A DNA stretch of 64,000 nt from the NCBI GenBank assembly GCA_052325425.1, contig JBKQUY010000067.1:30123-94122 (forward strand). Direction: 5' to 3'. The stretch comes from Bacteroidia bacterium (lineage in GTDB: Bacteria; Bacteroidota; Bacteroidia; JABEUT01). Within the stretch, counting starts at the first letter, position 1. Each line of letters starts with the position of its first letter. Below the pieces are notes generated by a model that saw only the letters and a program-made list of their open reading frames with translations, did not search any database and had not been told where the DNA came from. The position numbers and the translations under genes were made by a program. This document shows, one piece after another, positions 1 to 64,000 of the stretch.

Positions 1-475
1 ATATTAGCCAAGACCATTAAAAAAAACAACTGATAACCTGTGAGCAAATATATATCAATAAAGCGATGAATTATAAATTATGAGTTATGAGTGAAAAAAA
101 TCACGGATATTTCACTTTGCATATAAAATAGTTGCATTTCTTCAGTATTATAACTACCTAATAAGTGAGACTTGAGAAACTTTAGTAAGAAAAAGTACCC
201 TTTACAGGGTAAATCAACTTTGTTAACGGAAAAATTCTGTTATTCCACAAAAACCTGAAAAATATTCTTTCAAAATAGAGAAATGACTCAATTTTATACT
301 GATGGGTCATTTTCAGCTCATGCTAAAATAAATAGGCCTATAGAACCTTAACACATTATAAATGATGATAATAATACAAAATGAAAGTAACAAAGAATGA
401 ATCAATACAAAGCCGAGAAAATATTTGCAATATTGTTAAGTTTTTGACATAAAGCTTTTTGTATTCCATTTTTAT

Positions 476-483
476 TATTTTTG
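476..483 (+). promoter_or_regulatory. Candidate Bacteroidota -7 promoter box TATTTTTG about 15 bp upstream of the acpP ATG
   Basis: Matches the TAnnTTTG consensus. Position is appropriate for the ATG at 498. Confidence 0.3.
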
Positions 484-497
484 CAGCCAATTTAAAA

Positions 498-758
498 ATG
501 ACGACCATGACAAATAAAAATGATGTCTCTATCGAAGCAAGGGTAAAAAAAATCATTGTTGACAAATTAGGTGTTGATGAAAAGGAAGTAACACCCCAGG
601 CGAGTTTTACCAATGACTTAGGCGCTGATTCTCTCGATACAGTTGAGCTTATCATGGATTTTGAAAAAGAATTTAACATTGCCATCCCGGATGAGCAAGC
701 AGAAAAAATTAATACTGTAGGCGAAGCCATCTCTTACATAGAAGCAAACGTAAAATAA
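498..758 (+). CDS. acpP: Acyl carrier protein
   Basis: About 86 aa with the phosphopantetheine attachment motif [14 protein letters not shown]. The ORF track start (459) runs through a hydrophobic leader that is unlikely to be real. The internal ATG at 498 or 507 gives canonical ACP length. Confidence 0.9.
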
Positions 759-776
759 TACTCTCTTGCATTTTCA

Positions 777-2030
777 ATGCAGTTAAAACGCGTAGTAGTA
801 ACAGGAATAGGTGCGCTTACCCCAATTGGCAATAACCTTGAAGAATATTGGTCTGGGCTTATATCAGGAAGAAGCGGGGCGGCTATTATTAAGCGTTTTG
901 ACCCTTCTAAATTTAAAACCAGGTTTGCCTGCGAATTGAAAGGTTTTCAGGCTGAGAACCATTTTGACCGTAAAGAGGCAAGAAGGCTTGACCCCTATTC
1001 CCAATATGGGTTAGTGGCTGTTGAAGAAGCGATAAAAGATTCTGGGTTAAACCTTGAAAAAGTCAACCACGACCGGGTTGGTGTAATTTGGGGTTCGGGT
1101 ATAGGCGGCCTGGATACTTTCTTCGAGGAATGTATTAACTACGGAAAGGGCGACGGAACACCCCGGTTCAACCCTTTCTTTATACCCAAAATGATAGTGG
1201 ATATCCTTTCAGGTCATATATCAATAAAATATGGCTTCAGAGGACCGAACTTTACTACTGTTTCTGCATGTGCATCATCAACCAATTCTTTAATTGATGC
1301 ATTAACCTATATCAGGTTAGGTAAGGCTGATATTATTATTGCCGGAGGTTCAGAAGCCGCCATTGACCAGGCTGGTATTGGCGGATTTAACGCCATGAAA
1401 GCATTATCGGAGCGTAATGATTCACCCGAAACAGCCTCACGGCCATTTGATAAAGACCGGGATGGTTTTGTAATGGGAGAAGGTGCAGGTTCACTGATTT
1501 TGGAAGAACTTGAACATGCGCTTGCCCGCGGAGCAAAAATTTATGCCGAAGTAGCCGGTGGCGGAATGACAGCCGATGCCCACCACATGACCGCACCTCA
1601 TCCAGAAGGATTAGGAGCAATAAATGTAATGAAACTGGCTTTGGAAGATGCAGGTATGCAAGCCTCTGATATTGATTATATTAATGTGCATGGCACTTCA
1701 ACGCCCTTAGGTGATATAGCCGAAACAAAGGCTATTTTAAATGTATTTGGCGAACATGCCTATAAACTTAATATCAGTTCTACCAAGTCAATGACCGGGC
1801 ATTTGTTGGGCGCCGCTGGCGCTATAGAAGCCATAGCTTCTATTATGGCTATACAACATGGAATTGTGCCTCCTACCATTAATCATTTCACCGACGATCC
1901 TGAACTTGACAATAAACTGAACCTTACATTCAACAAGGCTCAAAAGAGAACCGTAAATGCCGCATTAAGCAATACATTTGGCTTTGGCGGCCACAATATG
2001 TCGGTTATTGTACGTAGGTTTGAGAAATAA
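777..2030 (+). CDS. fabF: Beta-ketoacyl-ACP synthase II
   Basis: 417 aa. Thiolase-fold KAS II signature with active-site Cys in the CASS context and HHMT/GHLLGAAG motifs. Immediately downstream of acpP. Confidence 0.95.
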   Translation: MQLKRVVVTGIGALTPIGNNLEEYWSGLISGRSGAAIIKRFDPSKFKTRFACELKGFQAENHFDRKEARRLDPYSQYGLVAVEEAIKDSGLNLEKVNHDRVGVIWGSGIGGLDTFFEECINYGKGDGTPRFNPFFIPKMIVDILSGHISIKYGFRGPNFTTVSACASSTNSLIDALTYIRLGKADIIIAGGSEAAIDQAGIGGFNAMKALSERNDSPETASRPFDKDRDGFVMGEGAGSLILEELEHALARGAKIYAEVAGGGMTADAHHMTAPHPEGLGAINVMKLALEDAGMQASDIDYINVHGTSTPLGDIAETKAILNVFGEHAYKLNISSTKSMTGHLLGAAGAIEAIASIMAIQHGIVPPTINHFTDDPELDNKLNLTFNKAQKRTVNAALSNTFGFGGHNMSVIVRRFEK

Positions 2031-2031
2031 T

Positions 2032-3276
2032 TCAGACTACTCTCTCAATTGCTGCCATGTAAAAGCCATCATGTCCCGATTCTGAGGGCAGTATTTTTTT
2101 CTCGGCAACCTTTCTGAATCCAGTATTACCGGAAATAAATTTATCCACAATCAGCTCATTTTCACATGGCAATATACTGCATGTTGCATATATAACTTTG
2201 CCGCCAACTTTCGCCATTTTGGAATAAGATGATATAATTTCCTGCTGTTCAATAATAATCCTGTCGATAATTTCCTTACTAAGTTTCCATTTATTATCAG
2301 GATTACGCCTGAGAACGCCTAAACCAGAACAAGGGACATCAAGAAGTAAGCGGTCGGCTGTTTTCTCCATACGCTTTATAACTTTTGAAGAAGTAATGGC
2401 CCGAGATTCAATAATGCTGACACCTGCTCTGGAAGCGCGTTTTTGTAATTCCTTTAATTTCCATTCATGCAAATCCAATGCAATAATCTTGCCTTTGTTT
2501 TGCATCAGGGCAGCAATATGTAATGTTTTTCCGCCTCCGCCGGCACAAGCATCAACCACCCGCATACCGGGTTTCAAATCCATAAAATATGACACCTCCT
2601 GTGATGAAGCATCTTGTACTTCAAACCAACCATCATTAAAGCATCTGGTTTTGAAAATGTTTTGCCTTACTTCTAACCGAAGCGCATCCGGGCAGGCAGG
2701 TACACCAAGTGAATCAATACCTTCCTTCTTCAATGCTTCACGAAGGTTTGCAATTGAAGTCTTTAAGGTGTTGCAACGTATAATTACGGGGGCGGTTTCA
2801 TTTAGCGTATGTATCTCCCTTTCCCATTTATTACCCAATTCAGCAATACCAAGTTCATCTAACCAGTCCGGTATTGATTCCCTTAATGCCCTGTTCCCTT
2901 CAATTTCTTTCAATTTAGAATCATAAGGCAGTTCCTGTATTCCCGAAAACTCCTTCCAGGCAGGCAATTCATAACCTGAGAGGTGAAAATAAACACCAAG
3001 AACTGCCCATAATTTCTGCTCATTGAGAGAAGTTTCCTCTCCATAAATTGTCCATAATTTTCTCCACCATCTTACAGTTTCATATACAGTTTCCGCTAAA
3101 AATTTTCTATCCTTAGAACCCCATTTAGGATTTGACTTCAGCAAGTTTTTTACTACCGAATCAGCATACCTGTTATCTCCAAAGACTTGCTGTAATGCAA
3201 CAATTACGGCCTGAATCAAATTATGATGGAGTCTCTCTTTTGTTCCTTGCTTTATAGCAATAGGGTTATTTCCCAT
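2032..3276 (-). CDS. rsmB: 16S rRNA (cytosine-C5)-methyltransferase, NOL1/NOP2/Sun family
   Basis: 414 aa. NusB-like N-terminus, SAM-binding DACAGGGGKT and catalytic DVPCSGLGVLRRNPD motifs. Confidence 0.8.
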   Translation of the reverse strand: MGNNPIAIKQGTKERLHHNLIQAVIVALQQVFGDNRYADSVVKNLLKSNPKWGSKDRKFLAETVYETVRWWRKLWTIYGEETSLNEQKLWAVLGVYFHLSGYELPAWKEFSGIQELPYDSKLKEIEGNRALRESIPDWLDELGIAELGNKWEREIHTLNETAPVIIRCNTLKTSIANLREALKKEGIDSLGVPACPDALRLEVRQNIFKTRCFNDGWFEVQDASSQEVSYFMDLKPGMRVVDACAGGGGKTLHIAALMQNKGKIIALDLHEWKLKELQKRASRAGVSIIESRAITSSKVIKRMEKTADRLLLDVPCSGLGVLRRNPDNKWKLSKEIIDRIIIEQQEIISSYSKMAKVGGKVIYATCSILPCENELIVDKFISGNTGFRKVAEKKILPSESGHDGFYMAAIERVV

Positions 3277-3344
3277 AATTATGCAATCACTTTATTGTAC
3301 TGTAAAAGTACAGATAATTCAAACTATTTAAAGGGAATAGATTA

Positions 3345-4403
3345 CTAGAACTTGGCCCTTCTTCTTCTTACCTTAAACCTGTTCTTACTGAACAGCCCGG
3401 AATAGTGGGCACGATAAATGCTGCTGGTACCGCGAATTACATAACCAAAATCTACTGTTGTAGTTATAAAACTGTCAGTATTTGCATACGTACCTTTATA
3501 ATACAATTCAGGAACCTTGCCTCCACGCTGATTCGGGTATTCAGAATTATCAGGATAAGGACCATAACTTCCTATTTGAATACCATTGGGTGTCCCGTAT
3601 TTATTAATATAATCTTGCCCTTGTGCTGTATATAAAGTAGGGTCAGAAAAGTATTTTTCTTCATAAGTCATATTATTCCATTGTGTTTGGTCAGGATAAG
3701 TTCCGCTTGCACCATCCAAAACATCCGTAAATGTTTTTGTATATGTCATTGACCAGCCAATGCGATACCTTTTCTTAAGTGTAAAATTGAAACCTGCCCC
3801 AACTGGTATGCCAGGTTGTATATAATGGCCTTTGAATGGAGTATTTTCAGTGTATAAATTATGAAGACTAACCCACCTGGGGCCATTGCCGACCGAAACT
3901 TCTGCCCCAGCTGAATTAAACTTAATGCGGTAGGGATTATAAGCGTACGGGTCCTGGTAAAAAATACTAATACCTGCACACAAATACAGGCCAAAAGAAT
4001 TTTCGTACCTATACGTATTTCCTAAGTCAGGATTTTCAAAAAAGGTCCATTCACCCATTACATTTAACTGAATCATATCATTACGGAAAGTAAGGTCTCT
4101 GATTTTCCTTGGTGCATAATTTGAAAGGCTATCCGCCCCCTGTATCCTAATCCAGCTTAATTGGGCTTCAACTGACCAAGGGTCTCTTATTTTATATCGC
4201 ACATATCCCCCAATTTGCCAGCCGGTTTCCTTCAGTTGCATGTCATCAACAAAATCCCGCCTATGTTCATCAGAATTAATTCCACCAATAGAACCAAGGT
4301 AATCTGATGGGCCTATTTTCCCTCCATAATCCCAATTGTATTGGCTATAACCAATTATTGGCAATAAAATAAACAGGCTTGCAATTAATACAAGTTTACG
4401 CAT
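3345..4403 (-). CDS. Secreted outer-membrane-type hypothetical protein (aromatic-rich, beta-rich)
   Basis: Signal peptide MRKLVLIASLFILLPIIGYSQ. The ORF track first codon is TTG. The ATG at 4401-4403 is the likely start. Confidence 0.75.
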   Translation of the reverse strand: MRKLVLIASLFILLPIIGYSQYNWDYGGKIGPSDYLGSIGGINSDEHRRDFVDDMQLKETGWQIGGYVRYKIRDPWSVEAQLSWIRIQGADSLSNYAPRKIRDLTFRNDMIQLNVMGEWTFFENPDLGNTYRYENSFGLYLCAGISIFYQDPYAYNPYRIKFNSAGAEVSVGNGPRWVSLHNLYTENTPFKGHYIQPGIPVGAGFNFTLKKRYRIGWSMTYTKTFTDVLDGASGTYPDQTQWNNMTYEEKYFSDPTLYTAQGQDYINKYGTPNGIQIGSYGPYPDNSEYPNQRGGKVPELYYKGTYANTDSFITTTVDFGYVIRGTSSIYRAHYSGLFSKNRFKVRRRRAKF

Positions 4404-4422
4404 CAAGATTACTTTAAGCTTA

Positions 4423-4430
4423 CAAATATA
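4423..4430 (-). promoter_or_regulatory. -7 box TATATTTG (minus strand) upstream of the 3345..4403 gene
   Basis: Lies within the element cttacaaatatataaattttt. A near-identical copy is present at 7517-7540. Confidence 0.35.
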
Positions 4431-4611
4431 TAAATTTTTCCGAAAAATAGAAAGTTATTCATCGCATTACAGGTCAGTTATGTTCAATACAATCAACCTG
4501 CGTTCATATATATTTATTATATTATTGCCAAAATATACGCCGTTATAACCATTTTCAATGTATTTCAAAATCTTTATGATTTTTTTATAATTTAGCACAA
4601 AATTAAACCCC

Positions 4612-5169
4612 ATGAATCAAAAATTTATCCTAACCGTAACCATTCTTGCTACCTCTGTTTTATTATTAACCTCATTCAATACTTCCATGAAAACGCTTTA
4701 TGATTTTAAGGCCAAGACTATAGATGGCCAGGATTTTGATATGTCTTCTTTAAAAGGTAAAAAAGTACTTATAGTGAACACCGCTTCAAAGTGCGGTTTT
4801 ACCCCTCAATATGCCGACCTTGAAAAGTTATATAAAGACTATGGAGGCGATAAGTTTACCATTATTGGATTTCCTGCCAATAATTTTGGCGAACAGGAAC
4901 CGGGCAGTAATTCAGATATTAAGACCTTTTGCACCAAGAACTACGGAGTTACTTTCCAGATGATGCAAAAAATATCGGTAAAAGGCGATGACATGGATCC
5001 CTTATATAAATGGTTGACTGAAAAATCGGAAAATGGGGTTCAGGATGCTCCTGTAATGTGGAACTTTCAGAAGTTTATGATTGATGAGAAGGGCCATTGG
5101 GCTGGAGTTGCCATGAGTAAAGAATTACCCGAATGCGATAAAATAGTAAACTGGATAAAAGGCAAATAA
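4612..5169 (+). CDS. gpx: Glutathione peroxidase with signal peptide
   Basis: CGFTPQY (peroxidatic Cys) and WNFQKF motifs. 185 aa. Confidence 0.9.
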   Translation: MNQKFILTVTILATSVLLLTSFNTSMKTLYDFKAKTIDGQDFDMSSLKGKKVLIVNTASKCGFTPQYADLEKLYKDYGGDKFTIIGFPANNFGEQEPGSNSDIKTFCTKNYGVTFQMMQKISVKGDDMDPLYKWLTEKSENGVQDAPVMWNFQKFMIDEKGHWAGVAMSKELPECDKIVNWIKGK

Positions 5170-5173
5170 AAAG

Positions 5174-5200
5174 AAAGTCCCGCAAATGCGGGACTTTACA
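5174..5200 (+). terminator. Rho-independent-type hairpin agtcccgcaaatgcgggact followed by T-rich run
   Basis: Perfect 8 bp stem between the convergent gpx and bacilliredoxin genes. Confidence 0.6.
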
Positions 5201-5216
5201 TTTAGTTTAATAAAAT

Positions 5217-5627
5217 CTAACAATACTGGTCGAAAGCAGCCTTCAGGTTTTCGGCAACCATATTGGCAGAATGGCCTTCAATGTGATGGCGCTCAATAAA
5301 ATGAACCAGTTTACCATCTTTAAAAAGAGCGATTGATGGAGAAGAAGGAGGATAAGGTAATGTATATCTCCTTGCCTGTGCGGTAGCTTCAACATCAAAA
5401 CCGGCAAATACTGTAGCGAGATGCTGGGGCTTTTTATCATTTTTTAATGACAGGATAATTCCGGGCCTTGCTGCACCGGCTGAACAACCGCAAACTGAAT
5501 TGAATACCAGCAAAAGGGTTCCCTTTTGGCGAATTGCGTTATCAACTGCAGTTGGGGTGGTCAAATCTTCGAATCCGGCGCTTGTGAGCTCCGATTTCAT
5601 GGGTTTTACTAATGTTTCAGGATACAT
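5217..5627 (-). CDS. Bacilliredoxin, BrxA/BrxB (YphP/YqiW, DUF1094) family thiol-disulfide oxidoreductase
   Basis: 136 aa. NSVCGCSAGAARP CGC motif and conserved FAGxD...YPPSSPS...HFIERHHIEG segments. Confidence 0.8.
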   Translation of the reverse strand: MYPETLVKPMKSELTSAGFEDLTTPTAVDNAIRQKGTLLLVFNSVCGCSAGAARPGIILSLKNDKKPQHLATVFAGFDVEATAQARRYTLPYPPSSPSIALFKDGKLVHFIERHHIEGHSANMVAENLKAAFDQYC

Positions 5628-5687
5628 GCTTTTTAAATTTTAGTATGCAAAGGTAGTAAAAATTATGGCTTGTCCGACATTCTCATT

Positions 5688-6170
5688 TTAATCCCTTTTA
5701 CTTTGAAAATATGAACTTAGAATAGAAGAACACTCATCTTCCAGAATACCAGAGGTAATAATAGTTTTAGGGTGAAGCAGCCTTGTTCCGACTGTCATAA
5801 ACCCCCGTTTCGGGTCAGATGCGCCATAAACCAGGCGCCCCAGTTGTGCCCAGAAAGAAGCGCCGGCGCACATAATACATGGTTCAATGGTTACGTATAA
5901 TGTACATTCCTGCAAATATTTCCCTCCAATATGGCTTGCGGCTGAGGTAAATGCCTGCATTTCGGCGTGGGCGGTTACGTCGGTAAGCTGTTCTGTAAGG
6001 TTATGGGCGCGGGCAATTATGCTGCCTGCGCAAACTATCACGGCTCCAATAGGTATTTCGTCTTTGTCATAGGCTTTCCTCGCTTCCTTCAAGGCTTCAC
6101 GCATATAAGGCTCATCTTCAGGAAGCGGTTCAATAGTCTTATGATTGCTTTTTGCCATTCTATACAACAC
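5688..6170 (-). CDS. tadA: tRNA-specific adenosine deaminase
   Basis: CMP/dCMP deaminase zinc motifs HAEMQAF and PCIMCAGA. An alternative start at 6158 would remove the 11 bp overlap with rnz. Confidence 0.9.
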   Translation of the reverse strand: MLYRMAKSNHKTIEPLPEDEPYMREALKEARKAYDKDEIPIGAVIVCAGSIIARAHNLTEQLTDVTAHAEMQAFTSAASHIGGKYLQECTLYVTIEPCIMCAGASFWAQLGRLVYGASDPKRGFMTVGTRLLHPKTIITSGILEDECSSILSSYFQSKRD

Positions 6171-7077
6171 TTATTTTTTTACCTTCTTCGGCAAGGTATG
6201 TTTCCGCGAACACTTCTTTTGCCTCGGCAAGCAAAGGCTCCAGGTTTTTATAGCGGGCTGAAAAATGGCCAAGAATAAGTTTATGCACTTCGGCCTTTTT
6301 AGCAAGGGTTGCAGCATCTCTGGCAGTAGAATGCATGGTCTGTTTTGCCCTTTCCCTCATATCTTCCATAAATGTAGCTTCATGATACAACAGGTTGGCA
6401 TTACGAATAAATGGTATTAACTCTTCATCGTATATTGTATCGGAACAATATACATACCTGCGCGGAGGTAGCGCAGGAAGAGTCAATATATTATTTTCTA
6501 TCCGCTTTCCTTCATTGGTAATAAAATCTTCACCGGCTTTTAGCTTTTCCATTTGGTCAACCGGAACCTGGTATTTTTCTATCTCTTCTTTAATAAGTTT
6601 CTTCGGCCTTGGTTTTTCGGTAAATATAAAGCCGCAACAAGGCACACTGTGCTTCATTATAATTGTCGAGACGGTGAGTTTTTCATCCTCAAAAATTATA
6701 TGATTCCCCGAAAAGTCCAGCGGGTGAAAAATAACAGGATATTGTAAAACGCTCCTTGAAAGTTCATTGGTAACATCTATAATTTTCTTCAATCCGGCTT
6801 CAGCATAAAGATGCAAAGGCTCTGTCCGCCCCAATAAATGTATGCTTGACAAAAAACCCGAAAGGCCTAAAAAATGGTCGCCGTGAAGGTGGCTGATAAA
6901 AATATGGCTTATCCGCTGGAATTTTATGGAGAACCTGCGTAACTGCATCTGGGTTCCTTCCCCGCAATCGACAAGAAAATGGCGGCCTGCAATATGAATA
7001 AACTGCGATGTAGGATACCTGCCAAAAGCAGGAGTTGCAGAACTGCAACCGAGAACAGTTACCTCAAAAGCGTCCAA
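6160..7077 (-). CDS. rnz: Ribonuclease Z (metallo-beta-lactamase fold)
   Basis: 305 aa. HLHGDHFLGL zinc-binding motif. Confidence 0.9.
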   Translation of the reverse strand: MDAFEVTVLGCSSATPAFGRYPTSQFIHIAGRHFLVDCGEGTQMQLRRFSIKFQRISHIFISHLHGDHFLGLSGFLSSIHLLGRTEPLHLYAEAGLKKIIDVTNELSRSVLQYPVIFHPLDFSGNHIIFEDEKLTVSTIIMKHSVPCCGFIFTEKPRPKKLIKEEIEKYQVPVDQMEKLKAGEDFITNEGKRIENNILTLPALPPRRYVYCSDTIYDEELIPFIRNANLLYHEATFMEDMRERAKQTMHSTARDAATLAKKAEVHKLILGHFSARYKNLEPLLAEAKEVFAETYLAEEGKKISVV

Positions 7078-7080
7078 ACC

Positions 7081-7440
7081 CTACTTGCTGCTTGCTTTTG
7101 CTTCACCAATAAGGGTAATACCTTCTTCCAGCGTAATGGCCGTATTAATTATGCTGTCGAGCTGCGAAATAAGTATTAACTTTTTAACCGGTTCTTTCAA
7201 CCCTGTAAGAACAAGCATTCCTCCCGAATTTTTGCACAGGCGGTTTCCTACAAGAATAGCGCTAAGCCCGGAGGAGTCGCAATACCGGGCATCGGACATA
7301 TCAATTATAATGTTCCTGGCGCCCTCCGTGTTAATGTTTACAAGTTCCGCTTTAAGCTCGGGAGCAATGAGGCTGTCAAGTTTCTCGGAGTTTATCTTGA
7401 CAACCATGCAACTTTTTTGTTTCTCAATCTGTAGTATCAT
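7081..7440 (-). CDS. STAS-domain protein (anti-sigma-factor antagonist / MlaB-like)
   Basis: 119 aa. STAS-like alternating hydrophobic pattern with conserved phosphorylatable Ser context (DSSGLSAIL). Lies directly downstream of mlaEF. Confidence 0.7.
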   Translation of the reverse strand: MILQIEKQKSCMVVKINSEKLDSLIAPELKAELVNINTEGARNIIIDMSDARYCDSSGLSAILVGNRLCKNSGGMLVLTGLKEPVKKLILISQLDSIINTAITLEEGITLIGEAKASSK

Positions 7441-7522
7441 TTTCGCTTATTTTATTCGTTTGAATTATATCTCAATTCCGGGGTTTATGATCAATCATTT
7501 ATGTTTTAACTGAATTACCTTA

Positions 7523-7530
7523 CAAATATA
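7523..7530 (-). promoter_or_regulatory. -7 box TATATTTG (minus strand) upstream of the STAS gene
   Basis: Second copy of the ttacaaatatataattttt element also seen at 4417-4440. Confidence 0.3.
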
Positions 7531-7574
7531 TAATTTTTTATGGAATAAACAAGTTTATTGCGTTAATAATTGCC

Positions 7575-8330
7575 TTATCCCTGTTTATCCTTCAATTCCT
7601 TCAGGAACTTGGAAACATAAATAAAATCCTGCAACTCTTTGTTATCGGTATTCAATATTGTTTTGTTATCGCCTTCCCACCAATTTTGCCGGTTACATAT
7701 AAATATCACTTTCTCGCCTATCTCCATTACCGAATTCATATCGTGTGTAATTACTACCGTGGTAATATTAAACTCAACTGTAATTTCCTTTATCAGCTTA
7801 TCAATCAATATGGAGGTTTTAGGGTCGAGCCCTGAGTTAGGCTCATCGCAAAACAGGTACTGCGGACTGGGAGCAATGGCGCGCGCAATAGCCACTCTTT
7901 TTTTCATTCCTCCGCTCAACTCTGATGGATAAAGGCTGTTTACATTTTTCAGGTTAACTCTTTCGAGGCAGAAATTTGCCCTTTCCAGCATTTGTTCTTC
8001 TGTCATATCAGTAAACATAGCCAGGGGAAAAGTAACGTTCTCTTCCACCGTTTTAGAATCAAACAATGCTGCGCCCTGGAAAAGCATGCCCATTTCTTTG
8101 CGTAAATGTTGCTTCTCCTTGATGTTCATATTCAAAAAATTCCTTCCGTCATAAAGCACCTCGCCCGAATCTACTGAGGTGAGCCCCACCATGCACTTTA
8201 ACAACACTGTTTTGCCCGAGCCGCTCTCCCCTATAATTAAATTTGTTTTGCCCTGCTCAAACTTGCACGAAAAATCCTTTGTAACCTGCTTATCGCCAAA
8301 GAACTTATTTATATTTTTCAGCTCAATCAT
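7575..8330 (-). CDS. mlaF: ABC transporter ATP-binding protein, MlaF-like
   Basis: Walker A GESGSGKT, ABC signature LSGGMKKRVAIARA. Start moved to the MIELKNINKFF ATG (8328-8330) to avoid overlap with mlaE. Confidence 0.85.
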   Translation of the reverse strand: MIELKNINKFFGDKQVTKDFSCKFEQGKTNLIIGESGSGKTVLLKCMVGLTSVDSGEVLYDGRNFLNMNIKEKQHLRKEMGMLFQGAALFDSKTVEENVTFPLAMFTDMTEEQMLERANFCLERVNLKNVNSLYPSELSGGMKKRVAIARAIAPSPQYLFCDEPNSGLDPKTSILIDKLIKEITVEFNITTVVITHDMNSVMEIGEKVIFICNRQNWWEGDNKTILNTDNKELQDFIYVSKFLKELKDKQG

Positions 8331-8335
8331 ACAGG

Positions 8336-9082
8336 TTAAGCAAGTAAAAGCTGGGTTAAAATAAAGTTGAACAGAAGAATAAGGATACTGCAATACACCA
8401 CTGCCCTTGTGCTCGATTTGCCTACCTCAAGCGAACCACCTTCGGTATAATAACCCTGGTAGGCCGCAACCGATGAAATGATAAAAGCAAAAACAACTGT
8501 CTTAATAAGCGAGTAGGTTACATTGTATGAATTAAACTGGTATTGTATGCCATAAGTGAATTTATAGGAAGTTACCACGTGCGTGAATACACCCAGAATC
8601 CATCCGCCCAAAATACCCAGGAACATGCTTATCATTATCAGGAAGGGATTAATAACCACGCAGGCAAGCACCTTGGGTAAAATAAGAAATGCCTTTGAAT
8701 TCACCCCCATTATTTCAAGCGCGTCTATCTGTTCGCTTACCCGCATGGTGCCAATTTCAGATGCAATATTTGAGCCTACCTTGCCCGCCAGTATCAAACT
8801 GATTATGGTGGGGGAAAATTCAAGAATCATAGCATCGCGGGTACTTACGCCTATGGCATAAAGCGGAACAAATGGGCTGGTAAAGCCAAATGCCGCCTGA
8901 ATGGTAATAACCGCTCCCATAAAAAATGATATAATAGATACTATGGGCAGAGAGTTCACCCCGAGGCTTTCTATGGAATGAAAAAACTCCTTCCTGTACA
9001 CGGCAAACTTCTCCGGCTTTGAGAAAACCTGCCACATCATTATAAAGTAACGCCCTATATGGTATAATATACTTCTTATCAT
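8336..9082 (-). CDS. mlaE: ABC transporter permease, MlaE family
   Basis: 248 aa polytopic membrane protein with an MlaE-like conserved loop (SEQIDALEIMG). Confidence 0.85.
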   Translation of the reverse strand: MIRSILYHIGRYFIMMWQVFSKPEKFAVYRKEFFHSIESLGVNSLPIVSIISFFMGAVITIQAAFGFTSPFVPLYAIGVSTRDAMILEFSPTIISLILAGKVGSNIASEIGTMRVSEQIDALEIMGVNSKAFLILPKVLACVVINPFLIMISMFLGILGGWILGVFTHVVTSYKFTYGIQYQFNSYNVTYSLIKTVVFAFIISSVAAYQGYYTEGGSLEVGKSSTRAVVYCSILILLFNFILTQLLLA

Positions 9083-9113
9083 TTTATTGCCGCCTAAAAT
9101 TAGCTTTTTTTAT

Positions 9114-9206
9114 AGATTGAGGTTAAGGTTAAGGTTGAGATTGAGGTTGAGGTTGAGGTTGAGATTAAGATTGAGGTTGAGGTTAAGGTTAAGATTGAGG
9201 TTGAGA
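9114..9206. repeat. Hexanucleotide tandem repeat (AGRTTR), about 15 units
   Basis: agattg/aggtta/aggttg units repeated head-to-tail. Lies 32 bp upstream of the mlaE start codon on the opposite strand. Confidence 0.9.
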
Positions 9207-9295
9207 ACTGACAGCGCCAAATAGAACATCACAATAAATCTTCCTTTATTAGTGAATAATATATTGAATGAAGCAGTCTTGTCACATTGAGTTTG

Positions 9296-9499
9296 TCATG
9301 GTGTTTCAGTTTTCTCGCGAAGAACGCTGAGTAAACGACCCGCAGAGTTACGCAAAGTTGCTTCCCCAACAATTAGTGCAATCCCGGCCTCTTCTATCGG
9401 GGTTGATTCCCAAACAAGTAGCGCAATCCCGACCTCTTTTATCGGGGAGTTTTCCATTTCAATTATTCGTTCCATAATTTGTTTTTTATCGGTACTCAT
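9296..9499 (-). CDS. Small hypothetical ORF with internal PI(K/E)E(V/A)GIAL repeats, possibly a repeat fragment rather than a gene
   Basis: 67 aa. The DNA contains two 25 bp repeat units that also occur in the 10119..11099 gene. Confidence 0.3.
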   Translation of the reverse strand: MSTDKKQIMERIIEMENSPIKEVGIALLVWESTPIEEAGIALIVGEATLRNSAGRLLSVLREKTETP

Positions 9500-9506
9500 G
9501 ATTGCT

Positions 9507-9608
9507 TCGCAATTCCTAATTGCTAATTCCTAATTTTTAATTAATATCCCCCCCTCCATCGTAATTCGTAATTTCTAATTTTTAATTCGTAATTATCTAC
9601 CCCCCCCC
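9507..9608. repeat. Two about 45 bp AT-rich direct repeats (taattc/taattt motifs), each ending in a poly-C tract (C7 at 9548-9554, C9 at 9600-9608)
   Basis: Read directly from the sequence. Confidence 0.8.
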
Positions 9609-10118
9609 TATTTTGAACCTTGCCTGCATTATATTGATTTACAGCATATTATACATTTTATGAATTTTAACATTTGTCGTTATTTGTCCTCAATTGGCCT
9701 TAATTGACCATTAGAGTTTATATCGATTAAATGTTTATAAGTAGGCTAATTATTTCGGTATCAATATGTTAATAAAATATGTTCTTTATTTACATGGAGT
9801 TTGTAATGACAGTATAAACTCTATTTATTGTTTTTTAACCGCAAAGTCATTACGCTTCGGTTATGATGCTGATATTTATCGTCAGCATACGCAAAGCTAT
9901 ATGCAAAGAGCGCAAAGCAAGATCGCCATTTTTTTCTTTGCTTTCTTTGCGGGCTGTTTTCTTTGTGTCCTTTGCGGTTATGCTTTATATTTTTTTCACA
10001 CTGTTTCTTATTCGGTATAAGCTCTATTTAATAAATTTCCTTTTTCATTACTCTTATGATATTTTTTATTTTGGAATTCGTGAGTGTAAATTACGCCGTT
10101 CATAACTTATAACTCATA

Positions 10119-11099
10119 TCAGGCCGCTTCCTGTGAATCTTTGTTGAGCATATTGGGTGTTGAACTATTTATTGCGGAATCCGTTCCTCCCGACGATTCT
10201 ATCGGGACTGCGCCCGCAATTTCCGGCGGGACTGCGCTGGTTTCAGGGGAATCAGACCCATTGCTATGTAAGGGACTACTCTGTTTTGCAGTGGAAGTTG
10301 CTCCCGACGATTCTATCGGGACTGTGCCCGACGATTCTATCGGGACTGCGCCCGCAGTTTCTGAGGGAGCTGCACTGGTTTCAGGAGAAGCAGACCCCGA
10401 CGATTCTATCGGGACTGCGCTAATTTCAGGGGAAGCAGACCCATTGCTATGTAAGGGACTACTCATTCTTGCAGGGGAAGCAGCCCCCCAATCAACGGGA
10501 CTACTCTGTTTTGCAGGGGAAGCAGGTTTTAAAAAGTCTATGTATTTTTCTACCATCTGTTTTTGCGCTTCATCCCGTGTAATTATCTGTACGAGAGGAC
10601 TATCACTGTTTGCTCCTTTTGGTTCCTTGCAACGCATCTTCCATATTTTATCGAGGGCTTGCAGCCGGTGGGTGAAATTGGCTTTACAGCTTACTGGCTC
10701 AAGGCCATTTTTCGTGTTCACTATTTTTATTATTTCTATTTCGCCTTTGGCAATTTCCCAGAGCATTTTTTCTATCTCACTGTTGCCGGGCAGTTGCCTC
10801 TTTACCTCTTCTTCAATAAGCTGCTTGCGTACATTATCCAGTATAGATTTTCCCTTGCTTATCCGGTCAGCCACAACCTCTCTTGCAACGGCAAGGTAGC
10901 GCCTTATTGTCCGGTCCGATAGTGACCATCGTTCGCAGAATTCTTTGGTAATGGAGCTATACGATTCTCCTTTTTCTATCCATAGCGCAACTTCAAGTAT
11001 GCGCGGATTTGTGGTCAGTTCCTCCTCGCCATCAGGGAGGTTTTTAACCTCATCTGTTTGTCCGGCAGACAAGCAATCATTGGGATTTTTTGTTTCCAT
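10119..11099 (-). CDS. Hypothetical protein: N-terminal HTH-like domain plus Ser/Pro-rich tandem-repeat tail
   Basis: 326 aa. The C-terminal half repeats SSPLHSNGS-SPE-SAVP and VPIESSG units. The DNA encoding it carries the palindromic unit cccgacgattctatcggg four times. Confidence 0.7.
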   Translation of the reverse strand: METKNPNDCLSAGQTDEVKNLPDGEEELTTNPRILEVALWIEKGESYSSITKEFCERWSLSDRTIRRYLAVAREVVADRISKGKSILDNVRKQLIEEEVKRQLPGNSEIEKMLWEIAKGEIEIIKIVNTKNGLEPVSCKANFTHRLQALDKIWKMRCKEPKGANSDSPLVQIITRDEAQKQMVEKYIDFLKPASPAKQSSPVDWGAASPARMSSPLHSNGSASPEISAVPIESSGSASPETSAAPSETAGAVPIESSGTVPIESSGATSTAKQSSPLHSNGSDSPETSAVPPEIAGAVPIESSGGTDSAINSSTPNMLNKDSQEAA

Positions 11100-11100
11100 A

Positions 11101-11631
11101 ATTTTTTTAACAAATCAACTTACTCCTTCTGATGTAGCTTTTGGTATTTCTATTGACACAATAATCTCTGCTTCTGATACAAATCAATATATTCCTAAAA
11201 CGGCTTCCTTTAATTCTCATTACTACACTTATCAACTTACAGTATATCAGAATGGCAAAGAAACTGGTATTCAAAGACAGTACAGAAGAAACGGTACATT
11301 ATTTAAAGAAATAACGTACAATAAAGGGAAAAGAAATGGCACAACCAAAAGCTATTATGAAAACGGGAGATTAGAGAGAGTTTCAATATATGTTGATGGG
11401 AAAAAAAATGGAGTTCAAAAGGGGTATTATAATAGTGGTAAAATTGAATTTGAATACTCTTGGATAAATGGCAAAGAGAACGGAGTGGAAAAGGAATATT
11501 ATGAGAATGGGAAATTAGAATTTGAAGCGAAATATAAAAGTGGAAAAAAAATGGGGAAATTAAAAATGTATGATGAACAAGGGCACATCATAAAGGATAA
11601 TGGTAATGTTCTTGCATGGAACACAGATTAA
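11101..11631 (+). pseudogene. MORN-repeat (YwqK-like) protein fragment lacking a usable start
   Basis: Repeated YYxNGKxExxxxYxNGKKNG MORN-type units. No ATG/GTG/TTG in frame between the end of the opposite-strand gene (11099) and about 11560. The only in-frame starts lie more than 150 bp inside the convergent gene. No signal peptide. Confidence 0.35.
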
Positions 11632-11659
11632 ATAGCAAATGATAGCCCTTGTTGACTGC

Positions 11660-11760
11660 CATCGCATAGCAATTTTACCATATAGGGCAATATCTAAATG
11701 CCCTTTAGGGCTGATAGTTAATTTTGGCGAAAATTCATTACTAACCCAAAGAGTAATTTT
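11660..11760 (+). pseudogene. 3-prime fragment of a GxxExxY-family gene (duplicate of 12350-12448)
   Basis: Encodes ...ISKCPLGLIVNFGENSLLTQRVIL plus stop. About 95 percent identical at DNA level to the end of the intact copy. No upstream body. Confidence 0.5.
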
Positions 11761-11767
11761 ATAATCT

Positions 11768-11956
11768 GTGAATCTGTGGCAACCTATGTCGTATATTTGC
11801 ACTACTATGATGAATTCAAAAAGGAATTTACTGGCTTTAATTATACTGGCATCATTATTATTTTCCGGGTGCTTTATTTTCCGCCCTAAAAACCGGTGCG
11901 ATTCATGCCCCGATTTCAATAACGTGCATACCAAGCCATATAAAGGCAATAATTAA
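11768..11956 (+). CDS. Possible small lipoprotein (62 aa)
   Basis: Signal/lipobox-like LLFSGC. Lies exactly between 17 bp inverted repeats. Weak support. Confidence 0.25.
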   Translation: MNLWQPMSYICTTMMNSKRNLLALIILASLLFSGCFIFRPKNRCDSCPDFNNVHTKPYKGNN

Positions 11957-12061
11957 TACAGCCATATTCAAAACAGAATTAATAGCCACAGATTCACAGA
12001 TTAAATTTAAATATTCAGAAACAATAAATATCCCGCATGATGCGTGACACAGATTAAGTTA

Positions 12062-12448
12062 ATGAAATATTCAGAAAAGAAATACCCATTACAAAATGAA
12101 AGCTATAAGATTATTGGAATATGTATGGAGGTTCATCGTATTTTGGGGAAGGGATTATTAGAAGTAGTTTACAAAGATGCTATTGAATATGAGTTTAAGC
12201 AGAAAAAAATTCCTTATGAACGTGAAAAGAAATATGAGGTAGAATACAAAGGAATAATATTACCGCACTATTATGTTGCAGACTTTGTGGTATTTGATAA
12301 AATCATACTGGAAATAAAGGCACAGAAAGAAATTGTTGAGGAACATTACAAATGGACGATAAACTATCTGGGAATATCTAAATGCCCTTTAGGGCTGATA
12401 GTTAATTTTGGCGAAAATTCATTAATAACAAAAAGAGTAATTTTATAA
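12062..12448 (+). CDS. GxxExxY family protein (PD-(D/E)xK-like)
   Basis: About 128 aa. Conserved ...YKIIGICMEVHRILGKGLLEVVYKDAIEYEF... and C-terminal PLGLIVNFGENSL. Start set at MKYSEKK. Confidence 0.8.
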   Translation: MKYSEKKYPLQNESYKIIGICMEVHRILGKGLLEVVYKDAIEYEFKQKKIPYEREKKYEVEYKGIILPHYYVADFVVFDKIILEIKAQKEIVEEHYKWTINYLGISKCPLGLIVNFGENSLITKRVIL

Positions 12449-12503
12449 TCTGGGAATCTGTGGCAACCTATTTCATTTTTTCAGAGATATTTAATATTGT
12501 AAC

Positions 12504-13106
12504 ATGGCATTAATCTCAAAAAAAACAGGCTTGTTTTTCGGTTCTTTTAACCCTATTCATATAGGCCATCTTGTTATTGCGGAATATATGGTTGAATTTG
12601 CCGGGTTAGATAAGGTTTGGTTTGTGGTTTCACCTCATAACCCCCTAAAACCTGAACGCACCCTGCTGCCGGAAGTACAAAGGTTGCAAATGGTGAGGCT
12701 TGCCATTGAATTTGACAACCGTTTTAAAGCAAGCACTATTGAATTTGAATTGCCGCGTCCATCATATACCATAAACACCCTTACATACCTTAAAGAAAAA
12801 TACCCAAAGCAGGAATTTGCCCTGATTATGGGGGCCGATAATATTACCACCTTGCACAAGTGGAAAAACTACGAGCAATTGCTCAATAATTATGAGATTT
12901 ATGTATATCCGCGCAAAGAGTCTTACGATATTCCTTCTTATGCAATCCGCCCCTCGGTGCATTTAACGGAGGCTCCGGTAATGGAAATATCCTCGACCTT
13001 TATACGCAATGCCATAAAAAGCAAAAAAAACGTGCGTCACATGCTGCCCGCACCGGTAGCCGTTTACATTAAAGAGATGCGCTTTTATGAAAAGAAGGTT
13101 TCTTAG
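12504..13106 (+). CDS. nadD: Nicotinate-nucleotide adenylyltransferase
   Basis: GSFNPIHIGHL (HxGH) motif. 200 aa. Confidence 0.9.
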   Translation: MALISKKTGLFFGSFNPIHIGHLVIAEYMVEFAGLDKVWFVVSPHNPLKPERTLLPEVQRLQMVRLAIEFDNRFKASTIEFELPRPSYTINTLTYLKEKYPKQEFALIMGADNITTLHKWKNYEQLLNNYEIYVYPRKESYDIPSYAIRPSVHLTEAPVMEISSTFIRNAIKSKKNVRHMLPAPVAVYIKEMRFYEKKVS

Positions 13107-13797
13107 TTTTCACCGCGTTAACCAATGAATTAAGAATCAACAGGCCGTCGGTATTGGCAAGAATGCTGTCGGAAGCGCGTTCAGGGTGCGGCATCATGCC
13201 AAATACATTCCTCGTTTCATTGCAGATTCCGGCAATATTTTCCAGCGAGCCATTGGGATTAGAATCATTGGTTATTTCGCCTTTTTCATTGCAATACCTG
13301 AAAAGTACCTGCCCGTTCTTATTCAAACTCTGAAGGGTAGCGGCATCGGCATAAAAACGGCCTTCGCCATGCGCAACAGGCACAGTAAGTATTTTGCCTT
13401 TGGGAATGCCCTTTGTCAGCGCTGTATTATCATTTTGAACGGACAGGAACACGTTTTTGCATGAAAATTTGCGGCTTGTATTGGCAAGAAGGGCGCCGGG
13501 CAATAATCCGGATTCGCAGAGTACCTGGAACCCGTTGCATACGCCAAATACATACCCGCCCTCTTTGCTGAATTCAGCCACTTCGCTCATAATAGGCGAA
13601 AACTTCGATAAAGCGCCTGAACGGAGGTAATCGCCGAAAGAAAACCCACCGGGGAGTATTATTGCTTCACAATTCTGTAAATCTGTCTCTTTATGCCATA
13701 AAGGAACCGCTTTTTGTTTTAAAATATGCTCCAGGACATAAATCATATCGTGGTCGCAATTAGACCCCGGAAAAACTACTACTCCAAACTTTGCCAT
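13069..13797 (-). CDS. purQ: Phosphoribosylformylglycinamidine synthase, glutamine amidotransferase subunit
   Basis: FPGSNCDHDM N-terminus. Class I GATase with Cys in the GVCNGFQ motif. Convergent 38 bp overlap with nadD. Confidence 0.9.
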   Translation of the reverse strand: MAKFGVVVFPGSNCDHDMIYVLEHILKQKAVPLWHKETDLQNCEAIILPGGFSFGDYLRSGALSKFSPIMSEVAEFSKEGGYVFGVCNGFQVLCESGLLPGALLANTSRKFSCKNVFLSVQNDNTALTKGIPKGKILTVPVAHGEGRFYADAATLQSLNKNGQVLFRYCNEKGEITNDSNPNGSLENIAGICNETRNVFGMMPHPERASDSILANTDGLLILNSLVNAVKTKKPSFHKSASL

Positions 13798-13865
13798 TTG
13801 ATTAAATATTGTGCCGCAAATTTACGAAATGCCGCGCAGAGATAACATTAAATTATAAACATCAT

Positions 13866-14843
13866 TTATAGAAAAAGGCTTAACCCCACCGTAATTAACA
13901 AACATATAAAAAGGAATTCGGGCCAAACCGCTGACTTTGCCTTTAAAAAATAGTTGGAAAAGATGAAAGAAACAGGCAATGCCACTATTACAAGTGACCT
14001 TGCATCGCGTTGCGGTGAAATAAAAACGGAAACCAGCGCGAAAAAAACAAACCAGAGCATTAAAGTCCATATTTTTTGGGCCTTAACCACATTATCGGGC
14101 AACTTATTGATAAACAGCCATAAACTTGCAATACATGTGCCCGTTATTGCAATAAGCATAAGCCATTCTTCCCAGGTAAATGACCAATGCATTCTGTAAT
14201 TACTGTGCGCTGCCAGGAATATATTATGCCAGAAATTTTCAGCAGAAAGAAATAAATAATTATACGCAAGGGCAAAGCCGAAAGGCAAAATAAATCCAAT
14301 AACCGCGGCTATCCACTCCCGCCATACCAGTGACCTTATTACAAGAATGGCAATAAACAAAAAAAGAATAAAAACTACCAGGGGTAAATAAAATATTGAT
14401 GCTATGCCAATAAATAACCCGGCATCAAAAACTTCCGATAAAGCTTTTTCCTTTTTATAGCTCGCAGCAAGCCTTCGCATAGCAAGTACAAGAAACAGGG
14501 AAGCAAATAAAGCCGGATATAAGCAAATAAGGCTGGTCCGGCATGAGGCTAATATAATAAAGAAAAAAGCCGGAAAATAAGATGATTGTTTCAGCAGGGC
14601 ATTGTTATTAATAAATGAATTCCATATAAAAGCCTGGGTTAAGAGCAGAATTATGCCAAAACCAGTAGAAAAAGCTTCAAGTTTAGCCACCCAGGCCCAT
14701 AAATCGTTAAAAAAAGGTATGGTAACGCCGTAATCAGCATGTTTAGACTGAAATATCCATATCCAAACCCATATTCCAATACCCGTAATTATTGTAAACA
14801 GGAGCAATACAATAGGATTTGACTTTAATAACCTTATAAACAT
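13866..14843 (-). CDS. Polytopic integral membrane protein, function unknown
   Basis: About 10 predicted TM helices. Start set at the internal ATG (MFIRLLKS...) to avoid overlapping the divergent promoter region. Confidence 0.65.
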   Translation of the reverse strand: MFIRLLKSNPIVLLLFTIITGIGIWVWIWIFQSKHADYGVTIPFFNDLWAWVAKLEAFSTGFGIILLLTQAFIWNSFINNNALLKQSSYFPAFFFIILASCRTSLICLYPALFASLFLVLAMRRLAASYKKEKALSEVFDAGLFIGIASIFYLPLVVFILFLFIAILVIRSLVWREWIAAVIGFILPFGFALAYNYLFLSAENFWHNIFLAAHSNYRMHWSFTWEEWLMLIAITGTCIASLWLFINKLPDNVVKAQKIWTLMLWFVFFALVSVFISPQRDARSLVIVALPVSFIFSNYFLKAKSAVWPEFLFICLLITVGLSLFL

Positions 14844-14918
14844 TGAAAAAAAATATGATTTAAAGCATCGAATCAGTGCAAGTATATATATTTTTAGTAT
14901 TGGATTAAACAAAATACT

Positions 14919-14926
14919 TATCTTTG
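14919..14926 (+). promoter_or_regulatory. -7 box TATCTTTG, 30 bp upstream of the first gene of the four-gene surface cluster
   Basis: TAnnTTTG consensus. The same ttatctttgc word recurs at 20983-20992. Confidence 0.35.
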
Positions 14927-14955
14927 CGTTTAGATAAACTATTGCATTAAGATTT

Positions 14956-15879
14956 ATGTTAACAAGATTACCATTCCATTTTAATGTTTTTATCCCCATA
15001 TTTTTTTCTGCATTCATGTTTTCGGTTCCCGCAAATGCTCAAACGGATTCGACGCATGGTAATGCCCCTCATTCCCCGCCTGTTCCCCATGATAGTATAT
15101 CAACCGGGATTGCAGTCAGCCCAGGCACGTTAAAATTCACCTGTAAACCCGGCGGAACAGAAAGTCACGAAGTTAAAATATCAAATACTACAAACAGTTC
15201 ATTCAGTTTCCAGGTATCTTTTAATGATTATGTTCAGAATAATTCAGGACAACCTTTATGGAGTAACCCCAGGGAACCTAAAAGCAGGTTTGCACTTTCG
15301 AGGTGGACAACTGTATCTCCCGCCCTTTTTACCCTGGAACCCGGAAAAACACAGAAAATAACTGTTACCGTATCTCTTCCGGATGCAGATAGCGTAAATC
15401 ATGCGTCATGGACGGTACTTGGCATTGACCAGGTACATAAAAAGCATCCATTGCCGGCGCCCGGAGAAAAAACCATCAATATGGGCGTAGTCCCGAGCAT
15501 GGGTTTTGGGGTTTATTTATACAATAACCCACCCAATGTTAAGGTAAACAATATTGAAATCAATAATTTTTTATACCATGATACAGCATATACCATACAT
15601 GGAAGGGACACAGTAATAAGAATCCTGTATTTAAAAGCGACCAATACAGGCGATGGATTGAGTTATTGCATCTCGTATGCGGAAGTAACCAATCTGCAAA
15701 CAGGTAAGACATTCCGGCTGGGCGCCCGCCAAATTACTATTCTTCCGGGTTATACCAGGGAATTTGAATATTTGTTACCCAAAGATTTGCCGGTGAATAA
15801 CTATTCGGCAGTAGGGGTAATATATTTTGGCGATAAAGTACCCAAAAAAGTGGCGCAGCTTAATTTTACAGTACATTAA
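14956..15879 (+). CDS. Secreted two-domain beta-sandwich protein, candidate periplasmic chaperone-like component
   Basis: 307 aa. Signal peptide ending ANAQ. Two Ig/MSP-like regions (VSPGTLKFTCKPGGTESHEVKISN... and ...FTLEPGKTQKITVTVSLP) reminiscent of the PapD-like fold. The functional call is by analogy only. Confidence 0.8.
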   Translation: MLTRLPFHFNVFIPIFFSAFMFSVPANAQTDSTHGNAPHSPPVPHDSISTGIAVSPGTLKFTCKPGGTESHEVKISNTTNSSFSFQVSFNDYVQNNSGQPLWSNPREPKSRFALSRWTTVSPALFTLEPGKTQKITVTVSLPDADSVNHASWTVLGIDQVHKKHPLPAPGEKTINMGVVPSMGFGVYLYNNPPNVKVNNIEINNFLYHDTAYTIHGRDTVIRILYLKATNTGDGLSYCISYAEVTNLQTGKTFRLGARQITILPGYTREFEYLLPKDLPVNNYSAVGVIYFGDKVPKKVAQLNFTVH

Positions 15880-16074
15880 AAAAATATTTAATAATACCCC
15901 TTAAAAACAACCGGATATGTAATAAAATGTAACTTAATTACTCTGTTACCGTAACAATTATATTAATTCATTAACAATTTAACAATAAAAGGAGGCGACG
16001 CACAGACACTACAGGGAAAAACTATTTGCAACTATTGATAATCAATTATATATAAACAATTAAAATCAGAATTT

Positions 16075-16887
16075 ATGAAAACAAAAATTTATGCTGCTGC
16101 TGTCCTGGGGCTTGGTTTTCTTATGTTTGGCAACTATGCCAAGGCGCAGATACAAGATGAACAGAATGTTACGATAACAATGGACCTTGAACCGGTGCTG
16201 CAACTGAACATGAACACGCCTGACGAGGTTGACTTTACATTTGATAACATACCCAGTTATTTAAGCGGGGAAATCAAATACGGGGCAACTATTTTAACGG
16301 TAAGCTCAACGGTAAGCTGGCAATTGTATGCTGCAGGTATTTCGCAAGGCTCTGTAGCTGCAGGCGACTGGGATAACCCGGTAAATTATGGAATAATTAA
16401 TGCAACCAGCGGTACCAATAAAATTCCATTGGATGCTCTTGAATTACATCAGTATCCGGCTGACCCCACTACCACAGGCCTGACACCGGCAGCAGGCTGC
16501 GCGCCAGGCGATTATTCAAACCCGTTTCAAGCTATTACAGCAGGCCCTCCTGCAACCGTTGCAGTACCGGGACTAAACAACATATTTGTGCCCGCTGCTC
16601 CTTACACGCTTCCTAAAGCAACCGATAAAATGATTGCCGGTGGTGACCCAAATACTACAGGTAATGGAATGGTTGGCGGTACATACTTGGCCACTACAAA
16701 TACAAGTGTTGCTACCAGCGGGTTCTATTATGTAATAGATTATCGCATAGTGCCCGGTTTGCCAGTTATATTTCCGGCAGCAGGGGTAGATGATTGCAGT
16801 GCTGCATCATCGCTTGTAAGCCCTGCCTTTGCAGACCCGGGTTATTATACCATGGATGTAAAGTACCTTTTAATAGAGGCGCAATAG
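16075..16887 (+). CDS. Secreted subunit-like protein A (candidate major filament subunit)
   Basis: 270 aa. Signal peptide ...YAKAQ. Ala/Gly/Pro/Thr-rich. C-terminal motif YYVIDYRIVPG shared with the next gene. Strong terminator immediately downstream. Confidence 0.85.
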   Translation: MKTKIYAAAVLGLGFLMFGNYAKAQIQDEQNVTITMDLEPVLQLNMNTPDEVDFTFDNIPSYLSGEIKYGATILTVSSTVSWQLYAAGISQGSVAAGDWDNPVNYGIINATSGTNKIPLDALELHQYPADPTTTGLTPAAGCAPGDYSNPFQAITAGPPATVAVPGLNNIFVPAAPYTLPKATDKMIAGGDPNTTGNGMVGGTYLATTNTSVATSGFYYVIDYRIVPGLPVIFPAAGVDDCSAASSLVSPAFADPGYYTMDVKYLLIEAQ

Positions 16888-16905
16888 GCAAAATATAAAT
16901 GTTAA

Positions 16906-16947
16906 AAATGAACCCCGCACTATTGCGGGGTTCATTTTATTTTTTGC
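16906..16947 (+). terminator. Rho-independent terminator (atgaaccccgcactattgcggggttcat plus T7)
   Basis: 10 bp GC-rich stem followed by a U-tract directly after the 16075..16887 gene. Confidence 0.65.
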
Positions 16948-17074
16948 TTTTAATGCCCTTCATATTGAATGAGAAACCTGTTATAACAACTTAACCATCT
17001 GGATATTCCTTACCTTGTTGATACTTATTATGAAAACAGCCAGAATTGAAGTGAGTAATAACAAGAAAACAGTA

Positions 17075-17764
17075 ATGAAAAAAATATTTTTAAATATACT
17101 ATTCTGGGGTTATTTTTTCATTACCGGCATTGGCCATTCTTTTGGGCAATGTACATCCTATAATCCCTGGCAGCCACTTACTTCATGCGGCCCTGAATAT
17201 CATTGCGACTGCGATGCCTATCCCAAAAACGGCCTGGTAATGGAAAATTCGCCCAATATCAATTTTGATTTTGAGAAGATGAGTGATTATACAGGTGGAA
17301 TAACTTTAGGCGGAGCTACTATCGTTCATATAAGGATGAGCAATGTTAACGCAGCATGCGCCGACGGTTTTCCGTGTAAGTGGAGGCTGGTAATGTATGT
17401 TGACAATTTTGGAGCGCCCGCTAATGCAAAACAGTGGGATAAAACAGCAACTTATGGTACTGGGGGGGGCTCTACACCATCAATAAGTTTGTTGCAGGTA
17501 AGGGTTTACAACGGCTGCAATACACCATTGTGTGAAGATTTTCAACCATTTACCGCTGAAGACGGCGCTGCCATTGACATTGTCAGAAGCACTGCCCTTA
17601 ATTCAGCCGGGGGCTGCAGTGGCACCAATGTAAATGGAACAGGAAGTTACCTGACTGATTATAACGAGTTTACATTTACGGTAGATTACCGGATAGTACC
17701 GGGTTATGATTTAGCTCCCGGAAATTACCAGTTGATGATTCATTTTTGTTTGGTTGAAGATTAA
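17075..17764 (+). CDS. Secreted subunit-like protein B (paralog of 16075..16887)
   Basis: Start chosen at MKKIFLN... (signal peptide ...HSFGQ). The ORF track allows 17015. Cys-rich N-terminal part. C-terminal FTFTVDYRIVPGYDL matches YYVIDYRIVPGLPV of the paralog. Confidence 0.8.
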   Translation: MKKIFLNILFWGYFFITGIGHSFGQCTSYNPWQPLTSCGPEYHCDCDAYPKNGLVMENSPNINFDFEKMSDYTGGITLGGATIVHIRMSNVNAACADGFPCKWRLVMYVDNFGAPANAKQWDKTATYGTGGGSTPSISLLQVRVYNGCNTPLCEDFQPFTAEDGAAIDIVRSTALNSAGGCSGTNVNGTGSYLTDYNEFTFTVDYRIVPGYDLAPGNYQLMIHFCLVED

Positions 17765-17811
17765 ACCTGTTTTATGCCGATTTTTTGCTTTTAAATAAAA
17801 AAGAGTAAAAC

Positions 17812-20800
17812 TTGATTAATAAGAATTACATACCTTCATTTTCAATATGTAAAAAAACTCTTCTGGTTATAAGCATGAGTATTTGCATGCAATTGCCTGC
17901 GCAGGATACTGCTCATAAAGCCGCAAGTAATACCATTGATACATTAAATGGCGCGTCGTTAAAAACCGCCCCGGTGCCGCAGAAAGAAATCCCGAAAGTT
18001 CTTACGGTAAAATTTTTACAAAGAATAGTAACTATACAGGAAGAGGATATACTCAGCAATACGCTTTCTGTCATTAACTATTCTGATTTGCCAGTTGATT
18101 TTACATTAAACGTAAATACCCCCTATAACTGGACAGATATAAGCGATGGTAAAACCAGGCGCCACTTGAACCCCGGGGACTCTCTTTTCGTACCCGTGCG
18201 CATTATACCCGCACTGGAAGTAAAAGGAGGAACAGAATATGTAATCAATGTGTTTTTACTGTCCCCGGAAGGAAGCCAGCTTACATCCGCCTATTTTTTT
18301 GCCCATACCCAGAAGATAAGTAAATGGAACATTAATGTACTTCCTGAAAACAGGATTTATTTCCGTAACCATTGTGATACCGCGTCTTTCCAGGTAAATG
18401 TTTCAAACGAGGGCAACCAGCCGGAAGATCTCGTTCTTAGCCTGAATAATGTAAAAAAACAAGGCATGCTTACGGATACAAACGGCAGAATACTTCACAC
18501 TAATTTTTATAATTTCCAGCTTGACCCTAACCATGATACCACCCTGTCCTTTAAAATGAAATATACGGGTGATTTACCGAATTTCAAGACTATGGACCTG
18601 GAAGGATATACGGCGCAAAATAATGCGGACTCAAAAACATTTCCTGTCTGGATATCGGGACAGGAAGCAAAAAAAACTGACAGTACGGCAGAATATGTGC
18701 CTGCCAAAAACGTAACTTTTGTTAAATTAACCGATATAGCATGGGCTAACCCCTATTCAGGTGAAGTATTCCCTTTAACTGTTGACATGAATACCTATAA
18801 TATATTGGGCATACAACCGGTTATGAATATTAACCTGCATGGAGATGCATTCCTCGATAACCAGGCTCACCTTTTCTATGTGGGTAATTTATATTACTCT
18901 ACTTATGCGCTCCAGCATAATTACTTTAACGGCGATAACTTTTACGCAGGTTATTTTGATAAGCGGGGAGATGATATACAGGTGGGACAGTTAGGCATGC
19001 CTTATTCTTACGGGGTTTCCATTGGCGGCTGGGGCGCAGAAGGTGACTACCGCACAGGCCTGCAAAATACGGTAGGAGGTATAATTGTAGATGGAAACAA
19101 TAATAATTCATTTGGAGCAGGTATATGGGACAAATATAAATTCTTACATACAAGCCCATTGATTAATAACCAGTTGTTTATTACCAGCGCCGGAATGGTT
19201 GAAGATTTTGAGAACAAAATCAATACATATTTTATTACCGAAACAGGAGGGCTGAACATTACAAAAAACCAGCGTATTTATTTTTCCTTAACCGGAATTG
19301 AAAAAGATTATTACAGGACTGCCAATTTTGTCAGGTTCTTTGGCGGGGCTTATGTGTTGGGCTATACGGGTAGTTTTATTCAGCACCGCCTTCTTATTTC
19401 AGATTTCTTCATTAAAACTTCCTATGATACAAATGCCCTTAATAAAAACAGGATTACCTTAAGCAACTCTATCTCCTATGAGTTAAACACGAAATGGAGG
19501 CTCCTGTTGCAAAATGTTTATTACAGCTATCCGACTCCTTATTATACTATAACCCCCACTTCCTATTCGCTTACCGATTATTTATATTTTATGCATAAAA
19601 GCAGCCCTTTTGCACCTTATATTTTTTATAATATTTTCTCGGAAGATAACCTGGGGCTTGATTTTTTTGGTATTGGCGACAGGTATAGTTATTATAATAA
19701 AGACATGAATTTCATGCTGCAGGCAGGGGTGCAGGGCGGATATAATCATCTTACAACTTACCCTTACCCGATGAATGATTATTTTTCGGCTCAACCAAAC
19801 TTATTAATGAAATATCATACGATAAGCCTACTGGCCTTTTATAACTATGGCCCGAATGGAATACCATCGCCTTCGAGTTTTTCTTCCGAAGCTTATCCGC
19901 AGATGCTTATGGTTTCTCTCCGCCAGCAATATCAATTCTTCAACAAACACTTTGTGTTAGACCATGGGCTTAACTATACTTACTTTAATCAATATTCGAG
20001 CAATACAATTGATTATAATCCTGAACTTTATTATTTCATTAACGGCTGGCGGTTTAAGGTCGGGTTAAGTTATTCGTTTAATTCAACAAACATCGCTAAT
20101 TCCCTTATTTATACAGGTGCGGCAATTCCAAATGAAAATGTAACCCCGCCCGGACCCGAGGTAAGCAACAATATATATATTAATTTCGGTATAAAGAAAG
20201 ATTTCGGCATACCGGTTCCAAAAAAATGGGCAAAATATGAATATAAAACAGTGCATTTTATTGCCTTTCTCGATTTAAACGGAGACGGCAAAATGGAACC
20301 CAACGAATCGGTTCTGGAAGACGTAGTTGTTTCAGTAACATCAAAGACGCATAGATACGAAGCGCTGACCAATGAAAAAGGAGAAGCAACTATTTTTAAC
20401 TTATGTTCGGGAGGTTATTACCAGACTGTTCAATCGCTTCGTGATTTGAAGGGCTGGTTTAATTCTTCATCAGATAGTTTATTTGTTGGTAATAAAGACA
20501 CTGTTTACCTGCCTTTCACAAAAGGAGTAAAATTATTCGGAGCTGTGATTTACCATCCAGGCCCATATTCTATTCTGACAAAAATAGACCTCTCACATAT
20601 ACAGATATCGGTAACAGATTCCACAGGAAAAGGATATAGTGCCCTTACCGATGCCAATGGCGAATTTATGATTTATATTCCCGCGGGCAAATATACCCTC
20701 ACCATGAATGATGACTGGATGGATGATCGTTTCACAGTAGCGCAAAATAATATTTCTCTGAACCTTTCACACGGAATTGACAACATATACCAGTCATTTT

Positions 20801-20898
20801 ATATTTCAGAAAAAGTAACTAAAGCTGAAATAAAACAGTTTGGCCAGCCGGGTCAATCAGGCACCCCTACTCCACCTGATGAGGTACCGCATCATTGA
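17812..20898 (+). CDS. Large outer-membrane protein, candidate usher-like or secretin-like pore of the cluster
   Basis: 1028 aa. Signal peptide. N-terminal Ig/CARDB-like region. Central roughly 550 aa is extremely Tyr/Phe/Gly/Asn-rich as in OM beta-barrels. Two C-terminal Cna-B/CarboxypepD_reg-like beta-sandwich domains (DLNGDGKMEP..., ISVTDSTGKGYSALTDANGEF...). Confidence 0.85.
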   Translation: MINKNYIPSFSICKKTLLVISMSICMQLPAQDTAHKAASNTIDTLNGASLKTAPVPQKEIPKVLTVKFLQRIVTIQEEDILSNTLSVINYSDLPVDFTLNVNTPYNWTDISDGKTRRHLNPGDSLFVPVRIIPALEVKGGTEYVINVFLLSPEGSQLTSAYFFAHTQKISKWNINVLPENRIYFRNHCDTASFQVNVSNEGNQPEDLVLSLNNVKKQGMLTDTNGRILHTNFYNFQLDPNHDTTLSFKMKYTGDLPNFKTMDLEGYTAQNNADSKTFPVWISGQEAKKTDSTAEYVPAKNVTFVKLTDIAWANPYSGEVFPLTVDMNTYNILGIQPVMNINLHGDAFLDNQAHLFYVGNLYYSTYALQHNYFNGDNFYAGYFDKRGDDIQVGQLGMPYSYGVSIGGWGAEGDYRTGLQNTVGGIIVDGNNNNSFGAGIWDKYKFLHTSPLINNQLFITSAGMVEDFENKINTYFITETGGLNITKNQRIYFSLTGIEKDYYRTANFVRFFGGAYVLGYTGSFIQHRLLISDFFIKTSYDTNALNKNRITLSNSISYELNTKWRLLLQNVYYSYPTPYYTITPTSYSLTDYLYFMHKSSPFAPYIFYNIFSEDNLGLDFFGIGDRYSYYNKDMNFMLQAGVQGGYNHLTTYPYPMNDYFSAQPNLLMKYHTISLLAFYNYGPNGIPSPSSFSSEAYPQMLMVSLRQQYQFFNKHFVLDHGLNYTYFNQYSSNTIDYNPELYYFINGWRFKVGLSYSFNSTNIANSLIYTGAAIPNENVTPPGPEVSNNIYINFGIKKDFGIPVPKKWAKYEYKTVHFIAFLDLNGDGKMEPNESVLEDVVVSVTSKTHRYEALTNEKGEATIFNLCSGGYYQTVQSLRDLKGWFNSSSDSLFVGNKDTVYLPFTKGVKLFGAVIYHPGPYSILTKIDLSHIQISVTDSTGKGYSALTDANGEFMIYIPAGKYTLTMNDDWMDDRFTVAQNNISLNLSHGIDNIYQSFYISEKVTKAEIKQFGQPGQSGTPTPPDEVPHH

Positions 20899-20983
20899 TA
20901 ATAATTATTATATTTACTCACAGGTAATTTATTTTTTTTAATTGAATTCGCGAATATAAATTCATCATTTTAAAAAGATAATT

Positions 20984-20991
20984 TATCTTTG
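20984..20991 (+). promoter_or_regulatory. -7 box TATCTTTG upstream of the small ORF 21009..21215
   Basis: Same word as at 14919. 18 bp before the ATG. Confidence 0.3.
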
Positions 20992-21008
20992 CCCAAAATA
21001 AGATTATT

Positions 21009-21215
21009 ATGTTGATTAATTGGTATAGTTACTCTGCTTCGCCATTTTTTAATTTTCTTGGCCGCGCCTTTGAATGGTCATTTCGTATTTTGCAAAAATT
21101 AGGTGTTGGCCCCGACGTATTCTTTATTTCGGCTATTTGCATATTGTTCATTACCTGGATGTTTATGCTTCGCCACTATGATTCGAAGGGTAAGGACAAG
21201 GGTATTATTGATTAA
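21009..21215 (+). CDS. Possible small single-TM membrane protein (68 aa)
   Basis: One clear hydrophobic helix VFFISAICILFITWMFML. Preceded by a promoter-like box. Convergent with fumarylacetoacetase. Confidence 0.3.
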   Translation: MLINWYSYSASPFFNFLGRAFEWSFRILQKLGVGPDVFFISAICILFITWMFMLRHYDSKGKDKGIID

Positions 21216-22537
21216 ACCTGAAAAGGCATGGCGGCCGGCAATACAGTTGCCCTTGCTTCTCCGAAGCCAATTCGCACATTTCCTTTTTGCGCATAACCGT
21301 TAATTATAACTGTATCCCCGTCTTCTAAATATTTACGCTCAATACCATTGGGGAATTTAATTGGGTTTGCACCGCCCCAGGTAAGTTCCAGTAATGAACC
21401 ATACGAATCGGGAGTTGGCCCACTTATGGTGCCTGAGGCCATTAAATCGCCTACTTTAATATTACATCCGTTTATGGTGTGATGCGCCAGTTGCTGGTCC
21501 ATTGTCCAGTACATATATTTATAGTTCGAGCTACATATTTTCAATGGCTCAGTTCTTTCAGGTTGCAGCCATACTTCGAGGTTAATGTCTATTGCCGTAT
21601 TGCCCTGTGCATGCTGCAAATATGGCAACACCTCCGGCTGCTGCTCAGGGGCTTTTACCCTGAAAGGTTCAAGGGCATCGAGAGTAACAATCCAGGGCGA
21701 TATGGTTGAGGCAAAGTTTTTGGCTAAAAAAGGACCCAACGGCACATATTCCCAACGCTGTATATCACGGGCCGACCAATCGTTAAACAGCACCATGCCA
21801 AAAATATAATCCTCTGCATCTTTGGTACTTACCGAGGAACCCAACTCCGTTGATTTCCCAATAATAAAAGCAGTTTCCAGTTCAATATCCAAGGCCTTAG
21901 ATGGCCCGAAAACAGGCTTATCAGAACCGGGTGGCGTCATTTGCCCGTTGGGACGATGAAAATTCTGTCCTGAAATTATTATGGATGACGCTCTGCCGTG
22001 GTAAGCCACAGGCAAATGCAGCCAGTTTGGCAAAAGCGCGTTCTTCGGGTCGCGGAACATTGAACCGACATTGGTTGCATGTTCCCTGCTTGAGTAAAAA
22101 TCGGTATAATCGCCAATCATAACAGGCATAAGCATTTTTACTTCCGATACGCTAAAAAGACATTTCTTTCTTGCTTCTGCATTATCTCTGAGTTCTGCAT
22201 TCTCTTTTCTGAATATCTCCGAAAGCCTCTCTCTCAATGCCCTCCATACTGGTTTACCCAATGCAATAAAATCATTCAGGTATTGCTTTTCAAATATCCC
22301 GGCCGGTAATTTTAATGCAGAAAAGTATCCCAACTCATGCAAAGCAGAAAGGCTGATTACTGTATTGCCGATAATTGAAACTGCAACTGAACCCATACGA
22401 GAATCAGTAACGCCTCTCCCACTTGGGAGAGGAAGGGTAAGGGCCGCCACTCCAAAAGGTAAATTTTGTATAGGGAAATCACTGTCTTTTGAAACTTCAA
22501 TCCACGATTGTAAATTTGGGTCATTGGCTTTTATCAT
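21212..22537 (-). CDS. fahA: Fumarylacetoacetase (tyrosine catabolism)
   Basis: 441 aa. Characteristic N-terminal domain SWIEVSKDSDFPIQNLPFGV and a C-terminal FAH-fold domain. Confidence 0.9.
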   Translation of the reverse strand: MIKANDPNLQSWIEVSKDSDFPIQNLPFGVAALTLPLPSGRGVTDSRMGSVAVSIIGNTVISLSALHELGYFSALKLPAGIFEKQYLNDFIALGKPVWRALRERLSEIFRKENAELRDNAEARKKCLFSVSEVKMLMPVMIGDYTDFYSSREHATNVGSMFRDPKNALLPNWLHLPVAYHGRASSIIISGQNFHRPNGQMTPPGSDKPVFGPSKALDIELETAFIIGKSTELGSSVSTKDAEDYIFGMVLFNDWSARDIQRWEYVPLGPFLAKNFASTISPWIVTLDALEPFRVKAPEQQPEVLPYLQHAQGNTAIDINLEVWLQPERTEPLKICSSNYKYMYWTMDQQLAHHTINGCNIKVGDLMASGTISGPTPDSYGSLLELTWGGANPIKFPNGIERKYLEDGDTVIINGYAQKGNVRIGFGEARATVLPAAMPFQV

Positions 22538-22661
22538 TCTGCTCCGTAATTTGTTGCAAAAATATCAATATCCCTAAATCAGTTTCCTGTTTTCATTTCA
22601 ACACCCACAAAGTCGCATATTATCCGTATTTTTGATGTGATAACCATATTTTTAAAGACAG

Positions 22662-24560
22662 GTGTGTGGCATAACGGGTATTTTAACCCATACAGAGAGC
22701 GCTGAAAAATACAAAGAATACTTAAGTAAGGCTGTTACGGCATTGCATCACAGGGGGCCCGATGCCCAGGGGTACTATGCCCATGAATGCGCTGCGCTTG
22801 GCCATACCCGATTGAGCATTATTGATACCAGTTCTGCTTCGGCGCAGCCGTTTTACAGTGCCGACGGAAGATTTGTAATTGTTTACAACGGTGAATTTTT
22901 TAATTACAAAGAACATAAGGAAGCGCTGCAAAAACAAGGTATTTCATTCCGCTCAACAGGCGATACTGAAGTGTTGCTGCAACTTTATATTGCAAAGGGT
23001 GAAGCATTTTTAGAAAACGTAAATGGTTTTTTTACACTCGCTATTTTCGATACACTCGAAAAATCACTGTTTGTAGCCCGTGACCGTTTTGGAATAAAGC
23101 CCCTGTTCTATTCATCCGATGCCGGTAAATTCATCTTCGCTTCCGAAATGAAGGCTATGCTGAAATATCCCATCGGCAAAGATATTGACTACGCTTCCCT
23201 GTTGCAGTACCTCCAACTGAATTATATACCGGCGCCCGATACCATACTGGAAAGTGTAAAAAAATTCCCTGTCGGGCATTATTGTAAAATAAAGCCCGGA
23301 GAAGCAATCTCGTTTAAACCATTTTGCAGAGCTGCTTACCCGGCATCTGAGCCATTGGCTAAAGGTTCCTTTGAAAATGCTGCAACAACATATTTCAGCC
23401 TGCTTGAAGATGCCGTGCAGAAACGGCTTATTGCCGATGTTCCGTTAGGCACTTTCCTTAGCGGCGGGCTCGATTCTTCTGCCGTTACCGCCATTGCAGC
23501 ATTGCATAAACCCGGTTTAATGACTTTCTCTATTGGTTACAAAGATGAACCTATGTTTGATGAAAGCCGCTATGCGGAATTGGTGAGCAAAAAATTAAAT
23601 ACCAACCATCATTCCTTTATGCTTGCCAACGATGATTTGTATAATGAACTTTTTAATGTGCTCGATGCCATTGACGAACCATTCGGAGATTCTTCAGCCC
23701 TGCCGATGTATATACTTTCGCGTAAAACAAGAGAGCATGTTACCGTAGCATTATCGGGCGATGGAGGCGATGAGTTAATGGCAGGATATAACAAACACTA
23801 TGCGGAATATAAACTCAAACATTCAGGTTACTTAAAGACGCTTACAACAACTACTCTGCCATTGTTACGCATGCTGCCCCAATCGAGGAACAGTAAATTG
23901 GGCAATATGGCCAGGCAGGGAATACGATTTGCAGAAGGAGCTAAAATGAATGCCGGTGAAAGATACTGGAGATGGGCATCAATTGCAAAAACAAGTGAAG
24001 CGCTGGAATTACTTACTCCAAAAAACATGGACCTTGAAACAATAAACAACAAACGTAAACAGCAAATATTGAAGGAAATTACAGGTAATTTCAATTCTCT
24101 TTTATATACCGATGTGCAATTGGTTCTGCAAAATGACATGCTTGTAAAGACAGATTCCATGAGTATGGCCAATAGTCTTGAGGTAAGAGTGCCCCTGCTC
24201 GATTACAGGCTGGTGAATTTTCTTTTTACCCTGCCTGAAGAGTATAAAATTACGGCATCGGGCCAAAAACGGATATTAAGGGAAGCGGTTGCACACCTGT
24301 TGCCCGTAGAAATACTTACCCGTAAAAAACATGGGTTTGAGGTACCTTTGCTTAAATGGTTCAAAACCGGGCTGCACGATAGTATTGAAAGCAAGTGGCT
24401 TAATGAGAAACATATTACAGAGCAGGGAATTTTTGACCCGGCCGTTATAAAAGCATTAAAACTTCAGCTTTATTCAAACCGCCCGCAAGATTCGGTTGCC
24501 CGGATTTGGGGCCTTATTGTATTCCAGCACTGGTATAAAAAACATTTATCAAACGATTAG
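22662..24560 (+). CDS. asnB: Asparagine synthase (glutamine-hydrolysing) family amidotransferase, polysaccharide-locus type (WbpS-like)
   Basis: N-terminal MCGITG nucleophile. SGGLDSS PP-loop. 632 aa. Confidence 0.9.
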   Translation: MCGITGILTHTESAEKYKEYLSKAVTALHHRGPDAQGYYAHECAALGHTRLSIIDTSSASAQPFYSADGRFVIVYNGEFFNYKEHKEALQKQGISFRSTGDTEVLLQLYIAKGEAFLENVNGFFTLAIFDTLEKSLFVARDRFGIKPLFYSSDAGKFIFASEMKAMLKYPIGKDIDYASLLQYLQLNYIPAPDTILESVKKFPVGHYCKIKPGEAISFKPFCRAAYPASEPLAKGSFENAATTYFSLLEDAVQKRLIADVPLGTFLSGGLDSSAVTAIAALHKPGLMTFSIGYKDEPMFDESRYAELVSKKLNTNHHSFMLANDDLYNELFNVLDAIDEPFGDSSALPMYILSRKTREHVTVALSGDGGDELMAGYNKHYAEYKLKHSGYLKTLTTTTLPLLRMLPQSRNSKLGNMARQGIRFAEGAKMNAGERYWRWASIAKTSEALELLTPKNMDLETINNKRKQQILKEITGNFNSLLYTDVQLVLQNDMLVKTDSMSMANSLEVRVPLLDYRLVNFLFTLPEEYKITASGQKRILREAVAHLLPVEILTRKKHGFEVPLLKWFKTGLHDSIESKWLNEKHITEQGIFDPAVIKALKLQLYSNRPQDSVARIWGLIVFQHWYKKHLSND

Positions 24561-24563
24561 CTC

Positions 24564-25769
24564 ATGTATCGCGTATTAAGACTTATAAATCGGTTTAACC
24601 TGGGCGGACCCACCTATAATGTAACCTACCTTACCCGCTACCTTGCCCCGGAATTTGAAACACTTCTGGCAGGCGGTATGAAAGAGGAGTCGGAAGCCGG
24701 TTCAGATTTTATACTTCAGGAAAATGGCATTACGCCCGTAATTATACCTGAAATGAGACGCTCTATAAACCCTATGAATGACCTTGCTGCATATAAGCAT
24801 ATTAAAAAACTCATAAAAGATTTTAAGCCGCATATTGTGCATACCCATGCTGCAAAAGCCGGCGCACTTGGAAGGATGGCTGCGTTTTCCTGCCATGTTC
24901 CCATTACGGTTCATACATTTCATGGTCATGTGTTCCATTCTTATTTTGGCGGCCTGCAAACCACAGTTTATAAAAATATTGAGCGGTATCTTGCGAAACG
25001 TACCATAGCGCTTATTGCCCTGAGTGAAAAGCAAAAACATGAACTTTCAGAAATTCATCATATTGCTCCTGCGGAAAAATTTCATGTTATCCCGCTCGGT
25101 TTCGACCTTGAAAGATTCTGGACAAACGAGGAAATAAAAAGAAAATCATTCCGGGATAAATACCGCCTCGCAGATGATGAAATTGCCATAGGAATAATTG
25201 GCAGATTGGTTCCGGTTAAGAATCACAAAATGTTCCTAAAGGCTTTTCGGCTTGCAAAAGACAAGTCTGAAAGTAAAATCAGGGCATTTATTATAGGGGA
25301 TGGAGAACTTAAAACCCAGTTAATGAGTTATTGCGATGACCTGGAATTATCATATACCTTAAATGCAGCACTTGATCCATCGGCCGATGTTGTTTTCACC
25401 TCATGGATTAAAGAAGTTGATGTTGCTACCGCCGGGGTTGATATTATAGCGCTTTCATCGCTTAACGAAGGTACGCCCGTTAGCCTTATTGAAGCGCAGG
25501 CCGCAGGGAAACCAATTGTTTCAACCCAAACAGGTGGAATTGAAAATGTGGTTATCCCGGGTGTTACGGCGCTTTTATCCCCGGTGAATAACCCTGAAGC
25601 TTTTGCGGAAAATCTTATAAACCTGAATAATGACAAACATTTACGTGAAACTCTATCGAAAAAAGGTAAGAGTTTTGTTGCCGAACATTTTCATTATACA
25701 TCTTTAGCGCTGAATACAAGTAAATTGTATCGCAAACTTATACACGAAAAACACATCACGGCATTATGA
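24564..25769 (+). CDS. Glycosyltransferase family 4
   Basis: 401 aa GT-B fold. C-terminal EGTPVSLIEAQAAGKPIVST motif typical of GT4. Confidence 0.85.
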   Translation: MYRVLRLINRFNLGGPTYNVTYLTRYLAPEFETLLAGGMKEESEAGSDFILQENGITPVIIPEMRRSINPMNDLAAYKHIKKLIKDFKPHIVHTHAAKAGALGRMAAFSCHVPITVHTFHGHVFHSYFGGLQTTVYKNIERYLAKRTIALIALSEKQKHELSEIHHIAPAEKFHVIPLGFDLERFWTNEEIKRKSFRDKYRLADDEIAIGIIGRLVPVKNHKMFLKAFRLAKDKSESKIRAFIIGDGELKTQLMSYCDDLELSYTLNAALDPSADVVFTSWIKEVDVATAGVDIIALSSLNEGTPVSLIEAQAAGKPIVSTQTGGIENVVIPGVTALLSPVNNPEAFAENLINLNNDKHLRETLSKKGKSFVAEHFHYTSLALNTSKLYRKLIHEKHITAL

Positions 25770-25810
25770 ATTTTTGTATTTTTGGAGTTTAGTTAAACAT
25801 AATCAATTTT

Positions 25811-26587
25811 ATGCGGAAATTATTGTTTTTATTTTGCCTGCTTACATTGACAGGATGTTCATGGTTATACCCAAGCATGATGTTAAAAACTCCACGCAAT
25901 TACCCCTATTCTAAACTAAGCGATTCAATATCAAATGAAGATTACAAGATTGCAATAAACGATTTTATAAGTCTGCGGTTATACTCACAGGATGGATTCA
26001 GGTTAATTGATTTCACTAACATAACTGACAATTCAGCAGGTAGTGCAGCTAATACATCAGGAGGCGCTTATACTATTGAATATCTTGTTGAACCTGATGG
26101 TACTGTCAGGTTACCTGTTATAGGAAGAATTCCTATAACAGGATATACTATCAGAGAGGCTATTCAAATGCTTGAACAAAAATTTTCTCAGTATTATATC
26201 AAACCTTTTATTTTGCTTTCGGTAACCAACCGAAGAGTTATAATATTTCCGGGTGACCCGGGTACAGCCAGAGTTGTACCTTTAGTTAACAACAATACAA
26301 CCTTAATTGAAGTAATAGCCACCAGCGGTGGTTTAACAGCCAACGGTAAAGCAAAACAAATAAAATTAATACGTGGTAACCCAAATAAACCAGATGTATA
26401 TTTAATTGATTTATCCACCATTAAAGGTGTTAAGGAGGGAAATATAATTTTACATGAAGGAGATATAATATATGTTACTCCGCAGATAGACCCTACAACC
26501 CAGATTTTAAATAAAATCACCCCTACACTGAGCCTCATTTCTACAATATTGCTAACTATTGCTTTGGTTACTAACGCCAGACTCTGA
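25811..26587 (+). CDS. Polysaccharide export protein, Wza-like (Poly_export/SLBB)
   Basis: Lipoprotein signal LTGCSW. Poly_export and SLBB-like regions. Confidence 0.85.
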   Translation: MRKLLFLFCLLTLTGCSWLYPSMMLKTPRNYPYSKLSDSISNEDYKIAINDFISLRLYSQDGFRLIDFTNITDNSAGSAANTSGGAYTIEYLVEPDGTVRLPVIGRIPITGYTIREAIQMLEQKFSQYYIKPFILLSVTNRRVIIFPGDPGTARVVPLVNNNTTLIEVIATSGGLTANGKAKQIKLIRGNPNKPDVYLIDLSTIKGVKEGNIILHEGDIIYVTPQIDPTTQILNKITPTLSLISTILLTIALVTNARL

Positions 26588-26589
26588 TA

Positions 26590-29028
26590 ATGCAAAATAC
26601 AGGCAACGAAAATACATCTCCTCCTCTGGCTTCCAAAAAGACGAAGAAATTATCTTCTCTTAATGAAGAATTTGACTTGTCTTTGTTCATTTTAATAGCA
26701 CAAAAAAAATGGAAGTGGATTGTTTTGGTTTTCCTGGTTGCATTAACAGCTACAATACTTTATCTCCGCTATGCGCAGAGGGTATATGAAGAAAGTTGTA
26801 CTATACAGATTAATTCCCAAAATAAATCTAACCTGATTCTTGGTTCTGCTTCCAGTTCTCTTTATCAGAACCCTGATGAGGAGCTTGCCCAGGCGGTGGA
26901 ATTAATACGTTCTCCGCTTTTCCTAGAAGAGGTTTTTCGCTCTCTTCCAATGTCGGTTTCTTATTTTACTGAAGGTACCTTTAAACATGATGAACAATAT
27001 CCGGTATCTCCGTATTTGGTTGAATTTGATACCGTTGCAGCTAAAAAATGGCTCTCACAAAAGATATATATCAGGTGTTTTTCTCCTGATAAAGGTCAAA
27101 TAGATTATTTAAAAAATGGAGCCCATGTTATTAAGGCATTCAAATCGGATGAATGGATTAATACGCCAGACGGAAACCTGAAAATAAAAATCACAAATTT
27201 CAGCGCACTTGAGAATTTACAAGGGCAAGTAAAAACCGATGCTTGCTTTTTTTCAATAAATAGCCCTTCTCAGCTGGCCAGGCAATATATGCCCAATATA
27301 ACTGTACGCATACTTAATCCTGAAGCCCGAACATTGCAAATTTCATGTGACGATTACAATGATTTAAAGGCCGCCAATATAGCTAACGCAATAGCTAAGA
27401 TATATATTCAGCATTCCCTTAATAAAGAAAGCGAAAGCGCAGAGAGTATCTTAAAATTTGTTGATGAACAATTAGATTATGAATATGATAAGATTAAACT
27501 TATAGAACTTTCACTTGATTCCTTTCCCAATTACAATGATATTAACAACAACTCACCGGCTCAAAGTGCTTTAACACAGAACATGTCTCATTTATCTAAC
27601 CTGGAAGACCAATTGACATCATTGGATTTAAATGAGAAAATACTTTCGCATTTAGAAGGTGAAATAGGCAATAAACAGGATATTGACCCTACTGAATTAT
27701 TGATTTTACTGAGCGGCAGCGATGTTGGCGATCAATTAAAAGAATATTTAAATGACTTACGTTTAATGATGTTAAAAAAGCAAAATGAAGTTTTTGATGC
27801 AAAACCAGATAATCCCAATATCATAAATCTTGACACAGAGATTGAGGACCAGAAGAAATTAATCACACAGTGTGTTCCGGTAATCCGCGAAAAGATTGAA
27901 TCAAAAAAGGGCGATATAGAATCACAGGTTGATAACATTAAATCACAGTTTCCTAACAATATTACGGCTACTAATCTTGATAAAATGAGGTTACAAAGGC
28001 TTTTTACCGTTAATGAAAAATACTACGACGCCTTATTGGAGAAAAAAACAGAATATCAAATATCTAAAGCAGGGTATGTAGCCGAGACCCAGGTGCTTGA
28101 AAATGCTGTTACATCGCTGCTTCCTGTTTCCCCTCAAAAGACATTAAGTTTTACAATAGCTATTATGTCCGCTTTTGGTGTTACTATAATAATTCTTATT
28201 ATAATATACCTTTTTTACAATAATATTTCTTCGATTGAAGAAATTGAGCATATTGCAGAAAGCCCGATAACATTACTTGGTGTTGTACCTTTATATACTA
28301 AAGAAATTCCCTCTTCGCAATTTATAGTTAATCATAACCCCAAATCATTACTGGCCGAATCATTCCGTTCTATCCGTACAAATCTTCAATTTATTTCTAA
28401 TGATTCTGAAGCGAAAATTATTGCTATTACATCCACTGTTTCCGGTGAAGGAAAAACATTTGTCTCCATTAATCTGGCAGGGTTAATTACATATTCCGGT
28501 AAAAAGGTTATTATTCTTGATCTTGATATGCGCAAACCGAGGATTCATACTGCTCTTGGTATGGACAACTCTAAAGGCATGAGTACTTTGCTGATTGGTA
28601 AATATAAACTGGATGAGACCGTACAAGTATCAGAATTTGAAAATCTGCACGTCATTACGGCCGGGCCTATTCCCCCTAACCCTTCGGAACTTGTAATAAG
28701 CAAAGCAATGAATGACTTATTGGAAGTTCTTAAAAAACAATATGACTTTATTATAATTGATAACCCACCGGTTGGGCTTGTAACTGATGGTATTGCCATG
28801 CTTCAGAAGGCAGACTACCCGATTTATGTTATGAGGGCTGATTACTCAAAACGTGAATTTGTTCATTTTATTGACCGTTTGTATTTTAAGAATCGTTTGC
28901 ATAAGCTTTCCTACGTATTAAACGGTGTAAATCTTAAACGTAACCCCTATGGATATGGGTATTATGGATATGGATATGGATACGGGTATGGGTACGGATA
29001 CGGACATGGCAATTATTATGAAGCATAG
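26590..29028 (+). CDS. Polysaccharide co-polymerase / BY-kinase, Wzc-like (GumC/Wzz N-domain plus tyrosine autokinase)
   Basis: Two TM segments. Walker A TSTVSGEGKT. Walker A-prime ILDLDMRKPR. C-terminal tyrosine cluster YGYGYYGYGYGYGYGYGYGHGNYY. Confidence 0.85.
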   Translation: MQNTGNENTSPPLASKKTKKLSSLNEEFDLSLFILIAQKKWKWIVLVFLVALTATILYLRYAQRVYEESCTIQINSQNKSNLILGSASSSLYQNPDEELAQAVELIRSPLFLEEVFRSLPMSVSYFTEGTFKHDEQYPVSPYLVEFDTVAAKKWLSQKIYIRCFSPDKGQIDYLKNGAHVIKAFKSDEWINTPDGNLKIKITNFSALENLQGQVKTDACFFSINSPSQLARQYMPNITVRILNPEARTLQISCDDYNDLKAANIANAIAKIYIQHSLNKESESAESILKFVDEQLDYEYDKIKLIELSLDSFPNYNDINNNSPAQSALTQNMSHLSNLEDQLTSLDLNEKILSHLEGEIGNKQDIDPTELLILLSGSDVGDQLKEYLNDLRLMMLKKQNEVFDAKPDNPNIINLDTEIEDQKKLITQCVPVIREKIESKKGDIESQVDNIKSQFPNNITATNLDKMRLQRLFTVNEKYYDALLEKKTEYQISKAGYVAETQVLENAVTSLLPVSPQKTLSFTIAIMSAFGVTIIILIIIYLFYNNISSIEEIEHIAESPITLLGVVPLYTKEIPSSQFIVNHNPKSLLAESFRSIRTNLQFISNDSEAKIIAITSTVSGEGKTFVSINLAGLITYSGKKVIILDLDMRKPRIHTALGMDNSKGMSTLLIGKYKLDETVQVSEFENLHVITAGPIPPNPSELVISKAMNDLLEVLKKQYDFIIIDNPPVGLVTDGIAMLQKADYPIYVMRADYSKREFVHFIDRLYFKNRLHKLSYVLNGVNLKRNPYGYGYYGYGYGYGYGYGYGHGNYYEA

Positions 29029-29100
29029 GCTTCATGTTCCGGTCTCCATGTTACAGTATTGTAATTTTATTTACCTGTGATGAAGTGGAAATAAAAATGG

Positions 29101-32100
29101 CTATTTCTGTAAATCAATCTTTTTCACCATTGCTCCTTTTCCGCTAATTATCCTGACTATATAAATCCCATCTGGCAGATTAGCCAAATTAACCTTAGTT
29201 GTATATGGTGACACCTCAGCGTTTATTTGCTGGCTAAATACTATGTTTCCTAATTCGTCATAAATTAACAATTCTGTTTGCCCAAGGGCAGGCAACAAAA
29301 TGTATAACAGGCCATTATTGGGATTAGGAAAGATTTTTACGCAGTTGGTGCTATAAGCCAATGCCTGTATTCCGGTGACAACATATCCTGAATCGCACTC
29401 TGTACCACAGCCGTATGGACTGGTTATACATACGCTATACCAACCGCTGTCAAGGTTATTGATAAGGGAATCGCCCGTAGCTCCATTACTCCATATATAG
29501 AAATAATAGAGACTGTCCCCCTCCGGAATGCCACCGGTAACATGCACGGTAATGGCGCCATCACTGCATCCCGGGCATGTAGTAGAATCAACCGTTAAAC
29601 TTACAATTGCCATGGGCTGAGCAACAGTAATTTTTACAGCAGTATCAAAAATGCACCCGTTTAAATCCGTTATTTCACATAAATAGCCACCCACACCGGC
29701 ATTTGCTATTGAATCATTTGTTGAACCCGAGCTCCATGAATAGCTGTAAGGAGGAACCCCGCCGGAAACATTTGCCGTTGCCGAGCCTCCACCGGATGAA
29801 CCGGAACAAATTCCTGTAACTTGTATTGCGGCAACAATCTGCGGAGGCTGGATGATTGAAATTGTGTCTTGTACAAAGCAACCTGTAGCATCGGCAACAA
29901 CACAAGTATATGATCCGGCGGCAAGATTTGTAGCAATATAATTTGTGCCTGCGCCCGAAGACCATTGATACTTATATGGCAGAGTACCCTTAACATTTGC
30001 AGTTAAAGTTCCTGTGCTGTCGCCGTAACATCTTATTCCATGTGTTATGGTAATTGTCTCCTTAGGTCCTCCTGTATCAGGCACTGTAACTTCTGCTTCT
30101 GTTATGCAATGCAGTGAGTCAGTAATTTTACAAAAATACGAACCCCCGGAAAGATTTGCAATAGTAGTGGTGGTAAGCCCGTTTGACCATAAATATGCAT
30201 AGGGAGCAACTCCGCCGGAGACCACAGCAATACTTGCTGAACCAGTACTTTTTCCGCATTTGGTAACAGTTGCAGAAGTATCAATACTTAGCGGATCGGG
30301 GCTTGTAATTGTTTCTATTATTTGCGCCGGGTATGCAGGGCAGTTATTTTTATCAGTTATGGTACAGGTATAAATTCCGGCGCTAAGAATATTTATAAAT
30401 GGCCCGCTTCCAATGCCCGGGGGCGTCCATAAATATGTATAAGGTGGAGTACCACCCACCGCGCCAACATTTATAGCTCCATTATTACCTCCGGAACAGG
30501 TTACATTTATACTCCTGGACACACTATCTCTCAATTGCGGTGGCTGGGTTATTGTTACTGTAGCAGTTCCAACGCAGCCGGCGCTATCAGTTGTACTGAA
30601 AGTATATGTCCCTGCAACAAGTTTTGCAGCGGTTGAACCAGTTCCTCCGTATGGAGACCACAGAAATGAAGTATCCGGCAAATGGCCACCTGAAACAATT
30701 GCCGTCGCGGTTCCGGTTGAATCACCATGACAGATAACATTTGCTGATGTAATAATGCTGGCTTTAGGGCCGTCAATATTGGGCAAATAAACTATTGCAG
30801 TTTGTGTGCAACCTAAGGAGTCGGTAATTGCACATGTATAAGATTGTGCAGGCAGGCCCGTTACAAGGGTGCTTGTAACTCCTGTGGGAGACCATAAATA
30901 CGTATAAGGAGGGGTTCCGCCTGTAACACTGACATCTACCGAGCCACTATCTTTACTACAGGGGGTTGGGGTATATGAAGTTACACCTATAATTTCTGCA
31001 GGTTGTGTTATAGTCACTATATCTGCTACTTTACAATGGTTAGAATCATAAATAACACAAGTATATGTGCCTGAAACTAATCCATTTATCGCAGGATTTG
31101 AACCGGCACCTGCAGACCAGGTATAGGAATATGGCGGAGTGCCGCCTGTTACCCCCACTACTGCGCTTCCTGTGTTTAAACCATAACAATTCACATTAGT
31201 TTTAGCTGAAGTACTATCTTTTAGTGGAGCAGCAGGCTGAGTAATTGCAATTGCAATTTGGCTTATACATTTATTAGAATCTATAACAGTGCAGGTATAT
31301 GAACCAATAGACAAGTTATCAGCCACCGAATCTGTGTTGGAAGAGGAAGACCATGCATAACTATATGGTTTTGTACCCCCATTTACGCTAATTGTTGCAC
31401 TGCCATTTTTACCGCCAAAACATGATACATTGGTTAATTGCTTTATACTGTCTGTTAATTGCGCAGGTTGATTTATAGTAAAACTAAAATTATATGCTAT
31501 GTCCTTTGCATCAACAACAGTAGCGGCATAATTACCTGCTTTTAATCCGGAATCAGTATCAGTTGTGGCTCCATTGCTCCATTTATATGATAGTGGATAA
31601 TGCCCCCCTCTGACATTTATTGTAGCTGCTCCTCCGTTATCTCCAAAACATACATTATTCTTTGTTGTAATTGTCGCACTCATAGCTTCAACCAAATCGC
31701 CATAAGGGTTTGCGCCATTAGCACCATTGAAACTTAATATTGTATCTTCAATTGCTGTTACAGGGTTGAAACTAAATACCACACCATTATTGTATTTGCC
31801 TCCATTCAAGGTCATGCCATACAAAATTCCGTCATCGGCCTGTATCAAACTTCCATGAGGATTAGCCCCATCTGTTCCATTAAAACTCCAAAGAACAGTG
31901 TCTTTACCGGTAGTCAGATTATAACGAAATATTACCCCCAGGTTAAAAGCCCCTCCTGCCGATGTCATTCCATAAAGGTTGCCATCGGTGGCCTGAATAA
32001 GGCTGCCATAGGGTAATGTTCCGAGTGAATCTTTCAGGCTTACCAATACCGTTTGTGTATTGGTATTAATATTATAACGGAAAATTACTCCGCTGTCCAA

Positions 32101-32829
32101 AGTACCGCCTTGAAGTGTCATTCCATAAAGATTACTGTCAGATGCCTGTATAAGGCTGCCATGCGGGATTGAACCATTTGAACCATTAGCTGCAAAATAT
32201 ATTAAATCAATAAAAGAAGAATCGGCCGGATTAAAGCTGAATAATGTTCCATAGGTAGAATCTTGATTACTTGTCATTCCATACAACAAACCATTATTTG
32301 CCATAATAAGGCTTCCATATACTTGATATCCAGATGATTTAGTAAAATCAAAATATTCATAAAAAACCGAGGTATTTATATTATAATTAAAAATACCTCC
32401 AGCATTATTTTTGCCACCCTGATAAACCATGCCATATAAAACCCCATGGGGAACAGCTAATAAACTTCCATGAGGAAAAGCCCCATCTATATCTTCAAAC
32501 TGATGCAATACTGTCTCGCTATCAGTCAATATATTAAATTTAAAAATTGTGCCATATTGCGAACTATTATATGTCATTCCATATAACTGGCTATCAGTAT
32601 CTTGTATAAGATTTCCATAAGGATTAAACCCGTCGCCATCGGCATTATTCAGGAAAGAATTCAATAAAGAATAGCTGCTGTCTGCCAGGTCTATGCTGAA
32701 CAGGCTACCATCACCAAACTTTCCTCCGCTATATGTCATACCATATAATACTCCAACCTTTTGAGCGCTGCAAAAGTCAGAAAAGTGACTTAGAAAAAAG
32801 AAAACCAATAATGGAAGGATGCGCCTCAT
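29101..32829 (-). CDS. T9SS cargo: giant surface protein with N-terminal Gloeo_Verruco-type repeats (LYGMTxxGGxxxxGxxF), about 9 SprB-type repeats (GGTPPYTYLWSP) and a C-terminal T9SS sorting domain
   Basis: 1242 aa. Signal peptide. Repeats read directly from the sequence. C-terminal ...IFPNPNNGLLYI...GIYIVRIISGKGAMVKKIDLQK matches the por-secretion type A tail. Confidence 0.85.
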   Translation of the reverse strand: MRRILPLLVFFFLSHFSDFCSAQKVGVLYGMTYSGGKFGDGSLFSIDLADSSYSLLNSFLNNADGDGFNPYGNLIQDTDSQLYGMTYNSSQYGTIFKFNILTDSETVLHQFEDIDGAFPHGSLLAVPHGVLYGMVYQGGKNNAGGIFNYNINTSVFYEYFDFTKSSGYQVYGSLIMANNGLLYGMTSNQDSTYGTLFSFNPADSSFIDLIYFAANGSNGSIPHGSLIQASDSNLYGMTLQGGTLDSGVIFRYNINTNTQTVLVSLKDSLGTLPYGSLIQATDGNLYGMTSAGGAFNLGVIFRYNLTTGKDTVLWSFNGTDGANPHGSLIQADDGILYGMTLNGGKYNNGVVFSFNPVTAIEDTILSFNGANGANPYGDLVEAMSATITTKNNVCFGDNGGAATINVRGGHYPLSYKWSNGATTDTDSGLKAGNYAATVVDAKDIAYNFSFTINQPAQLTDSIKQLTNVSCFGGKNGSATISVNGGTKPYSYAWSSSSNTDSVADNLSIGSYTCTVIDSNKCISQIAIAITQPAAPLKDSTSAKTNVNCYGLNTGSAVVGVTGGTPPYSYTWSAGAGSNPAINGLVSGTYTCVIYDSNHCKVADIVTITQPAEIIGVTSYTPTPCSKDSGSVDVSVTGGTPPYTYLWSPTGVTSTLVTGLPAQSYTCAITDSLGCTQTAIVYLPNIDGPKASIITSANVICHGDSTGTATAIVSGGHLPDTSFLWSPYGGTGSTAAKLVAGTYTFSTTDSAGCVGTATVTITQPPQLRDSVSRSINVTCSGGNNGAINVGAVGGTPPYTYLWTPPGIGSGPFINILSAGIYTCTITDKNNCPAYPAQIIETITSPDPLSIDTSATVTKCGKSTGSASIAVVSGGVAPYAYLWSNGLTTTTIANLSGGSYFCKITDSLHCITEAEVTVPDTGGPKETITITHGIRCYGDSTGTLTANVKGTLPYKYQWSSGAGTNYIATNLAAGSYTCVVADATGCFVQDTISIIQPPQIVAAIQVTGICSGSSGGGSATANVSGGVPPYSYSWSSGSTNDSIANAGVGGYLCEITDLNGCIFDTAVKITVAQPMAIVSLTVDSTTCPGCSDGAITVHVTGGIPEGDSLYYFYIWSNGATGDSLINNLDSGWYSVCITSPYGCGTECDSGYVVTGIQALAYSTNCVKIFPNPNNGLLYILLPALGQTELLIYDELGNIVFSQQINAEVSPYTTKVNLANLPDGIYIVRIISGKGAMVKKIDLQK

Positions 32830-32889
32830 TGCTTGCTTATACTTGAAAAAGTATATAAAGTTAAGAAAAAAACAGGAAACATCATGATT

Positions 32890-33894
32890 TCAGACATTTG
32901 CAGGTATGATACAAGTACATAATAATCCAATAGTTTTTATATGCTTGATATTAACCTTACAGCTTCTGAATATAAACAAAAAAAACCTGATTATACGTAA
33001 AACGACTCTCCCGGCAATAATTGGCATTTTTAACTTTCTTATAACTATTATGCTTTGTATGTAACCACTCTTCCCTTTATACCGGGGCAACAGATTTAAT
33101 GTTTCGATATCATTTTGAATATATGCTGATGCAGCCGCAGCATCCAAACGAAATAAAGCTATTTTACTATATGGAATGTTTTTTGAAAAAATCTCTAATT
33201 GTGAAGGATACCAATTGGTTGTATGCGTTAAGCTATTTCCGCGCACCCTGTATTTTTCCGAAATATAGCCTGAAAAAATAAAACTATATTTTCTCGCCAG
33301 CCGTAAAAGCATATCCGTATCTTCGCCTACCAGGTTTTCATCAAAGGGGCCAACAGCCCTGTAACAGTCTGTTTTAATCATCGCCGCACTGTAATGAAAC
33401 CATAAATTACCGCTTAGGATAGCTTCATAAATATTACCTTCCGGAGGGGTTTTTAATTTACCGAGTTTTATAAACTGTGCAGCCTTCGGCGCCCCATTTT
33501 CATCTACCAGGTATGAATCAGAATATATGCCGCAAACATTGCCAGGCGCTTTTTCCATAAGTTCCACCTGTATTTTAATTTTATCCGGCATCATCAAATC
33601 ATCAGTCGCAATTTCCGATATATATTTTCCCGTGGCAGTATTTATCAGTTTATTCAGAACAGCAGGTAACCCTATATTCTTTTCATTTTCAATAAAAGTA
33701 TATTTCCCTGTATAGTTCTTTAGCCATTCTTTTATACGCTGCGGACTGTCATCAGTTGAGCAGTCGTCCGTAACTATCAATTCAATATTCGGGTAACTCT
33801 GGTTTTTTATGCTCTCCAGGGTTTCAATAACATACTTTGCATTATTATAATTGGATGCACCAATTGTTACAAGAGGTAATAATGTATCTTCCAT
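32890..33894 (-). CDS. Glycosyltransferase family 2
   Basis: N-terminal GT-A signature SNYNNAKYVIETLESIKNQSYPNIELIVTDDCSTDDS. Confidence 0.85.
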   Translation of the reverse strand: MEDTLLPLVTIGASNYNNAKYVIETLESIKNQSYPNIELIVTDDCSTDDSPQRIKEWLKNYTGKYTFIENEKNIGLPAVLNKLINTATGKYISEIATDDLMMPDKIKIQVELMEKAPGNVCGIYSDSYLVDENGAPKAAQFIKLGKLKTPPEGNIYEAILSGNLWFHYSAAMIKTDCYRAVGPFDENLVGEDTDMLLRLARKYSFIFSGYISEKYRVRGNSLTHTTNWYPSQLEIFSKNIPYSKIALFRLDAAAASAYIQNDIETLNLLPRYKGKSGYIQSIIVIRKLKMPIIAGRVVLRIIRFFLFIFRSCKVNIKHIKTIGLLCTCIIPANV

Positions 33895-34997
33895 TAAAAG
33901 AAGCTTTTTATTTTTCCCGATATAAATTCAACCTGGTCCTCGGTAAGTCCTGGATATATAGGTAAACTCAGACAAGTATCGGCCATTTTCTCTGCAGCAG
34001 GAAAATCTCCTTTCTTAAATCCTAAGTAACTGTATGCTTTCTGAAGATGAGGAGGAATAGGGTAATGAATTAAAGTGCCTATGTTATTCCTGCTTAAATA
34101 TTCCTGCAGCCCATCGCGCTTGGCGGTCCGAATTACATATTGGTGGTAAACGCTTGTTGACTCTGCAATTACTGTCGGCAAAATTAAATCTCCTATTTCC
34201 TTAAGCCTATTATTATATTGTTCTGCAATTAACACTCGCTCTTTGTTCCACTTATCAAGGTATTTTAATTTTACCTGTAAAAAAGCAGCCTGTACCTCAT
34301 CTAATCTTGAATTATATCCTATTATATTATTAACATATTTAACTCTTGACCCATAATTTCCAAGTTCTCTTATTTTTTCATTTAACTCTTTATTATTCGT
34401 TGTTATGGCGCCGGCATCACCTAACGCCCCAATATTTTTTGCAGGATAGAAACTTGTGCAATTTAAAATCCCGAAACTGCCGGTATGCCTCTTTTTATGC
34501 ATAGCCCCTTGTGCCTGGGCATTATCTTCTATAACATAGATTGAATGCCTTTCGGCTAATTCCATAATCCTTGTCATGTCACACGCTTGTCCATACAAGT
34601 GCACCGGAATAATTGCCTTGGTTCTTGAAGTAATGGCCTGTTCAACATTTTCCGGAGAAATATTAAAAGTTTCTGAAGGTTCAGCAAATACAGGCACCGC
34701 ACCTGCATGAGTTACGGCAAGCACCGTCGCAATATATGTATTGGACGGGACAACTACCTCATCTCCATTACCTATGCCAAGTGCAGTAAGCGATAAAAAC
34801 AAAGCGTCTAATCCGTTACCCACTCCGGCACAATACCTGGTTCCATAATATTCAGCAAATTGCTTTTCAAAGGTTTTTACATTTTCTCCAAGTATATATT
34901 GCCCCGAATTATAAACCTTTTCAAATTGGGCAAATATTTCATCATGCTCAACTTTATTGATTTCAGAAAATGAGAAAAAGGGAATATTATCAAACAT
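33894..34997 (-). CDS. DegT/DnrJ/EryC1/StrS-family PLP-dependent sugar aminotransferase (FdtB/WbpE-like)
   Basis: 367 aa. Conserved aminotransferase fold residues. Lies in the sugar operon. Confidence 0.9.
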   Translation of the reverse strand: MFDNIPFFSFSEINKVEHDEIFAQFEKVYNSGQYILGENVKTFEKQFAEYYGTRYCAGVGNGLDALFLSLTALGIGNGDEVVVPSNTYIATVLAVTHAGAVPVFAEPSETFNISPENVEQAITSRTKAIIPVHLYGQACDMTRIMELAERHSIYVIEDNAQAQGAMHKKRHTGSFGILNCTSFYPAKNIGALGDAGAITTNNKELNEKIRELGNYGSRVKYVNNIIGYNSRLDEVQAAFLQVKLKYLDKWNKERVLIAEQYNNRLKEIGDLILPTVIAESTSVYHQYVIRTAKRDGLQEYLSRNNIGTLIHYPIPPHLQKAYSYLGFKKGDFPAAEKMADTCLSLPIYPGLTEDQVEFISGKIKSFF

Positions 34998-35952
34998 ATT
35001 TTTCTAATAAGAAATAGTTCGCCGTATCTATTTTATAAAAGTTATGTGAGCTGGCACGGGCGCCAAAACCCTCTTTCCAAAGAGCAAGGCCCTGGTTCAA
35101 ATAACGTCCTTCATCCTCATTGGAGATTCCGAAATTGAAATATTTATAATTTCCATAATACTCAAGTAATGAAACAAAAAGGTAATCAAGCGCTCCTATA
35201 TTTTTACCCTTTTCATTTGCCGAAATATACTGAACATTTATTGTTTCATGATTAATAAACAATACAGTACCCGCAACTATTTGCCCTTTAATACTTGCAG
35301 TATGCAATTTAATATTCCCCGGGAATGAATTTGCTAACAAGGTAATTTCTTCCTTTGTATGGACTGGTTTAACATTATGGCTCTTCATCAGGTTTGGTTC
35401 AAGAACTTTATCCCAAAATAAGGAATAGTCATTATTTTGCGCAATTACAACATCCATTCTTTTTGCCTTGCTGATATTGCTTTTCTTCCCTTTCTGTAAG
35501 TTTATCCCATCACCTAATTCCAGCAGAAAACTGGCGTCTCTCCGGTAGAGAACTGCATTAAGAAGAAAAAACACATATTCATCTTCAAAAGTATGCTGCT
35601 TATGATAATAATAAGGTATCTGCTTATAAAGCAACTCGTTTATGCTGTTTGAACTATAATATTCTAAAATTTTATAAAAACTTTCTGTAACATCCCTCAA
35701 TCTGGCATCGGCATTAATTATAAGGCCGCCATAGGTAAGCCCGCCATGAGAAACAGCTTTATTATCGTGATAATTAGCAGGTAACAAAGCAATAAGTTTA
35801 CAATCATCATATACCATTAGCGAGTAATCATGGAATCTATCGGCATGGTAATCCATAAAACTCCTTTTGAAAAGAAACGTACCGTTTCTTGATTTTTCTA
35901 CAAACTCATCCCATTCATTCTTAAACTTACTATTATACCTGATTATTTTCAT
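34990..35952 (-). CDS. FemAB-like / GNAT-fold acyltransferase (polysaccharide-locus type)
   Basis: 320 aa. Tandem GNAT-like halves typical of FemAB-family proteins found in glycan loci. Confidence 0.55.
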   Translation of the reverse strand: MKIIRYNSKFKNEWDEFVEKSRNGTFLFKRSFMDYHADRFHDYSLMVYDDCKLIALLPANYHDNKAVSHGGLTYGGLIINADARLRDVTESFYKILEYYSSNSINELLYKQIPYYYHKQHTFEDEYVFFLLNAVLYRRDASFLLELGDGINLQKGKKSNISKAKRMDVVIAQNNDYSLFWDKVLEPNLMKSHNVKPVHTKEEITLLANSFPGNIKLHTASIKGQIVAGTVLFINHETINVQYISANEKGKNIGALDYLFVSLLEYYGNYKYFNFGISNEDEGRYLNQGLALWKEGFGARASSHNFYKIDTANYFLLEKYV

Positions 35953-35973
35953 TAATTTATCGAGAGCTCAGAA

Positions 35974-36375
35974 TTAAACATTTTTAAAAACATCATATTC
36001 TCTGATATAATCATCTTCATTATATTCTTCAGATGCAAGGCACAATAAAACCGCATCCTTTGATAACTCTATTGTTCTCCAATGCATGGGAGGAATAAAT
36101 AACCCTTTGGAGGGGTGGTCAAGAACAAAACGGAATTTATCACCTGCTTTGTCTTCCAGGTTAAAAATAATACACCCATGCACTGCGCAAATTACCTGCC
36201 TGAGTTTTTTATGAGTATGGTGTCCTCGCACAACGCCATCGGGTGTATAATATGTCCAATACACTCTTTTAATTGCAAAAGGAATAAGCGGAGCCTGGGC
36301 AACACTTATATAGCCGTTTTCGGGTTCACCTATGCCGGTAAAGTTTATTAAATATGGTTTTCCGGCCTGTTTCAT
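35974..36375 (-). CDS. dTDP-4-dehydro-6-deoxyglucose 3,4-ketoisomerase-like cupin (FdtA/WxcM-like)
   Basis: Cupin with HxH...H motif (RGHHTHKK... HGC). About 134 aa from MKQAGK. Confidence 0.75.
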   Translation of the reverse strand: MKQAGKPYLINFTGIGEPENGYISVAQAPLIPFAIKRVYWTYYTPDGVVRGHHTHKKLRQVICAVHGCIIFNLEDKAGDKFRFVLDHPSKGLFIPPMHWRTIELSKDAVLLCLASEEYNEDDYIREYDVFKNV

Positions 36376-36403
36376 TTTATAGCTCTGCAATAATATTTCA
36401 ATA

Positions 36404-37378
36404 TTAATTTTTATTAAACCTTAAATATATATATTTTAATAGAGAGTGTAATTTAATATAAACAGGCGAAACAGGATAATCATTCTCTTTTAGCCTTGGG
36501 CCCATAATTGTTTGATAAATAAATTTTTCAATGGGGTTTAGTTCTTTTTTCCACTTCGAAATACTATTCACATTTATTTTTTGCTTAAACATTTCATCGG
36601 TGTACCAGGTTCCTTCAACATTCATTTTCAATGAACCCGCATCTGCCAATTCCGGGGTTAATTGCCGAGGTTCGACAGGCAAGTTTAAAAAGGCCATAAT
36701 TTCACCCAGTTTTTTTTCAGGATTACCTGTTAAATCCTCATACTTTACGGCAATATGCCTGTTCTCGAACCGGTTATTATTTTTTAATTGTAAATATTCC
36801 CTCGATGCTTTGTTCCACATAAGAGCCCAGTCCTTCATACTGTATAGCATTTGGCTATCATTCTCCCGGGCGCGTTTTTTTACCTGCTTATAAGAATTTA
36901 TTACATCCCGTCCATCTCTGTAAACATAAATGAATTTACTCTCCGGAATAAGTTCAAGTATTTGTTCGGCACAATCTATATTATCCGGAGTTTTCTCTGA
37001 GAAATATTCAAAATTGCCCGCTTCAATATTATTTAAGAGTAAATCATAAATAAATTTTCTCCAATATTCCTTAAGTTGTTCCTGGTTATAAAATGCTGAT
37101 TGCCTGTTCAAATAAACAGGACTATTCATTTTCCCATATATAAGAAGAAGTTGGGGAAGGAAATCAAATTCATCATACCCTGTTATTCTGGAATTGAGCA
37201 GCAAAAGCTTTTGTACTAAGGTAGTGCCCGATCTTCCGCAACCTCCAATAAAAACAAACTTTATATTGTTATTTTTAACCAAATTTATTGTATTCAATTT
37301 CAAAGTCCACAAAAAAAGTATCCCTCCCTTTTGTCTGAACAGTCCCTGTACCATGAAAATCACCTTCATCAACCACAA
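36404..37378 (-). CDS. Sulfotransferase family protein
   Basis: PAPS 5-prime-phosphosulfate-binding loop FIGGCGRSGTT near the N-terminus and 3-prime-phosphate site RDGRDV. The start is uncertain (ATG at 37378 overlaps the wzt 3-prime end by about 100 bp; TTG options lie closer). Confidence 0.75.
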   Translation of the reverse strand: MWLMKVIFMVQGLFRQKGGILFLWTLKLNTINLVKNNNIKFVFIGGCGRSGTTLVQKLLLLNSRITGYDEFDFLPQLLLIYGKMNSPVYLNRQSAFYNQEQLKEYWRKFIYDLLLNNIEAGNFEYFSEKTPDNIDCAEQILELIPESKFIYVYRDGRDVINSYKQVKKRARENDSQMLYSMKDWALMWNKASREYLQLKNNNRFENRHIAVKYEDLTGNPEKKLGEIMAFLNLPVEPRQLTPELADAGSLKMNVEGTWYTDEMFKQKINVNSISKWKKELNPIEKFIYQTIMGPRLKENDYPVSPVYIKLHSLLKYIYLRFNKN

Positions 37379-38519
37379 ACCTGAAAGCCTGCTCTACCTG
37401 GTCATACATTTCAGCCCCACCAATAGTTTCAAACAAAAATAAATCGCCCAAATATTCTCCTGCTGCTAATTGCAATTTTTCAATCGTCCATTTAACCTCT
37501 GTCATGCCTTCAATTACCACTTTTTTGTTTATAAGTCCCGAACCTAAACTGAACAAACGATCCCCTGCCTCGCTGCATAAGGATACAGAAACAAATAATT
37601 TCGAAGAAGCTCCAGTATTGTCTGATTTTATTAATGCGTGAATATTCACCGCATCACCAGATTGAAAGGAACTGACAACTTTGCCTTCTTTATTGGTAAA
37701 CCACACTTTTTGAAACCTGCATTTACCATTTCCCCTCCTATCCTTTCTTTTCGCTATATCGTATTCATGGGTGAGATTTTCATTTATTGTGTAATATGCA
37801 GAAACTACATCGTTAACTTCTCCATCCCGAACTATATGACCTTCACTCAGCAATATACCTCTTGAGCAAAGCCTTAATACTGCCCCCATATTATGACTGA
37901 CAAATAAGATAGTTTTTCCCGATTTACCTATCTCCTCCATTTTCCCCATGCATTTTTTCTGAAACTCTACATCTCCAACGGCAAGTACTTCATCTATTAC
38001 CAATATTTCAGGGTCAAGAAAAGCGGCTACTGAAAAAGCAAGGCGAAGCTGCATGCCGCTGCTGAAATGCTTTAAAGGAGTATCAAGGAATTTCTCAGTA
38101 CCGCTGAAATCAACAATTTCATCGAATTTCGCCTGTATTTCTTTGTGCTTCATTCCCAGTATTGACCCATTCAAATATATATTCTCCCTTCCTGTAAGTT
38201 CGGGATGAAAACCTGTACCAACCTCAAGTAAACTGGCAATTCGCCCTCTCGCTAAAATGCTGCCGGATGATGGGGGCGTTATTTTAGATAGAATTTTAAG
38301 CAACGTTGATTTTCCAGCCCCATTTTTGCCTATTATTCCTATACTTTCGCCCTGGTTTATATTAAAACTCACATTAGTAAGCGCATAAAATTCTTCGGTT
38401 GTTGAGGAATTTGGCTTTAACGCCGATATTATTGAATCGCGCAAGCTCAAATAAGACTGTCTTTCGTGGCTTATACGAAATTTTTTTGAGACATTTTTTA
38501 TTTCAAGTATTGGCTTCAT
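37275..38519 (-). CDS. ABC transporter ATP-binding protein, Wzt/TagH-like polysaccharide exporter with C-terminal glycan-binding extension
   Basis: Walker A GKNGAGKSTLLK, LSGGQ-type signature. About 150 aa C-terminal extra domain. Confidence 0.85.
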   Translation of the reverse strand: MKPILEIKNVSKKFRISHERQSYLSLRDSIISALKPNSSTTEEFYALTNVSFNINQGESIGIIGKNGAGKSTLLKILSKITPPSSGSILARGRIASLLEVGTGFHPELTGRENIYLNGSILGMKHKEIQAKFDEIVDFSGTEKFLDTPLKHFSSGMQLRLAFSVAAFLDPEILVIDEVLAVGDVEFQKKCMGKMEEIGKSGKTILFVSHNMGAVLRLCSRGILLSEGHIVRDGEVNDVVSAYYTINENLTHEYDIAKRKDRRGNGKCRFQKVWFTNKEGKVVSSFQSGDAVNIHALIKSDNTGASSKLFVSVSLCSEAGDRLFSLGSGLINKKVVIEGMTEVKWTIEKLQLAAGEYLGDLFLFETIGGAEMYDQVEQAFRFVVDEGDFHGTGTVQTKGRDTFFVDFEIEYNKFG

Positions 38520-38522
38520 TTT

Positions 38523-39338
38523 TTATGCCAAATCGGCAAAATACACTTCAGTTTTCCTGAAATAATATAAACCCGTTACAAAAAAGAATAAGGCTGAACC
38601 AATACTGATTCCCAATAAATTAAATTGCAATGGCTGTCCGCTGATACCATACCGGAACAGTTCTATAGCGCTGTACATTGGATTAACAGCTAATAGATAT
38701 TGCCAACGTTGGGCAACAATGGAGATTGGGAGAATTACCGGAGTAACAAATAATAAAGTCTGCACCATAAATGGAATAACATAACGAAAATCACGGTATT
38801 TTACATTTAATGCAGCTAAAAATGAACCAATACCAAAAGTAGAAATTGAAGTAACCAGTAAACTTACTATAAGCATTAATGGAAACCACAGTATCGAAAT
38901 ATGAATTTTATAGTAAATAAGAATGGCAACAAACACAACAAAAGCCATTATAAAATCGAAAAGCGAAACCAGCACCGATGAAATGGGAATAATTAGCCGG
39001 GGGAAGTAAATTTTCTTAATAATATTGGCATTTGTAACCATGCTGTTTCCTGCACCGGTTAGCCCGGTGGAAAAAATATTCCATAATATGAGTCCCGAAT
39101 AAGAAAAAACCCTGTATGGAAGACCTTCCTGGTTGCCTTTGCCGAAAAAAAAACTGAAAATAACCATAAGAAGCAATGGCTGAAATATTGCCCATGCAAA
39201 CCCAAAGAAAGTCTGCTTATATTTTACTTTCACATCCCTCCAGGTAAAGAAAAAGAAAAGCTCGCGATATTGCCAGAGTTCCTTTATGCCAAGGCTTAAC
39301 TTTTCATGTGGTTTTATCTCATATTCCATATTTTGCAA
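38523..39338 (-). CDS. ABC-2 type transporter permease (Wzm-like)
   Basis: 271 aa, 6 TM helices. Immediately upstream of wzt. Confidence 0.85.
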   Translation of the reverse strand: MQNMEYEIKPHEKLSLGIKELWQYRELFFFFTWRDVKVKYKQTFFGFAWAIFQPLLLMVIFSFFFGKGNQEGLPYRVFSYSGLILWNIFSTGLTGAGNSMVTNANIIKKIYFPRLIIPISSVLVSLFDFIMAFVVFVAILIYYKIHISILWFPLMLIVSLLVTSISTFGIGSFLAALNVKYRDFRYVIPFMVQTLLFVTPVILPISIVAQRWQYLLAVNPMYSAIELFRYGISGQPLQFNLLGISIGSALFFFVTGLYYFRKTEVYFADLA

Positions 39339-39483
39339 ATATACGATTATCCTCTAAAACCTCTTATTAATCAAAGCAGAACTGTTTTTGGGGAAACCCA
39401 AAAATTTTATTGCGTTTTTCTAACCTTATTCTATTTCTCAAAAATAGTATACATTTGTATCAATCATTAAATAACTATTTGGC

Positions 39484-40038
39484 ATGTATAAAATAACAAT
39501 TATAGGTGGTCTGATTTGCGCGGTTTTTTCATTAAATTCATGTAAACAAAACTCAAATACTGAAGCAGAAGCTGAAGCTCCTTTGGCAGCGGGAATGATT
39601 CGCATTGACCTTACTACGGAAGGTGTACCAGCTACAATTGATATGCCTGATACAACTCAGCACGCCCATGTAATTGAAACGTTGCCTTCCGGTGAAGTGC
39701 ATATTACTCTCGACAGATGGTTTAACATTACGGTTAATGTTTCAGGCATGAATATGGACAGGAAGAAAAAAGACATTGCCGGTGATGATGTGGATAAATT
39801 TCAGAGCTGGGTTGTCCAGGACAGCAGCTCTATTTTGTACAAAACCCAGATGGTTAATGAAGAATATCATTTCTACGCGATTATAAAAAAGGGTGGTAAA
39901 ACTTTCTATGCGCAGGATCATTCACAGGGTGCAGATGGTAACGTTACCTACTTCAGCGAGCCGCAAATTCAGGCTATGCTGACTGCTGCCAAGACACTTA
40001 CCCCCGTAAAACCTGCAGCGCGTGCTGCCAAGAGTTAA
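39484..40038 (+). CDS. Hypothetical lipoprotein
   Basis: Signal plus lipobox LNSCKQ. 184 aa. Confidence 0.65.
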   Translation: MYKITIIGGLICAVFSLNSCKQNSNTEAEAEAPLAAGMIRIDLTTEGVPATIDMPDTTQHAHVIETLPSGEVHITLDRWFNITVNVSGMNMDRKKKDIAGDDVDKFQSWVVQDSSSILYKTQMVNEEYHFYAIIKKGGKTFYAQDHSQGADGNVTYFSEPQIQAMLTAAKTLTPVKPAARAAKS

Positions 40039-40055
40039 TTACAGAGAGGTTAAGT

Positions 40056-40349
40056 TCATTTTTTGTCGATAACCTTCGGGGCTTTAATGTAGTCAGAATC
40101 CTTTTTGGGCGCGTTCTTCAGCGCTTCCTGCTGCGTAATTTCCTGTTTCACTTCGTCATTGCGCATTACATTGGTCGAATCGCTCATGTACACAAGGGGT
40201 TCAACAGATGATGTATCGAGTTCGTTAAGTTTTTCCACAAAGCTTACAATGCGGTTAAGGTCGTTTATAATCTCGCTGCGCGAAACATCATCAAACTCCA
40301 ATTTTGCGAGCTCGGCAAGTTTATCAACTGTTTTCGAATCAATTTTCAT
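40056..40349 (-). CDS. gatC: Asp-tRNA(Asn)/Glu-tRNA(Gln) amidotransferase subunit C
   Basis: 97 aa. Conserved N-terminus VDKLAELAKLEFDDVSRSEI. Confidence 0.85.
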   Translation of the reverse strand: MKIDSKTVDKLAELAKLEFDDVSRSEIINDLNRIVSFVEKLNELDTSSVEPLVYMSDSTNVMRNDEVKQEITQQEALKNAPKKDSDYIKAPKVIDKK

Positions 40350-40365
40350 ATTACAAAATTACATT

Positions 40366-41532
40366 TTAATATACCGGCATGTAAGGATACCTTACACTAT
40401 ACTGTTTCCTGACATTCTCCAATAAAACCGACCTCAATTCTTCAATATTCGTTTTATTGGCGGCAGATATAAATACGCAGGGTGCATGAGACTTTTCTAT
40501 AAACGAATTTTTAAATCCTTCCAGGGAAAGAGGAACATTCTCTCCTTCATCATTCTGATAGCGGTACAAATCCATCTTATTGAAAACAAGCAATGAAGGT
40601 TTATCCGCGCAGTGAAGCTCAGTCAGGGTTTGGTTAACTATCCTGATATGTTCCTCAAAGGAAGGGTGCGAAACATCTACCACATGCAACAATAGGTCAG
40701 CTTCCCTTACTTCATCAAGCGTTGACTTAAACGCTTCAATAAGAAAGGTGGGTAACTTCCTTATAAATCCTACCGTATCGGAAAGCAGGAACGCTGTATT
40801 GTCAAATGTTACTTTCCTCACAGTGGTATCGAGGGTGGCAAAAAGCGCGTTCTCGGCAAACAGGTTCGAATGGCTCAGCAGGTTCATCAAAGTTGATTTG
40901 CCTGCATTGGTATAACCCACCAGCGAAACACGGATGAGTTGCCCCCTGTTTCTGCGTTGCGTGGTCATTTGCCTGTCCACCTCGCTGAGTCTTTCCTTGA
41001 GCAAGGCTATGCGCTTACGAACACGCCTGCGGTCAGTCTCTATTTCCGACTCACCGGGGCCGCGTAACCCTATACCGCCCCGTTGTTTTTCAAGGTGTGT
41101 CCACATGCCGGTAAGGCGTGGCAACAGGTATTCATATTGTGCAAGCTCAACCTGGGTTTTGGCGTAGGCAGTCTGGGCCCTGTCGGCAAAAATATCGAGG
41201 ATAAGGCCTGTGCGGTCGAGTATTTTGCGCTTTAATTCCTTTTCAATATTACGTTGCTGTGAAGGTGAAAGCTCATCATCAAAAATTACCAGGTCAACTT
41301 CCGGGTGTTCTTCTATGTATGCTTTAATCTCTTGCACTTTACCCCGGCCAATAAGGTATGCCGGGTCGAACTGGTGAAGGTTTTGGGTAAAAACTTTCAC
41401 CGGGGTGGCTCCCGCCGTGCTGCAAAGCATGGTAAGTTCATCTAAAAACTCGGTGAGTTGTTCTTTACGCTGGTCTTTGTGGCAAATACCTACTAATATC
41501 GCTTTCTCCCTGCCCTTAATACGTTCAATCAT
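40366..41532 (-). CDS. hflX: GTPase HflX
   Basis: HflX N-domain plus G-domain GYTNAGKSTLMN, DTVGF. Confidence 0.9.
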   Translation of the reverse strand: MIERIKGREKAILVGICHKDQRKEQLTEFLDELTMLCSTAGATPVKVFTQNLHQFDPAYLIGRGKVQEIKAYIEEHPEVDLVIFDDELSPSQQRNIEKELKRKILDRTGLILDIFADRAQTAYAKTQVELAQYEYLLPRLTGMWTHLEKQRGGIGLRGPGESEIETDRRRVRKRIALLKERLSEVDRQMTTQRRNRGQLIRVSLVGYTNAGKSTLMNLLSHSNLFAENALFATLDTTVRKVTFDNTAFLLSDTVGFIRKLPTFLIEAFKSTLDEVREADLLLHVVDVSHPSFEEHIRIVNQTLTELHCADKPSLLVFNKMDLYRYQNDEGENVPLSLEGFKNSFIEKSHAPCVFISAANKTNIEELRSVLLENVRKQYSVRYPYMPVY

Positions 41533-41689
41533 AACACAAATACAGAATATCGAATATTGAACAAGGAATAATGAACTCCGAAGTTGGAGGACAAATTGCC
41601 TTCAGTTCTAACATCACAATTATTATTATCTCTATTCATTCTATTTTTTACTTCATTATTCGAAATTCAATGTTCAATATTCAAGGATA

Positions 41690-42154
41690 TTAAAACCACG
41701 GCCTTTGAACAGGAATGAAAGGCACAGGAAATGGCCAGGGAATGGATATGAGAATAACCAATAAGGCAATTAAAAAATAAATAAACGACCTGCGGAACTT
41801 ACCTGCATCTGTTGCAGCTTTCTTGCCACTTATACGGCCTATAGTAATTAGCGCAATAGCTATTATCATCATCACAGAGTGTTCCATCGTAAAAAATCGT
41901 GTTGTATTACGTGTTGCATTATCTTTAATAGCCTCAACGCCCATTTTCACCCAGGGGCTTACAAAGTACATTACCAGGCCAACCAGCAATTGGGTATGGG
42001 CTGAAATCATAAGGAAAAGACTTATTTTGTTATCAGATGGCGCCCAGGCCCGTTTTGACATCAGGCCGCCTAACGATTTAATGATTGCCGCCAACAGCAA
42101 AATGAGGATTATCCAACGTAAAATGGAGTGAATCTGAATTAATATACCAAGCAT
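41690..42154 (-). CDS. Hypothetical membrane protein (4 TM)
   Basis: Hydrophobic profile only. Confidence 0.55.
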   Translation of the reverse strand: MLGILIQIHSILRWIILILLLAAIIKSLGGLMSKRAWAPSDNKISLFLMISAHTQLLVGLVMYFVSPWVKMGVEAIKDNATRNTTRFFTMEHSVMMIIAIALITIGRISGKKAATDAGKFRRSFIYFLIALLVILISIPWPFPVPFIPVQRPWF

Positions 42155-42265
42155 GATTTTAGTTTTAGATACAAAGTTAGCAGATTTAAATTATAGTTGA
42201 CAATTGAAAATGGGCGGATTCAGTAATTATCAAATCAATCACACCTCCCAACGATTAGTCGGGAT

Positions 42266-44899
42266 TTACAACTTCACAAACTTCACCACCTGCGATGAGG
42301 TATGGGTTGTAACCTTAACAAAATAAATTCCTGTTGACAAATTAGCTATATTCATTGACCATTCACCATTCACCATTGACAATTCAGAATGCACTTCCCT
42401 TCCTGTTACATCCACTATGCTTATCCTTGCAGCCTCCGCTTTTGTACCATCGAATCTGATATTAAGAGTTTCATTGGCCGGATTCGGATATACCTTTAAG
42501 CCCTCAACATTTACTAATTGCTGAACTCCTTTTATTATGGTATTATGCTGTGTATTGCTGCGCGTGGTCGTATTATTGACTTTCTCTGGCCTTATATAGG
42601 GCAAAGGGCAGCCTGAAACATCTAAAATAGCTTCAACAAACCATCTGCCTTTTGGATAGTTGGCATAATTGGGGTCAGATATTATATTCTGCAAACCGTT
42701 CACCGATGCTATCGAATCCCAGTTGCCATTGCTTATCGAATCGCGGTACAATATATAGGTTAATACAGGCGTAGGGTTGCCCTCTATCAAATACCCTGTG
42801 CCCGGCCAGCTAAATGTCCCTGCATTGTTTTGTATCCACATGGCATTATGCCATATACTGGAAAGGGTATCGCCGCAAGAGTCAACCGACACTAATTTAT
42901 ACCTTACGGTACTCACATTAGGGTTATTCACTTTATCTTCAAAATATTCTTTTCCCCTGTAGGGAACCTCGCCAATACTAGCCCATTGCAATGAACTGTT
43001 CAGGTAATATATTCTTATACTGTCAACATGCTGCATATTATTGGTATCCCATACTAAAATATTAAATTGTGAACCTGTATCTACCGATGCTTCGCATAAG
43101 CTGATATTGGTAGCAACAGCCTGGGGAGTTATTGTAATGCTATTCTTTACCGTGCATCCTGTAATAGTTGCAGTTACAATATAGTTTACTTGCTTGCCTT
43201 CGAGTTTGCATATAGGGTTAACAATATTTGCATTATTCAAATATGCTGATGGGCTCCACACTATGCTGCTGGCAGAAGGAGTGCAAACTGCATTTAACTG
43301 TATGGTATTGCCGCAGGTAATAGCAGTATCGTGCCCGGTTTGAATGGTAGGTACAGTGAGACATATAGTTGCAGTGTCACTACAACCAAAACTGTTTGTC
43401 CCCGTTACAGTAAAGCAGCTTGTAACCATAGGGAATACCGTTATACCTGAACCTGTTCCAAGGCCATTGCTCCACGAATAAGTTAAAGCGCCATTGGCTG
43501 TAAGTAAAGCTGATTCGCCCGGACATACGGTTGTTGACGAAGCAGAAACACTTACCGTTGGCGTTGGGTTTACAGTTATATAGGCTGTTTTTGTTAAACT
43601 ATCAGAGCCTGCTGCATTAGTAACTACAAGTTTCACAGTATATTTCCCAGGTGTATTGTAATCTACAGTAGGATTACGGGCAGAAGATGTATCCGGTGTT
43701 CCGCCAGCAAATGCCCATTTCCAGTTTGCCGGTTTATAGGTAAGGGTGCTATCCGATTCATCTATAAATTGGACCATGCCACCGGAGCATACATTGGAAT
43801 CTACGGCAGCAAAATTGGCTTTAGGTGGGTAAACAGTATATACTTCACGAATGCGGTTATTACCGCTATCTGACAAAAAAATGTTGCCCGAAACATTTAC
43901 GGCAACTTCCAGGCTTTGTAATTCTGCTGTCGTAGCAGGACCTCCATCACCGCTAAAACAACAAGCGCCATCTCCAGCTATAGTATTAATAATGCCTGCG
44001 GTACTAACTTTGCGAATTCGGTGGTTCCAATCTGCTATATACATATTGCCCGAATTATCTAAAGTTATGCCTCTAGGGCTTACTTCTGCTGAAGTAGCCG
44101 GGCCGCCGTCTCCTAATCCACTGCTTCCCCCACCTGCCACTGTGCTAATAATGCCTGCTGAATTAACTTTGCGAACACGGTTATTATAGCAATCTGCTAT
44201 ATATATATTATCAGAGTCATCAACAGTTAATCCCCATGGACCATTAAATTCTGCTGTAGTTGCGGCTATTCCATCTCCATTGTAACCGGATAGGCCATTG
44301 CCTGCTACAGAGCTTATAAAGCCAGAAGTATTCACTTTTAAGATGCGGTTATCGCCTGCATCCGCTATAAAAATATTACCTGTAGCATCCACAACAACAT
44401 CATAAGGAACATTTAATGCCGCCATAGTAGCTTGTCCATTGGTGTCCGGATTTCCACTACCCCCGGCTACGGTGCGTATAATACCGGAAGTACTCACCAT
44501 GCGGATACGACGATTACCGTTATCCGCTATATACATACTGCCAAAAGCATCTACAGCTATCCCAGTGGGATAATTTAATTCTGCGGCTGTAGCCGCTCCT
44601 CCGTCTCCTCCATATCCTCCGGTACCATTTCCCGCCACAGTGCTTATAATGCCTGAAGTATTAATCTTGCGGATGCAGTTATTGCGGTTATCCGCAATAT
44701 AAACATTGCCTGAACCATCAATTACTATCCCGGCAGGGAACGATAATTCCGCTGCTGTTGCGGCACCCCCGTCTCCACTATAGCCGTTTGAACCATTCCC
44801 TGCAATTGTGTTAATAATTTGCACCTGGGCGTGAATAAGTGAAAAACTAAAAGTGAAAAGTGAAAAACAAAGCAATACGTTTTTTGTAAATGTTTTCAT
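42266..44899 (-). CDS. T9SS cargo: NHL-repeat beta-propeller plus PKD domain protein with C-terminal sorting domain
   Basis: Six YIAD-NRIRKV-type NHL blades. PKD-like segment GKYTVKLVVTNAAGSDS. C-terminal LKVYPNPANETLNI...GIYFVKVTT tail. Start set at MKTFTKN. Confidence 0.85.
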   Translation of the reverse strand: MKTFTKNVLLCFSLFTFSFSLIHAQVQIINTIAGNGSNGYSGDGGAATAAELSFPAGIVIDGSGNVYIADNRNNCIRKINTSGIISTVAGNGTGGYGGDGGAATAAELNYPTGIAVDAFGSMYIADNGNRRIRMVSTSGIIRTVAGGSGNPDTNGQATMAALNVPYDVVVDATGNIFIADAGDNRILKVNTSGFISSVAGNGLSGYNGDGIAATTAEFNGPWGLTVDDSDNIYIADCYNNRVRKVNSAGIISTVAGGGSSGLGDGGPATSAEVSPRGITLDNSGNMYIADWNHRIRKVSTAGIINTIAGDGACCFSGDGGPATTAELQSLEVAVNVSGNIFLSDSGNNRIREVYTVYPPKANFAAVDSNVCSGGMVQFIDESDSTLTYKPANWKWAFAGGTPDTSSARNPTVDYNTPGKYTVKLVVTNAAGSDSLTKTAYITVNPTPTVSVSASSTTVCPGESALLTANGALTYSWSNGLGTGSGITVFPMVTSCFTVTGTNSFGCSDTATICLTVPTIQTGHDTAITCGNTIQLNAVCTPSASSIVWSPSAYLNNANIVNPICKLEGKQVNYIVTATITGCTVKNSITITPQAVATNISLCEASVDTGSQFNILVWDTNNMQHVDSIRIYYLNSSLQWASIGEVPYRGKEYFEDKVNNPNVSTVRYKLVSVDSCGDTLSSIWHNAMWIQNNAGTFSWPGTGYLIEGNPTPVLTYILYRDSISNGNWDSIASVNGLQNIISDPNYANYPKGRWFVEAILDVSGCPLPYIRPEKVNNTTTRSNTQHNTIIKGVQQLVNVEGLKVYPNPANETLNIRFDGTKAEAARISIVDVTGREVHSELSMVNGEWSMNIANLSTGIYFVKVTTHTSSQVVKFVKL

Positions 44900-45035
44900 G
44901 TTGTACCAATAAATTTTAATACAGCGATAAGTACTAAATACCAAATGTATAGTATTATTCTCAAATATCCTTTGATAAATGAACTTTTTTTACCTGATAC
45001 CTTGCTGATATTATTAAAGGGAACGCCTAATGAAT

Positions 45036-45707
45036 TTACTGCTTTATTATCTTATTGCTGCTTGCATATTGCCCACCTGATATTTGCAACAAATACATCC
45101 CCGAAGCAAAGGATTGCATATCAATAGCTTGTTCTGAATTATATTCAGCTGTTTTAGCTGTCCTCCGGTAAACACATTCCCCCATCATGTTAAATAGCCT
45201 TACCTCTACTTCCGGTCCAGCACAATTTATGGTATAATGTAAATTATCGGTAACAGGATTTGGCCACGACTTTATTTTGATATTATTTACAATGTTTTTA
45301 ATGCCGGTCTCAACACGAATATATACTTCAGTATCATTGCCGCCTTTTATCCCTGTAAAATCATTGTAAATCCAATAAACATTGGTAATAGTATCGTAAT
45401 CCGGAGAAATTGATACCTGGGAGCCTTGCCTTAAATTTGGGTCCCCACTGTGGAAATTATATAAAACGCAACCGTTAATAGTACAGTTTGAAGTATCTAT
45501 ACCCCCTATCCTACCTGGTGTAGTGTCAGTATCGAAATACACCAAAAAAACAGCACCGGAGCCGGTATTTTCAGTATCGAGGACAAATCGGGCAGGAGTA
45601 GCGCCATCCATATAATTTCCCAGTATTTTATTTAGACATTGGGCAAAAGATTCACCATTAAAGACTAAAATTACAATAAGCAACAGATAAAATCTTTTAT
45701 GTTTCAT
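45036..45707 (-). CDS. T9SS cargo: small secreted protein with C-terminal sorting domain
   Basis: Signal peptide. C-terminal SWPNPVTDNLHY...GMYLLQISGG tail. Start set at MKHKRF. Confidence 0.75.
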   Translation of the reverse strand: MKHKRFYLLLIVILVFNGESFAQCLNKILGNYMDGATPARFVLDTENTGSGAVFLVYFDTDTTPGRIGGIDTSNCTINGCVLYNFHSGDPNLRQGSQVSISPDYDTITNVYWIYNDFTGIKGGNDTEVYIRVETGIKNIVNNIKIKSWPNPVTDNLHYTINCAGPEVEVRLFNMMGECVYRRTAKTAEYNSEQAIDMQSFASGMYLLQISGGQYASSNKIIKQ

Positions 45708-45901
45708 GGTTATATAATTCTTTATAAAGATATACATTTCTCACAAATGATTGTCAGTTTGGCAGTAAATAACATCTTTGATAAATCCGTGAAAATCCGC
45801 CTAATCCGTGTCATCCGCGTTCCATTGCAATTCCCAGCCATATTTTTCGTAGCTTTGAACTGTAAGATTATTTATCTGAACGTGATAAAACAAAACTTAT
45901 T

Positions 45902-46354
45902 ATGAAAGAAATTGGAAAAGCGCTATATAATCTTCAGCGGTTTCAAATAATAGAGACTAAATTAAACCCTCAGACCCATAACCTTATACCCGACCATTAT
46001 GCTTATGCCTGGTATGTGGAGCTTTTCCCTTTATATGATGAAATGTCATTACATAAAGACTTAGAACCCTATTTTACTATTACAAGAAAGCAGATAGAAA
46101 AAATAAAGAAACGCGCTGATGACGAGTGGTTAAAGGAAAGGATGCATAGTTTTTATGACTATGAAGATTATTTCGGGAGCAGGACCGATAATAAAGATGG
46201 TATTACCCGAGCTGTGCTTATCAAGGTTTTCAGGTATATGTACCTGAAAAAGTTCTGGGATGAAATCTTCTGGAAAAAATTGCTTGAGCCGGCAAAGTTT
46301 CCCGCCGAAGCAGAAATCATACATTCAAAATCAAGAGTACTCTCCCTTTTGTAG
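45902..46354 (+). CDS. Hypothetical cytoplasmic protein (150 aa)
   Basis: No recognisable motif. Followed by a hairpin. Confidence 0.55.
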   Translation: MKEIGKALYNLQRFQIIETKLNPQTHNLIPDHYAYAWYVELFPLYDEMSLHKDLEPYFTITRKQIEKIKKRADDEWLKERMHSFYDYEDYFGSRTDNKDGITRAVLIKVFRYMYLKKFWDEIFWKKLLEPAKFPAEAEIIHSKSRVLSLL

Positions 46355-46370
46355 TTTAGGAGTAAGGAAC

Positions 46371-46402
46371 AAGGAGTAAGTAAATCCAACTACTTACTCC
46401 TT
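46371..46402 (+). terminator. Hairpin aaggagtaagta-N8-tacttactcctt embedded in a ACTCCTTATCC-type repeat tract
   Basis: 12 bp stem. The surrounding tract 46355-46445 repeats ggagtaag / cttactcc words. Confidence 0.4.
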
Positions 46403-46481
46403 ATTCCTTACCCCTTATCCCTTACGACTTACTCCTTATCCCTGATATTTTTATACCTTTGCCCACCTATAAAAAAACTCA

Positions 46482-47069
46482 GTGAGTAATCCAGGTAATA
46501 CATCTATACATCCTACCGCTGTTGTTGATGATGGCTGCAAAATTGGCGAAGGAACCAAAATATGGCATTTCAGCCATATAATGCCCGATTGCGTTATCGG
46601 TAAAAACTGCAATATTGGGCAGAATGTAGTGGTATCTCCGGGTGTAGTGCTGGGTAATAATGTTAAAGTTCAGAACAATGTTTCCCTTTACACAGGCGTT
46701 ATTTGCGAAGATGATGTTTTTTTAGGCCCCTCTATGGTATTTACCAACGTGGTAAACCCGCGCAGCGCTATTGTCCGCAGAGGGCAATATGCAAAAACAG
46801 TGGTCAAAAAAGGGGCCTCCATTGGGGCTAATTCAACCATAGTTTGCGGCCATGATATTGGCGAATACGCGTTTATAGGCGCCGGAGCCGTGGTAACAAA
46901 GCACATTAAGCCATACGCCCTGGTGGTGGGCAACCCTGCCAGGCAAACAGGCTGGATGAGCGAATATGGCCATCGCCTTAATTTTGATAAAAACGGGATT
47001 GCCGTTTGCCCCGAAAGCAAAGAAAAATATAAGCTCGATAACGGAGAAGTGCATAAAATAAAGGAATAA
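46482..47069 (+). CDS. Left-handed beta-helix (hexapeptide) sugar N-acetyltransferase (WbpD/FdtC-like)
   Basis: 195 aa, hexapeptide repeats throughout. First gene of the block. Confidence 0.85.
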
Positions 47070-48091
47070 TGAACGGCAATAAAATAAAATTCGGGGTAAT
47101 AGGATGCGGCCATATTGGCAAGCGCCATGCCGAAATGATTAGCAGGGATAAAGATTGCGAACTCGTTGCCCTTTGCGATGTTCTTCCTAAGGAAAAGCTG
47201 GGACTTGAAGCATATCCTGAAATTCCGTTCTTTTCATCAGCAGAAGACATGCTCTCTTCCGGAATTGATATGGATGTGGTTTCTATATGCACACCTAATG
47301 GATTGCATGCGGCTCATGCTTTAAAAGTGCTTGAAGCAAGAAAACATGCAGTGTGCGAAAAGCCTATGGCTTTAAAAAAATCAGACTGCGAGGAGGTTAT
47401 ATTTAAAGCCTTGCAGGTACACCGCCAGGTATTTTGTGTAATGCAAAACCGCTACTCGCCACCGGCAGAATGGCTGAAAGAACTGGTTGAATCGAAAAAG
47501 CTCGGCGATATTTACATGGTGCAGCTTAACTGCTACTGGAACAGGGATGAACGGTATTATAAGCCCGGAACATGGAAGGGCAAAAAAGATATGGACGGTG
47601 GGGTATTGTTTACCCAATTCTCTCACTTTATTGATATGATGTACTGGATATTCGGCGATATAGATAAGATAAAGGCTCATTTCTTCAACTTTAACCACCA
47701 AAAGAGCACGGAGTTTGACGATAGCGGTGTGGTAAGTTTTCATTTTACCAGGCAGGGTATGGGATGCATTAACTTTTCTACATCGGTGTGGGATACCAAT
47801 TTTGAAAGCAGCATTACCATTATAGCTCAAAATGGTACGGTTAAAGTCGGAGGGCAATACATGGATAAAATTGAGTATTGCCATATAAAAGATTATTCCA
47901 TGCCAAAGTTGGCGCCCACCAACCCAGCCAACGACTATGGCGCATACAAAGGCTCTGCCGCCAACCATCATTATATTATCGAAAATGTTGTAAAAACGCT
48001 GAAAGGAAACTCATCAGTTACAACCAATGCCCTTGAAGGAATGAAAGTTGTAGATATAATTGAAAGGATTTACGCTGCCAAAAACCAATAA
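47069..48091 (+). CDS. Gfo/Idh/MocA family oxidoreductase (WbpB-like nucleotide-sugar 3-dehydrogenase)
   Basis: N-terminal Rossmann fold FGVIGCGHIGKRHAEM. Confidence 0.85.
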   Translation: MNGNKIKFGVIGCGHIGKRHAEMISRDKDCELVALCDVLPKEKLGLEAYPEIPFFSSAEDMLSSGIDMDVVSICTPNGLHAAHALKVLEARKHAVCEKPMALKKSDCEEVIFKALQVHRQVFCVMQNRYSPPAEWLKELVESKKLGDIYMVQLNCYWNRDERYYKPGTWKGKKDMDGGVLFTQFSHFIDMMYWIFGDIDKIKAHFFNFNHQKSTEFDDSGVVSFHFTRQGMGCINFSTSVWDTNFESSITIIAQNGTVKVGGQYMDKIEYCHIKDYSMPKLAPTNPANDYGAYKGSAANHHYIIENVVKTLKGNSSVTTNALEGMKVVDIIERIYAAKNQ

Positions 48092-48093
48092 AC

Positions 48094-49383
48094 ATGCACC
48101 AGGAGATTCTTAATAAAAAAGCCAAAATTGCCCTGATAGGGTTAGGATATGTAGGCTTGCCCATTGCCCTCGCTTTTGCTAGGAAAGTTAAAGTGATAGG
48201 CTTTGATATTAACCGCAAAAGGGTTGATATGATGAAAAAGGGCATTGACCCAAGCGGGGAATTACCAGAAAGCGATTTTGAAGGCTGTGACATAGAATTT
48301 ACCGATTCATTGGATATATTAAAACAGGCATCCTTCTTTATAGTTGCCGTGCCCACCCCAATAGATAATTCAAACCAGCCTGACCTTACACCCGTTATTA
48401 AAGCAAGCGAAAGCATTGGCAAAGTACTGAAAAAGGGCGATTACGTGGTGTATGAATCTACCGTTTACCCCGGCTGCACTGAAGATGACTGTGTGCCAAT
48501 AATTGAAAAAATTTCGGGGCTGAAAATGGGAGAAGATTTTAAAATTGGTTATTCGCCGGAAAGAATAAACCCGGGAGATAAGCAACATACCATTACTAAA
48601 ATACTGAAGATAGTGTCAGGGTGCGATAAGGAAGCACTCGATACTATTGCCAAAGTATATTCCATTATTGTAGAACCGGGCGTACATAAGGCACCATCCA
48701 TTAAAGTGGCAGAAGCAGCAAAGATTATTGAAAATACCCAGCGCGATGTGAATATTGCCCTTATGAATGAGTTGTCCATCATCTTTAACCGCATGGATAT
48801 AAATACATACGATGTACTGGAAGCGGCAGGCACCAAATGGAATTTCCTGAAATTCAAGCCGGGCCTTGTCGGAGGCCATTGCATAGGCGTTGACCCATAT
48901 TACCTTATACACAAAGCAGAGATGCTCGGCTACCATACGCACGTTATTAATTCTGGCCGTTATGTAAACGATTCTATGGGTTTTTATGTTGCCAAGAATA
49001 CGGTGAAAAAAATAATAGCCACAGGCAAAGACATATCTAAGGCGAAAGTATTGGTGATGGGCGCTACATTTAAGGAAAATGTAATGGATATACGTAACTC
49101 GCGCGTTGCCGATGTAATAAAGGAATTAAAATCTTACTCCCTCAACGTTGATGTTACCGACCCTTATGCCGATTCGGAAGAGTTGAAAGAGGAATATGGA
49201 TTTGAATTAGTGAAAAACATTGGCGACAACTACGACGCTGTTATTGTTGCCGTTAACCATAAGCAATACCAAGCTCTTACGGAAGATTATTTTGCTTCTA
49301 TCTTAACGCCTCATGGTGTTTTGGTTGACGTGAAAGGCATATATCACAATAAAATTCATAAATTCACTTACTGGAGCTTATAA
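48094..49383 (+). CDS. Nucleotide-sugar dehydrogenase (UDP-N-acetyl-D-mannosamine/glucosamine 6-dehydrogenase family, WbpA/WecC-like)
   Basis: IALIGLGYVGLPIA Rossmann fold, catalytic Cys in GGHCIG. Confidence 0.9.
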   Translation: MHQEILNKKAKIALIGLGYVGLPIALAFARKVKVIGFDINRKRVDMMKKGIDPSGELPESDFEGCDIEFTDSLDILKQASFFIVAVPTPIDNSNQPDLTPVIKASESIGKVLKKGDYVVYESTVYPGCTEDDCVPIIEKISGLKMGEDFKIGYSPERINPGDKQHTITKILKIVSGCDKEALDTIAKVYSIIVEPGVHKAPSIKVAEAAKIIENTQRDVNIALMNELSIIFNRMDINTYDVLEAAGTKWNFLKFKPGLVGGHCIGVDPYYLIHKAEMLGYHTHVINSGRYVNDSMGFYVAKNTVKKIIATGKDISKAKVLVMGATFKENVMDIRNSRVADVIKELKSYSLNVDVTDPYADSEELKEEYGFELVKNIGDNYDAVIVAVNHKQYQALTEDYFASILTPHGVLVDVKGIYHNKIHKFTYWSL

Positions 49384-49392
49384 CCCATTTTC

Positions 49393-50457
49393 ATGAAACG
49401 TGATTTTAAAACAGTACTTATTACAGGCGGGGCAGGTTTCATCGGCTCGCATGTGGTGCGCAGGTTTGTAAATAATTATCCCGGCAGTAAAATAATCAAT
49501 TTAGATAAGCTTACTTATGCCGGCAACCTGCAAAATCTTACCGATATTGAAGATAAGCCCAATTACACTTTTGTTAAGGGAGACATTGTTGACGGCGCTT
49601 TTGTGGATACTCTTTTTCAACAATATGATTTTGATACAGTAGTTCATTTAGCTGCCGAATCGCATGTTGACCGCTCCATAACAAACCCTACTGAGTTTGC
49701 CATGACCAATGTTATTGGCACCATTAACCTGTTGAACGCGGCAAAGAAAAGCTGGGCAGCAAACCAGGAAGGCAAGATATTCTACCATGTTTCGACAGAT
49801 GAAGTTTATGGCTCACTGGGCGCAACGGGCTTCTTTACGGAAGAAACTCCTTATGACCCGCGCAGCCCCTACTCTGCTTCCAAAGCCAGCTCCGACCATT
49901 TTGTAATGGCATATTACCACACCTATAAGTTACCGGTAATAATATCGAATTGCTCCAATAACTATGGCTCGCACCATTTCCCCGAAAAGCTTATTCCGCT
50001 GGCCATACACAATATTAAAAACAGCAAGCCTGTGCCCGTTTATGGTAAAGGAGAAAATATACGCGACTGGCTTTATGTGGAAGACCATGCCTCGGCGATA
50101 GATATTATTTTGCATAAAGGAGAAATTGGCGACACATACAATATAGGAGGGCATAATGAATGGAAAAATATTGACCTCATCCGCCTGCTGTGCAAAATAA
50201 TGGATAAGAAACTAAATCGTCCTGCCGGCACATCAGAAAAGCTTATAACCTTTGTAAAAGACCGCGCCGGCCACGATATGCGCTATGCCATTGATTCCGG
50301 CAAAGTGCAAAAGGAACTGGGATGGAAACCTTCGCTGCAATTTGAAGAAGGGCTTGAAAAAACCGTTGACTGGTACCTGGCCAATGAGGCCTGGCTCAAA
50401 AATGTTACCTCAGGCGATTACCAGAAATACTATGAGTTGCAGTATATGAAGAGGTAA
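49393..50457 (+). CDS. rfbB: dTDP-glucose 4,6-dehydratase
   Basis: VLITGGAGFIGSH, YxxxK (YSASKAS). 354 aa. Confidence 0.9.
   Translation: MKRDFKTVLITGGAGFIGSHVVRRFVNNYPGSKIINLDKLTYAGNLQNLTDIEDKPNYTFVKGDIVDGAFVDTLFQQYDFDTVVHLAAESHVDRSITNPTEFAMTNVIGTINLLNAAKKSWAANQEGKIFYHVSTDEVYGSLGATGFFTEETPYDPRSPYSASKASSDHFVMAYYHTYKLPVIISNCSNNYGSHHFPEKLIPLAIHNIKNSKPVPVYGKGENIRDWLYVEDHASAIDIILHKGEIGDTYNIGGHNEWKNIDLIRLLCKIMDKKLNRPAGTSEKLITFVKDRAGHDMRYAIDSGKVQKELGWKPSLQFEEGLEKTVDWYLANEAWLKNVTSGDYQKYYELQYMKR
50416..50453 (+). repeat. Direct repeat copy 1 (3-prime end of rfbB)
   Basis: 36 of 38 bp identical to 51183-51220. Confidence 0.9.
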
Positions 50458-50505
50458 GCCTGCATACGAAGTCAGGGGAAAGATAAAAAAACCTAACTTT
50501 GTAAT

Positions 50506-50958
50506 ATGGAAAGAATATACCTCTATACTTCAGTTTTTGGAGGCTACTTTGAACCCGAATTTGAACTTTGGACAAAGATTCTATTTGACAGAATTATAAA
50601 AGGGGAATTTAAGATACTTCATTCTCAACTAACCGAACTTGAGTTGGAAGGGGCTCCGCAACATGTAAAAGATTTGGTAAAAACTGTTCCTGCTAAACAA
50701 ATGGAGTTCCTTAAAATAACTTCGGAGTCAACCTTGTTAGCAAATGAATACATAAAAGAGAAGGTAGTTGGAAAAACAAGTTTTGAAGATTGTCGGCATA
50801 TCGCTATTGCCACGTTAAATAATGCCGATGTTTTAGCCAGTTGGAATTTTAAACACATTGTAAATCTAAACAGAATCCGAGGGTATAATTCAGTAAATTA
50901 CAAATTAGGACACAAGATGCTGGAAATAAGGACACCAAGAGAAATTTTAACTTATTAA
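50506..50958 (+). CDS. PIN-like domain protein (candidate toxin of an inserted TA-like cassette)
   Basis: 150 aa. N-terminal RIYLYTSVF resembles the PIN strand-1 pattern (hydrophobic-LDT-S/N-V) with Asp replaced. C-terminal IAIATLNNADVLASWNFKHI resembles the PIN terminal helix and strand. Confidence 0.5.
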   Translation: MERIYLYTSVFGGYFEPEFELWTKILFDRIIKGEFKILHSQLTELELEGAPQHVKDLVKTVPAKQMEFLKITSESTLLANEYIKEKVVGKTSFEDCRHIAIATLNNADVLASWNFKHIVNLNRIRGYNSVNYKLGHKMLEIRTPREILTY

Positions 50959-50971
50959 TAACGTTATTATT

Positions 50972-51157
50972 ATGAGTAAAATAGAAAAACAAAAAACGGA
51001 GAAATCAATTATGGAACAATTGAGGGAAATCCGTGACAAAATAAGTTTGGAAACTCAAGATATGACTTTTGAAGAATTGCAAAAGTACATTGATGAACGC
51101 TTGTCAGGGACGCTGCATCCCAAAGAAGTTTGGGATAAAAAAAAAGTTAAGAAATAG
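50972..51157 (+). CDS. Small charged helical protein (61 aa), candidate partner/antitoxin
   Basis: Starts 14 bp after the PIN-like gene. Lys/Glu-rich. Confidence 0.4.
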   Translation: MSKIEKQKTEKSIMEQLREIRDKISLETQDMTFEELQKYIDERLSGTLHPKEVWDKKKVKK

Positions 51158-51182
51158 GGTGAGGAATTGTGTTATTTCCGCT

Positions 51183-51220
51183 GATTACCAGAAATACTAT
51201 GAGTTGCAGTACGTGAAGAG
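51183..51220 (+). repeat. Direct repeat copy 2: in-frame duplicate of the rfbB C-terminus (DYQKYYELQYVKR plus stop)
   Basis: Read directly from the sequence. Confidence 0.9.
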
Positions 51221-51321
51221 ATAGAAAGAATGCCTGAACTACTGAAATAAATCTGCATCATTTCCTAAAAACACAGATTGCCCATTAAAGGGCAATCCGT
51301 ATTAAAAGAATCTACCTGCTA

Positions 51322-52557
51322 TTATAACACTCCTTCGTCGTAAGCTTTTTCGCCATGCAGCGCTGAATCTAACCCTGCATCTTCTTCGGCCTCGGAAACC
51401 CTTACCCTGGTTACTAAATTTATAATGTACAGCATTATATATGTAAATAAGAATGCGTAGATACTCGCTCCCACCACTGCAATTACCTGTTTAGCGAAAA
51501 AATGAGTGCCGCCATACATCAAGCCATCAGCGCCGGCAGGGTTCATAGCTTTAGATGCAAAAACACCTAACAATATGGTGCCCACGCAGCCTCCTATACC
51601 GTGTACACCCCAGACATCAAGAGCATCATCCCATCCCAGTTTATTTTTCATGTTAACGGCAAGGTAGCAAACCAAAGAGGAGGCAATTCCGATTATTACC
51701 GCGGAAGGTAGCGAAACATACCCCGCAGCAGGAGTAATGGTTGCAAGCCCTGCAACAGCGCCGGTAAGCAGACCGACGAATTTTGGTTTTTTCGTCATGC
51801 TCCACTCAATTACCAGCCAGGTTATAGTAGCAAAAGATGCAGCCACATCAGTATTTAAAAAGGCAAGCCCGGTTATGGCATTTACATTCAATGCGCTACC
51901 CGAGTTAAAACCATACCAACCAAACCACAACAACCCTGTTCCGATAGCTATAAGAGGAATACTGTTGGGCGGAGAAGCAACATCCCGTCTTTTGCCCACG
52001 TAAAATACAGAAGCCAATGCTGCAAAGCCCGCTATGGCATGGACTACTATACCACCTGCAAAGTCGAGTACTCCCCAACGTGCAAGCAATCCGCCGCCCC
52101 ATACCATGTGTGCAAATGGATAATAAACCAACAATTGCCATAAAATCAAAAACAGTATATACGATTTGAAAGTTACACGGTTCACAAATGCCCCGGTAAT
52201 TAAAGCAGGAGTTATGATTGCAAACATCATCTGGTAAGCTATAAATACAAACTCCGGCATATTTTTGTTACCGGGAAAAGGCGTGTTCAGGTTCACCCCG
52301 TTCATAAAGGCTTTATCGAGGTTACCGATTATTCCTCCCAACGCATCGCCACTGAAACAAAGGGAATACCCGCATGCAAACCACATTATTGTGGTAATAC
52401 CCATTGAAACAAAACTCTGAATCATAATCCCGAGTATATTTCGCTTTCCGGCAAGGCCGCCATAAAAGAAAGCCAGGCCCGGCGTCATTAACATTACAAG
52501 GCTTGTAGCAAGCAGCATAAAGCCAACCGTTCCTGTGTCAAATCCTGCGTTGTTCAT
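51322..52557 (-). CDS. amt: Ammonium transporter
   Basis: 411 aa, 11 TM. Amt signature regions (DFAGG, conserved His pair). Confidence 0.9.
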   Translation of the reverse strand: MNNAGFDTGTVGFMLLATSLVMLMTPGLAFFYGGLAGKRNILGIMIQSFVSMGITTIMWFACGYSLCFSGDALGGIIGNLDKAFMNGVNLNTPFPGNKNMPEFVFIAYQMMFAIITPALITGAFVNRVTFKSYILFLILWQLLVYYPFAHMVWGGGLLARWGVLDFAGGIVVHAIAGFAALASVFYVGKRRDVASPPNSIPLIAIGTGLLWFGWYGFNSGSALNVNAITGLAFLNTDVAASFATITWLVIEWSMTKKPKFVGLLTGAVAGLATITPAAGYVSLPSAVIIGIASSLVCYLAVNMKNKLGWDDALDVWGVHGIGGCVGTILLGVFASKAMNPAGADGLMYGGTHFFAKQVIAVVGASIYAFLFTYIMLYIINLVTRVRVSEAEEDAGLDSALHGEKAYDEGVL

Positions 52558-52602
52558 TTGTTTTAAATTTTAAAGGTTTGTGTTTATTAATTATTTATTT
52601 GT

Positions 52603-53709
52603 TTAAAACCAGATACCCAAAGTTACCATTGCCTCGTCCCTGTAGTTTACATATTTCCCATCGGTATAAAATATATTTTGCCCCGCTGCCATTTTCAGTT
52701 CCCTTCCCTCAATACGAATATAAGAGTTTTTGGCAGGCTTAAATTCTATGCCAAGCGTTGCTCCATTCAACATATACCCGCTAACATTTCCGTTTGTTTC
52801 TTTTAAAGTATCTGAAGTGAAGATTCCCTGGACATCATTAAACATTTCTCCTCTTGCATAAATGCCAAAGAAATGTGTGAACTGGTACTTCAAGGTAAGT
52901 ATGTAACTGTAAACAAACGCGCTTTTGGCTGTATCGGAAAGTTGCGAATGCTGCTGGCTTATAAAATCAACACCTGCAATTATTTTAAACTCTTTGCTTA
53001 ATTCATAATTAAATACAACATTATTCAAAATCCTTGTATGCGAAACCGGGTCATTATCCGGCGTGTTATCACTGATAAAGTTATAATAGCCTATGCTTCC
53101 TTTATCACTAAGAGCATAAGTAATAGCAAGGCCTGCCGCTTTTTTCTTATTGGTGGCAATAAATTCATTGTAGCCGTTTACCACATATAAAGCCATTTGC
53201 CATTTTTCATCGGGAGTATATACCAACCTTCCACCCGCCTGCCACCAGGGTTCATAAAAGGTTATTATAGAAATGGAGCTGGTAATATTATCCTTGGGCA
53301 GCAATGCTTCGGTACCTATATGTGTTTTAAAAAACCCGGCATCGAGCCATAGCTTTTTTGTGAGGGCAATTCCGGCATTGGCTTCCTGGATGAAGTTATA
53401 AACCGGAGACCAGGCTGCATTAGGTAAATCTCCGGAATGCAGGGTTATGGTTGACCTTAATATGGGCGAATTATACTGCATGGAAACCTGTGCAACATTA
53501 ATGCCAAAGTTATCGTTTCGAGGGGAAATGGCGGCAAATTTCTGGTATTTACCTGCTCCCACCGAATCGGAATAGGTGGCAAAATAAGTATCTATATAAC
53601 CTCCAATCTTAATAGTTGAAGAAGAATCTTTTTGGGCGGCAGCAGAAATACAACGGAGATAGCACAGAAAAAGTAAAATACATGGATTTTTAGGTATAAT
53701 TTTCATCAT
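52603..53709 (-). CDS. Outer-membrane porin encoded upstream of amt
   Basis: Signal peptide ...SAAAQ. Beta-barrel-like alternating pattern. C-terminal ...LGIWF. Confidence 0.7.
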   Translation of the reverse strand: MMKIIPKNPCILLFLCYLRCISAAAQKDSSSTIKIGGYIDTYFATYSDSVGAGKYQKFAAISPRNDNFGINVAQVSMQYNSPILRSTITLHSGDLPNAAWSPVYNFIQEANAGIALTKKLWLDAGFFKTHIGTEALLPKDNITSSISIITFYEPWWQAGGRLVYTPDEKWQMALYVVNGYNEFIATNKKKAAGLAITYALSDKGSIGYYNFISDNTPDNDPVSHTRILNNVVFNYELSKEFKIIAGVDFISQQHSQLSDTAKSAFVYSYILTLKYQFTHFFGIYARGEMFNDVQGIFTSDTLKETNGNVSGYMLNGATLGIEFKPAKNSYIRIEGRELKMAAGQNIFYTDGKYVNYRDEAMVTLGIWF

Positions 53710-53907
53710 ACATGTATTGTGGTTATCATCCACTTACACAAAATTTGTATTGTAATATTTTAAAGCAAATCAAGGTATTTTCCAATCAAAAACACCTGAT
53801 TTATATCATAATAAATACCTGACCTTAATTATACTCCTGAATCTAATTCTCCATTATTATTCCAAATTCTTATGTGGCATTTCGGAATACAGAATAATTG
53901 CATTCTG

Positions 53908-54636
53908 TTAAAAAGGCACTCCAATGTTAACCCCACCGGCAAATACTATCGAACTTACACCTTCAAAACTATAATAATTACCATTGTTAACATCAAGATT
54001 AATATTGTTATTACTATTATTTATGTCGTAACCTATCCCTCCATAAATATCCAGCGAAACACTATGGGCCAATATCCATTGCTTACCAAGATTTAATATC
54101 AGGGCTGCTCCGGTATAATTAGTGGTAGTAGTTGTGTTGGCTTGATTTTGATAATAATTACTATAACCGGTTTGCGTTACACTAAAAACCGATACTACTA
54201 TTTGGGGCTTAAAATACATTCCCTGCATGGTATTGTACCTGAGAGTACCTACAGAAACAAAATCTGGAGCAAAAAATAACTTGACGCCTGCTTCAACAAA
54301 GACCCCCGAAGGCTTAATTTCAGGATCATTATTAATCCCGGGGCCAATAATTCCCAACTGAGTTGTCAAAACAGCGTCAGTTCCCAATAATTGGTCATAT
54401 CCAAAAGAGATGTGTTGGTTAAGCGGAGAAAAGAACCCGAAACTTATTATCCTCTTTTTTATTTTCTGTGTAGTGGCATCCCTTCCGTAATCAGTAGGTC
54501 CCGGGCTTGGAATATTTGTTGTTGTTTTAGAACTGCCAGGATTAATAGTGGCATCTTGTGAAAATACATAGGTTGAAAGAATTAATAGTAATGCCGTTAC
54601 TACATGCTTTCTTTGGAGGTTAAAATATGTTTTCAT
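53908..54636 (-). CDS. Outer-membrane beta-barrel protein (OmpA-like / porin family)
   Basis: Signal peptide. C-terminal aromatic residue (ending GVPF). Confidence 0.7.
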   Translation of the reverse strand: MKTYFNLQRKHVVTALLLILSTYVFSQDATINPGSSKTTTNIPSPGPTDYGRDATTQKIKKRIISFGFFSPLNQHISFGYDQLLGTDAVLTTQLGIIGPGINNDPEIKPSGVFVEAGVKLFFAPDFVSVGTLRYNTMQGMYFKPQIVVSVFSVTQTGYSNYYQNQANTTTTTNYTGAALILNLGKQWILAHSVSLDIYGGIGYDINNSNNNINLDVNNGNYYSFEGVSSIVFAGGVNIGVPF

Positions 54637-54711
54637 AGTATTGTGGTTTATTAGTTTAATTATGTAAATTTAACAATTATCTTGAATAAACAAACACTTT
54701 TTCTCTTATTA

Positions 54712-55185
54712 TTAATTAGTAATACTCAATGCCCCGGTAGTGGTATTAAATGTAGCATTATATTGTTTAAGCCCTATGGTAGCCGGCCCGCTATTCACAC
54801 CTCCGTTTGATAAATTATATTCCGAACCGCAATCAAGGCATATAGCGGTGCCATTGGTTTGAGCCTGTACTATTCCGTTAGCGTCAGAAAGATTGTAGGT
54901 GCAGGTGCGGTCGAATGCGGTTATGGTGCTTGAATTAAGGCGGAAAAGAATAATACCCCTGTATCCGCCGGTAACGTAAGCCTGTCCTCCTGAATTTAAT
55001 AAAGTATTATAGGCAGGAGTATTGATATTTATACTCACATTAACAGTTACATTAGGAACAGGGCTGCTGCCTTCCGGGTTATTGCCTTTACTGCAACCAG
55101 TAAGCGACAAAATAATTCCGGCTATAAAAACAAGAAAGACTCTTGCAAAAGCTATGCTGAATGATTTTTTGGAATTATGAATCAT
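54712..55185 (-). CDS. Hypothetical lipoprotein
   Basis: Lipobox LTGCSKG. Confidence 0.6.
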   Translation of the reverse strand: MIHNSKKSFSIAFARVFLVFIAGIILSLTGCSKGNNPEGSSPVPNVTVNVSININTPAYNTLLNSGGQAYVTGGYRGIILFRLNSSTITAFDRTCTYNLSDANGIVQAQTNGTAICLDCGSEYNLSNGGVNSGPATIGLKQYNATFNTTTGALSITN

Positions 55186-55410
55186 CTTATAAAGTCTATA
55201 TATTTTATTAACGTAACACCGGCCTGAATAGTATAACAGACTGCTTAGTCTAATCCTTGTATCGGATTTAATTATACAATATTAACGAATTTTTCTGTGG
55301 ATTGCAAATTAAACTGGCCACGATACTCCTGCGGGTTTGCTGCGATTGTCTATCTATAAGAATTATACAAGTAGTAAAATCAATGAACTTTCTATCCTTT
55401 GTAAATAAAT

Positions 55411-55887
55411 TCAGGCAGGGCGATACATTATGTATTTATCGAATCCGTAACCAAAACCATTTTTCGTAACCGATTCTACTTTCATTCCAAGTTTTTCATA
55501 ATAACCAAAGGTATGCTGGCTTGTCCATAGGGTTATCTGCCTTCCGGGTGCAAGCTCTTTGATTTTATTTACCCTGTAATCGTAAAGTAATTTACCAAAG
55601 CCCTTATTCTGGAAACCGGCATGAACCATTCCCCAGTTCAATTGTGCTTTTTTCTCACCTTTAACCATGTAAAATCCTGCACAGCCTATGACGTTTTTTT
55701 TGTACTCCAATACATAAAAATGTATTGACTCCGCAGTTGAATAGGGCAGAGTATTATTATCCAATGCATTCAGCCAGTTATCGAGTTTTCCGATTTCATC
55801 TTCAGCAAAGTACGCGGGCACATTGCTTATGAATATTTTACGGCATTTAACAGCATCGGCCGGGGTATAGAGGCGTATATTAATCAT
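55411..55887 (-). CDS. GNAT family N-acetyltransferase
   Basis: Acetyl-CoA binding motif (GFQNKGFGKLL). Confidence 0.8.
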   Translation of the reverse strand: MINIRLYTPADAVKCRKIFISNVPAYFAEDEIGKLDNWLNALDNNTLPYSTAESIHFYVLEYKKNVIGCAGFYMVKGEKKAQLNWGMVHAGFQNKGFGKLLYDYRVNKIKELAPGRQITLWTSQHTFGYYEKLGMKVESVTKNGFGYGFDKYIMYRPA

Positions 55888-56073
55888 GTTAATTATTTCA
55901 AAAATAGCCTAAAAATGGCTTCAGCTTTAATTGAAGAACAATTTACAATATTATTGTACCACAGCTTACCCACAAAATAAATACAAACAGACGGAGCTTA
56001 GCAATTACCAAGGGGAAAATAATGTAGTGTTAAATAGTTATTACTTATTTTTATAGTCTAATTTTCAGCCACT

Positions 56074-57003
56074 ATGCTGTTAAAACATAACCATTCTGCA
56101 AAGTTTATATCGGCAATACTAATCTTTATACTATTATACGGTTGCAATTCATCAAATAAGGTGGTATCTTCTTTTAGCGAAAGAAAATATACCAAAGGCT
56201 ACTTTTGGAATATCCCTGCTGAAAAGCCAATAGTATTAAGTAAATTTAGTAGTGTATTTAAGCAAGATATTTACTCTAAGAAAATGCTGAACAATAATTT
56301 AGTTATTGGGAACAATAAGCTACTATCAAAGACCTGCACCCATAATTTAATAGAAGCTGTTCAGAAGAAAATGGAGCATCTTAATAGTAATAATTTGACA
56401 AATTCAGTCAATCCCTTAAATAAAATTGAAAGGATTGAGAATAATAGTCAAGTTACAAATAAATCAACTGAAAAAAATGATAGTGCCACAGATGCATATA
56501 TTGTAAGCAAAGTATTTATAGTTTTAGGTTGCATCCTATTACTACTTTCACTTTTAGCACAATTTAGTATTTTTTTCCCTCAAAGTTTAGCATTAGGCAT
56601 TTTTATCGTAGGGTTGTTCCTATTGGTAATAGGCATAGCCAATTGGATAAGGGTTCATATGCAACTACCTCCATCAACTGTAGAGAATAAAAAAGTTGAG
56701 CAGGCTGAAAATATTCCCAAAAAAAGAAAGTGGGCTTGGGGTATTGGGGCATTCATCTGTGGCTTAGATATAATATTAGGTATGATATTTGTTATTCTAT
56801 TAGCCTTATTTGGTTCTGGAGAAGGAATTGGAATATTAATCCTTTTATTAATTTTCGGAGCATTTATTACAGCAGTGCTTGGCATTATTTTAGCAACTAT
56901 TGCATTATTTAGAAAGGAAAATCACTTGGCTTATATAATAGGTGCAGCTTTAATTTGTGCAGTTTATATAGTTTTATTATTGATAACTGGTAGTTCAATT
57001 TAG
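56074..57003 (+). CDS. Hypothetical membrane protein (C-terminal multi-TM bundle)
   Basis: N-terminal lipobox-like LYGCNSS. 5-6 TM helices in the C-terminal half. Confidence 0.65.
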   Translation: MLLKHNHSAKFISAILIFILLYGCNSSNKVVSSFSERKYTKGYFWNIPAEKPIVLSKFSSVFKQDIYSKKMLNNNLVIGNNKLLSKTCTHNLIEAVQKKMEHLNSNNLTNSVNPLNKIERIENNSQVTNKSTEKNDSATDAYIVSKVFIVLGCILLLLSLLAQFSIFFPQSLALGIFIVGLFLLVIGIANWIRVHMQLPPSTVENKKVEQAENIPKKRKWAWGIGAFICGLDIILGMIFVILLALFGSGEGIGILILLLIFGAFITAVLGIILATIALFRKENHLAYIIGAALICAVYIVLLLITGSSI

Positions 57004-57135
57004 GTAAAACTGACACTTTGTTTTAAATCAGCCACTATCTCATTAGCGGTATAGAGTCGTATTTCAGTCTTTCACTACTATTTAAAGGAACTATCAATAA
57101 TCAGGGAATTTTCGGGGGATAAATAAAGCTAAAAA

Positions 57136-57172
57136 GCCTCAACCATTTTACAGGTGAGGCTTTTATCATTTT
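57136..57172 (+). terminator. Hairpin gcctcaacc-N-ggtgaggc followed by TTTTATCATTTT
   Basis: Downstream of 56074..57003. Imperfect stem. Confidence 0.4.
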
Positions 57173-57326
57173 ATTCCGTAGCCCCGATGGTACGATTACC
57201 GAACCACTTAATGACTAAATTTAAACAGATATACAGCTTAAAATCAGTCATAGCTGCCTAATAGTAACCACAAAACCCACCTGTTTTCAGGCGGGTAAAT
57301 AATGGCACATTGATTTAATAGAGTTT

Positions 57327-57467
57327 CTATTTAATAGGTTTCTTTATTGAATGGATTGGCTTATTTGTTGGGCAGTTTGGATTTGGGCATTTTGTTTGTC
57401 CAACTGGAATTACTGTGCCACATGACGGACAATGTATTTGTCCTGCTGTAATAGTTGTTTTTTTCAT
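57327..57467 (-). CDS. Possible small zinc-ribbon protein (CPSC...CPNPNC)
   Basis: Four Cys arranged as a CxxC-N14-CxxxxC knuckle pair. The longer ORF overlaps the upstream stop as ATGA. Confidence 0.3.
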   Translation of the reverse strand: MKKTTITAGQIHCPSCGTVIPVGQTKCPNPNCPTNKPIHSIKKPIK

Positions 57468-57556
57468 AGTTTTAAAGTTTAAGTTAATAATACTATTTAT
57501 TTTCAATTTTAATTCTACATTTAGTATTTCAAATAAAAAGGGAAACTTTCCTTTCG

Positions 57557-58936
57557 TCATTCAATGATTAGCTCCCCACTCGAAACATATTCTCCTTTCT
57601 CAGAAACTACCCTATAAAAATATATTCCTGTGGGTTGACCATTCAAATTTATATTAGTATTAATGAGGTTAAGCTTGCTTCTATAAATACTTTGCCCTAA
57701 GACATCAAATATCTCTATTTGGGGTTTATCTGAAATTCCTTGCAATGAAATAGTAAAATCTCCATTATTGGGATTGGGATAAAGTTTTATGGCTCCTGAT
57801 GTTGGAGTTAATTCATATATGGAAGCCGTTGAAGTAACATTGGTATCAACCTTAAAAATAACTCCATCACCGTTTGTTCCGCCTAATTCAGTCATTCCAT
57901 ACAACTTATTCCCTAAAAGCATCACATCACCGTATGGCTCTGCGCCGTTTGCGCTATCGAAATCAAGCAAGTTTTTAAACCCATTCCCATTAGTATCTAT
58001 TGAGAAAATATTACCATAACCATATATCCCCCCACTATGCGTCATACCATACAACTTATTTTCCACAAGCATTAAATCACCGTATGGCTCTGCGCCGTTT
58101 GCGCTATCGAAATCAAGCAGGTCTTTAAACCCATTGCCACCTGTATCTATTGAAAAAACATTACCGACTCCATTTGCGCCACCGCCAAGTGTCATCCCAA
58201 ACAATATATTCTTGGAAAGTGTTAATGCCCCCCACGGAACATCACCATTTGCGCCATTGAAATCAAAAAGGTCTTTATAGGCGCTGCCATTTGTATCGAG
58301 AGAGAAAACACATCCATTATTATGCGCCCCGCCCAACTCTGCCATTCCGTATAGCATTTTGCCTGAAATAGTTAATGAACCTAATGGGTAAGCACCGTTT
58401 GTAATATTAAAATCAAGTAAGTCCTTATATCCCTTACCATTCGTATCAATAGAAAACACACAGCCATCATTATTCGCCCCACCATTTTCCGTCATGCCAT
58501 ACAGTTTATTCCCTGAAAACATTAAAGAACCCCAAGGATAAGAACCATTTTTTTCATTAAAATCAAACAGGTCAGTATATCCACTACCATTTATACTTAT
58601 GGAGAATATGCAGCCACTATCGTATGCTCCGCCAAGCCATGTTACGCCATATAGTATGTTGCCGGATAGTGTTAATGAACCTTCGGGCTGTGCGCCAGTC
58701 TTATTGCTGAAATCGTGAAGGTCTTTATACCCGCTTCCATTCGTATCAATAGAGAAAATGCAACCACTGCCATTTGCTCCACCAAGATAAGTCATCCCGA
58801 ACAGCAAATTTCCCGAAGGCGTTAATGAACCGTGAGGCCCACCTCCATTTGTGTCATTGAAGTTCAGAAGGACTGTAAACTGTGCATTTGTAATAATGCT
58901 ATAAATAAGAAAAAATAAAAGTAAAATCCTTTTCAT
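57557..58936 (-). CDS. T9SS cargo: Gloeo_Verruco-repeat protein with C-terminal sorting domain
   Basis: About 9 tandem units LYGMTxxGGxxxxGxxFSIDTNG. C-terminal KLYPNPNNGDFTISL...GIYFYRVVSEKG tail. Confidence 0.85.
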   Translation of the reverse strand: MKRILLLFFLIYSIITNAQFTVLLNFNDTNGGGPHGSLTPSGNLLFGMTYLGGANGSGCIFSIDTNGSGYKDLHDFSNKTGAQPEGSLTLSGNILYGVTWLGGAYDSGCIFSISINGSGYTDLFDFNEKNGSYPWGSLMFSGNKLYGMTENGGANNDGCVFSIDTNGKGYKDLLDFNITNGAYPLGSLTISGKMLYGMAELGGAHNNGCVFSLDTNGSAYKDLFDFNGANGDVPWGALTLSKNILFGMTLGGGANGVGNVFSIDTGGNGFKDLLDFDSANGAEPYGDLMLVENKLYGMTHSGGIYGYGNIFSIDTNGNGFKNLLDFDSANGAEPYGDVMLLGNKLYGMTELGGTNGDGVIFKVDTNVTSTASIYELTPTSGAIKLYPNPNNGDFTISLQGISDKPQIEIFDVLGQSIYRSKLNLINTNINLNGQPTGIYFYRVVSEKGEYVSSGELIIE

Positions 58937-58942
58937 TAAATA

Positions 58943-59503
58943 TTAATATTTCGTGCTGTCAGCAGGTGAAACTGTTACTCCATTTTCACTAAAAAACGTA
59001 TAAAGGTCATTTAATTTATACCAAGTCATATCCCATTTCAAAGTTCCGGCTGTTTTATATATGACAGGTTCATCTATTGGCATCAGAGTTGGTAAATTAT
59101 CCGTCTGTAATTGATGCGTCATACCTGAATCAGCATCTTTGCAAAAAATAATATAGGTAGTTCCAGTATATAAAAACGGCCCACCATCATTAACTTGCTG
59201 GATTTCATTTCCTATTTGACCTCCCTGGTCAGTAATTACCTTTATTGTGCCAAGCTGAATATTGGGGCTTCCCTTATAAATCTTAGAAATTTGGATTACG
59301 TTACATGTTAATATACCCCATCCTTTTTTGCCATAAAAACACTCTTGCTTAATTACTTTTCCCTCAACAATGTAGGGGGAGTTTTGAATATCGCTCTTAT
59401 GTATGGCAAGTAATTTCGATTCACTTGCCTTTGCACGTTGGGCAAAGCATTCTACATTGCACAAAAGCAATACTGCTATTATAATCTCTATTTTATTTTT
59501 CAT
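58943..59503 (-). CDS. Secreted hypothetical protein (186 aa)
   Basis: Signal peptide ...CFAQ. Tightly packed between two T9SS cargo genes. Confidence 0.65.
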   Translation of the reverse strand: MKNKIEIIIAVLLLCNVECFAQRAKASESKLLAIHKSDIQNSPYIVEGKVIKQECFYGKKGWGILTCNVIQISKIYKGSPNIQLGTIKVITDQGGQIGNEIQQVNDGGPFLYTGTTYIIFCKDADSGMTHQLQTDNLPTLMPIDEPVIYKTAGTLKWDMTWYKLNDLYTFFSENGVTVSPADSTKY

Positions 59504-59514
59504 GGTAAGTCTAT

Positions 59515-62500
59515 TTATATCTTAATGAATTTAATTGCCTTGCTTTGTCCATTGATATTAGCAACAAACAAATAAACTCCCTGCGCTAAATTATCAATAT
59601 TTATCTGTTGGTTGTATGTTCCGGCAGGTTTATGTTCATCAGTTAGCGTTAAAACTTCTCTGCCAGTTATATCAAAAATCCTAAATTGAATATCTGAAGA
59701 CCTGCTTAATTGATAATTGATTGTAATGTCTCCAGCATTTATTGGGTTAGGAAATTCGGTGAGATTTTCATTGTTTTCTACAATATTTTGTACGCCTTCA
59801 GTAGCGTCTTTACAACCTATGGTGCTTGGCATAAGTGTACCTGAAACACATCCATTAGGAATAGCTGCGCTTGTATTGACAACATCCTTCCCTCCATAAA
59901 GAGTTTGAGGTCCAATTGGTGTGCCTGAAGTTATTCCTAACCTTTGTGTTGTAGACGCTTCCCAATACATTAAGGAGTTAGTATCAATAATATGATTTAA
60001 CAGAAGGGCGTGGCCTAATTCATGGAGAATTACATTATAAAAATATTCAACATTCCCTCCTAATATGTTGTTTGTCGTGTCGAAACTCCATATTTCACCC
60101 AAAGAGGACAAGCTTGACCTAACCTGAATATCCGCATCGTAATAAAAAGCAATGGAATCTTTAGTGTCTTGGCAAGTTGACGTATAATTGTTATGGGTTC
60201 CCATTAAATCATTTGGGTTAGTAAAGTTATTGCTGTAAAAAATTTCACAGACGCTATCGAGCGCAATCTGCGGTACAAAGACTGTATCAATGGTATCTAA
60301 CTTCCAATTTATGCCTGTAAAGCAATTCCATTCTCGTACAGCTTTTTCAACACAAGCCAGAGCCGCTTTATTTCTTAGGATATTGGTATCGCATCTGAAT
60401 AACATGCTATATGCGGGGTTGACCATTGAAATATTCTCCCTCATTTTCTCTCCCCCTACGGTGTACCAATTCTTAATATTATAATTTATTCTAAGTTCAG
60501 AATTTGAATTATCAATATTGCCACACGCATTTTGCACATTAATTATACCCGAACCCGGGGTCATTGTATTTGTTAACATTACTCCCGGCATTTTGACCTC
60601 TATTGAGTTTTCTGTCCAAGACTTTATATCAGAAGTATCTAAAGTAATTGTATCCTCTCCGCCTGTATTTGCATCAGGAACAAGTATTTGACCCTTTGTA
60701 CGTCCAAATCCATACCCTGTAATTGTTAGCATTGAAGAATTTGCCGGTACACTTAATGAATTTGTACCTGCATTTACAGGTGTATAAAATGGGAAAACTG
60801 AAACGCCGCATTCATTTGGAGTTACCTGTGAACCGGAATAGTTAGTGCTTTTATATTGGAGATTTTCGGCACTATCTGTTGTGCCATTGTGATAGGTATA
60901 ACTCCAAACTTTGATAGTATCGTAACAAGTCTGATAGCAGGTATCGTAACAGGTATTATAACAAGTGTTATAACAGGTATTATAACAGGTTTCTATACAG
61001 TTTCCATCATCATCATAAGCGCAACAATATGGGTCGCATTGATATGGGTCGCATTGGTATGGGTCACAGTCATAAGGATTACAAAGATAAGGGTTGCAGT
61101 CATGCGGGTTAAATAGCGAATCCCTTGAAGTAGAATCCTTATACGTATAGGATATTGGTGTTTGAACGGTGAAAAAACCCGAACCGCTGGTATTAATCGT
61201 ATCGGTAAAACTTACCGTAGAAGTCTGGCAGCCCTGAATTTTCAACTGAACTTGAAATAATATTTTAGGAATAGAATCAAGAAGTGTTCCTTGCCCAGAA
61301 GTGTCCGAAATATCGCCAAATTGAATTTGTAAGACGCTATCGCCAGCGTATGGGTTGCTTAGTGTCAGATTATTGTAATCATTCTTTCCCGCAACATATT
61401 GGAAATCGCTACCCCTCGTAACAGTTATACCATTTGATACATTATCGGGAGAAAATTCAGCACTGGGGTAATACAGCTCAATTACGCAGCTATTGAATAT
61501 GGTTGGAGAATCGGCAGCAGCCATAATATCAAATTGAAAGTACCCGCCTTGACAATTTGTTATCATATTCCCTCCTAAAGAGAGTATTAAATGAGGGTCG
61601 GCATACGTGCATACATTAACTATAACAATAGCTTTAAGCGTGTCGCACGGACTGATGACATCAGACACGGTATAAGTGGTCGTAACGGAAGGTGTAGCAT
61701 TAACAGTAGTTCCTGTGGTTGCGCTCAGTCCCTTAGCAGGAGACCAGATATAATTTGAGCCTCCACTTGCTGTTAATTTTGCTGTGTCTCCCCAACAAAT
61801 TATGGAATGTGTTGAAGTTACTGTTATTGCGGGAATGGGAGAAGCCGTACATGCAACGCAATTCGTATTCTGCCAATACAGCCCTGCTGCTATCAATGAA
61901 TAACAGTCGCCTGAATCGCTCGTTATGTTATTAGTATAAGTATTAAAAGTTGCCGTTGTTTGGCTGGCCGTAAATGATGTATTTATTTGATTGAAATTCC
62001 AAAAATTATTACTGAATGTCTTACTTGTACCATTATATACCTCTACATTGGTATCTCCGTTCCTGTTTGCTTGAATATCACCCAACAAGGCAAACGCCGA
62101 GCCTGTTGAAGCGGCGGAACAAACATTAAACCCTGATGCGTTATAAGTTAAATTCGAGTTGTTTTTATTACAAACCATAACCCCATCATTGACTACTATT
62201 GAGCCGCTATATTTTGCCGTTAAATCCTTATAGATAATAAGTAGAGTAACTCCATCCACTTCGCTGGCATCATTTCCTGTACCTGACAAGTTAATGGAAT
62301 ATATGCCATTACCTGTAATATTATTTGTAACATCTGCACGATAGGCCGCAACTCCGGTTTCGCCCCAACATTTAGGCGGGCCTGTGCCAATATTATTCAC
62401 CGAATATGTAGAAACTCCGGCGCAAGGGTTCGTAACTTTTATAGTCGCAGTACCTGCGTTACCATTATAAGAACAATCCCAATACAGATAAGCTTTAATA

Positions 62501-62865
62501 ATCGAATCGTGTCCTGTTGGAAGCCCCGATATTGTAACACTCGTAGGCAAGCCAGTACCATTCATATTAAAACCATAGGGTTGGCTTCTCGTTTCTACTA
62601 TTTGAGAGGCGGCAACGTAATTAAGCCCACAGGCATTTTCATTAATATACGATTGCCCAAGCGTTTTTGAGCCGTTTTTATAATTGTTATTAGGATTTTC
62701 ACCTGCTGTCCCCATGTGGGAACCCGCTTTACAATTAACACATTGCGCTGAGAGTTTATTATTTCCCGCCAAAATAAATAGCAGAGTGGGTATTATAGTA
62801 TAAGTGAGTAATTTTTTCTTCACATACGAGACAAAAAATACGTAAAATAATTTCTTGTTATCCAT
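59515..62865 (-). CDS. T9SS cargo: large secreted zincin-like metalloprotease with Cys/Tyr-rich tandem repeats
   Basis: 1116 aa. HELGHALLLNH (HExxH) motif. Internal repeats NPYDCDPYQCDPYQCDPY and CYNTCYNTCYNTCYDTCYQTCYDT. C-terminal FPNPINAGDITINY...GVYLFVANINGQ sorting domain. Confidence 0.85.
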   Translation of the reverse strand: MDNKKLFYVFFVSYVKKKLLTYTIIPTLLFILAGNNKLSAQCVNCKAGSHMGTAGENPNNNYKNGSKTLGQSYINENACGLNYVAASQIVETRSQPYGFNMNGTGLPTSVTISGLPTGHDSIIKAYLYWDCSYNGNAGTATIKVTNPCAGVSTYSVNNIGTGPPKCWGETGVAAYRADVTNNITGNGIYSINLSGTGNDASEVDGVTLLIIYKDLTAKYSGSIVVNDGVMVCNKNNSNLTYNASGFNVCSAASTGSAFALLGDIQANRNGDTNVEVYNGTSKTFSNNFWNFNQINTSFTASQTTATFNTYTNNITSDSGDCYSLIAAGLYWQNTNCVACTASPIPAITVTSTHSIICWGDTAKLTASGGSNYIWSPAKGLSATTGTTVNATPSVTTTYTVSDVISPCDTLKAIVIVNVCTYADPHLILSLGGNMITNCQGGYFQFDIMAAADSPTIFNSCVIELYYPSAEFSPDNVSNGITVTRGSDFQYVAGKNDYNNLTLSNPYAGDSVLQIQFGDISDTSGQGTLLDSIPKILFQVQLKIQGCQTSTVSFTDTINTSGSGFFTVQTPISYTYKDSTSRDSLFNPHDCNPYLCNPYDCDPYQCDPYQCDPYCCAYDDDGNCIETCYNTCYNTCYNTCYDTCYQTCYDTIKVWSYTYHNGTTDSAENLQYKSTNYSGSQVTPNECGVSVFPFYTPVNAGTNSLSVPANSSMLTITGYGFGRTKGQILVPDANTGGEDTITLDTSDIKSWTENSIEVKMPGVMLTNTMTPGSGIINVQNACGNIDNSNSELRINYNIKNWYTVGGEKMRENISMVNPAYSMLFRCDTNILRNKAALACVEKAVREWNCFTGINWKLDTIDTVFVPQIALDSVCEIFYSNNFTNPNDLMGTHNNYTSTCQDTKDSIAFYYDADIQVRSSLSSLGEIWSFDTTNNILGGNVEYFYNVILHELGHALLLNHIIDTNSLMYWEASTTQRLGITSGTPIGPQTLYGGKDVVNTSAAIPNGCVSGTLMPSTIGCKDATEGVQNIVENNENLTEFPNPINAGDITINYQLSRSSDIQFRIFDITGREVLTLTDEHKPAGTYNQQINIDNLAQGVYLFVANINGQSKAIKFIKI

Positions 62866-62886
62866 CTATAATGAAACAGTAATAAA

Positions 62887-62998
62887 CGGTTAGTGTTTTC
62901 CGTAACATGGTTAGTTTTTCGGTAACATAACGGTAAAATACCGTAATGTAGCAGTAATAAATTCGGTAAGGTTTCGGTAAGTAGTAGGTAAAAATACC
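62887..62998. promoter_or_regulatory. Array of CGGTAA / TTACCG-containing direct and palindromic repeats, 20-130 bp upstream of the protease gene
   Basis: GGTTAGT(G)TTTTCCGTAACAT x2, ACGGTA-AAA-TACCGT palindrome, TTCGGTAAG x2, GGTA-N5-TACC. Confidence 0.4.
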
Positions 62999-63128
62999 AT
63001 AGGAAATATATAGCCATTATAGGGGGGATAACTATACAGTATTATATTAAAATTTGCGTGTATGTTCTTTTCTCAAGTGTAGTCAAATTTCATCAAAACC
63101 TTCTTTTTTCCTAATTAAGTAATTATAC

Positions 63129-63920
63129 TTGCATATCCTAACATTAATACCTATGGGTGAACTTGAAAAATATTACAGGGATAGAATTAATTACGTTTTA
63201 ACCACATTAATAAATGTTCATAATAAACGAATGGAAAATTCAAGGGATAAGAATGAAACTTATACTAAAATATATAATAGTGCAACAGCAATACATTCAT
63301 ACTTAGGCAGGAAATATGAGCCATACAATTATACTCTAAATCGTAAAATTGATATAGCATATAACGAAAACAAAAATGGCAGGTTTGCAATTTATGATAC
63401 CGCTATAATACATTATACAATGGGTATTAATTCCGAAGAAAGGAAAAAAATACTTGAAAAGATGGCTACCATAAAAGGATATTTGGAATTTTTAAATTTT
63501 CTGGTTAGATGGATGGGGGATTTTCAGAATACAAAAATGAATAATTATGTTGCACCTAAAGTTTCAGAGGCCTCAGCAGATACAACAATTCCTGAAAAGA
63601 AACTTATGCTTTTTGATATATTCATTGATGAAACGAAATATAAATACATAATGAATTTGCTTGTTGAAAAAGGATATTGCCAGTCTGAAACATTTTATTG
63701 GAAAGAGCGCAAAGGCATGAATAAGGGATTTTTAGTTGCTATATTGAAAGATTTAGAGTTGAAAAAATACTACAAAAATGATATTGAATTTAACTTTGAG
63801 GTTTGCAAAGTAGTTGCAAAAAATACTTTCAACATCAATATTAAAAGTAACAAAACTTTTTATACAGAGGTAGTTCCCAAACAACTTGAGTTTATTCCAT
63901 TTGTTTCGCAGATAAGCTAA
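63129..63920 (+). CDS. Hypothetical protein in AT-rich segment (263 aa)
   Basis: No motif recognised. Low GC. Alternative start at 63153. Confidence 0.55.
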   Translation: MHILTLIPMGELEKYYRDRINYVLTTLINVHNKRMENSRDKNETYTKIYNSATAIHSYLGRKYEPYNYTLNRKIDIAYNENKNGRFAIYDTAIIHYTMGINSEERKKILEKMATIKGYLEFLNFLVRWMGDFQNTKMNNYVAPKVSEASADTTIPEKKLMLFDIFIDETKYKYIMNLLVEKGYCQSETFYWKERKGMNKGFLVAILKDLELKKYYKNDIEFNFEVCKVVAKNTFNINIKSNKTFYTEVVPKQLEFIPFVSQIS

Positions 63921-64000
63921 ATTACACGGATTACACAATTTACACAAGTGTATTTTGTGTAGTCGTTTTTTTGAGTTATTCCCTTTTTTGTTATCTTATT

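Follow-up and report, generated by a model that had tools for sequence, protein, structure and literature searches.

Genes A and B in the 64,000-nucleotide Bacteroidia window (the whole stretch of DNA analysed here) are likely to be the two subunit genes of a TLP-1-type Bacteroidota pilus. A would encode the major subunit and B a donor-less initiator or tip subunit, with attenuation at a hairpin behind A, a chaperone encoded by the upstream gene chap and an assembly platform encoded by the downstream gene giant. All features described lie on the + strand. Gene A (16075–16887) encodes 270 residues, of which 1–24 form the signal peptide, so that the mature protein begins at Q25. Gene B ends at 17764 and encodes a protein of 229 residues with 10 cysteines if translation begins at the most plausible start, ATG 17075; alternative starts are TTG 17015 and ATG 17030, the latter being NCBI's choice. 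Both signal peptides are of the signal-peptidase-I type, ending in YAKA before Q in A and in SFGQ before C in B, and neither has a lipobox. The search for homologues of A returned 393 proteins, all unannotated, and a relative of A is encoded in 199 Bacteroidota genomes.

Homology of A to the TLP-1 fibril protein

A matches the PDB chains 9ikk_A and 9ikj_A with phmmer E-values of 6.6e-36 and 1.1e-35, residues 28–268 of A aligning to residues 4–236 of the chain. Residue 1 of the TLP-1 chain corresponds to Q25 of A, the first residue past the predicted signal-peptidase site. Sequence comparison clearly identifies A as a homologue of the TLP-1a/b fibril protein (PDB 9IKJ/9IKK) over its full mature length. 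Within the compared set, the closest family members are 55–57% identical to the density-derived TLP-1 sequences. This agrees with the original prediction of two paralogous, secreted proteins that form a filament by donor-strand exchange.

TLP-1 fibrils were found in pond water and solved by cryo-EM in the 2024 CryoSeek study, in which neither the organism nor the genes nor the assembly machinery were known (PMC11494351). The authors' own metagenome contained no match, and the similar AlphaFold models that they noted were all unannotated, a Flavobacteriales bacterium being the source of the best one (PMC11494351). The strand exchanged in the fibre is the N-terminal β1 strand, which protomer n+4 donates to protomer n; the fibre therefore consists of four strand-linked protofilaments that together form a tube (PMC11494351).

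In A the corresponding donor-strand segment spans residues 28–38 (16156–16188). Its sequence, DEQNVTITMDL, has alternating V, I, M and L side chains and aligns to SEQNVTVTMDL of TLP-1a/b; the N-terminal peptide of A reads QIQDEQNVTITMDL. E29, V32, T33 and T35 are invariant among 22 A homologues, and conservation within the A family is highest in the N-terminal block with QNVTITMDL. We propose that signal peptidase cleaves A between AKA and Q and so frees QNVTITMDL as a donor strand, which would fill the groove of another A subunit, from n+4 into n as in the solved fibril, and thereby build an 8-nm tube. A shares with TLP-1 the N-terminal donor strand sequence, an FR/YR-(I/V)VP motif and the C-terminal strand. 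For the present metagenome-assembled genome, an 8-nm tube with n+4 exchange is predicted by homology. We found no paper that links TLP-1 to a gene cluster; a paper on a cyanobacterial tubular pilus (PMC12397347) proved unrelated. Three elements described below are new relative to the TLP-1 study, namely a cassette of four genes, B as a paralogue with no donor strand, and a conserved hairpin.

A and B are paralogues beyond the DYRIVPG motif

As predicted, A and B share the heptapeptide DYRIVPG. In A it occupies residues 222–228 (16738–16758; codons GAT TAT CGC ATA GTG CCC GGT) and in B residues 204–210 (17684–17704; GAT TAC CGG ATA GTA CCG GGT). The two proteins align by BLASTP with an E-value of 8e-6 over about 200 residues, and their families align profile to profile (hhalign) with a probability of 99.5% and an E-value of 2e-22 over 190 columns; the sharing of the motif is therefore not due to chance. 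The hhalign alignment spans the first body strand to the C-terminus and leaves the donor segment unmatched in B. By these sequence comparisons A and B are paralogues across the whole body. The claim that DYRIVPG is the only clearly conserved stretch between them consequently needs correction, since A matches B in the N-terminal half (DxxPxxxLxM...F.FD...Y.GG) and along the last strand (PG.Y.....L.E) as well. Within the A family, the most conserved block is the N-terminus. The motif itself is nearly invariant in both families, D222, Y223, R224 and P227 being invariant in the A family, and it aligns to SFRVVPA of TLP-1.

The motif had further been proposed to be the terminal, exchanged donor strand. 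The C-terminal donors of Bacteroidia type V pili would be a parallel. These pili (FimA/Mfa1) use C-terminal donor strands, and their pilins are lipoprotein precursors matured by proteolysis. The identity of the motif in A and B, its near invariance in both families and a host phylum known for type V pili speak for such a role. Against it, 20–40 further residues follow the motif, with the true last strand among them. In the AlphaFold2 model of B, strand 200–207 (TFTVDYRI) is followed by a turn and by the last strand, 216–228; DYRI thus closes the penultimate strand and VPG opens the turn, which makes the motif part of the sandwich that B itself forms. Transferred to the homologous A, the model suggests that DYRIVPG there too forms the end of the penultimate core strand and the turn. 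The signal peptides of A and B lack the lipobox cysteine, and neither protein has a FimA/Mfa, Fimbrial, SCPU or WxL Pfam match. In the solved homologue, moreover, the swapped strand is the N-terminal β1 (PMC11494351). We therefore consider a C-terminal donor extremely improbable and reject an identity with type V pili, given the missing lipobox and family matches. The likeness to type V pili lies in the shared phylum and in Ig-like subunits that exchange strands to build a filament; the difference is one of lipoproteins with a C-terminal donor versus ordinary signal peptides with, by homology, an N-terminal donor in the A/B system.

B lacks the donor strand and may occupy the oldest end of the fibre

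B matches TLP-1 directly with a weak E-value of 6e-5. Its AlphaFold2 model (pLDDT 77, with residues 23–50 at the N-terminus at low confidence) finds TLP-1a/b as the best Foldseek match (E 7e-9), followed by FimA, FimG, the FimH pilin domain and PapH; the E-values for these four and for CfaB range from 3e-3 to 8e-2. According to the sequence alignments, the donor segment is absent from B. Mature B begins with the cysteine that follows AQ, and in short-type B proteins the first body strand comes directly after this residue. Across 103 B proteins, a cysteine in the last strand is found in all 65 of the long type and in none of the 38 of the short type. This covariation supports a predicted disulfide that staples the N-terminus of B to its last strand. 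B would be a diverged paralogue that has the same incomplete Ig-like body as A and keeps both the strand with DYRIVPG and the last strand, which lines the groove, while its mature N-terminus would be either 3–4 residues or a short loop tied by the disulfide to the last strand.

Having no donor strand, B is predicted to accept a strand and not to donate one, which would place it at the oldest end of the fibre. B is therefore likely to be the initiator or tip subunit, a position for which few copies per fibre would suffice.

A first subunit that accepts and does not donate would suit any growth site, and B might instead be a cell-proximal nucleator or anchor comparable to CsgB of curli or TapA of the TasA system. 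Giant would then export A monomers that polymerise onto B outside the cell, the fibre growing at its free end and chap acting solely as a holdase. The lattice of four protofilaments with n+4 exchange, which would be hard to extrude through one usher, is consistent with such a scheme, as is the abundance of free TLP-1 fibrils in filtered water (PMC11494351); so is the failure to detect usher homology in the searches described below. On the other hand, B carries nothing recognisable as a membrane or cell-wall anchor, and an Ig-like periplasmic partner next to a giant multi-domain outer-membrane protein recalls the logic of chaperone-usher systems. We regard a nucleator at the cell surface as unlikely though credible.

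That B ends or inhibits assembly in the manner of FimI or PapH, and does not initiate it, is far less probable. PapH and FimI do appear among the Foldseek matches of the B model, and B is a low-copy paralogue directly 3' of the major subunit gene, as fimI is after fimA. These matches do not, however, outscore those to FimA, FimG and FimH, and a terminator of donor-strand exchange must donate its N-terminal strand to the last-added subunit, a strand that B does not have.

A conserved hairpin separates A from B and giant

The GC-rich hairpin and T-run predicted directly behind the first gene were confirmed at 16905–16948, where an intrinsic-terminator-like structure begins 18 nt past the stop codon of A. 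Its stem-loop (16905–16938) has 15 pairs, 7 of them GC, and a loop of 4, and is followed by the T-tract ATTTTTTGCT (16939–16948). RNAfold assigns the segment 16885–16960 a free energy of –29 kcal/mol (z = –5.95), and none of 200 shuffled sequences folds as well. An Rfam scan of 14500–21200 returned only sub-threshold leader and terminator look-alikes at the hairpin.

The arrangement of a major subunit gene, a hairpin and minor genes, also foreseen in the original prediction, is a feature of the whole family. Counting a hairpin with T-tract of dG ≤ –12 within 120 nt of a stop codon, we found one after A in 66 of 80 loci, compared with 3/77, 2/78 and 0/65 after the other three cassette genes; the other 14 of these 80 loci have no strong hairpin behind A. 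The sequences of the hairpins vary between loci. From the end of the T-tract to the start of B the median distance is 13.5 nt, with 34 of 42 loci at ≤40 nt, and the median gap between B and giant is 4 nt. Spacing this tight leaves, in most loci, no room past the hairpin for promoters belonging to B or giant. Since the hairpin usually ends about 14 nt before the start of B, read-through is, on this spacing, the best reading, and the hairpin would act as an attenuator. Most likely, the hairpin and T-run would terminate the majority of transcripts, stabilise the A message, or both, while the fraction that reads through would express B and the tightly coupled giant, giving a high ratio of A to B and giant.

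A different possibility is that the hairpin is an ordinary, efficient terminator of a monocistronic or chap-A transcript, providing a stable 3' end for an abundant mRNA without any attenuation. B and giant would then be transcribed separately, their promoter lying either within the end of A or between A and B. The hairpin does combine high stability (–23 to –29 kcal/mol) with a good T-tract, and it is kept in two loci (L068 and L074) in which chap also lies downstream of A. In the window, moreover, the T-tract is 128 nt from the start of B (68–83 nt with the alternative starts), which would accommodate an internal promoter. Elsewhere the short distances stand against it, as the ≤40 nt found in most loci are too little for a promoter and a 5' UTR.

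The pattern TAnnTTTG, a candidate Bacteroidota -7 motif, occurs in the window as TATCTTTG at 14919–14926, 30 nt before chap. Within 150 nt upstream of the gene it is present for chap in 20/77 loci and for A in 7/79, and B and giant seldom have it there (4/64 and 6/56 loci, respectively); between A and B the window contains no copy. Its occurrence before chap makes it a weak candidate for the chap promoter, as the motif is not enriched across the window as a whole. A scan for sigma-70 promoters, the wrong promoter type for Bacteroidota, gave no enrichment. Taken with the spacing, these counts lead us to consider an ordinary terminator rather improbable and to prefer attenuation.

The cassette encodes a WxLIP-like protein and a large secreted protein

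Among the 82 loci compared, essentially all that have adequate flanks contain the four genes chap, A, B and giant, and the flanks are unrelated. Their order is chap-A-B-giant in most loci and is rearranged in about 10. The four genes thus form a conserved syntenic cassette in Bacteroidota.

Chap (14956–15879) encodes a secreted protein of 307 residues of the DUF916/WxLIP_PGBD family, with two Ig-like domains inferred, and is the candidate strand-complementing chaperone. It has a signal peptide and ends in AQLNFTVH with no C-terminal transmembrane helix. WxLIP_PGBD (PF06030) scores 29.8 bits (cutoff 27.3) and fn3_5 32.2 bits (cutoff 27.6), while PapD_N stays below its cutoff (E 0.076) in the window protein. 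Among 33 chap orthologues, WxLIP_PGBD is found in 30 (E ≤ 0.1, best 1.9e-8), MSP in 20 and PapD_N in 3 (best 0.003). The N-terminal domain matches the related Ig-like families MSP, ASH and Cep192, and a chap profile finds an EfmWxLIP1 chain in the PDB weakly (E 0.08). The top PDB matches of the C-terminal domain were synaptotagmin C2 domains (E 5e-4), which we judged to be a generic β-sandwich resemblance.

WxLIP proteins (DUF916 + DUF3324), known from Gram-positive WxL clusters (PDB 9I25, 9I1Y), have two tandem Ig-like domains and insert a β-strand into the incomplete β-sandwich of a partner (PMC10599100). This is the activity that we propose for chap, which would probably cap the grooves of the subunits by strand complementation. 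Chap differs from WxLIP in its missing transmembrane helix and its location in a diderm periplasm, in its proposed partners, which are TLP-1-type pilins and not WxL-domain proteins, and in its second domain, DUF3324 (WxLIP_HBD) being detected in only 2 of the 33 orthologues.

Giant (17812–20898; 1028 residues) is a secreted protein and a candidate outer-membrane assembly or secretion platform. In its poor AlphaFold2 model (pLDDT 49.7), two Ig-like domains at the N-terminus are followed by a barrel-like centre of long β-hairpins and, at the C-terminus, by two transthyretin-like domains. The only Pfam matches, CarboxypepD_reg, SpaA and SdrD_B, lie at the C-terminus. FimD and PapC are the only barrel proteins among the top Foldseek matches of this low-confidence model, with TM scores of 0.1–0.17, and the quality of the model makes the resemblance to ushers suggestive at most. 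Giant would probably form the site of export and assembly in the outer membrane. The roles of both chap and giant are inferred.

Relation to chaperone-usher pili

The proposed membership in a classical fimbrial operon did not hold up. No Usher, PapD or Fimbrial match at threshold came from scanning the four proteins against Pfam and NCBIfam or the orthologues of chap (33) and giant (30) against Pfam, and on this basis we reject classical chaperone-usher membership. Usher (PF00577) was found in none of the 30 giant orthologues even at E ≤ 1, PapD_C matched neither chap nor its 33 orthologues, and a giant profile retrieved no usher from the PDB sequences. Alignments by hhalign of giant with E. 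coli FimD and of chap with E. coli FimC reached probabilities of 0.1 and 0.2, respectively, each a weak test with a single-sequence comparator. At the level of structure, the homology to TLP-1 (PMC11494351) and the Foldseek matches of B to FimA, FimG, PapH and CfaB indicate a pilin whose Ig fold is incomplete until a different subunit lends it an N-terminal strand. As there is no Fimbrial or SCPU Pfam match, the resemblance to pilins is one of structure and not of family membership.

Chaperone-usher pili (type 1/Fim, P/Pap, CFA/I and the archaic Csu/CupE) are likewise built from incomplete Ig-like subunits filled by an N-terminal strand, and their tip adhesin, like B, has no N-terminal extension. 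The logic of the gene set is also the same, with a periplasmic Ig-like protein, a major subunit, a minor subunit and a large outer-membrane protein. Even the hairpin after the major subunit gene has a counterpart, fimA of E. coli K-12 being followed by the annotated terminator-derived sRNA fimR2. In contrast, the donor in chaperone-usher pili comes from n+1 and in the TLP-1 fibre from n+4 (PMC11494351), and the outer-membrane protein of the cassette, at 1000–1460 residues, is larger than an usher and has other flanking domains. A fibre of four protofilaments with n+4 exchange is not obviously accounted for by a single-file usher mechanism.

We tentatively suggest, while leaning slightly against it, that the cassette represents an undescribed, Bacteroidota-wide pathway that resembles the chaperone-usher pathway and is assembled from unrelated parts, a soluble DUF916/WxLIP-type chaperone and an outer-membrane family of ~1000–1460 residues. 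It would produce four-protofilament tubes primed by a disulfide-stapled, donor-less cap and would be the genetic origin of the orphan freshwater TLP-1 fibrils. Should the accessory proteins act in the way proposed, the assembly of pili by strand exchange has arisen at least twice out of different components, and the DUF916/WxLIP fold would serve monoderms and diderms alike as a general strand-complementing chaperone. The conserved hairpin offers a simple candidate rule for subunit stoichiometry outside Proteobacteria. With its ~200 relatives, the locus gives the TLP-1 fibrils a host phylum, Bacteroidota, and a conserved four-gene cassette, and it offers candidates for the cap subunit, the chaperone and the outer-membrane platform of such fibrils. 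The cassette is also carried, on NZ_VYVA01000004.1, by a cultured bacterium, Flavicella marina 2A-7.

Results and discussion

A search of PDB sequences with A, the major-subunit gene (16075-16887, an ORF of 270 aa on the same strand as its diverged paralogue B), gave an unexpected match that, at the level of sequence, is decisive for its identity. Residues 28-268 of A, the whole mature length, align to 9ikk_A (E 6.6e-36) and 9ikj_A (E 1.1e-35), which are TLP-1b and TLP-1a, respectively (PMC11494351). TLP-1 forms 8-nm tubular fibrils, reconstructed by cryo-EM straight from filtered pond water, with subunits joined by donor-strand exchange, the N-terminal β1 strand of protomer n+4 entering protomer n. 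The authors of the structure did not identify the source organism, and neither their metagenome nor their proteome contained a match; resemblance was seen only to AlphaFold models of unannotated proteins, of which a Flavobacteriales bacterium supplied the best (PMC11494351). By alignment offset, residue 1 of the fibril chain is Q25 of A, where the mature protein would begin after cleavage at the predicted signal-peptidase site AKA↓Q, and the donor segment of A, DEQNVTITMDL, corresponds to SEQNVTVTMDL of TLP-1. Among 22 homologues of A, conservation is highest in this N-terminal block, in IDYRIVPGLPxxFP and in the C-terminal PGvYTMxVKYvLlE. The homology to TLP-1 and the conservation of the donor segment thus support the original prediction of a donor-strand-exchange filament, except that the exchanged strand is N-terminal rather than a terminal strand near the C-terminus. 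Members of the subclade nearest to TLP-1 share 54-57% identity with the sequences read from the density, and the gene arrangement around one of them (protein P0069, 54%) matches the chap-A-B-giant cassette described here. The fibre is therefore already known as a structure; the genes, host phylum, B subunit, accessory proteins and regulatory hairpin of a TLP-1-type fibre are described in no paper that we found. The mechanistic puzzle is how a lattice is assembled from four strand-linked protofilaments (n+4 exchange).

B ends at 17764; translated from ATG 17075, it has 229 aa and a typical signal peptide (alternative starts are TTG 17015 and ATG 17030). The predicted DYRIVPG pair lies at 16738-16758 (A) and 17684-17704 (B), and it is no chance match, since A and B are similar by BLASTP across ~200 residues (E 8e-6) and their families by profile-profile comparison (99.5% probability, E 2e-22). 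Nor is it the only conserved stretch, as had been claimed: the last strand and the N-terminal half of the body align too. In a reasonably good AF2 model of B (pLDDT 77, pTM 0.72, from an alignment of 48 sequences), TFTVDYRI lies in the penultimate strand (200-207) and VPG opens the turn that leads to the last one (216-228). The motif thus belongs to each subunit's own sandwich and is neither terminal nor swapped, contrary to the proposed role as a donor. In TLP-1, β6 and β7 of a lateral neighbor contact the incoming donor strand electrostatically (PMC11494351), and by analogy the outward-facing D and R of DYRIVPG may be conserved for lateral lattice contact.

Foldseek retrieves TLP-1a/b as the best matches to the B model (E 7e-9 and 2e-8), followed by a long series of chaperone-usher pilins comprising FimA, FimG, the FimH pilin domain, PapH, FimI and CfaB (E 3e-3 to 8e-2). 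Comparison of the family sequences with A reveals no counterpart of the donor strand in B. Mature B proteins start AQ↓C; in the short type the first body strand comes immediately after this Cys, and the long type has a ~10-residue Cys-x8-Cys loop at the N-terminus. Four Cys are invariant in the locus-derived alignment. The Cys of the last strand (FCLVE) covaries perfectly with the extra N-terminal Cys, being present in 65/65 long-type and 0/38 short-type B proteins; four apparent exceptions have their extra Cys within the signal peptide. This covariation implies a disulfide that would staple the N-terminus to the groove-lining strand. Lacking a donor strand, B can therefore at most accept a donor strand and cannot donate one. 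An acceptor-only subunit in a donor-strand-exchange fibre can only occupy the oldest end, and we infer that B is the initiator or tip subunit. That end would be distal if the fibre grows at its base, as chaperone-usher pili do, or cell-proximal if it grows at its free end, and the sequence is compatible with either.

The hairpin predicted after the first gene is real, a stem-loop at 16905-16938 with 15 pairs, 7 of them GC, followed by ATTTTTTGCT. RNAfold gives –29 kcal/mol for 16885-16960 (z = –5.95 vs shuffles). In 82 distinct loci, the 120 nt past every cassette gene were scanned for single hairpins followed by at least 5 T in 8 nt, and those with ΔG ≤ –12 kcal/mol were counted as strong. 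Strong hairpins follow A in 66/80 loci, compared to 3/77 for chap, 2/78 for B and 0/65 for giant, and start a median of 15 nt beyond the stop of A. The sequences of these hairpins show no relation from locus to locus, so it is structure and position that are maintained. In the 42 loci where the B start was called with confidence, the T-tract ends a median of 13.5 nt before that start (≤40 nt in 34 of them); the median B-giant distance is 4 nt. This leaves no room for a promoter, and transcription of B and giant must usually pass through the hairpin. Partial termination, possibly with 3′-end stabilization of the A message, would thus be the most economical reading of these sequences. In the window the gap from T-tract to B is longer than usual, 128 nt, and an internal promoter for B is possible there. 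Partial termination would fit the need for thousands of A subunits and few B per fibre.

A parallel is seen at E. coli fimA, where an annotated terminator-derived sRNA, fimR2, comes next. In the K-12 fim operon (L087, 2675-2709), the RefSeq fimR2 sits exactly on the fimA-fimI hairpin. It is a precedent for stable small RNAs from post-pilin terminator hairpins, and by analogy 16888-16948 of the window could also yield a 3′-derived sRNA.

Upstream of A lies chap (14956-15879, + strand), a 307-aa secreted protein above the Pfam thresholds for WxLIP_PGBD/DUF916 and fn3_5. Among 33 orthologues, DUF916 is found in 30, MSP in 20 and a weak PapD_N in 3. By sequence, chap does not belong to the PapD family of chaperones (hhalign probability vs FimC 0.2%). 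Gram-positive WxLIP proteins (DUF916-DUF3324) consist of two tandem Ig-like domains and insert a strand that closes a gap in the β-sandwich of their WxL partner (PMC10599100; complex in PDB 9I25). Since this is a donor-strand complementation activity, we infer by analogy that chap may act in the periplasm to cap the grooves of both A and B. On the – strand, an ORF for a 383-aa multi-pass membrane protein (13866-15017) overlaps the annotated chap start by ~60 nt, and one of these two genes probably starts further in than annotated.

Downstream of B, giant (17812-20898, + strand) encodes a 1028-aa secreted protein of a large family (298 representatives at E ≤ 1e-30), in which Pfam recognizes only C-terminal transthyretin-like domains. 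An Usher domain is found in 0/30 orthologues, and hhalign detects no relationship to FimD. Although of poor quality (pLDDT 49.7), the AF2 model has two N-terminal Ig-like domains (pLDDT 70–80), a central region of at least 17 long β-hairpin strands and two C-terminal sandwiches, an order that resembles an usher. FimD and PapC are the only barrel proteins in its top 50 Foldseek matches, at a TM of 0.1–0.17 that is no more than suggestive. The model also matches WxLIP and CEP192 SPD-2 structures, and its two N-terminal Ig-like domains (residues 62-251, 17995-18564) are weakly colinear with chap residues 50-277 (15103-15786; hhalign E 0.0014, Prob 18%); the giant platform may carry a built-in chaperone-like module. 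The NCBI model of giant (P0121, 1003 aa) starts 25 codons later and lacks the signal peptide; translation from TTG 17812 brings back a plausible one (…ICMQLPA↓QD, 17812-17890).

With a major subunit, hairpin, donor-less minor subunit, Ig-like periplasmic partner and large outer-membrane protein, the cassette shares the logic of a chaperone-usher pilus operon, but sequence-defined membership tests place it outside that pathway. Assignment as a type V pilus was also rejected.

The cassette was surveyed from three A homologues and then in 80 loci of species-representative genomes. Essentially every sufficiently flanked locus has all four genes between unrelated outer flanks, mostly in the order chap-A-B-giant. 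In eight loci chap lies downstream of giant (L023, L040, L047, L059, L063, L075, L077, L078) and in two between A and B (L068, L074). Several of the chap-after-giant loci have no strong hairpin after A, which hints that hairpin presence and gene order co-vary. One locus, from a Bacteroidales MAG, has tandem A copies (L027, 7001-7786 and 7851-8627), and no strong hairpin follows the first copy, which the scan covered. In one lineage (Bacteroidetes bacterium GWF2_35_48 / RIFOXYA12), a DUF433/DUF5615 toxin-antitoxin-like pair between chap and A interrupts the otherwise contiguous cassette (L001, 7116-7675; also L002 and L011). Relatives of A are encoded in 199 genomes, nearly all of them MAGs of Bacteroidota sampled from water, sediment and sludge. 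The sole cultured isolate with the full cassette among the 80 listed loci is Flavicella marina 2A-7 (L083, NZ_VYVA01000004.1, ~365.5–371 kb); its post-A hairpin is weaker (–11.4 kcal/mol), and its B belongs to the short type with a single N-terminal Cys.

Follow-up and report, generated by a model that had tools for sequence, protein, structure and literature searches.

Judging from sequence comparisons, the Cys-rich segment of a secreted metzincin-like protein in the 64-kb window (the whole stretch of 64,000 nucleotides analysed here) belongs to a recurrent and unannotated extracellular family, which many bacteria and some archaea carry in secreted proteins. The module is built from two tandem-repeat arms of different period, the unit numbers of which match across the family, and its Cys count is mostly even. 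We propose that these arms form an antiparallel two-arm hairpin stapled by disulfides, which would project from the host protein as a rod of variable length, and we consider the chance that this reading is correct to be a little better than even.

Two tandem repeats encode a bipartite Cys module

The module (aa 586-650; 60916..61110, minus strand) comprises an NPHD lead-in, arm1, a connector and arm2, and its pattern is five units of C-N/D-P-Y-x, followed by CAYDDDGNCIET and six units of C-Y-x-T. It contains 14 of the 40 Cys of the host protein, which are concentrated inside 58 residues. Arm1 (aa 590-615; 61021..61098, minus strand) consists of the five 5-residue units CNPYL, CNPYD, CDPYQ, CDPYQ and CDPYC with a closing C, encoded by a 15-bp repeat. 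Arm2 (aa 623-650; 60916..60999, minus strand) starts with CIET and continues with the six CYxT units CYNT, CYNT, CYNT, CYDT, CYQT and CYDT, these 4-residue units being encoded by a 12-bp repeat. The connector AYDDDGN between them (aa 616-622; 61000..61020, minus strand) is a predicted hairpin turn, and the signature of its subfamily is CC-x-YD-x-x-GN-C. By Tandem Repeats Finder, the 15-bp array was located at 61027-61065 (2.6 copies, 95% matches, score 71) and the 12-bp array at 60923-60990 (5.7 copies, 78% matches, score 80). The initial annotation had described a Cys/Tyr-rich segment encoded by tandem 15-bp and 12-bp repeats, which is exact for the minus strand at aa 586-650; its range of 60880-61110 ended correctly, but the start included 12 codons beyond the repeat. 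The matched pairing of the two repeat types and the recurrence of the module as a family had been missed.

The units differ from each other at synonymous sites (TGC/TGT, CCT/CCA, TAT/TAC and ACC/ACT), while C, P and Y in the one repeat and C, Y and T in the other are invariant, which points to selection on the residue pattern of the module. A plus-strand ORF over the same region (60856..61116) was rejected as a by-product of the repeat.

A recurrent family with matched arms

Using an exhaustive HMMER search together with a DNA scan for arm2 only, we found about 60 proteins with the two-part design, which recurs in unrelated proteins of many phyla and of differing GC content. The exhaustive profile search covered 1.84 billion representatives and yielded 68 matches, about 35 of which were bipartite. 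The arm2-only scan of genomes gave 57 loci, including 25 ORFs with both arms (24 by the strict arm1 motif), and the remaining matches to the arm2 pattern were non-coding simple repeats in short ORFs lacking arm1. As family criteria, we used at least two tandem units of C-[ND]-P-[YH]-x for arm1 and, in the same protein, at least two tandem units of C-[YWF]-x-T for arm2, with arm unit numbers that are equal or differ by one and an even number of Cys; the window protein has five such arm1 units (aa 590-614), tandem arm2 units at aa 623-650, unit numbers of 5/6 and 14 Cys. In the consensus of 303 arm1 units, N was found in 80%, P in 79% and Y/H in 86%, and position 4 was His in 23% of the units, with Phe and Arg also occurring. 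In the consensus of 306 arm2 units, Y was found in 83% and T in 88%, and Trp and Phe also occurred.

The hosts include T9SS enzymes, a GDSL lipase, collagen-like proteins, pilin-like proteins with a prepilin N_methyl segment, an EGF-rich protein and archaeal proteins. Every host with identifiable other domains is of a secreted or surface type, and several hosts have no Pfam match. Some members belong to strict anaerobes or archaea (Methanosarcinales, Clostridium and rumen Bacilli). In the copy of Pfam searched, no family covers the module, and the NCBIfam copy likewise leaves it unannotated. Neither a PDB sequence search with the module nor a Foldseek search with its predicted model returned a match, and nothing relevant was found in the literature on CXXX repeats with radical SAM, TIGR04114/04115/04117, cystine or disulfide ladder stalks, or the repeat strings. 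A word-indexed search returned two proteins with the segment and again two with a 20-sequence alignment, the index being ill-suited to this composition. P0122 was discarded as a junk ORF, and giant matches of 3-4 kaa (P0123 and others), which contain only a single CDPYEC per repeat of about 230 aa, were set aside as motif-level resemblance.

First, the two arms agree in unit number. Of the 25 modules of the independent genome set, in which the arms have 2-12 units, 19 had equal numbers in arm1 and arm2, including pairs of 12/12, 11/11 and 8/8, and 23 were within one unit; of the 36 modules of the profile-search set, 21 had equal arms and 29 were within one unit. The unit numbers of the two arms were strongly correlated (Spearman 0.89), a value reached by none of 100000 permutations. 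Second, 36 of 39 isolated modules, defined by the absence of further Cys within 15 aa, had an even Cys count (p=1.8e-8) and three an odd one; counts of 10, 14, 18 and 26 were common. The sets used for arm matching and parity include some orthologs, which means that independent events are overcounted. Third, inserts (50-65 aa) were found between the arms only. For example, the arms and the rest of P0182 and P0206 are about 99% identical, but the insert that separates the arms can hardly be aligned. In addition, the innermost Cys are often separated across the connector by only 4-6 residues (CGFQTC and CGRYSTC), and a permuted order of the arms also occurs. Length differences within 90% clusters were ruled out as changes in unit number, and they reflect start-codon calls and variation of the tip insert.

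The host protein and its orthologs

The host gene (59515..62865, minus strand) is an ORF of 1116 aa, in which a signal peptide, an N-terminal domain common to many gliding/T9SS proteins, an Ig-like domain and a cohesin-like beta domain are followed by the Cys module, a beta-sandwich, an MMP-like metzincin and a T9SS C-terminal sorting domain. The beta-rich domain directly N-terminal of the module (aa ~417-545; 61231..61617, minus strand) may weakly resemble cohesin according to a low-confidence model. The metzincin-like catalytic region (aa ~800-1020; 59806..60468, minus strand) carries the zincin motif HELGHALLLNH (aa 948-958; 59992-60024, minus strand) and, C-terminal to it, Met966 within SLMYW as the Met-turn. 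Compared with the metzincin consensus HExxHxxGxxH, the motif has Leu where Gly is expected; a Met-turn is present, and HExxHxxxxxH is found in all host orthologs. Pfam Peptidase_M10 matched with 22.8 bits (E=9.4e-5) over the C-terminal third of the profile only, which is below the gathering score of 24 bits, and the best matches of the host in a PDB sequence search were MMPs (E=0.03-0.7). The type A sorting domain (aa 1038-1113; 59527..59754, minus strand) was matched at aa 1038-1115 by both Por_Secre_tail PF18962 (41.6 bits, E=1.5e-10, cut-off 27) and TIGR04183 (40.5 bits, E=2e-10, cut-off 23), and by these profile matches the host protein is a T9SS cargo. Judged by the T9SS genes, the source genome is Bacteroidota-like, with a low GC content. 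The host had been called a T9SS zincin protease at the outset, and this description holds for the sorting domain; the metzincin-like part has a zincin motif that departs from the consensus at one position, and its Peptidase_M10 match remains short of the cut-off.

In a full-length homolog search, the relatives of the host aligned at the N-terminal and Ig domains only, and none covered the module. The module is kept at the same site in six orthologous metzincins, with arm1/arm2 unit numbers of 7/7 in P0127, 4/~4 in P0161, 3/4 in P0145, 2/4 in P0186, 5/5 in L015 and 4/4 in L019, and P0127 is 47.5% identical to the window protein over aa 417-1116. Indels among the orthologs are whole units and occur in both arms, with 2-7 units overall. 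The initial annotation had named as refuting its reading that homologs lack the segment and that modelling gives a disordered linker without conserved Cys spacing; both the segment and its Cys spacing proved to be retained in homologs. The Cys of P0127 are divided 10+8 and hence do not form a simple 1:1 ladder. The gene downstream of the host gene (58943..59503, minus strand) encodes a conserved protein of 186 aa, which has a signal peptide and matches no Pfam family; this gene pairs with the protease gene and is unrelated to the Cys module.

Proposed hairpin rod and alternative readings

From the observations above we infer the disulfide chemistry, the intramolecular pairing, the rod shape and the function of the module as follows. 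Arm1, (C-N/D-P-Y/H-x)n, and arm2, (C-Y-D/N/Q-T)n, would act as a pair with a short turn between them, and antiparallel arms with one disulfide per rung would give a rigid hairpin rod. In the window protein, the predicted Cys pairs are 615-623, 614-627, 610-631, 605-635, 600-639, 595-643 and 590-647. The unit number would set the length of the rod, which would project from where the cohesin-like domain meets the beta-sandwich that follows the module, without pushing these domains apart, and the extra domains of relatives would be inserted at the hairpin tip. The function may be that of a rigid projection or display stalk, perhaps with a strip lined by Tyr and Thr which contacts a surface. The earlier suggestion of a disulfide-knotted segment thus gains support from the Cys spacing conserved in about 60 proteins and from the Cys parity, as apparent from the sequences, and that of a length-variable one is borne out by the unit numbers among orthologs. 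The suggested stalk or spacer can be kept as a projecting hairpin rod but not as an in-line spacer, since the arms appear to pair and the hairpin ends would lie together.

Several points count against the disulfide model, namely the low AF2 confidence, the three isolated modules with odd Cys, the Cys distribution in P0127, the members in strict anaerobes and archaea, where extracellular disulfides are less expected, and the closeness of the arm2 sequence to radical-SAM target repeats. Structure prediction of the segment, as recommended by the initial annotation, placed a turn at the connector, but with low confidence overall. When the module alone was modelled by AF2, the mean pLDDT was 60.9, with a peak of 76-80 at the connector, where a turn or beta-hairpin was predicted. 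Arm2 was modelled as a helix in two independent runs, which is possibly an artefact of the 4-residue periodicity because C, Y, T, N and D have a low helix propensity. In the AF2 run of aa 417-800, the pLDDT of the module was 21-43, and this model cannot support any module geometry.

The proposed hairpin can be compared with several known systems. Sactipeptides (subtilosin A, thuricin CD and thurincin H) are small ribosomal peptides in which evenly spaced Cys of one arm of a hairpin are cross-linked to the other arm in 3-4 rungs, by radical SAM-made thioethers to the alpha-carbons of non-Cys residues. The rung-by-rung hairpin proposed here is alike, but the module has Cys in both arms, up to 12 rungs and large secreted hosts. 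Alpha-hairpinins and twin-CX3C/CHCH proteins have two disulfides only, with CX3C (or CX9C) on both arms; they share with the proposed hairpin CX3C on a (predicted) helix, an antiparallel second arm and nested disulfides, whereas the module has one CX4C arm with a Pro in each unit and 2-12 rungs. In the beetle antifreeze protein TmAFP, TCT repeats of 12 residues form a beta-helix of a single period, each coil of which has one disulfide. Both this protein and the module would be regular Cys ladders which stiffen a repeat rod, and the T-C-aromatic/Thr pattern may produce a surface row of Thr/Tyr, but the module has two arms of different period and shows no sequence or PDB match. High-sulfur keratin-associated proteins, with C-C-x-P-x pentapeptides in a eukaryotic intracellular matrix, have a similar five-residue Cys/Pro periodicity for disulfide cross-linking but no matched four-residue arm, and no sequence relationship was detected. 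It is possible, if doubtful, that the module represents a new structural class, a 'two-period' cystine zipper in which the rise per unit is the same for a Pro-kinked arm of 5-residue units and an arm of 4-residue units, with one disulfide locking each rung. Such a zipper would provide a tunable rod (2-12 rungs) for a tip domain, which is hypervariable in some pilin-like proteins, or for a Tyr/Thr strip, and its arm2 would share common ancestry with the radical-SAM CXXX-repeat peptides. If so, two different chemistries would cross-link one tetrapeptide array in different lineages. Once solved, the structure of the module would bring to the catalogue of disulfide-rich repeats a new fold or design principle, namely two arms of different period that have to expand and contract together. 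It would also supply a name and a model for a module that occurs across many phyla, in collagen-like and pilin-like proteins as well as secreted enzymes, and that is unannotated in the copies of Pfam and NCBIfam searched. Directly testable cases in which two separate tandem repeats evolve in a coordinated way are rare, and the matched copy numbers provide one. A rigid, length-programmable and genetically encoded rod may be of use in protein engineering.

Matched arms would fit pairing between two chains as well. In such an inter-chain zipper, arm1 of one molecule would join arm2 of another, by disulfides or non-covalently, giving dimers, polymers or covalent assemblies; unit matching and even Cys fit it equally well, and many hosts, such as collagen-like trimers and pilin-like subunits, are naturally oligomeric. 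We consider this reading unlikely, as the short connectors between the innermost Cys have the look of a tight hairpin, AF2 placed a beta-hairpin there, and the domains and the hypervariable insert between the arms are most simply seen as tip loops of an intramolecular hairpin.

Metal binding had also been suggested by the initial annotation. A metal-thiolate ladder, in which Cys pairs from the two arms hold a row of Zn, Cu(I) or Fe in a metallothionein- or rubredoxin-like manner, would agree with the very dense Cys, the Tyr/His exchange at arm1 position 4, the occurrence in strict anaerobes and archaea, and the even Cys numbers, which suit paired ligands. However, Phe and Arg at the same position and Trp and Phe in arm2 suggest aromatic packing, T9SS cargo of aerobic-type Bacteroidota is found among the hosts, and CxxC or CxC, the usual spacing at metal sites, is missing. 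Particularly, Zn(Cys)4 sites predict multiples of four Cys, which the common counts of 10, 14, 18 and 26 do not follow, and such a ladder is quite unlikely in our judgement.

Arm2, and perhaps arm1, may instead be the substrate of a thioether-forming radical-SAM/SPASM maturase, like the CXXX-repeat targets of TIGR04114 ('tSAM_targ_Cxxx'), TIGR04117 and PF27846, which share with the module a Cys at every fourth residue and the C-Y-D-x unit. TIGR04114 scored 15.8 bits on arm2 of the window protein (aa 634-650), below the cut-off of 20 bits, and 24.5 bits on the ortholog P0127, above it; the outcome is borderline and depends on the repeat number. Arm2-only P0125, a (CYDx)n protein with a near-identical tetrapeptide, lies directly downstream of a Radical_SAM+SPASM gene and served as the positive control for such an adjoining gene. 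The near-identity raises the question of whether one scaffold can serve both disulfide and thioether ladders. However, the CXXX-repeat targets consist of arm2-type units alone, arm1 being absent from P0125, P0165 and P0181, whereas the window protein combines a matched 5-residue arm with a signal peptide and a T9SS domain, and no ORF of at least 150 aa with CxxxCxxC was found as a maturase candidate in the 64-kb window. Among the neighbours of 26 module loci, there was no shared family and no conserved maturase; the lone radical SAM gene (at L040, one of the 26 loci) lies 3 kb off and is of a 220-aa Fer4_12 type without SPASM. In addition, the hosts are large multidomain proteins with signal peptides, exported by Sec/T9SS, and no leader-peptide precursors, and neither arm matching nor Cys parity is predicted by this reading, which we regard as very unlikely.

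A disordered and unselected low-complexity linker, produced by replication slippage of 12-/15-bp units, would explain the tandem DNA repeats, the variable copy number in orthologs and the low AF2 confidence. This reading is already contradicted by the synonymous divergence with fixed key residues, by recurrence of the design in unrelated proteins of many phyla and different GC, and by the arm matching and Cys parity, and the other arm2-pattern matches are non-coding, in short ORFs and devoid of arm1; it is highly improbable. The initially suggested propeptide-like inhibitor, or a Cys switch as employed by MMPs, would mask the metzincin zinc until activation and would suit the position upstream of the MMP-like catalytic domain, but it is hardly credible, as the same module occurs in many proteins without a protease (GDSL lipase, collagen-like, pilin-like, EGF-rich and archaeal proteins), about 150 residues including the beta-sandwich separate it from the catalytic domain, and no thiol is left over when the Cys count is even.

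Anatomy of the repeat and its host

The Cys/Tyr-rich repeat described in the initial annotation is real. It occupies aa 586-650 (60916..61110) of a 1116-aa minus-strand ORF (59515..62865) and reads NPHD-CNPYL-CNPYD-CDPYQ-CDPYQ-CDPYC-CAYDDDGN-CIET-CYNT-CYNT-CYNT-CYDT-CYQT-CYDT, so that five-residue Cys units (arm1) and four-residue Cys units (arm2) flank a connector. Tandem Repeats Finder detected two arrays, of period 15 bp (61027-61065) and 12 bp (60923-60990), and a plus-strand ORF over the same DNA (60856..61116) was dismissed as a by-product of the repeat. The five arm1 and six arm2 units differ synonymously (TGC/TGT, AAC/AAT, CCT/CCA, TAT/TAC, ACC/ACT), C, P and Y in arm1 and C, Y and T in arm2 are invariant, and the variable positions carry amino-acid changes (L/D/Q/C and N/D/Q). 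Synonymous divergence with unchanged key residues rules out a fresh slippage product and is the signature of purifying selection on the residue pattern.

The host carries a T9SS sorting domain (PF18962, E=1.5e-10; TIGR04183, E=2e-10) and the zinc motif HELGHALLLNH followed by the Met-turn SLMYW. Its Peptidase_M10 match is sub-threshold (22.8 bits against a cut-off of 24), and MMPs were the only matches in a PDB sequence search (E about 0.03). The label 'T9SS zincin protease' is therefore fair, with borderline family membership. The beta domain before the module is weakly cohesin-like in a Foldseek search (E about 1e-2) that used a model of low confidence. Of 40 Cys in the host, 14 lie inside 58 residues.

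Distribution of the module and matching of its arms

The full-length host retrieved relatives of its N-terminal third only, and a search with the segment alone led to P0121, a protein with the same two-part layout (CDPYN CNYRT CNPYN CNYRN CNPHP C..., then CYDT CYDT CYQT CYDI CYRSRC) in a frameshifted collagen-like gene of a different, higher-GC organism. A HMMER profile built from these two modules gave 68 matches at E<=1e-3 among 1.84 billion representatives, about 35 of them with both arms. Four matches are true orthologs of the host from aa ~370-417 onward, namely P0127 (47.5% identity), P0161 (41.6%), P0145 (31.6%) and the partial P0186, and the genome scan described below added two more, L015 and L019. 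HExxHxxxxxH is present in all complete orthologs, and their modules differ by whole-unit indels in both arms: arm1/arm2 unit counts are 7/7, 4/~4, 3/4, 2/4, 5/5 and 4/4 in P0127, P0161, P0145, P0186, L015 and L019, and 5/6 in the window.

Independently, 185,579 species-representative genomes were scanned with DNA encoding arm2 only, (CYxT)3C. The scan returned 57 loci. In 25 of them the ORF carries arm1 as well (in 24 when arm1 was called by the strict motif of that step). The other 32 all lack arm1 and were rejected as module genes; the majority are short ORFs over simple non-coding repeats, and one, L046, is a contig-end fragment. Module loci were found in Bacteroidota, Myxococcota, Bacilli, Clostridia, Mycoplasmatota, Planctomycetia, Hydrogenedentota and Proteobacteria, as well as in three archaeal bins (Woesearchaeota, Methanosarcinales and one unclassified). 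The arm1 consensus is C-N(80%)-P(79%)-Y/H(63/23%)-x over 303 units, and that of arm2 is C-Y(83%)-D/Q/N-T(88%) over 306 units. The connector usually has 4-8 residues, often C-G-x-x-x-T-C, and takes the form CC-x-YD-x-x-GN-C in the metzincin subfamily. In some members the arm order is reversed, or the arms are separated by an insert of 50-65 aa that contains Cys.

Unit numbers of the two arms are closely matched. In the profile-search set they are equal in 21/36 modules and within one in 29/36; in the genome set, for which arm2 was the only criterion, 19/25 are equal and 23/25 within one, over a range of 2-12 that includes 12/12, 11/11 and 8/8 (Spearman 0.89). None of 100000 permutations reached the observed equalities (mean expected 4.4). 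Because the arrays differ in period (15 vs 12 bp) and would slip independently, equal arm numbers must be a product of selection. Of 39 modules free of further Cys for 15 residues to each side, 36 have an even Cys number (binomial p=1.8e-8), and the window has 14. Most odd-count modules in the full set have one more Cys 10-14 residues away, so most are probably boundary errors. Inserts lie between the arms, not inside them. In the pilin-like pair P0182/P0206 (Bacilli; cf. L012 3544-5730), which differs by only eight substitutions in the first 637 residues and has identical arm1 and arm2, the ~50-residue Cys-rich insert is almost unalignable, suggestive of a hypervariable cassette presented at a hairpin tip.

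Several architectures were also noted. First, L001 contains a paralogous pair of secreted, collagen-like (GXY)n genes (7135-8135 and 9450-10519), each frameshift-broken in the assembly; one has a Stig1-like Cys-rich domain at its end, where the other has the bipartite module and a beta-rich C-terminal domain, and the collagen-like architecture recurs in module proteins P0129, P0131, P0136 and P0164. Second, Chitinophagales GDSL lipase-like T9SS proteins (L021, L040, L041, L044, P0139, P0160) have a nested module with 26 Cys, conserved in 6/6, in which a short hairpin (arm1-CNCQT-arm2) precedes an insert of ~45 aa, after which come a further short arm1 stretch (PYDCNPYxCNCQT) and the long arm2. 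Third, giant 3-4 kaa proteins (P0123, P0124, P0126, P0128 and others) have 4-10 repeats of ~230 aa, each with one CDPYEC[LE][EK]RI motif; they matched only the arm1 part of the profile and probably represent an unrelated repeat domain with a common C-x-P-Y-x-C motif.

A candidate disulfide-stapled hairpin

From the unit-number match, Cys parity and insert position, we infer that the arms pair rung by rung, with every Cys partnered and the inter-arm sequence at an exposed tip. The module would be an antiparallel hairpin with one disulfide staple per rung, and in the window the nested pairs 615-623, 614-627, 610-631, 605-635, 600-639, 595-643 and 590-647 would use all 14 Cys. The rod would grow longer in proportion to its number of units, and Tyr, Thr, Asn and Asp would line its surface in regular rows. 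The initial proposal of a disulfide-knotted, length-variable element thus holds broadly, with putative disulfides, given even Cys in 36/39 modules, matched arms and varying ortholog counts. Its 'spacer' is better described as a predicted projecting hairpin rod: with the two ends of a hairpin side by side, the module would stick out where the preceding domain meets the following one instead of separating them. A propeptide inhibitor is unlikely.

For the fold that we infer together with this disulfide chemistry, two forms are equally possible. AF2 with a 20-sequence alignment (mean pLDDT 60.9, peak 76-80 around the connector) predicted a beta-hairpin at the connector, a single long helix for arm2 and, for arm1, helical turns of three residues that recur every five; in context (aa 417-800) arm2 was again helical, at pLDDT 21-43. 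With a helical arm2 each rung would add about 6 A, a rise that arm1 could follow if compact and kinked at its Pro residues. However, helices form poorly from C, Y, T, N and D, and an equally possible structure is an extended ribbon in which every arm1 unit makes a bulge.

Alternatively, the Cys could be thioether-modified by a radical SAM enzyme. The arm2 array is nearly the same as that of the radical-SAM target family: TIGR04114 ('tSAM_targ_Cxxx', an 18-residue repeat model) scores 15.8 bits on the window arm2, under its 20-bit cut-off, and 24.5 bits on P0127; three profile-search matches (P0125, P0165, P0181; newer Pfam label PF27846) have arm2-type units only; and at L060 1357-3900, P0125, (CYDx)n, directly follows a Radical_SAM+SPASM gene. 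However, no ORF of at least 150 aa in the 64-kb window contains CxxxCxxC, the 26 module loci have no neighbour family in common except the module protein itself, and the only radical SAM gene near a module (L040, 1/26 loci) encodes a 220-aa Fer4_12-type protein without SPASM. As module hosts are also Sec-exported multidomain proteins, the likelihood of such modification of the bipartite module is low, but not zero. L060 itself is a clean example of a CXXX-repeat maturase system; the 493-aa P0125 has up to 24 consecutive CYDx units without arm1, and its unit is almost identical to that of the window arm2.

Known systems and neighbouring genes

No model in the Pfam-A copy searched covers the module in the window protein or 19 other members, the PDB gave neither a sequence nor a fold match, and we found no literature on it. 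Source names refer to other domains only, or to 'hypothetical protein'. Its nearest analogues are CXXX radical-SAM targets (for arm2 only), hairpins of the sactipeptide and helical CX3C kinds, the beetle antifreeze protein with its Cys ladder, and keratin-associated C-C-x-P-x repeats, all of which lack two different-period arms of matched copy number. The module belongs with disulfide-rich repeat modules, and its design rule is unusual and testable.

Directly downstream of the metzincin gene, 58943..59503 (minus) encodes a 186-aa signal-peptide protein without a Pfam match. Its counterpart is the downstream neighbour of P0127 (L064 8464-9093, 36% identity, E=5e-31), and 2-3 paralogous copies adjoin the L015 and L019 orthologs. 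The two genes form a conserved protease-partner pair, in which the partner is possibly an inhibitor, chaperone or substrate adaptor. In the putative promoter/leader upstream of the metzincin gene start (62865), at 62880..62990, a TTACCGAAA-like motif is directly repeated several times, with a 20-bp tandem repeat (62888-62928) among the copies, and this could be a regulator-binding array. Just downstream of the pair, 57327..58936 (minus) holds genes for a 459-aa T9SS cargo built of ~46-aa Gly/Asn-rich repeats (…GGANGSGCIFSIDTNGSGYKDL…) and a 77-aa zinc-ribbon protein, the former overlapping the start of the latter by 4 bp.
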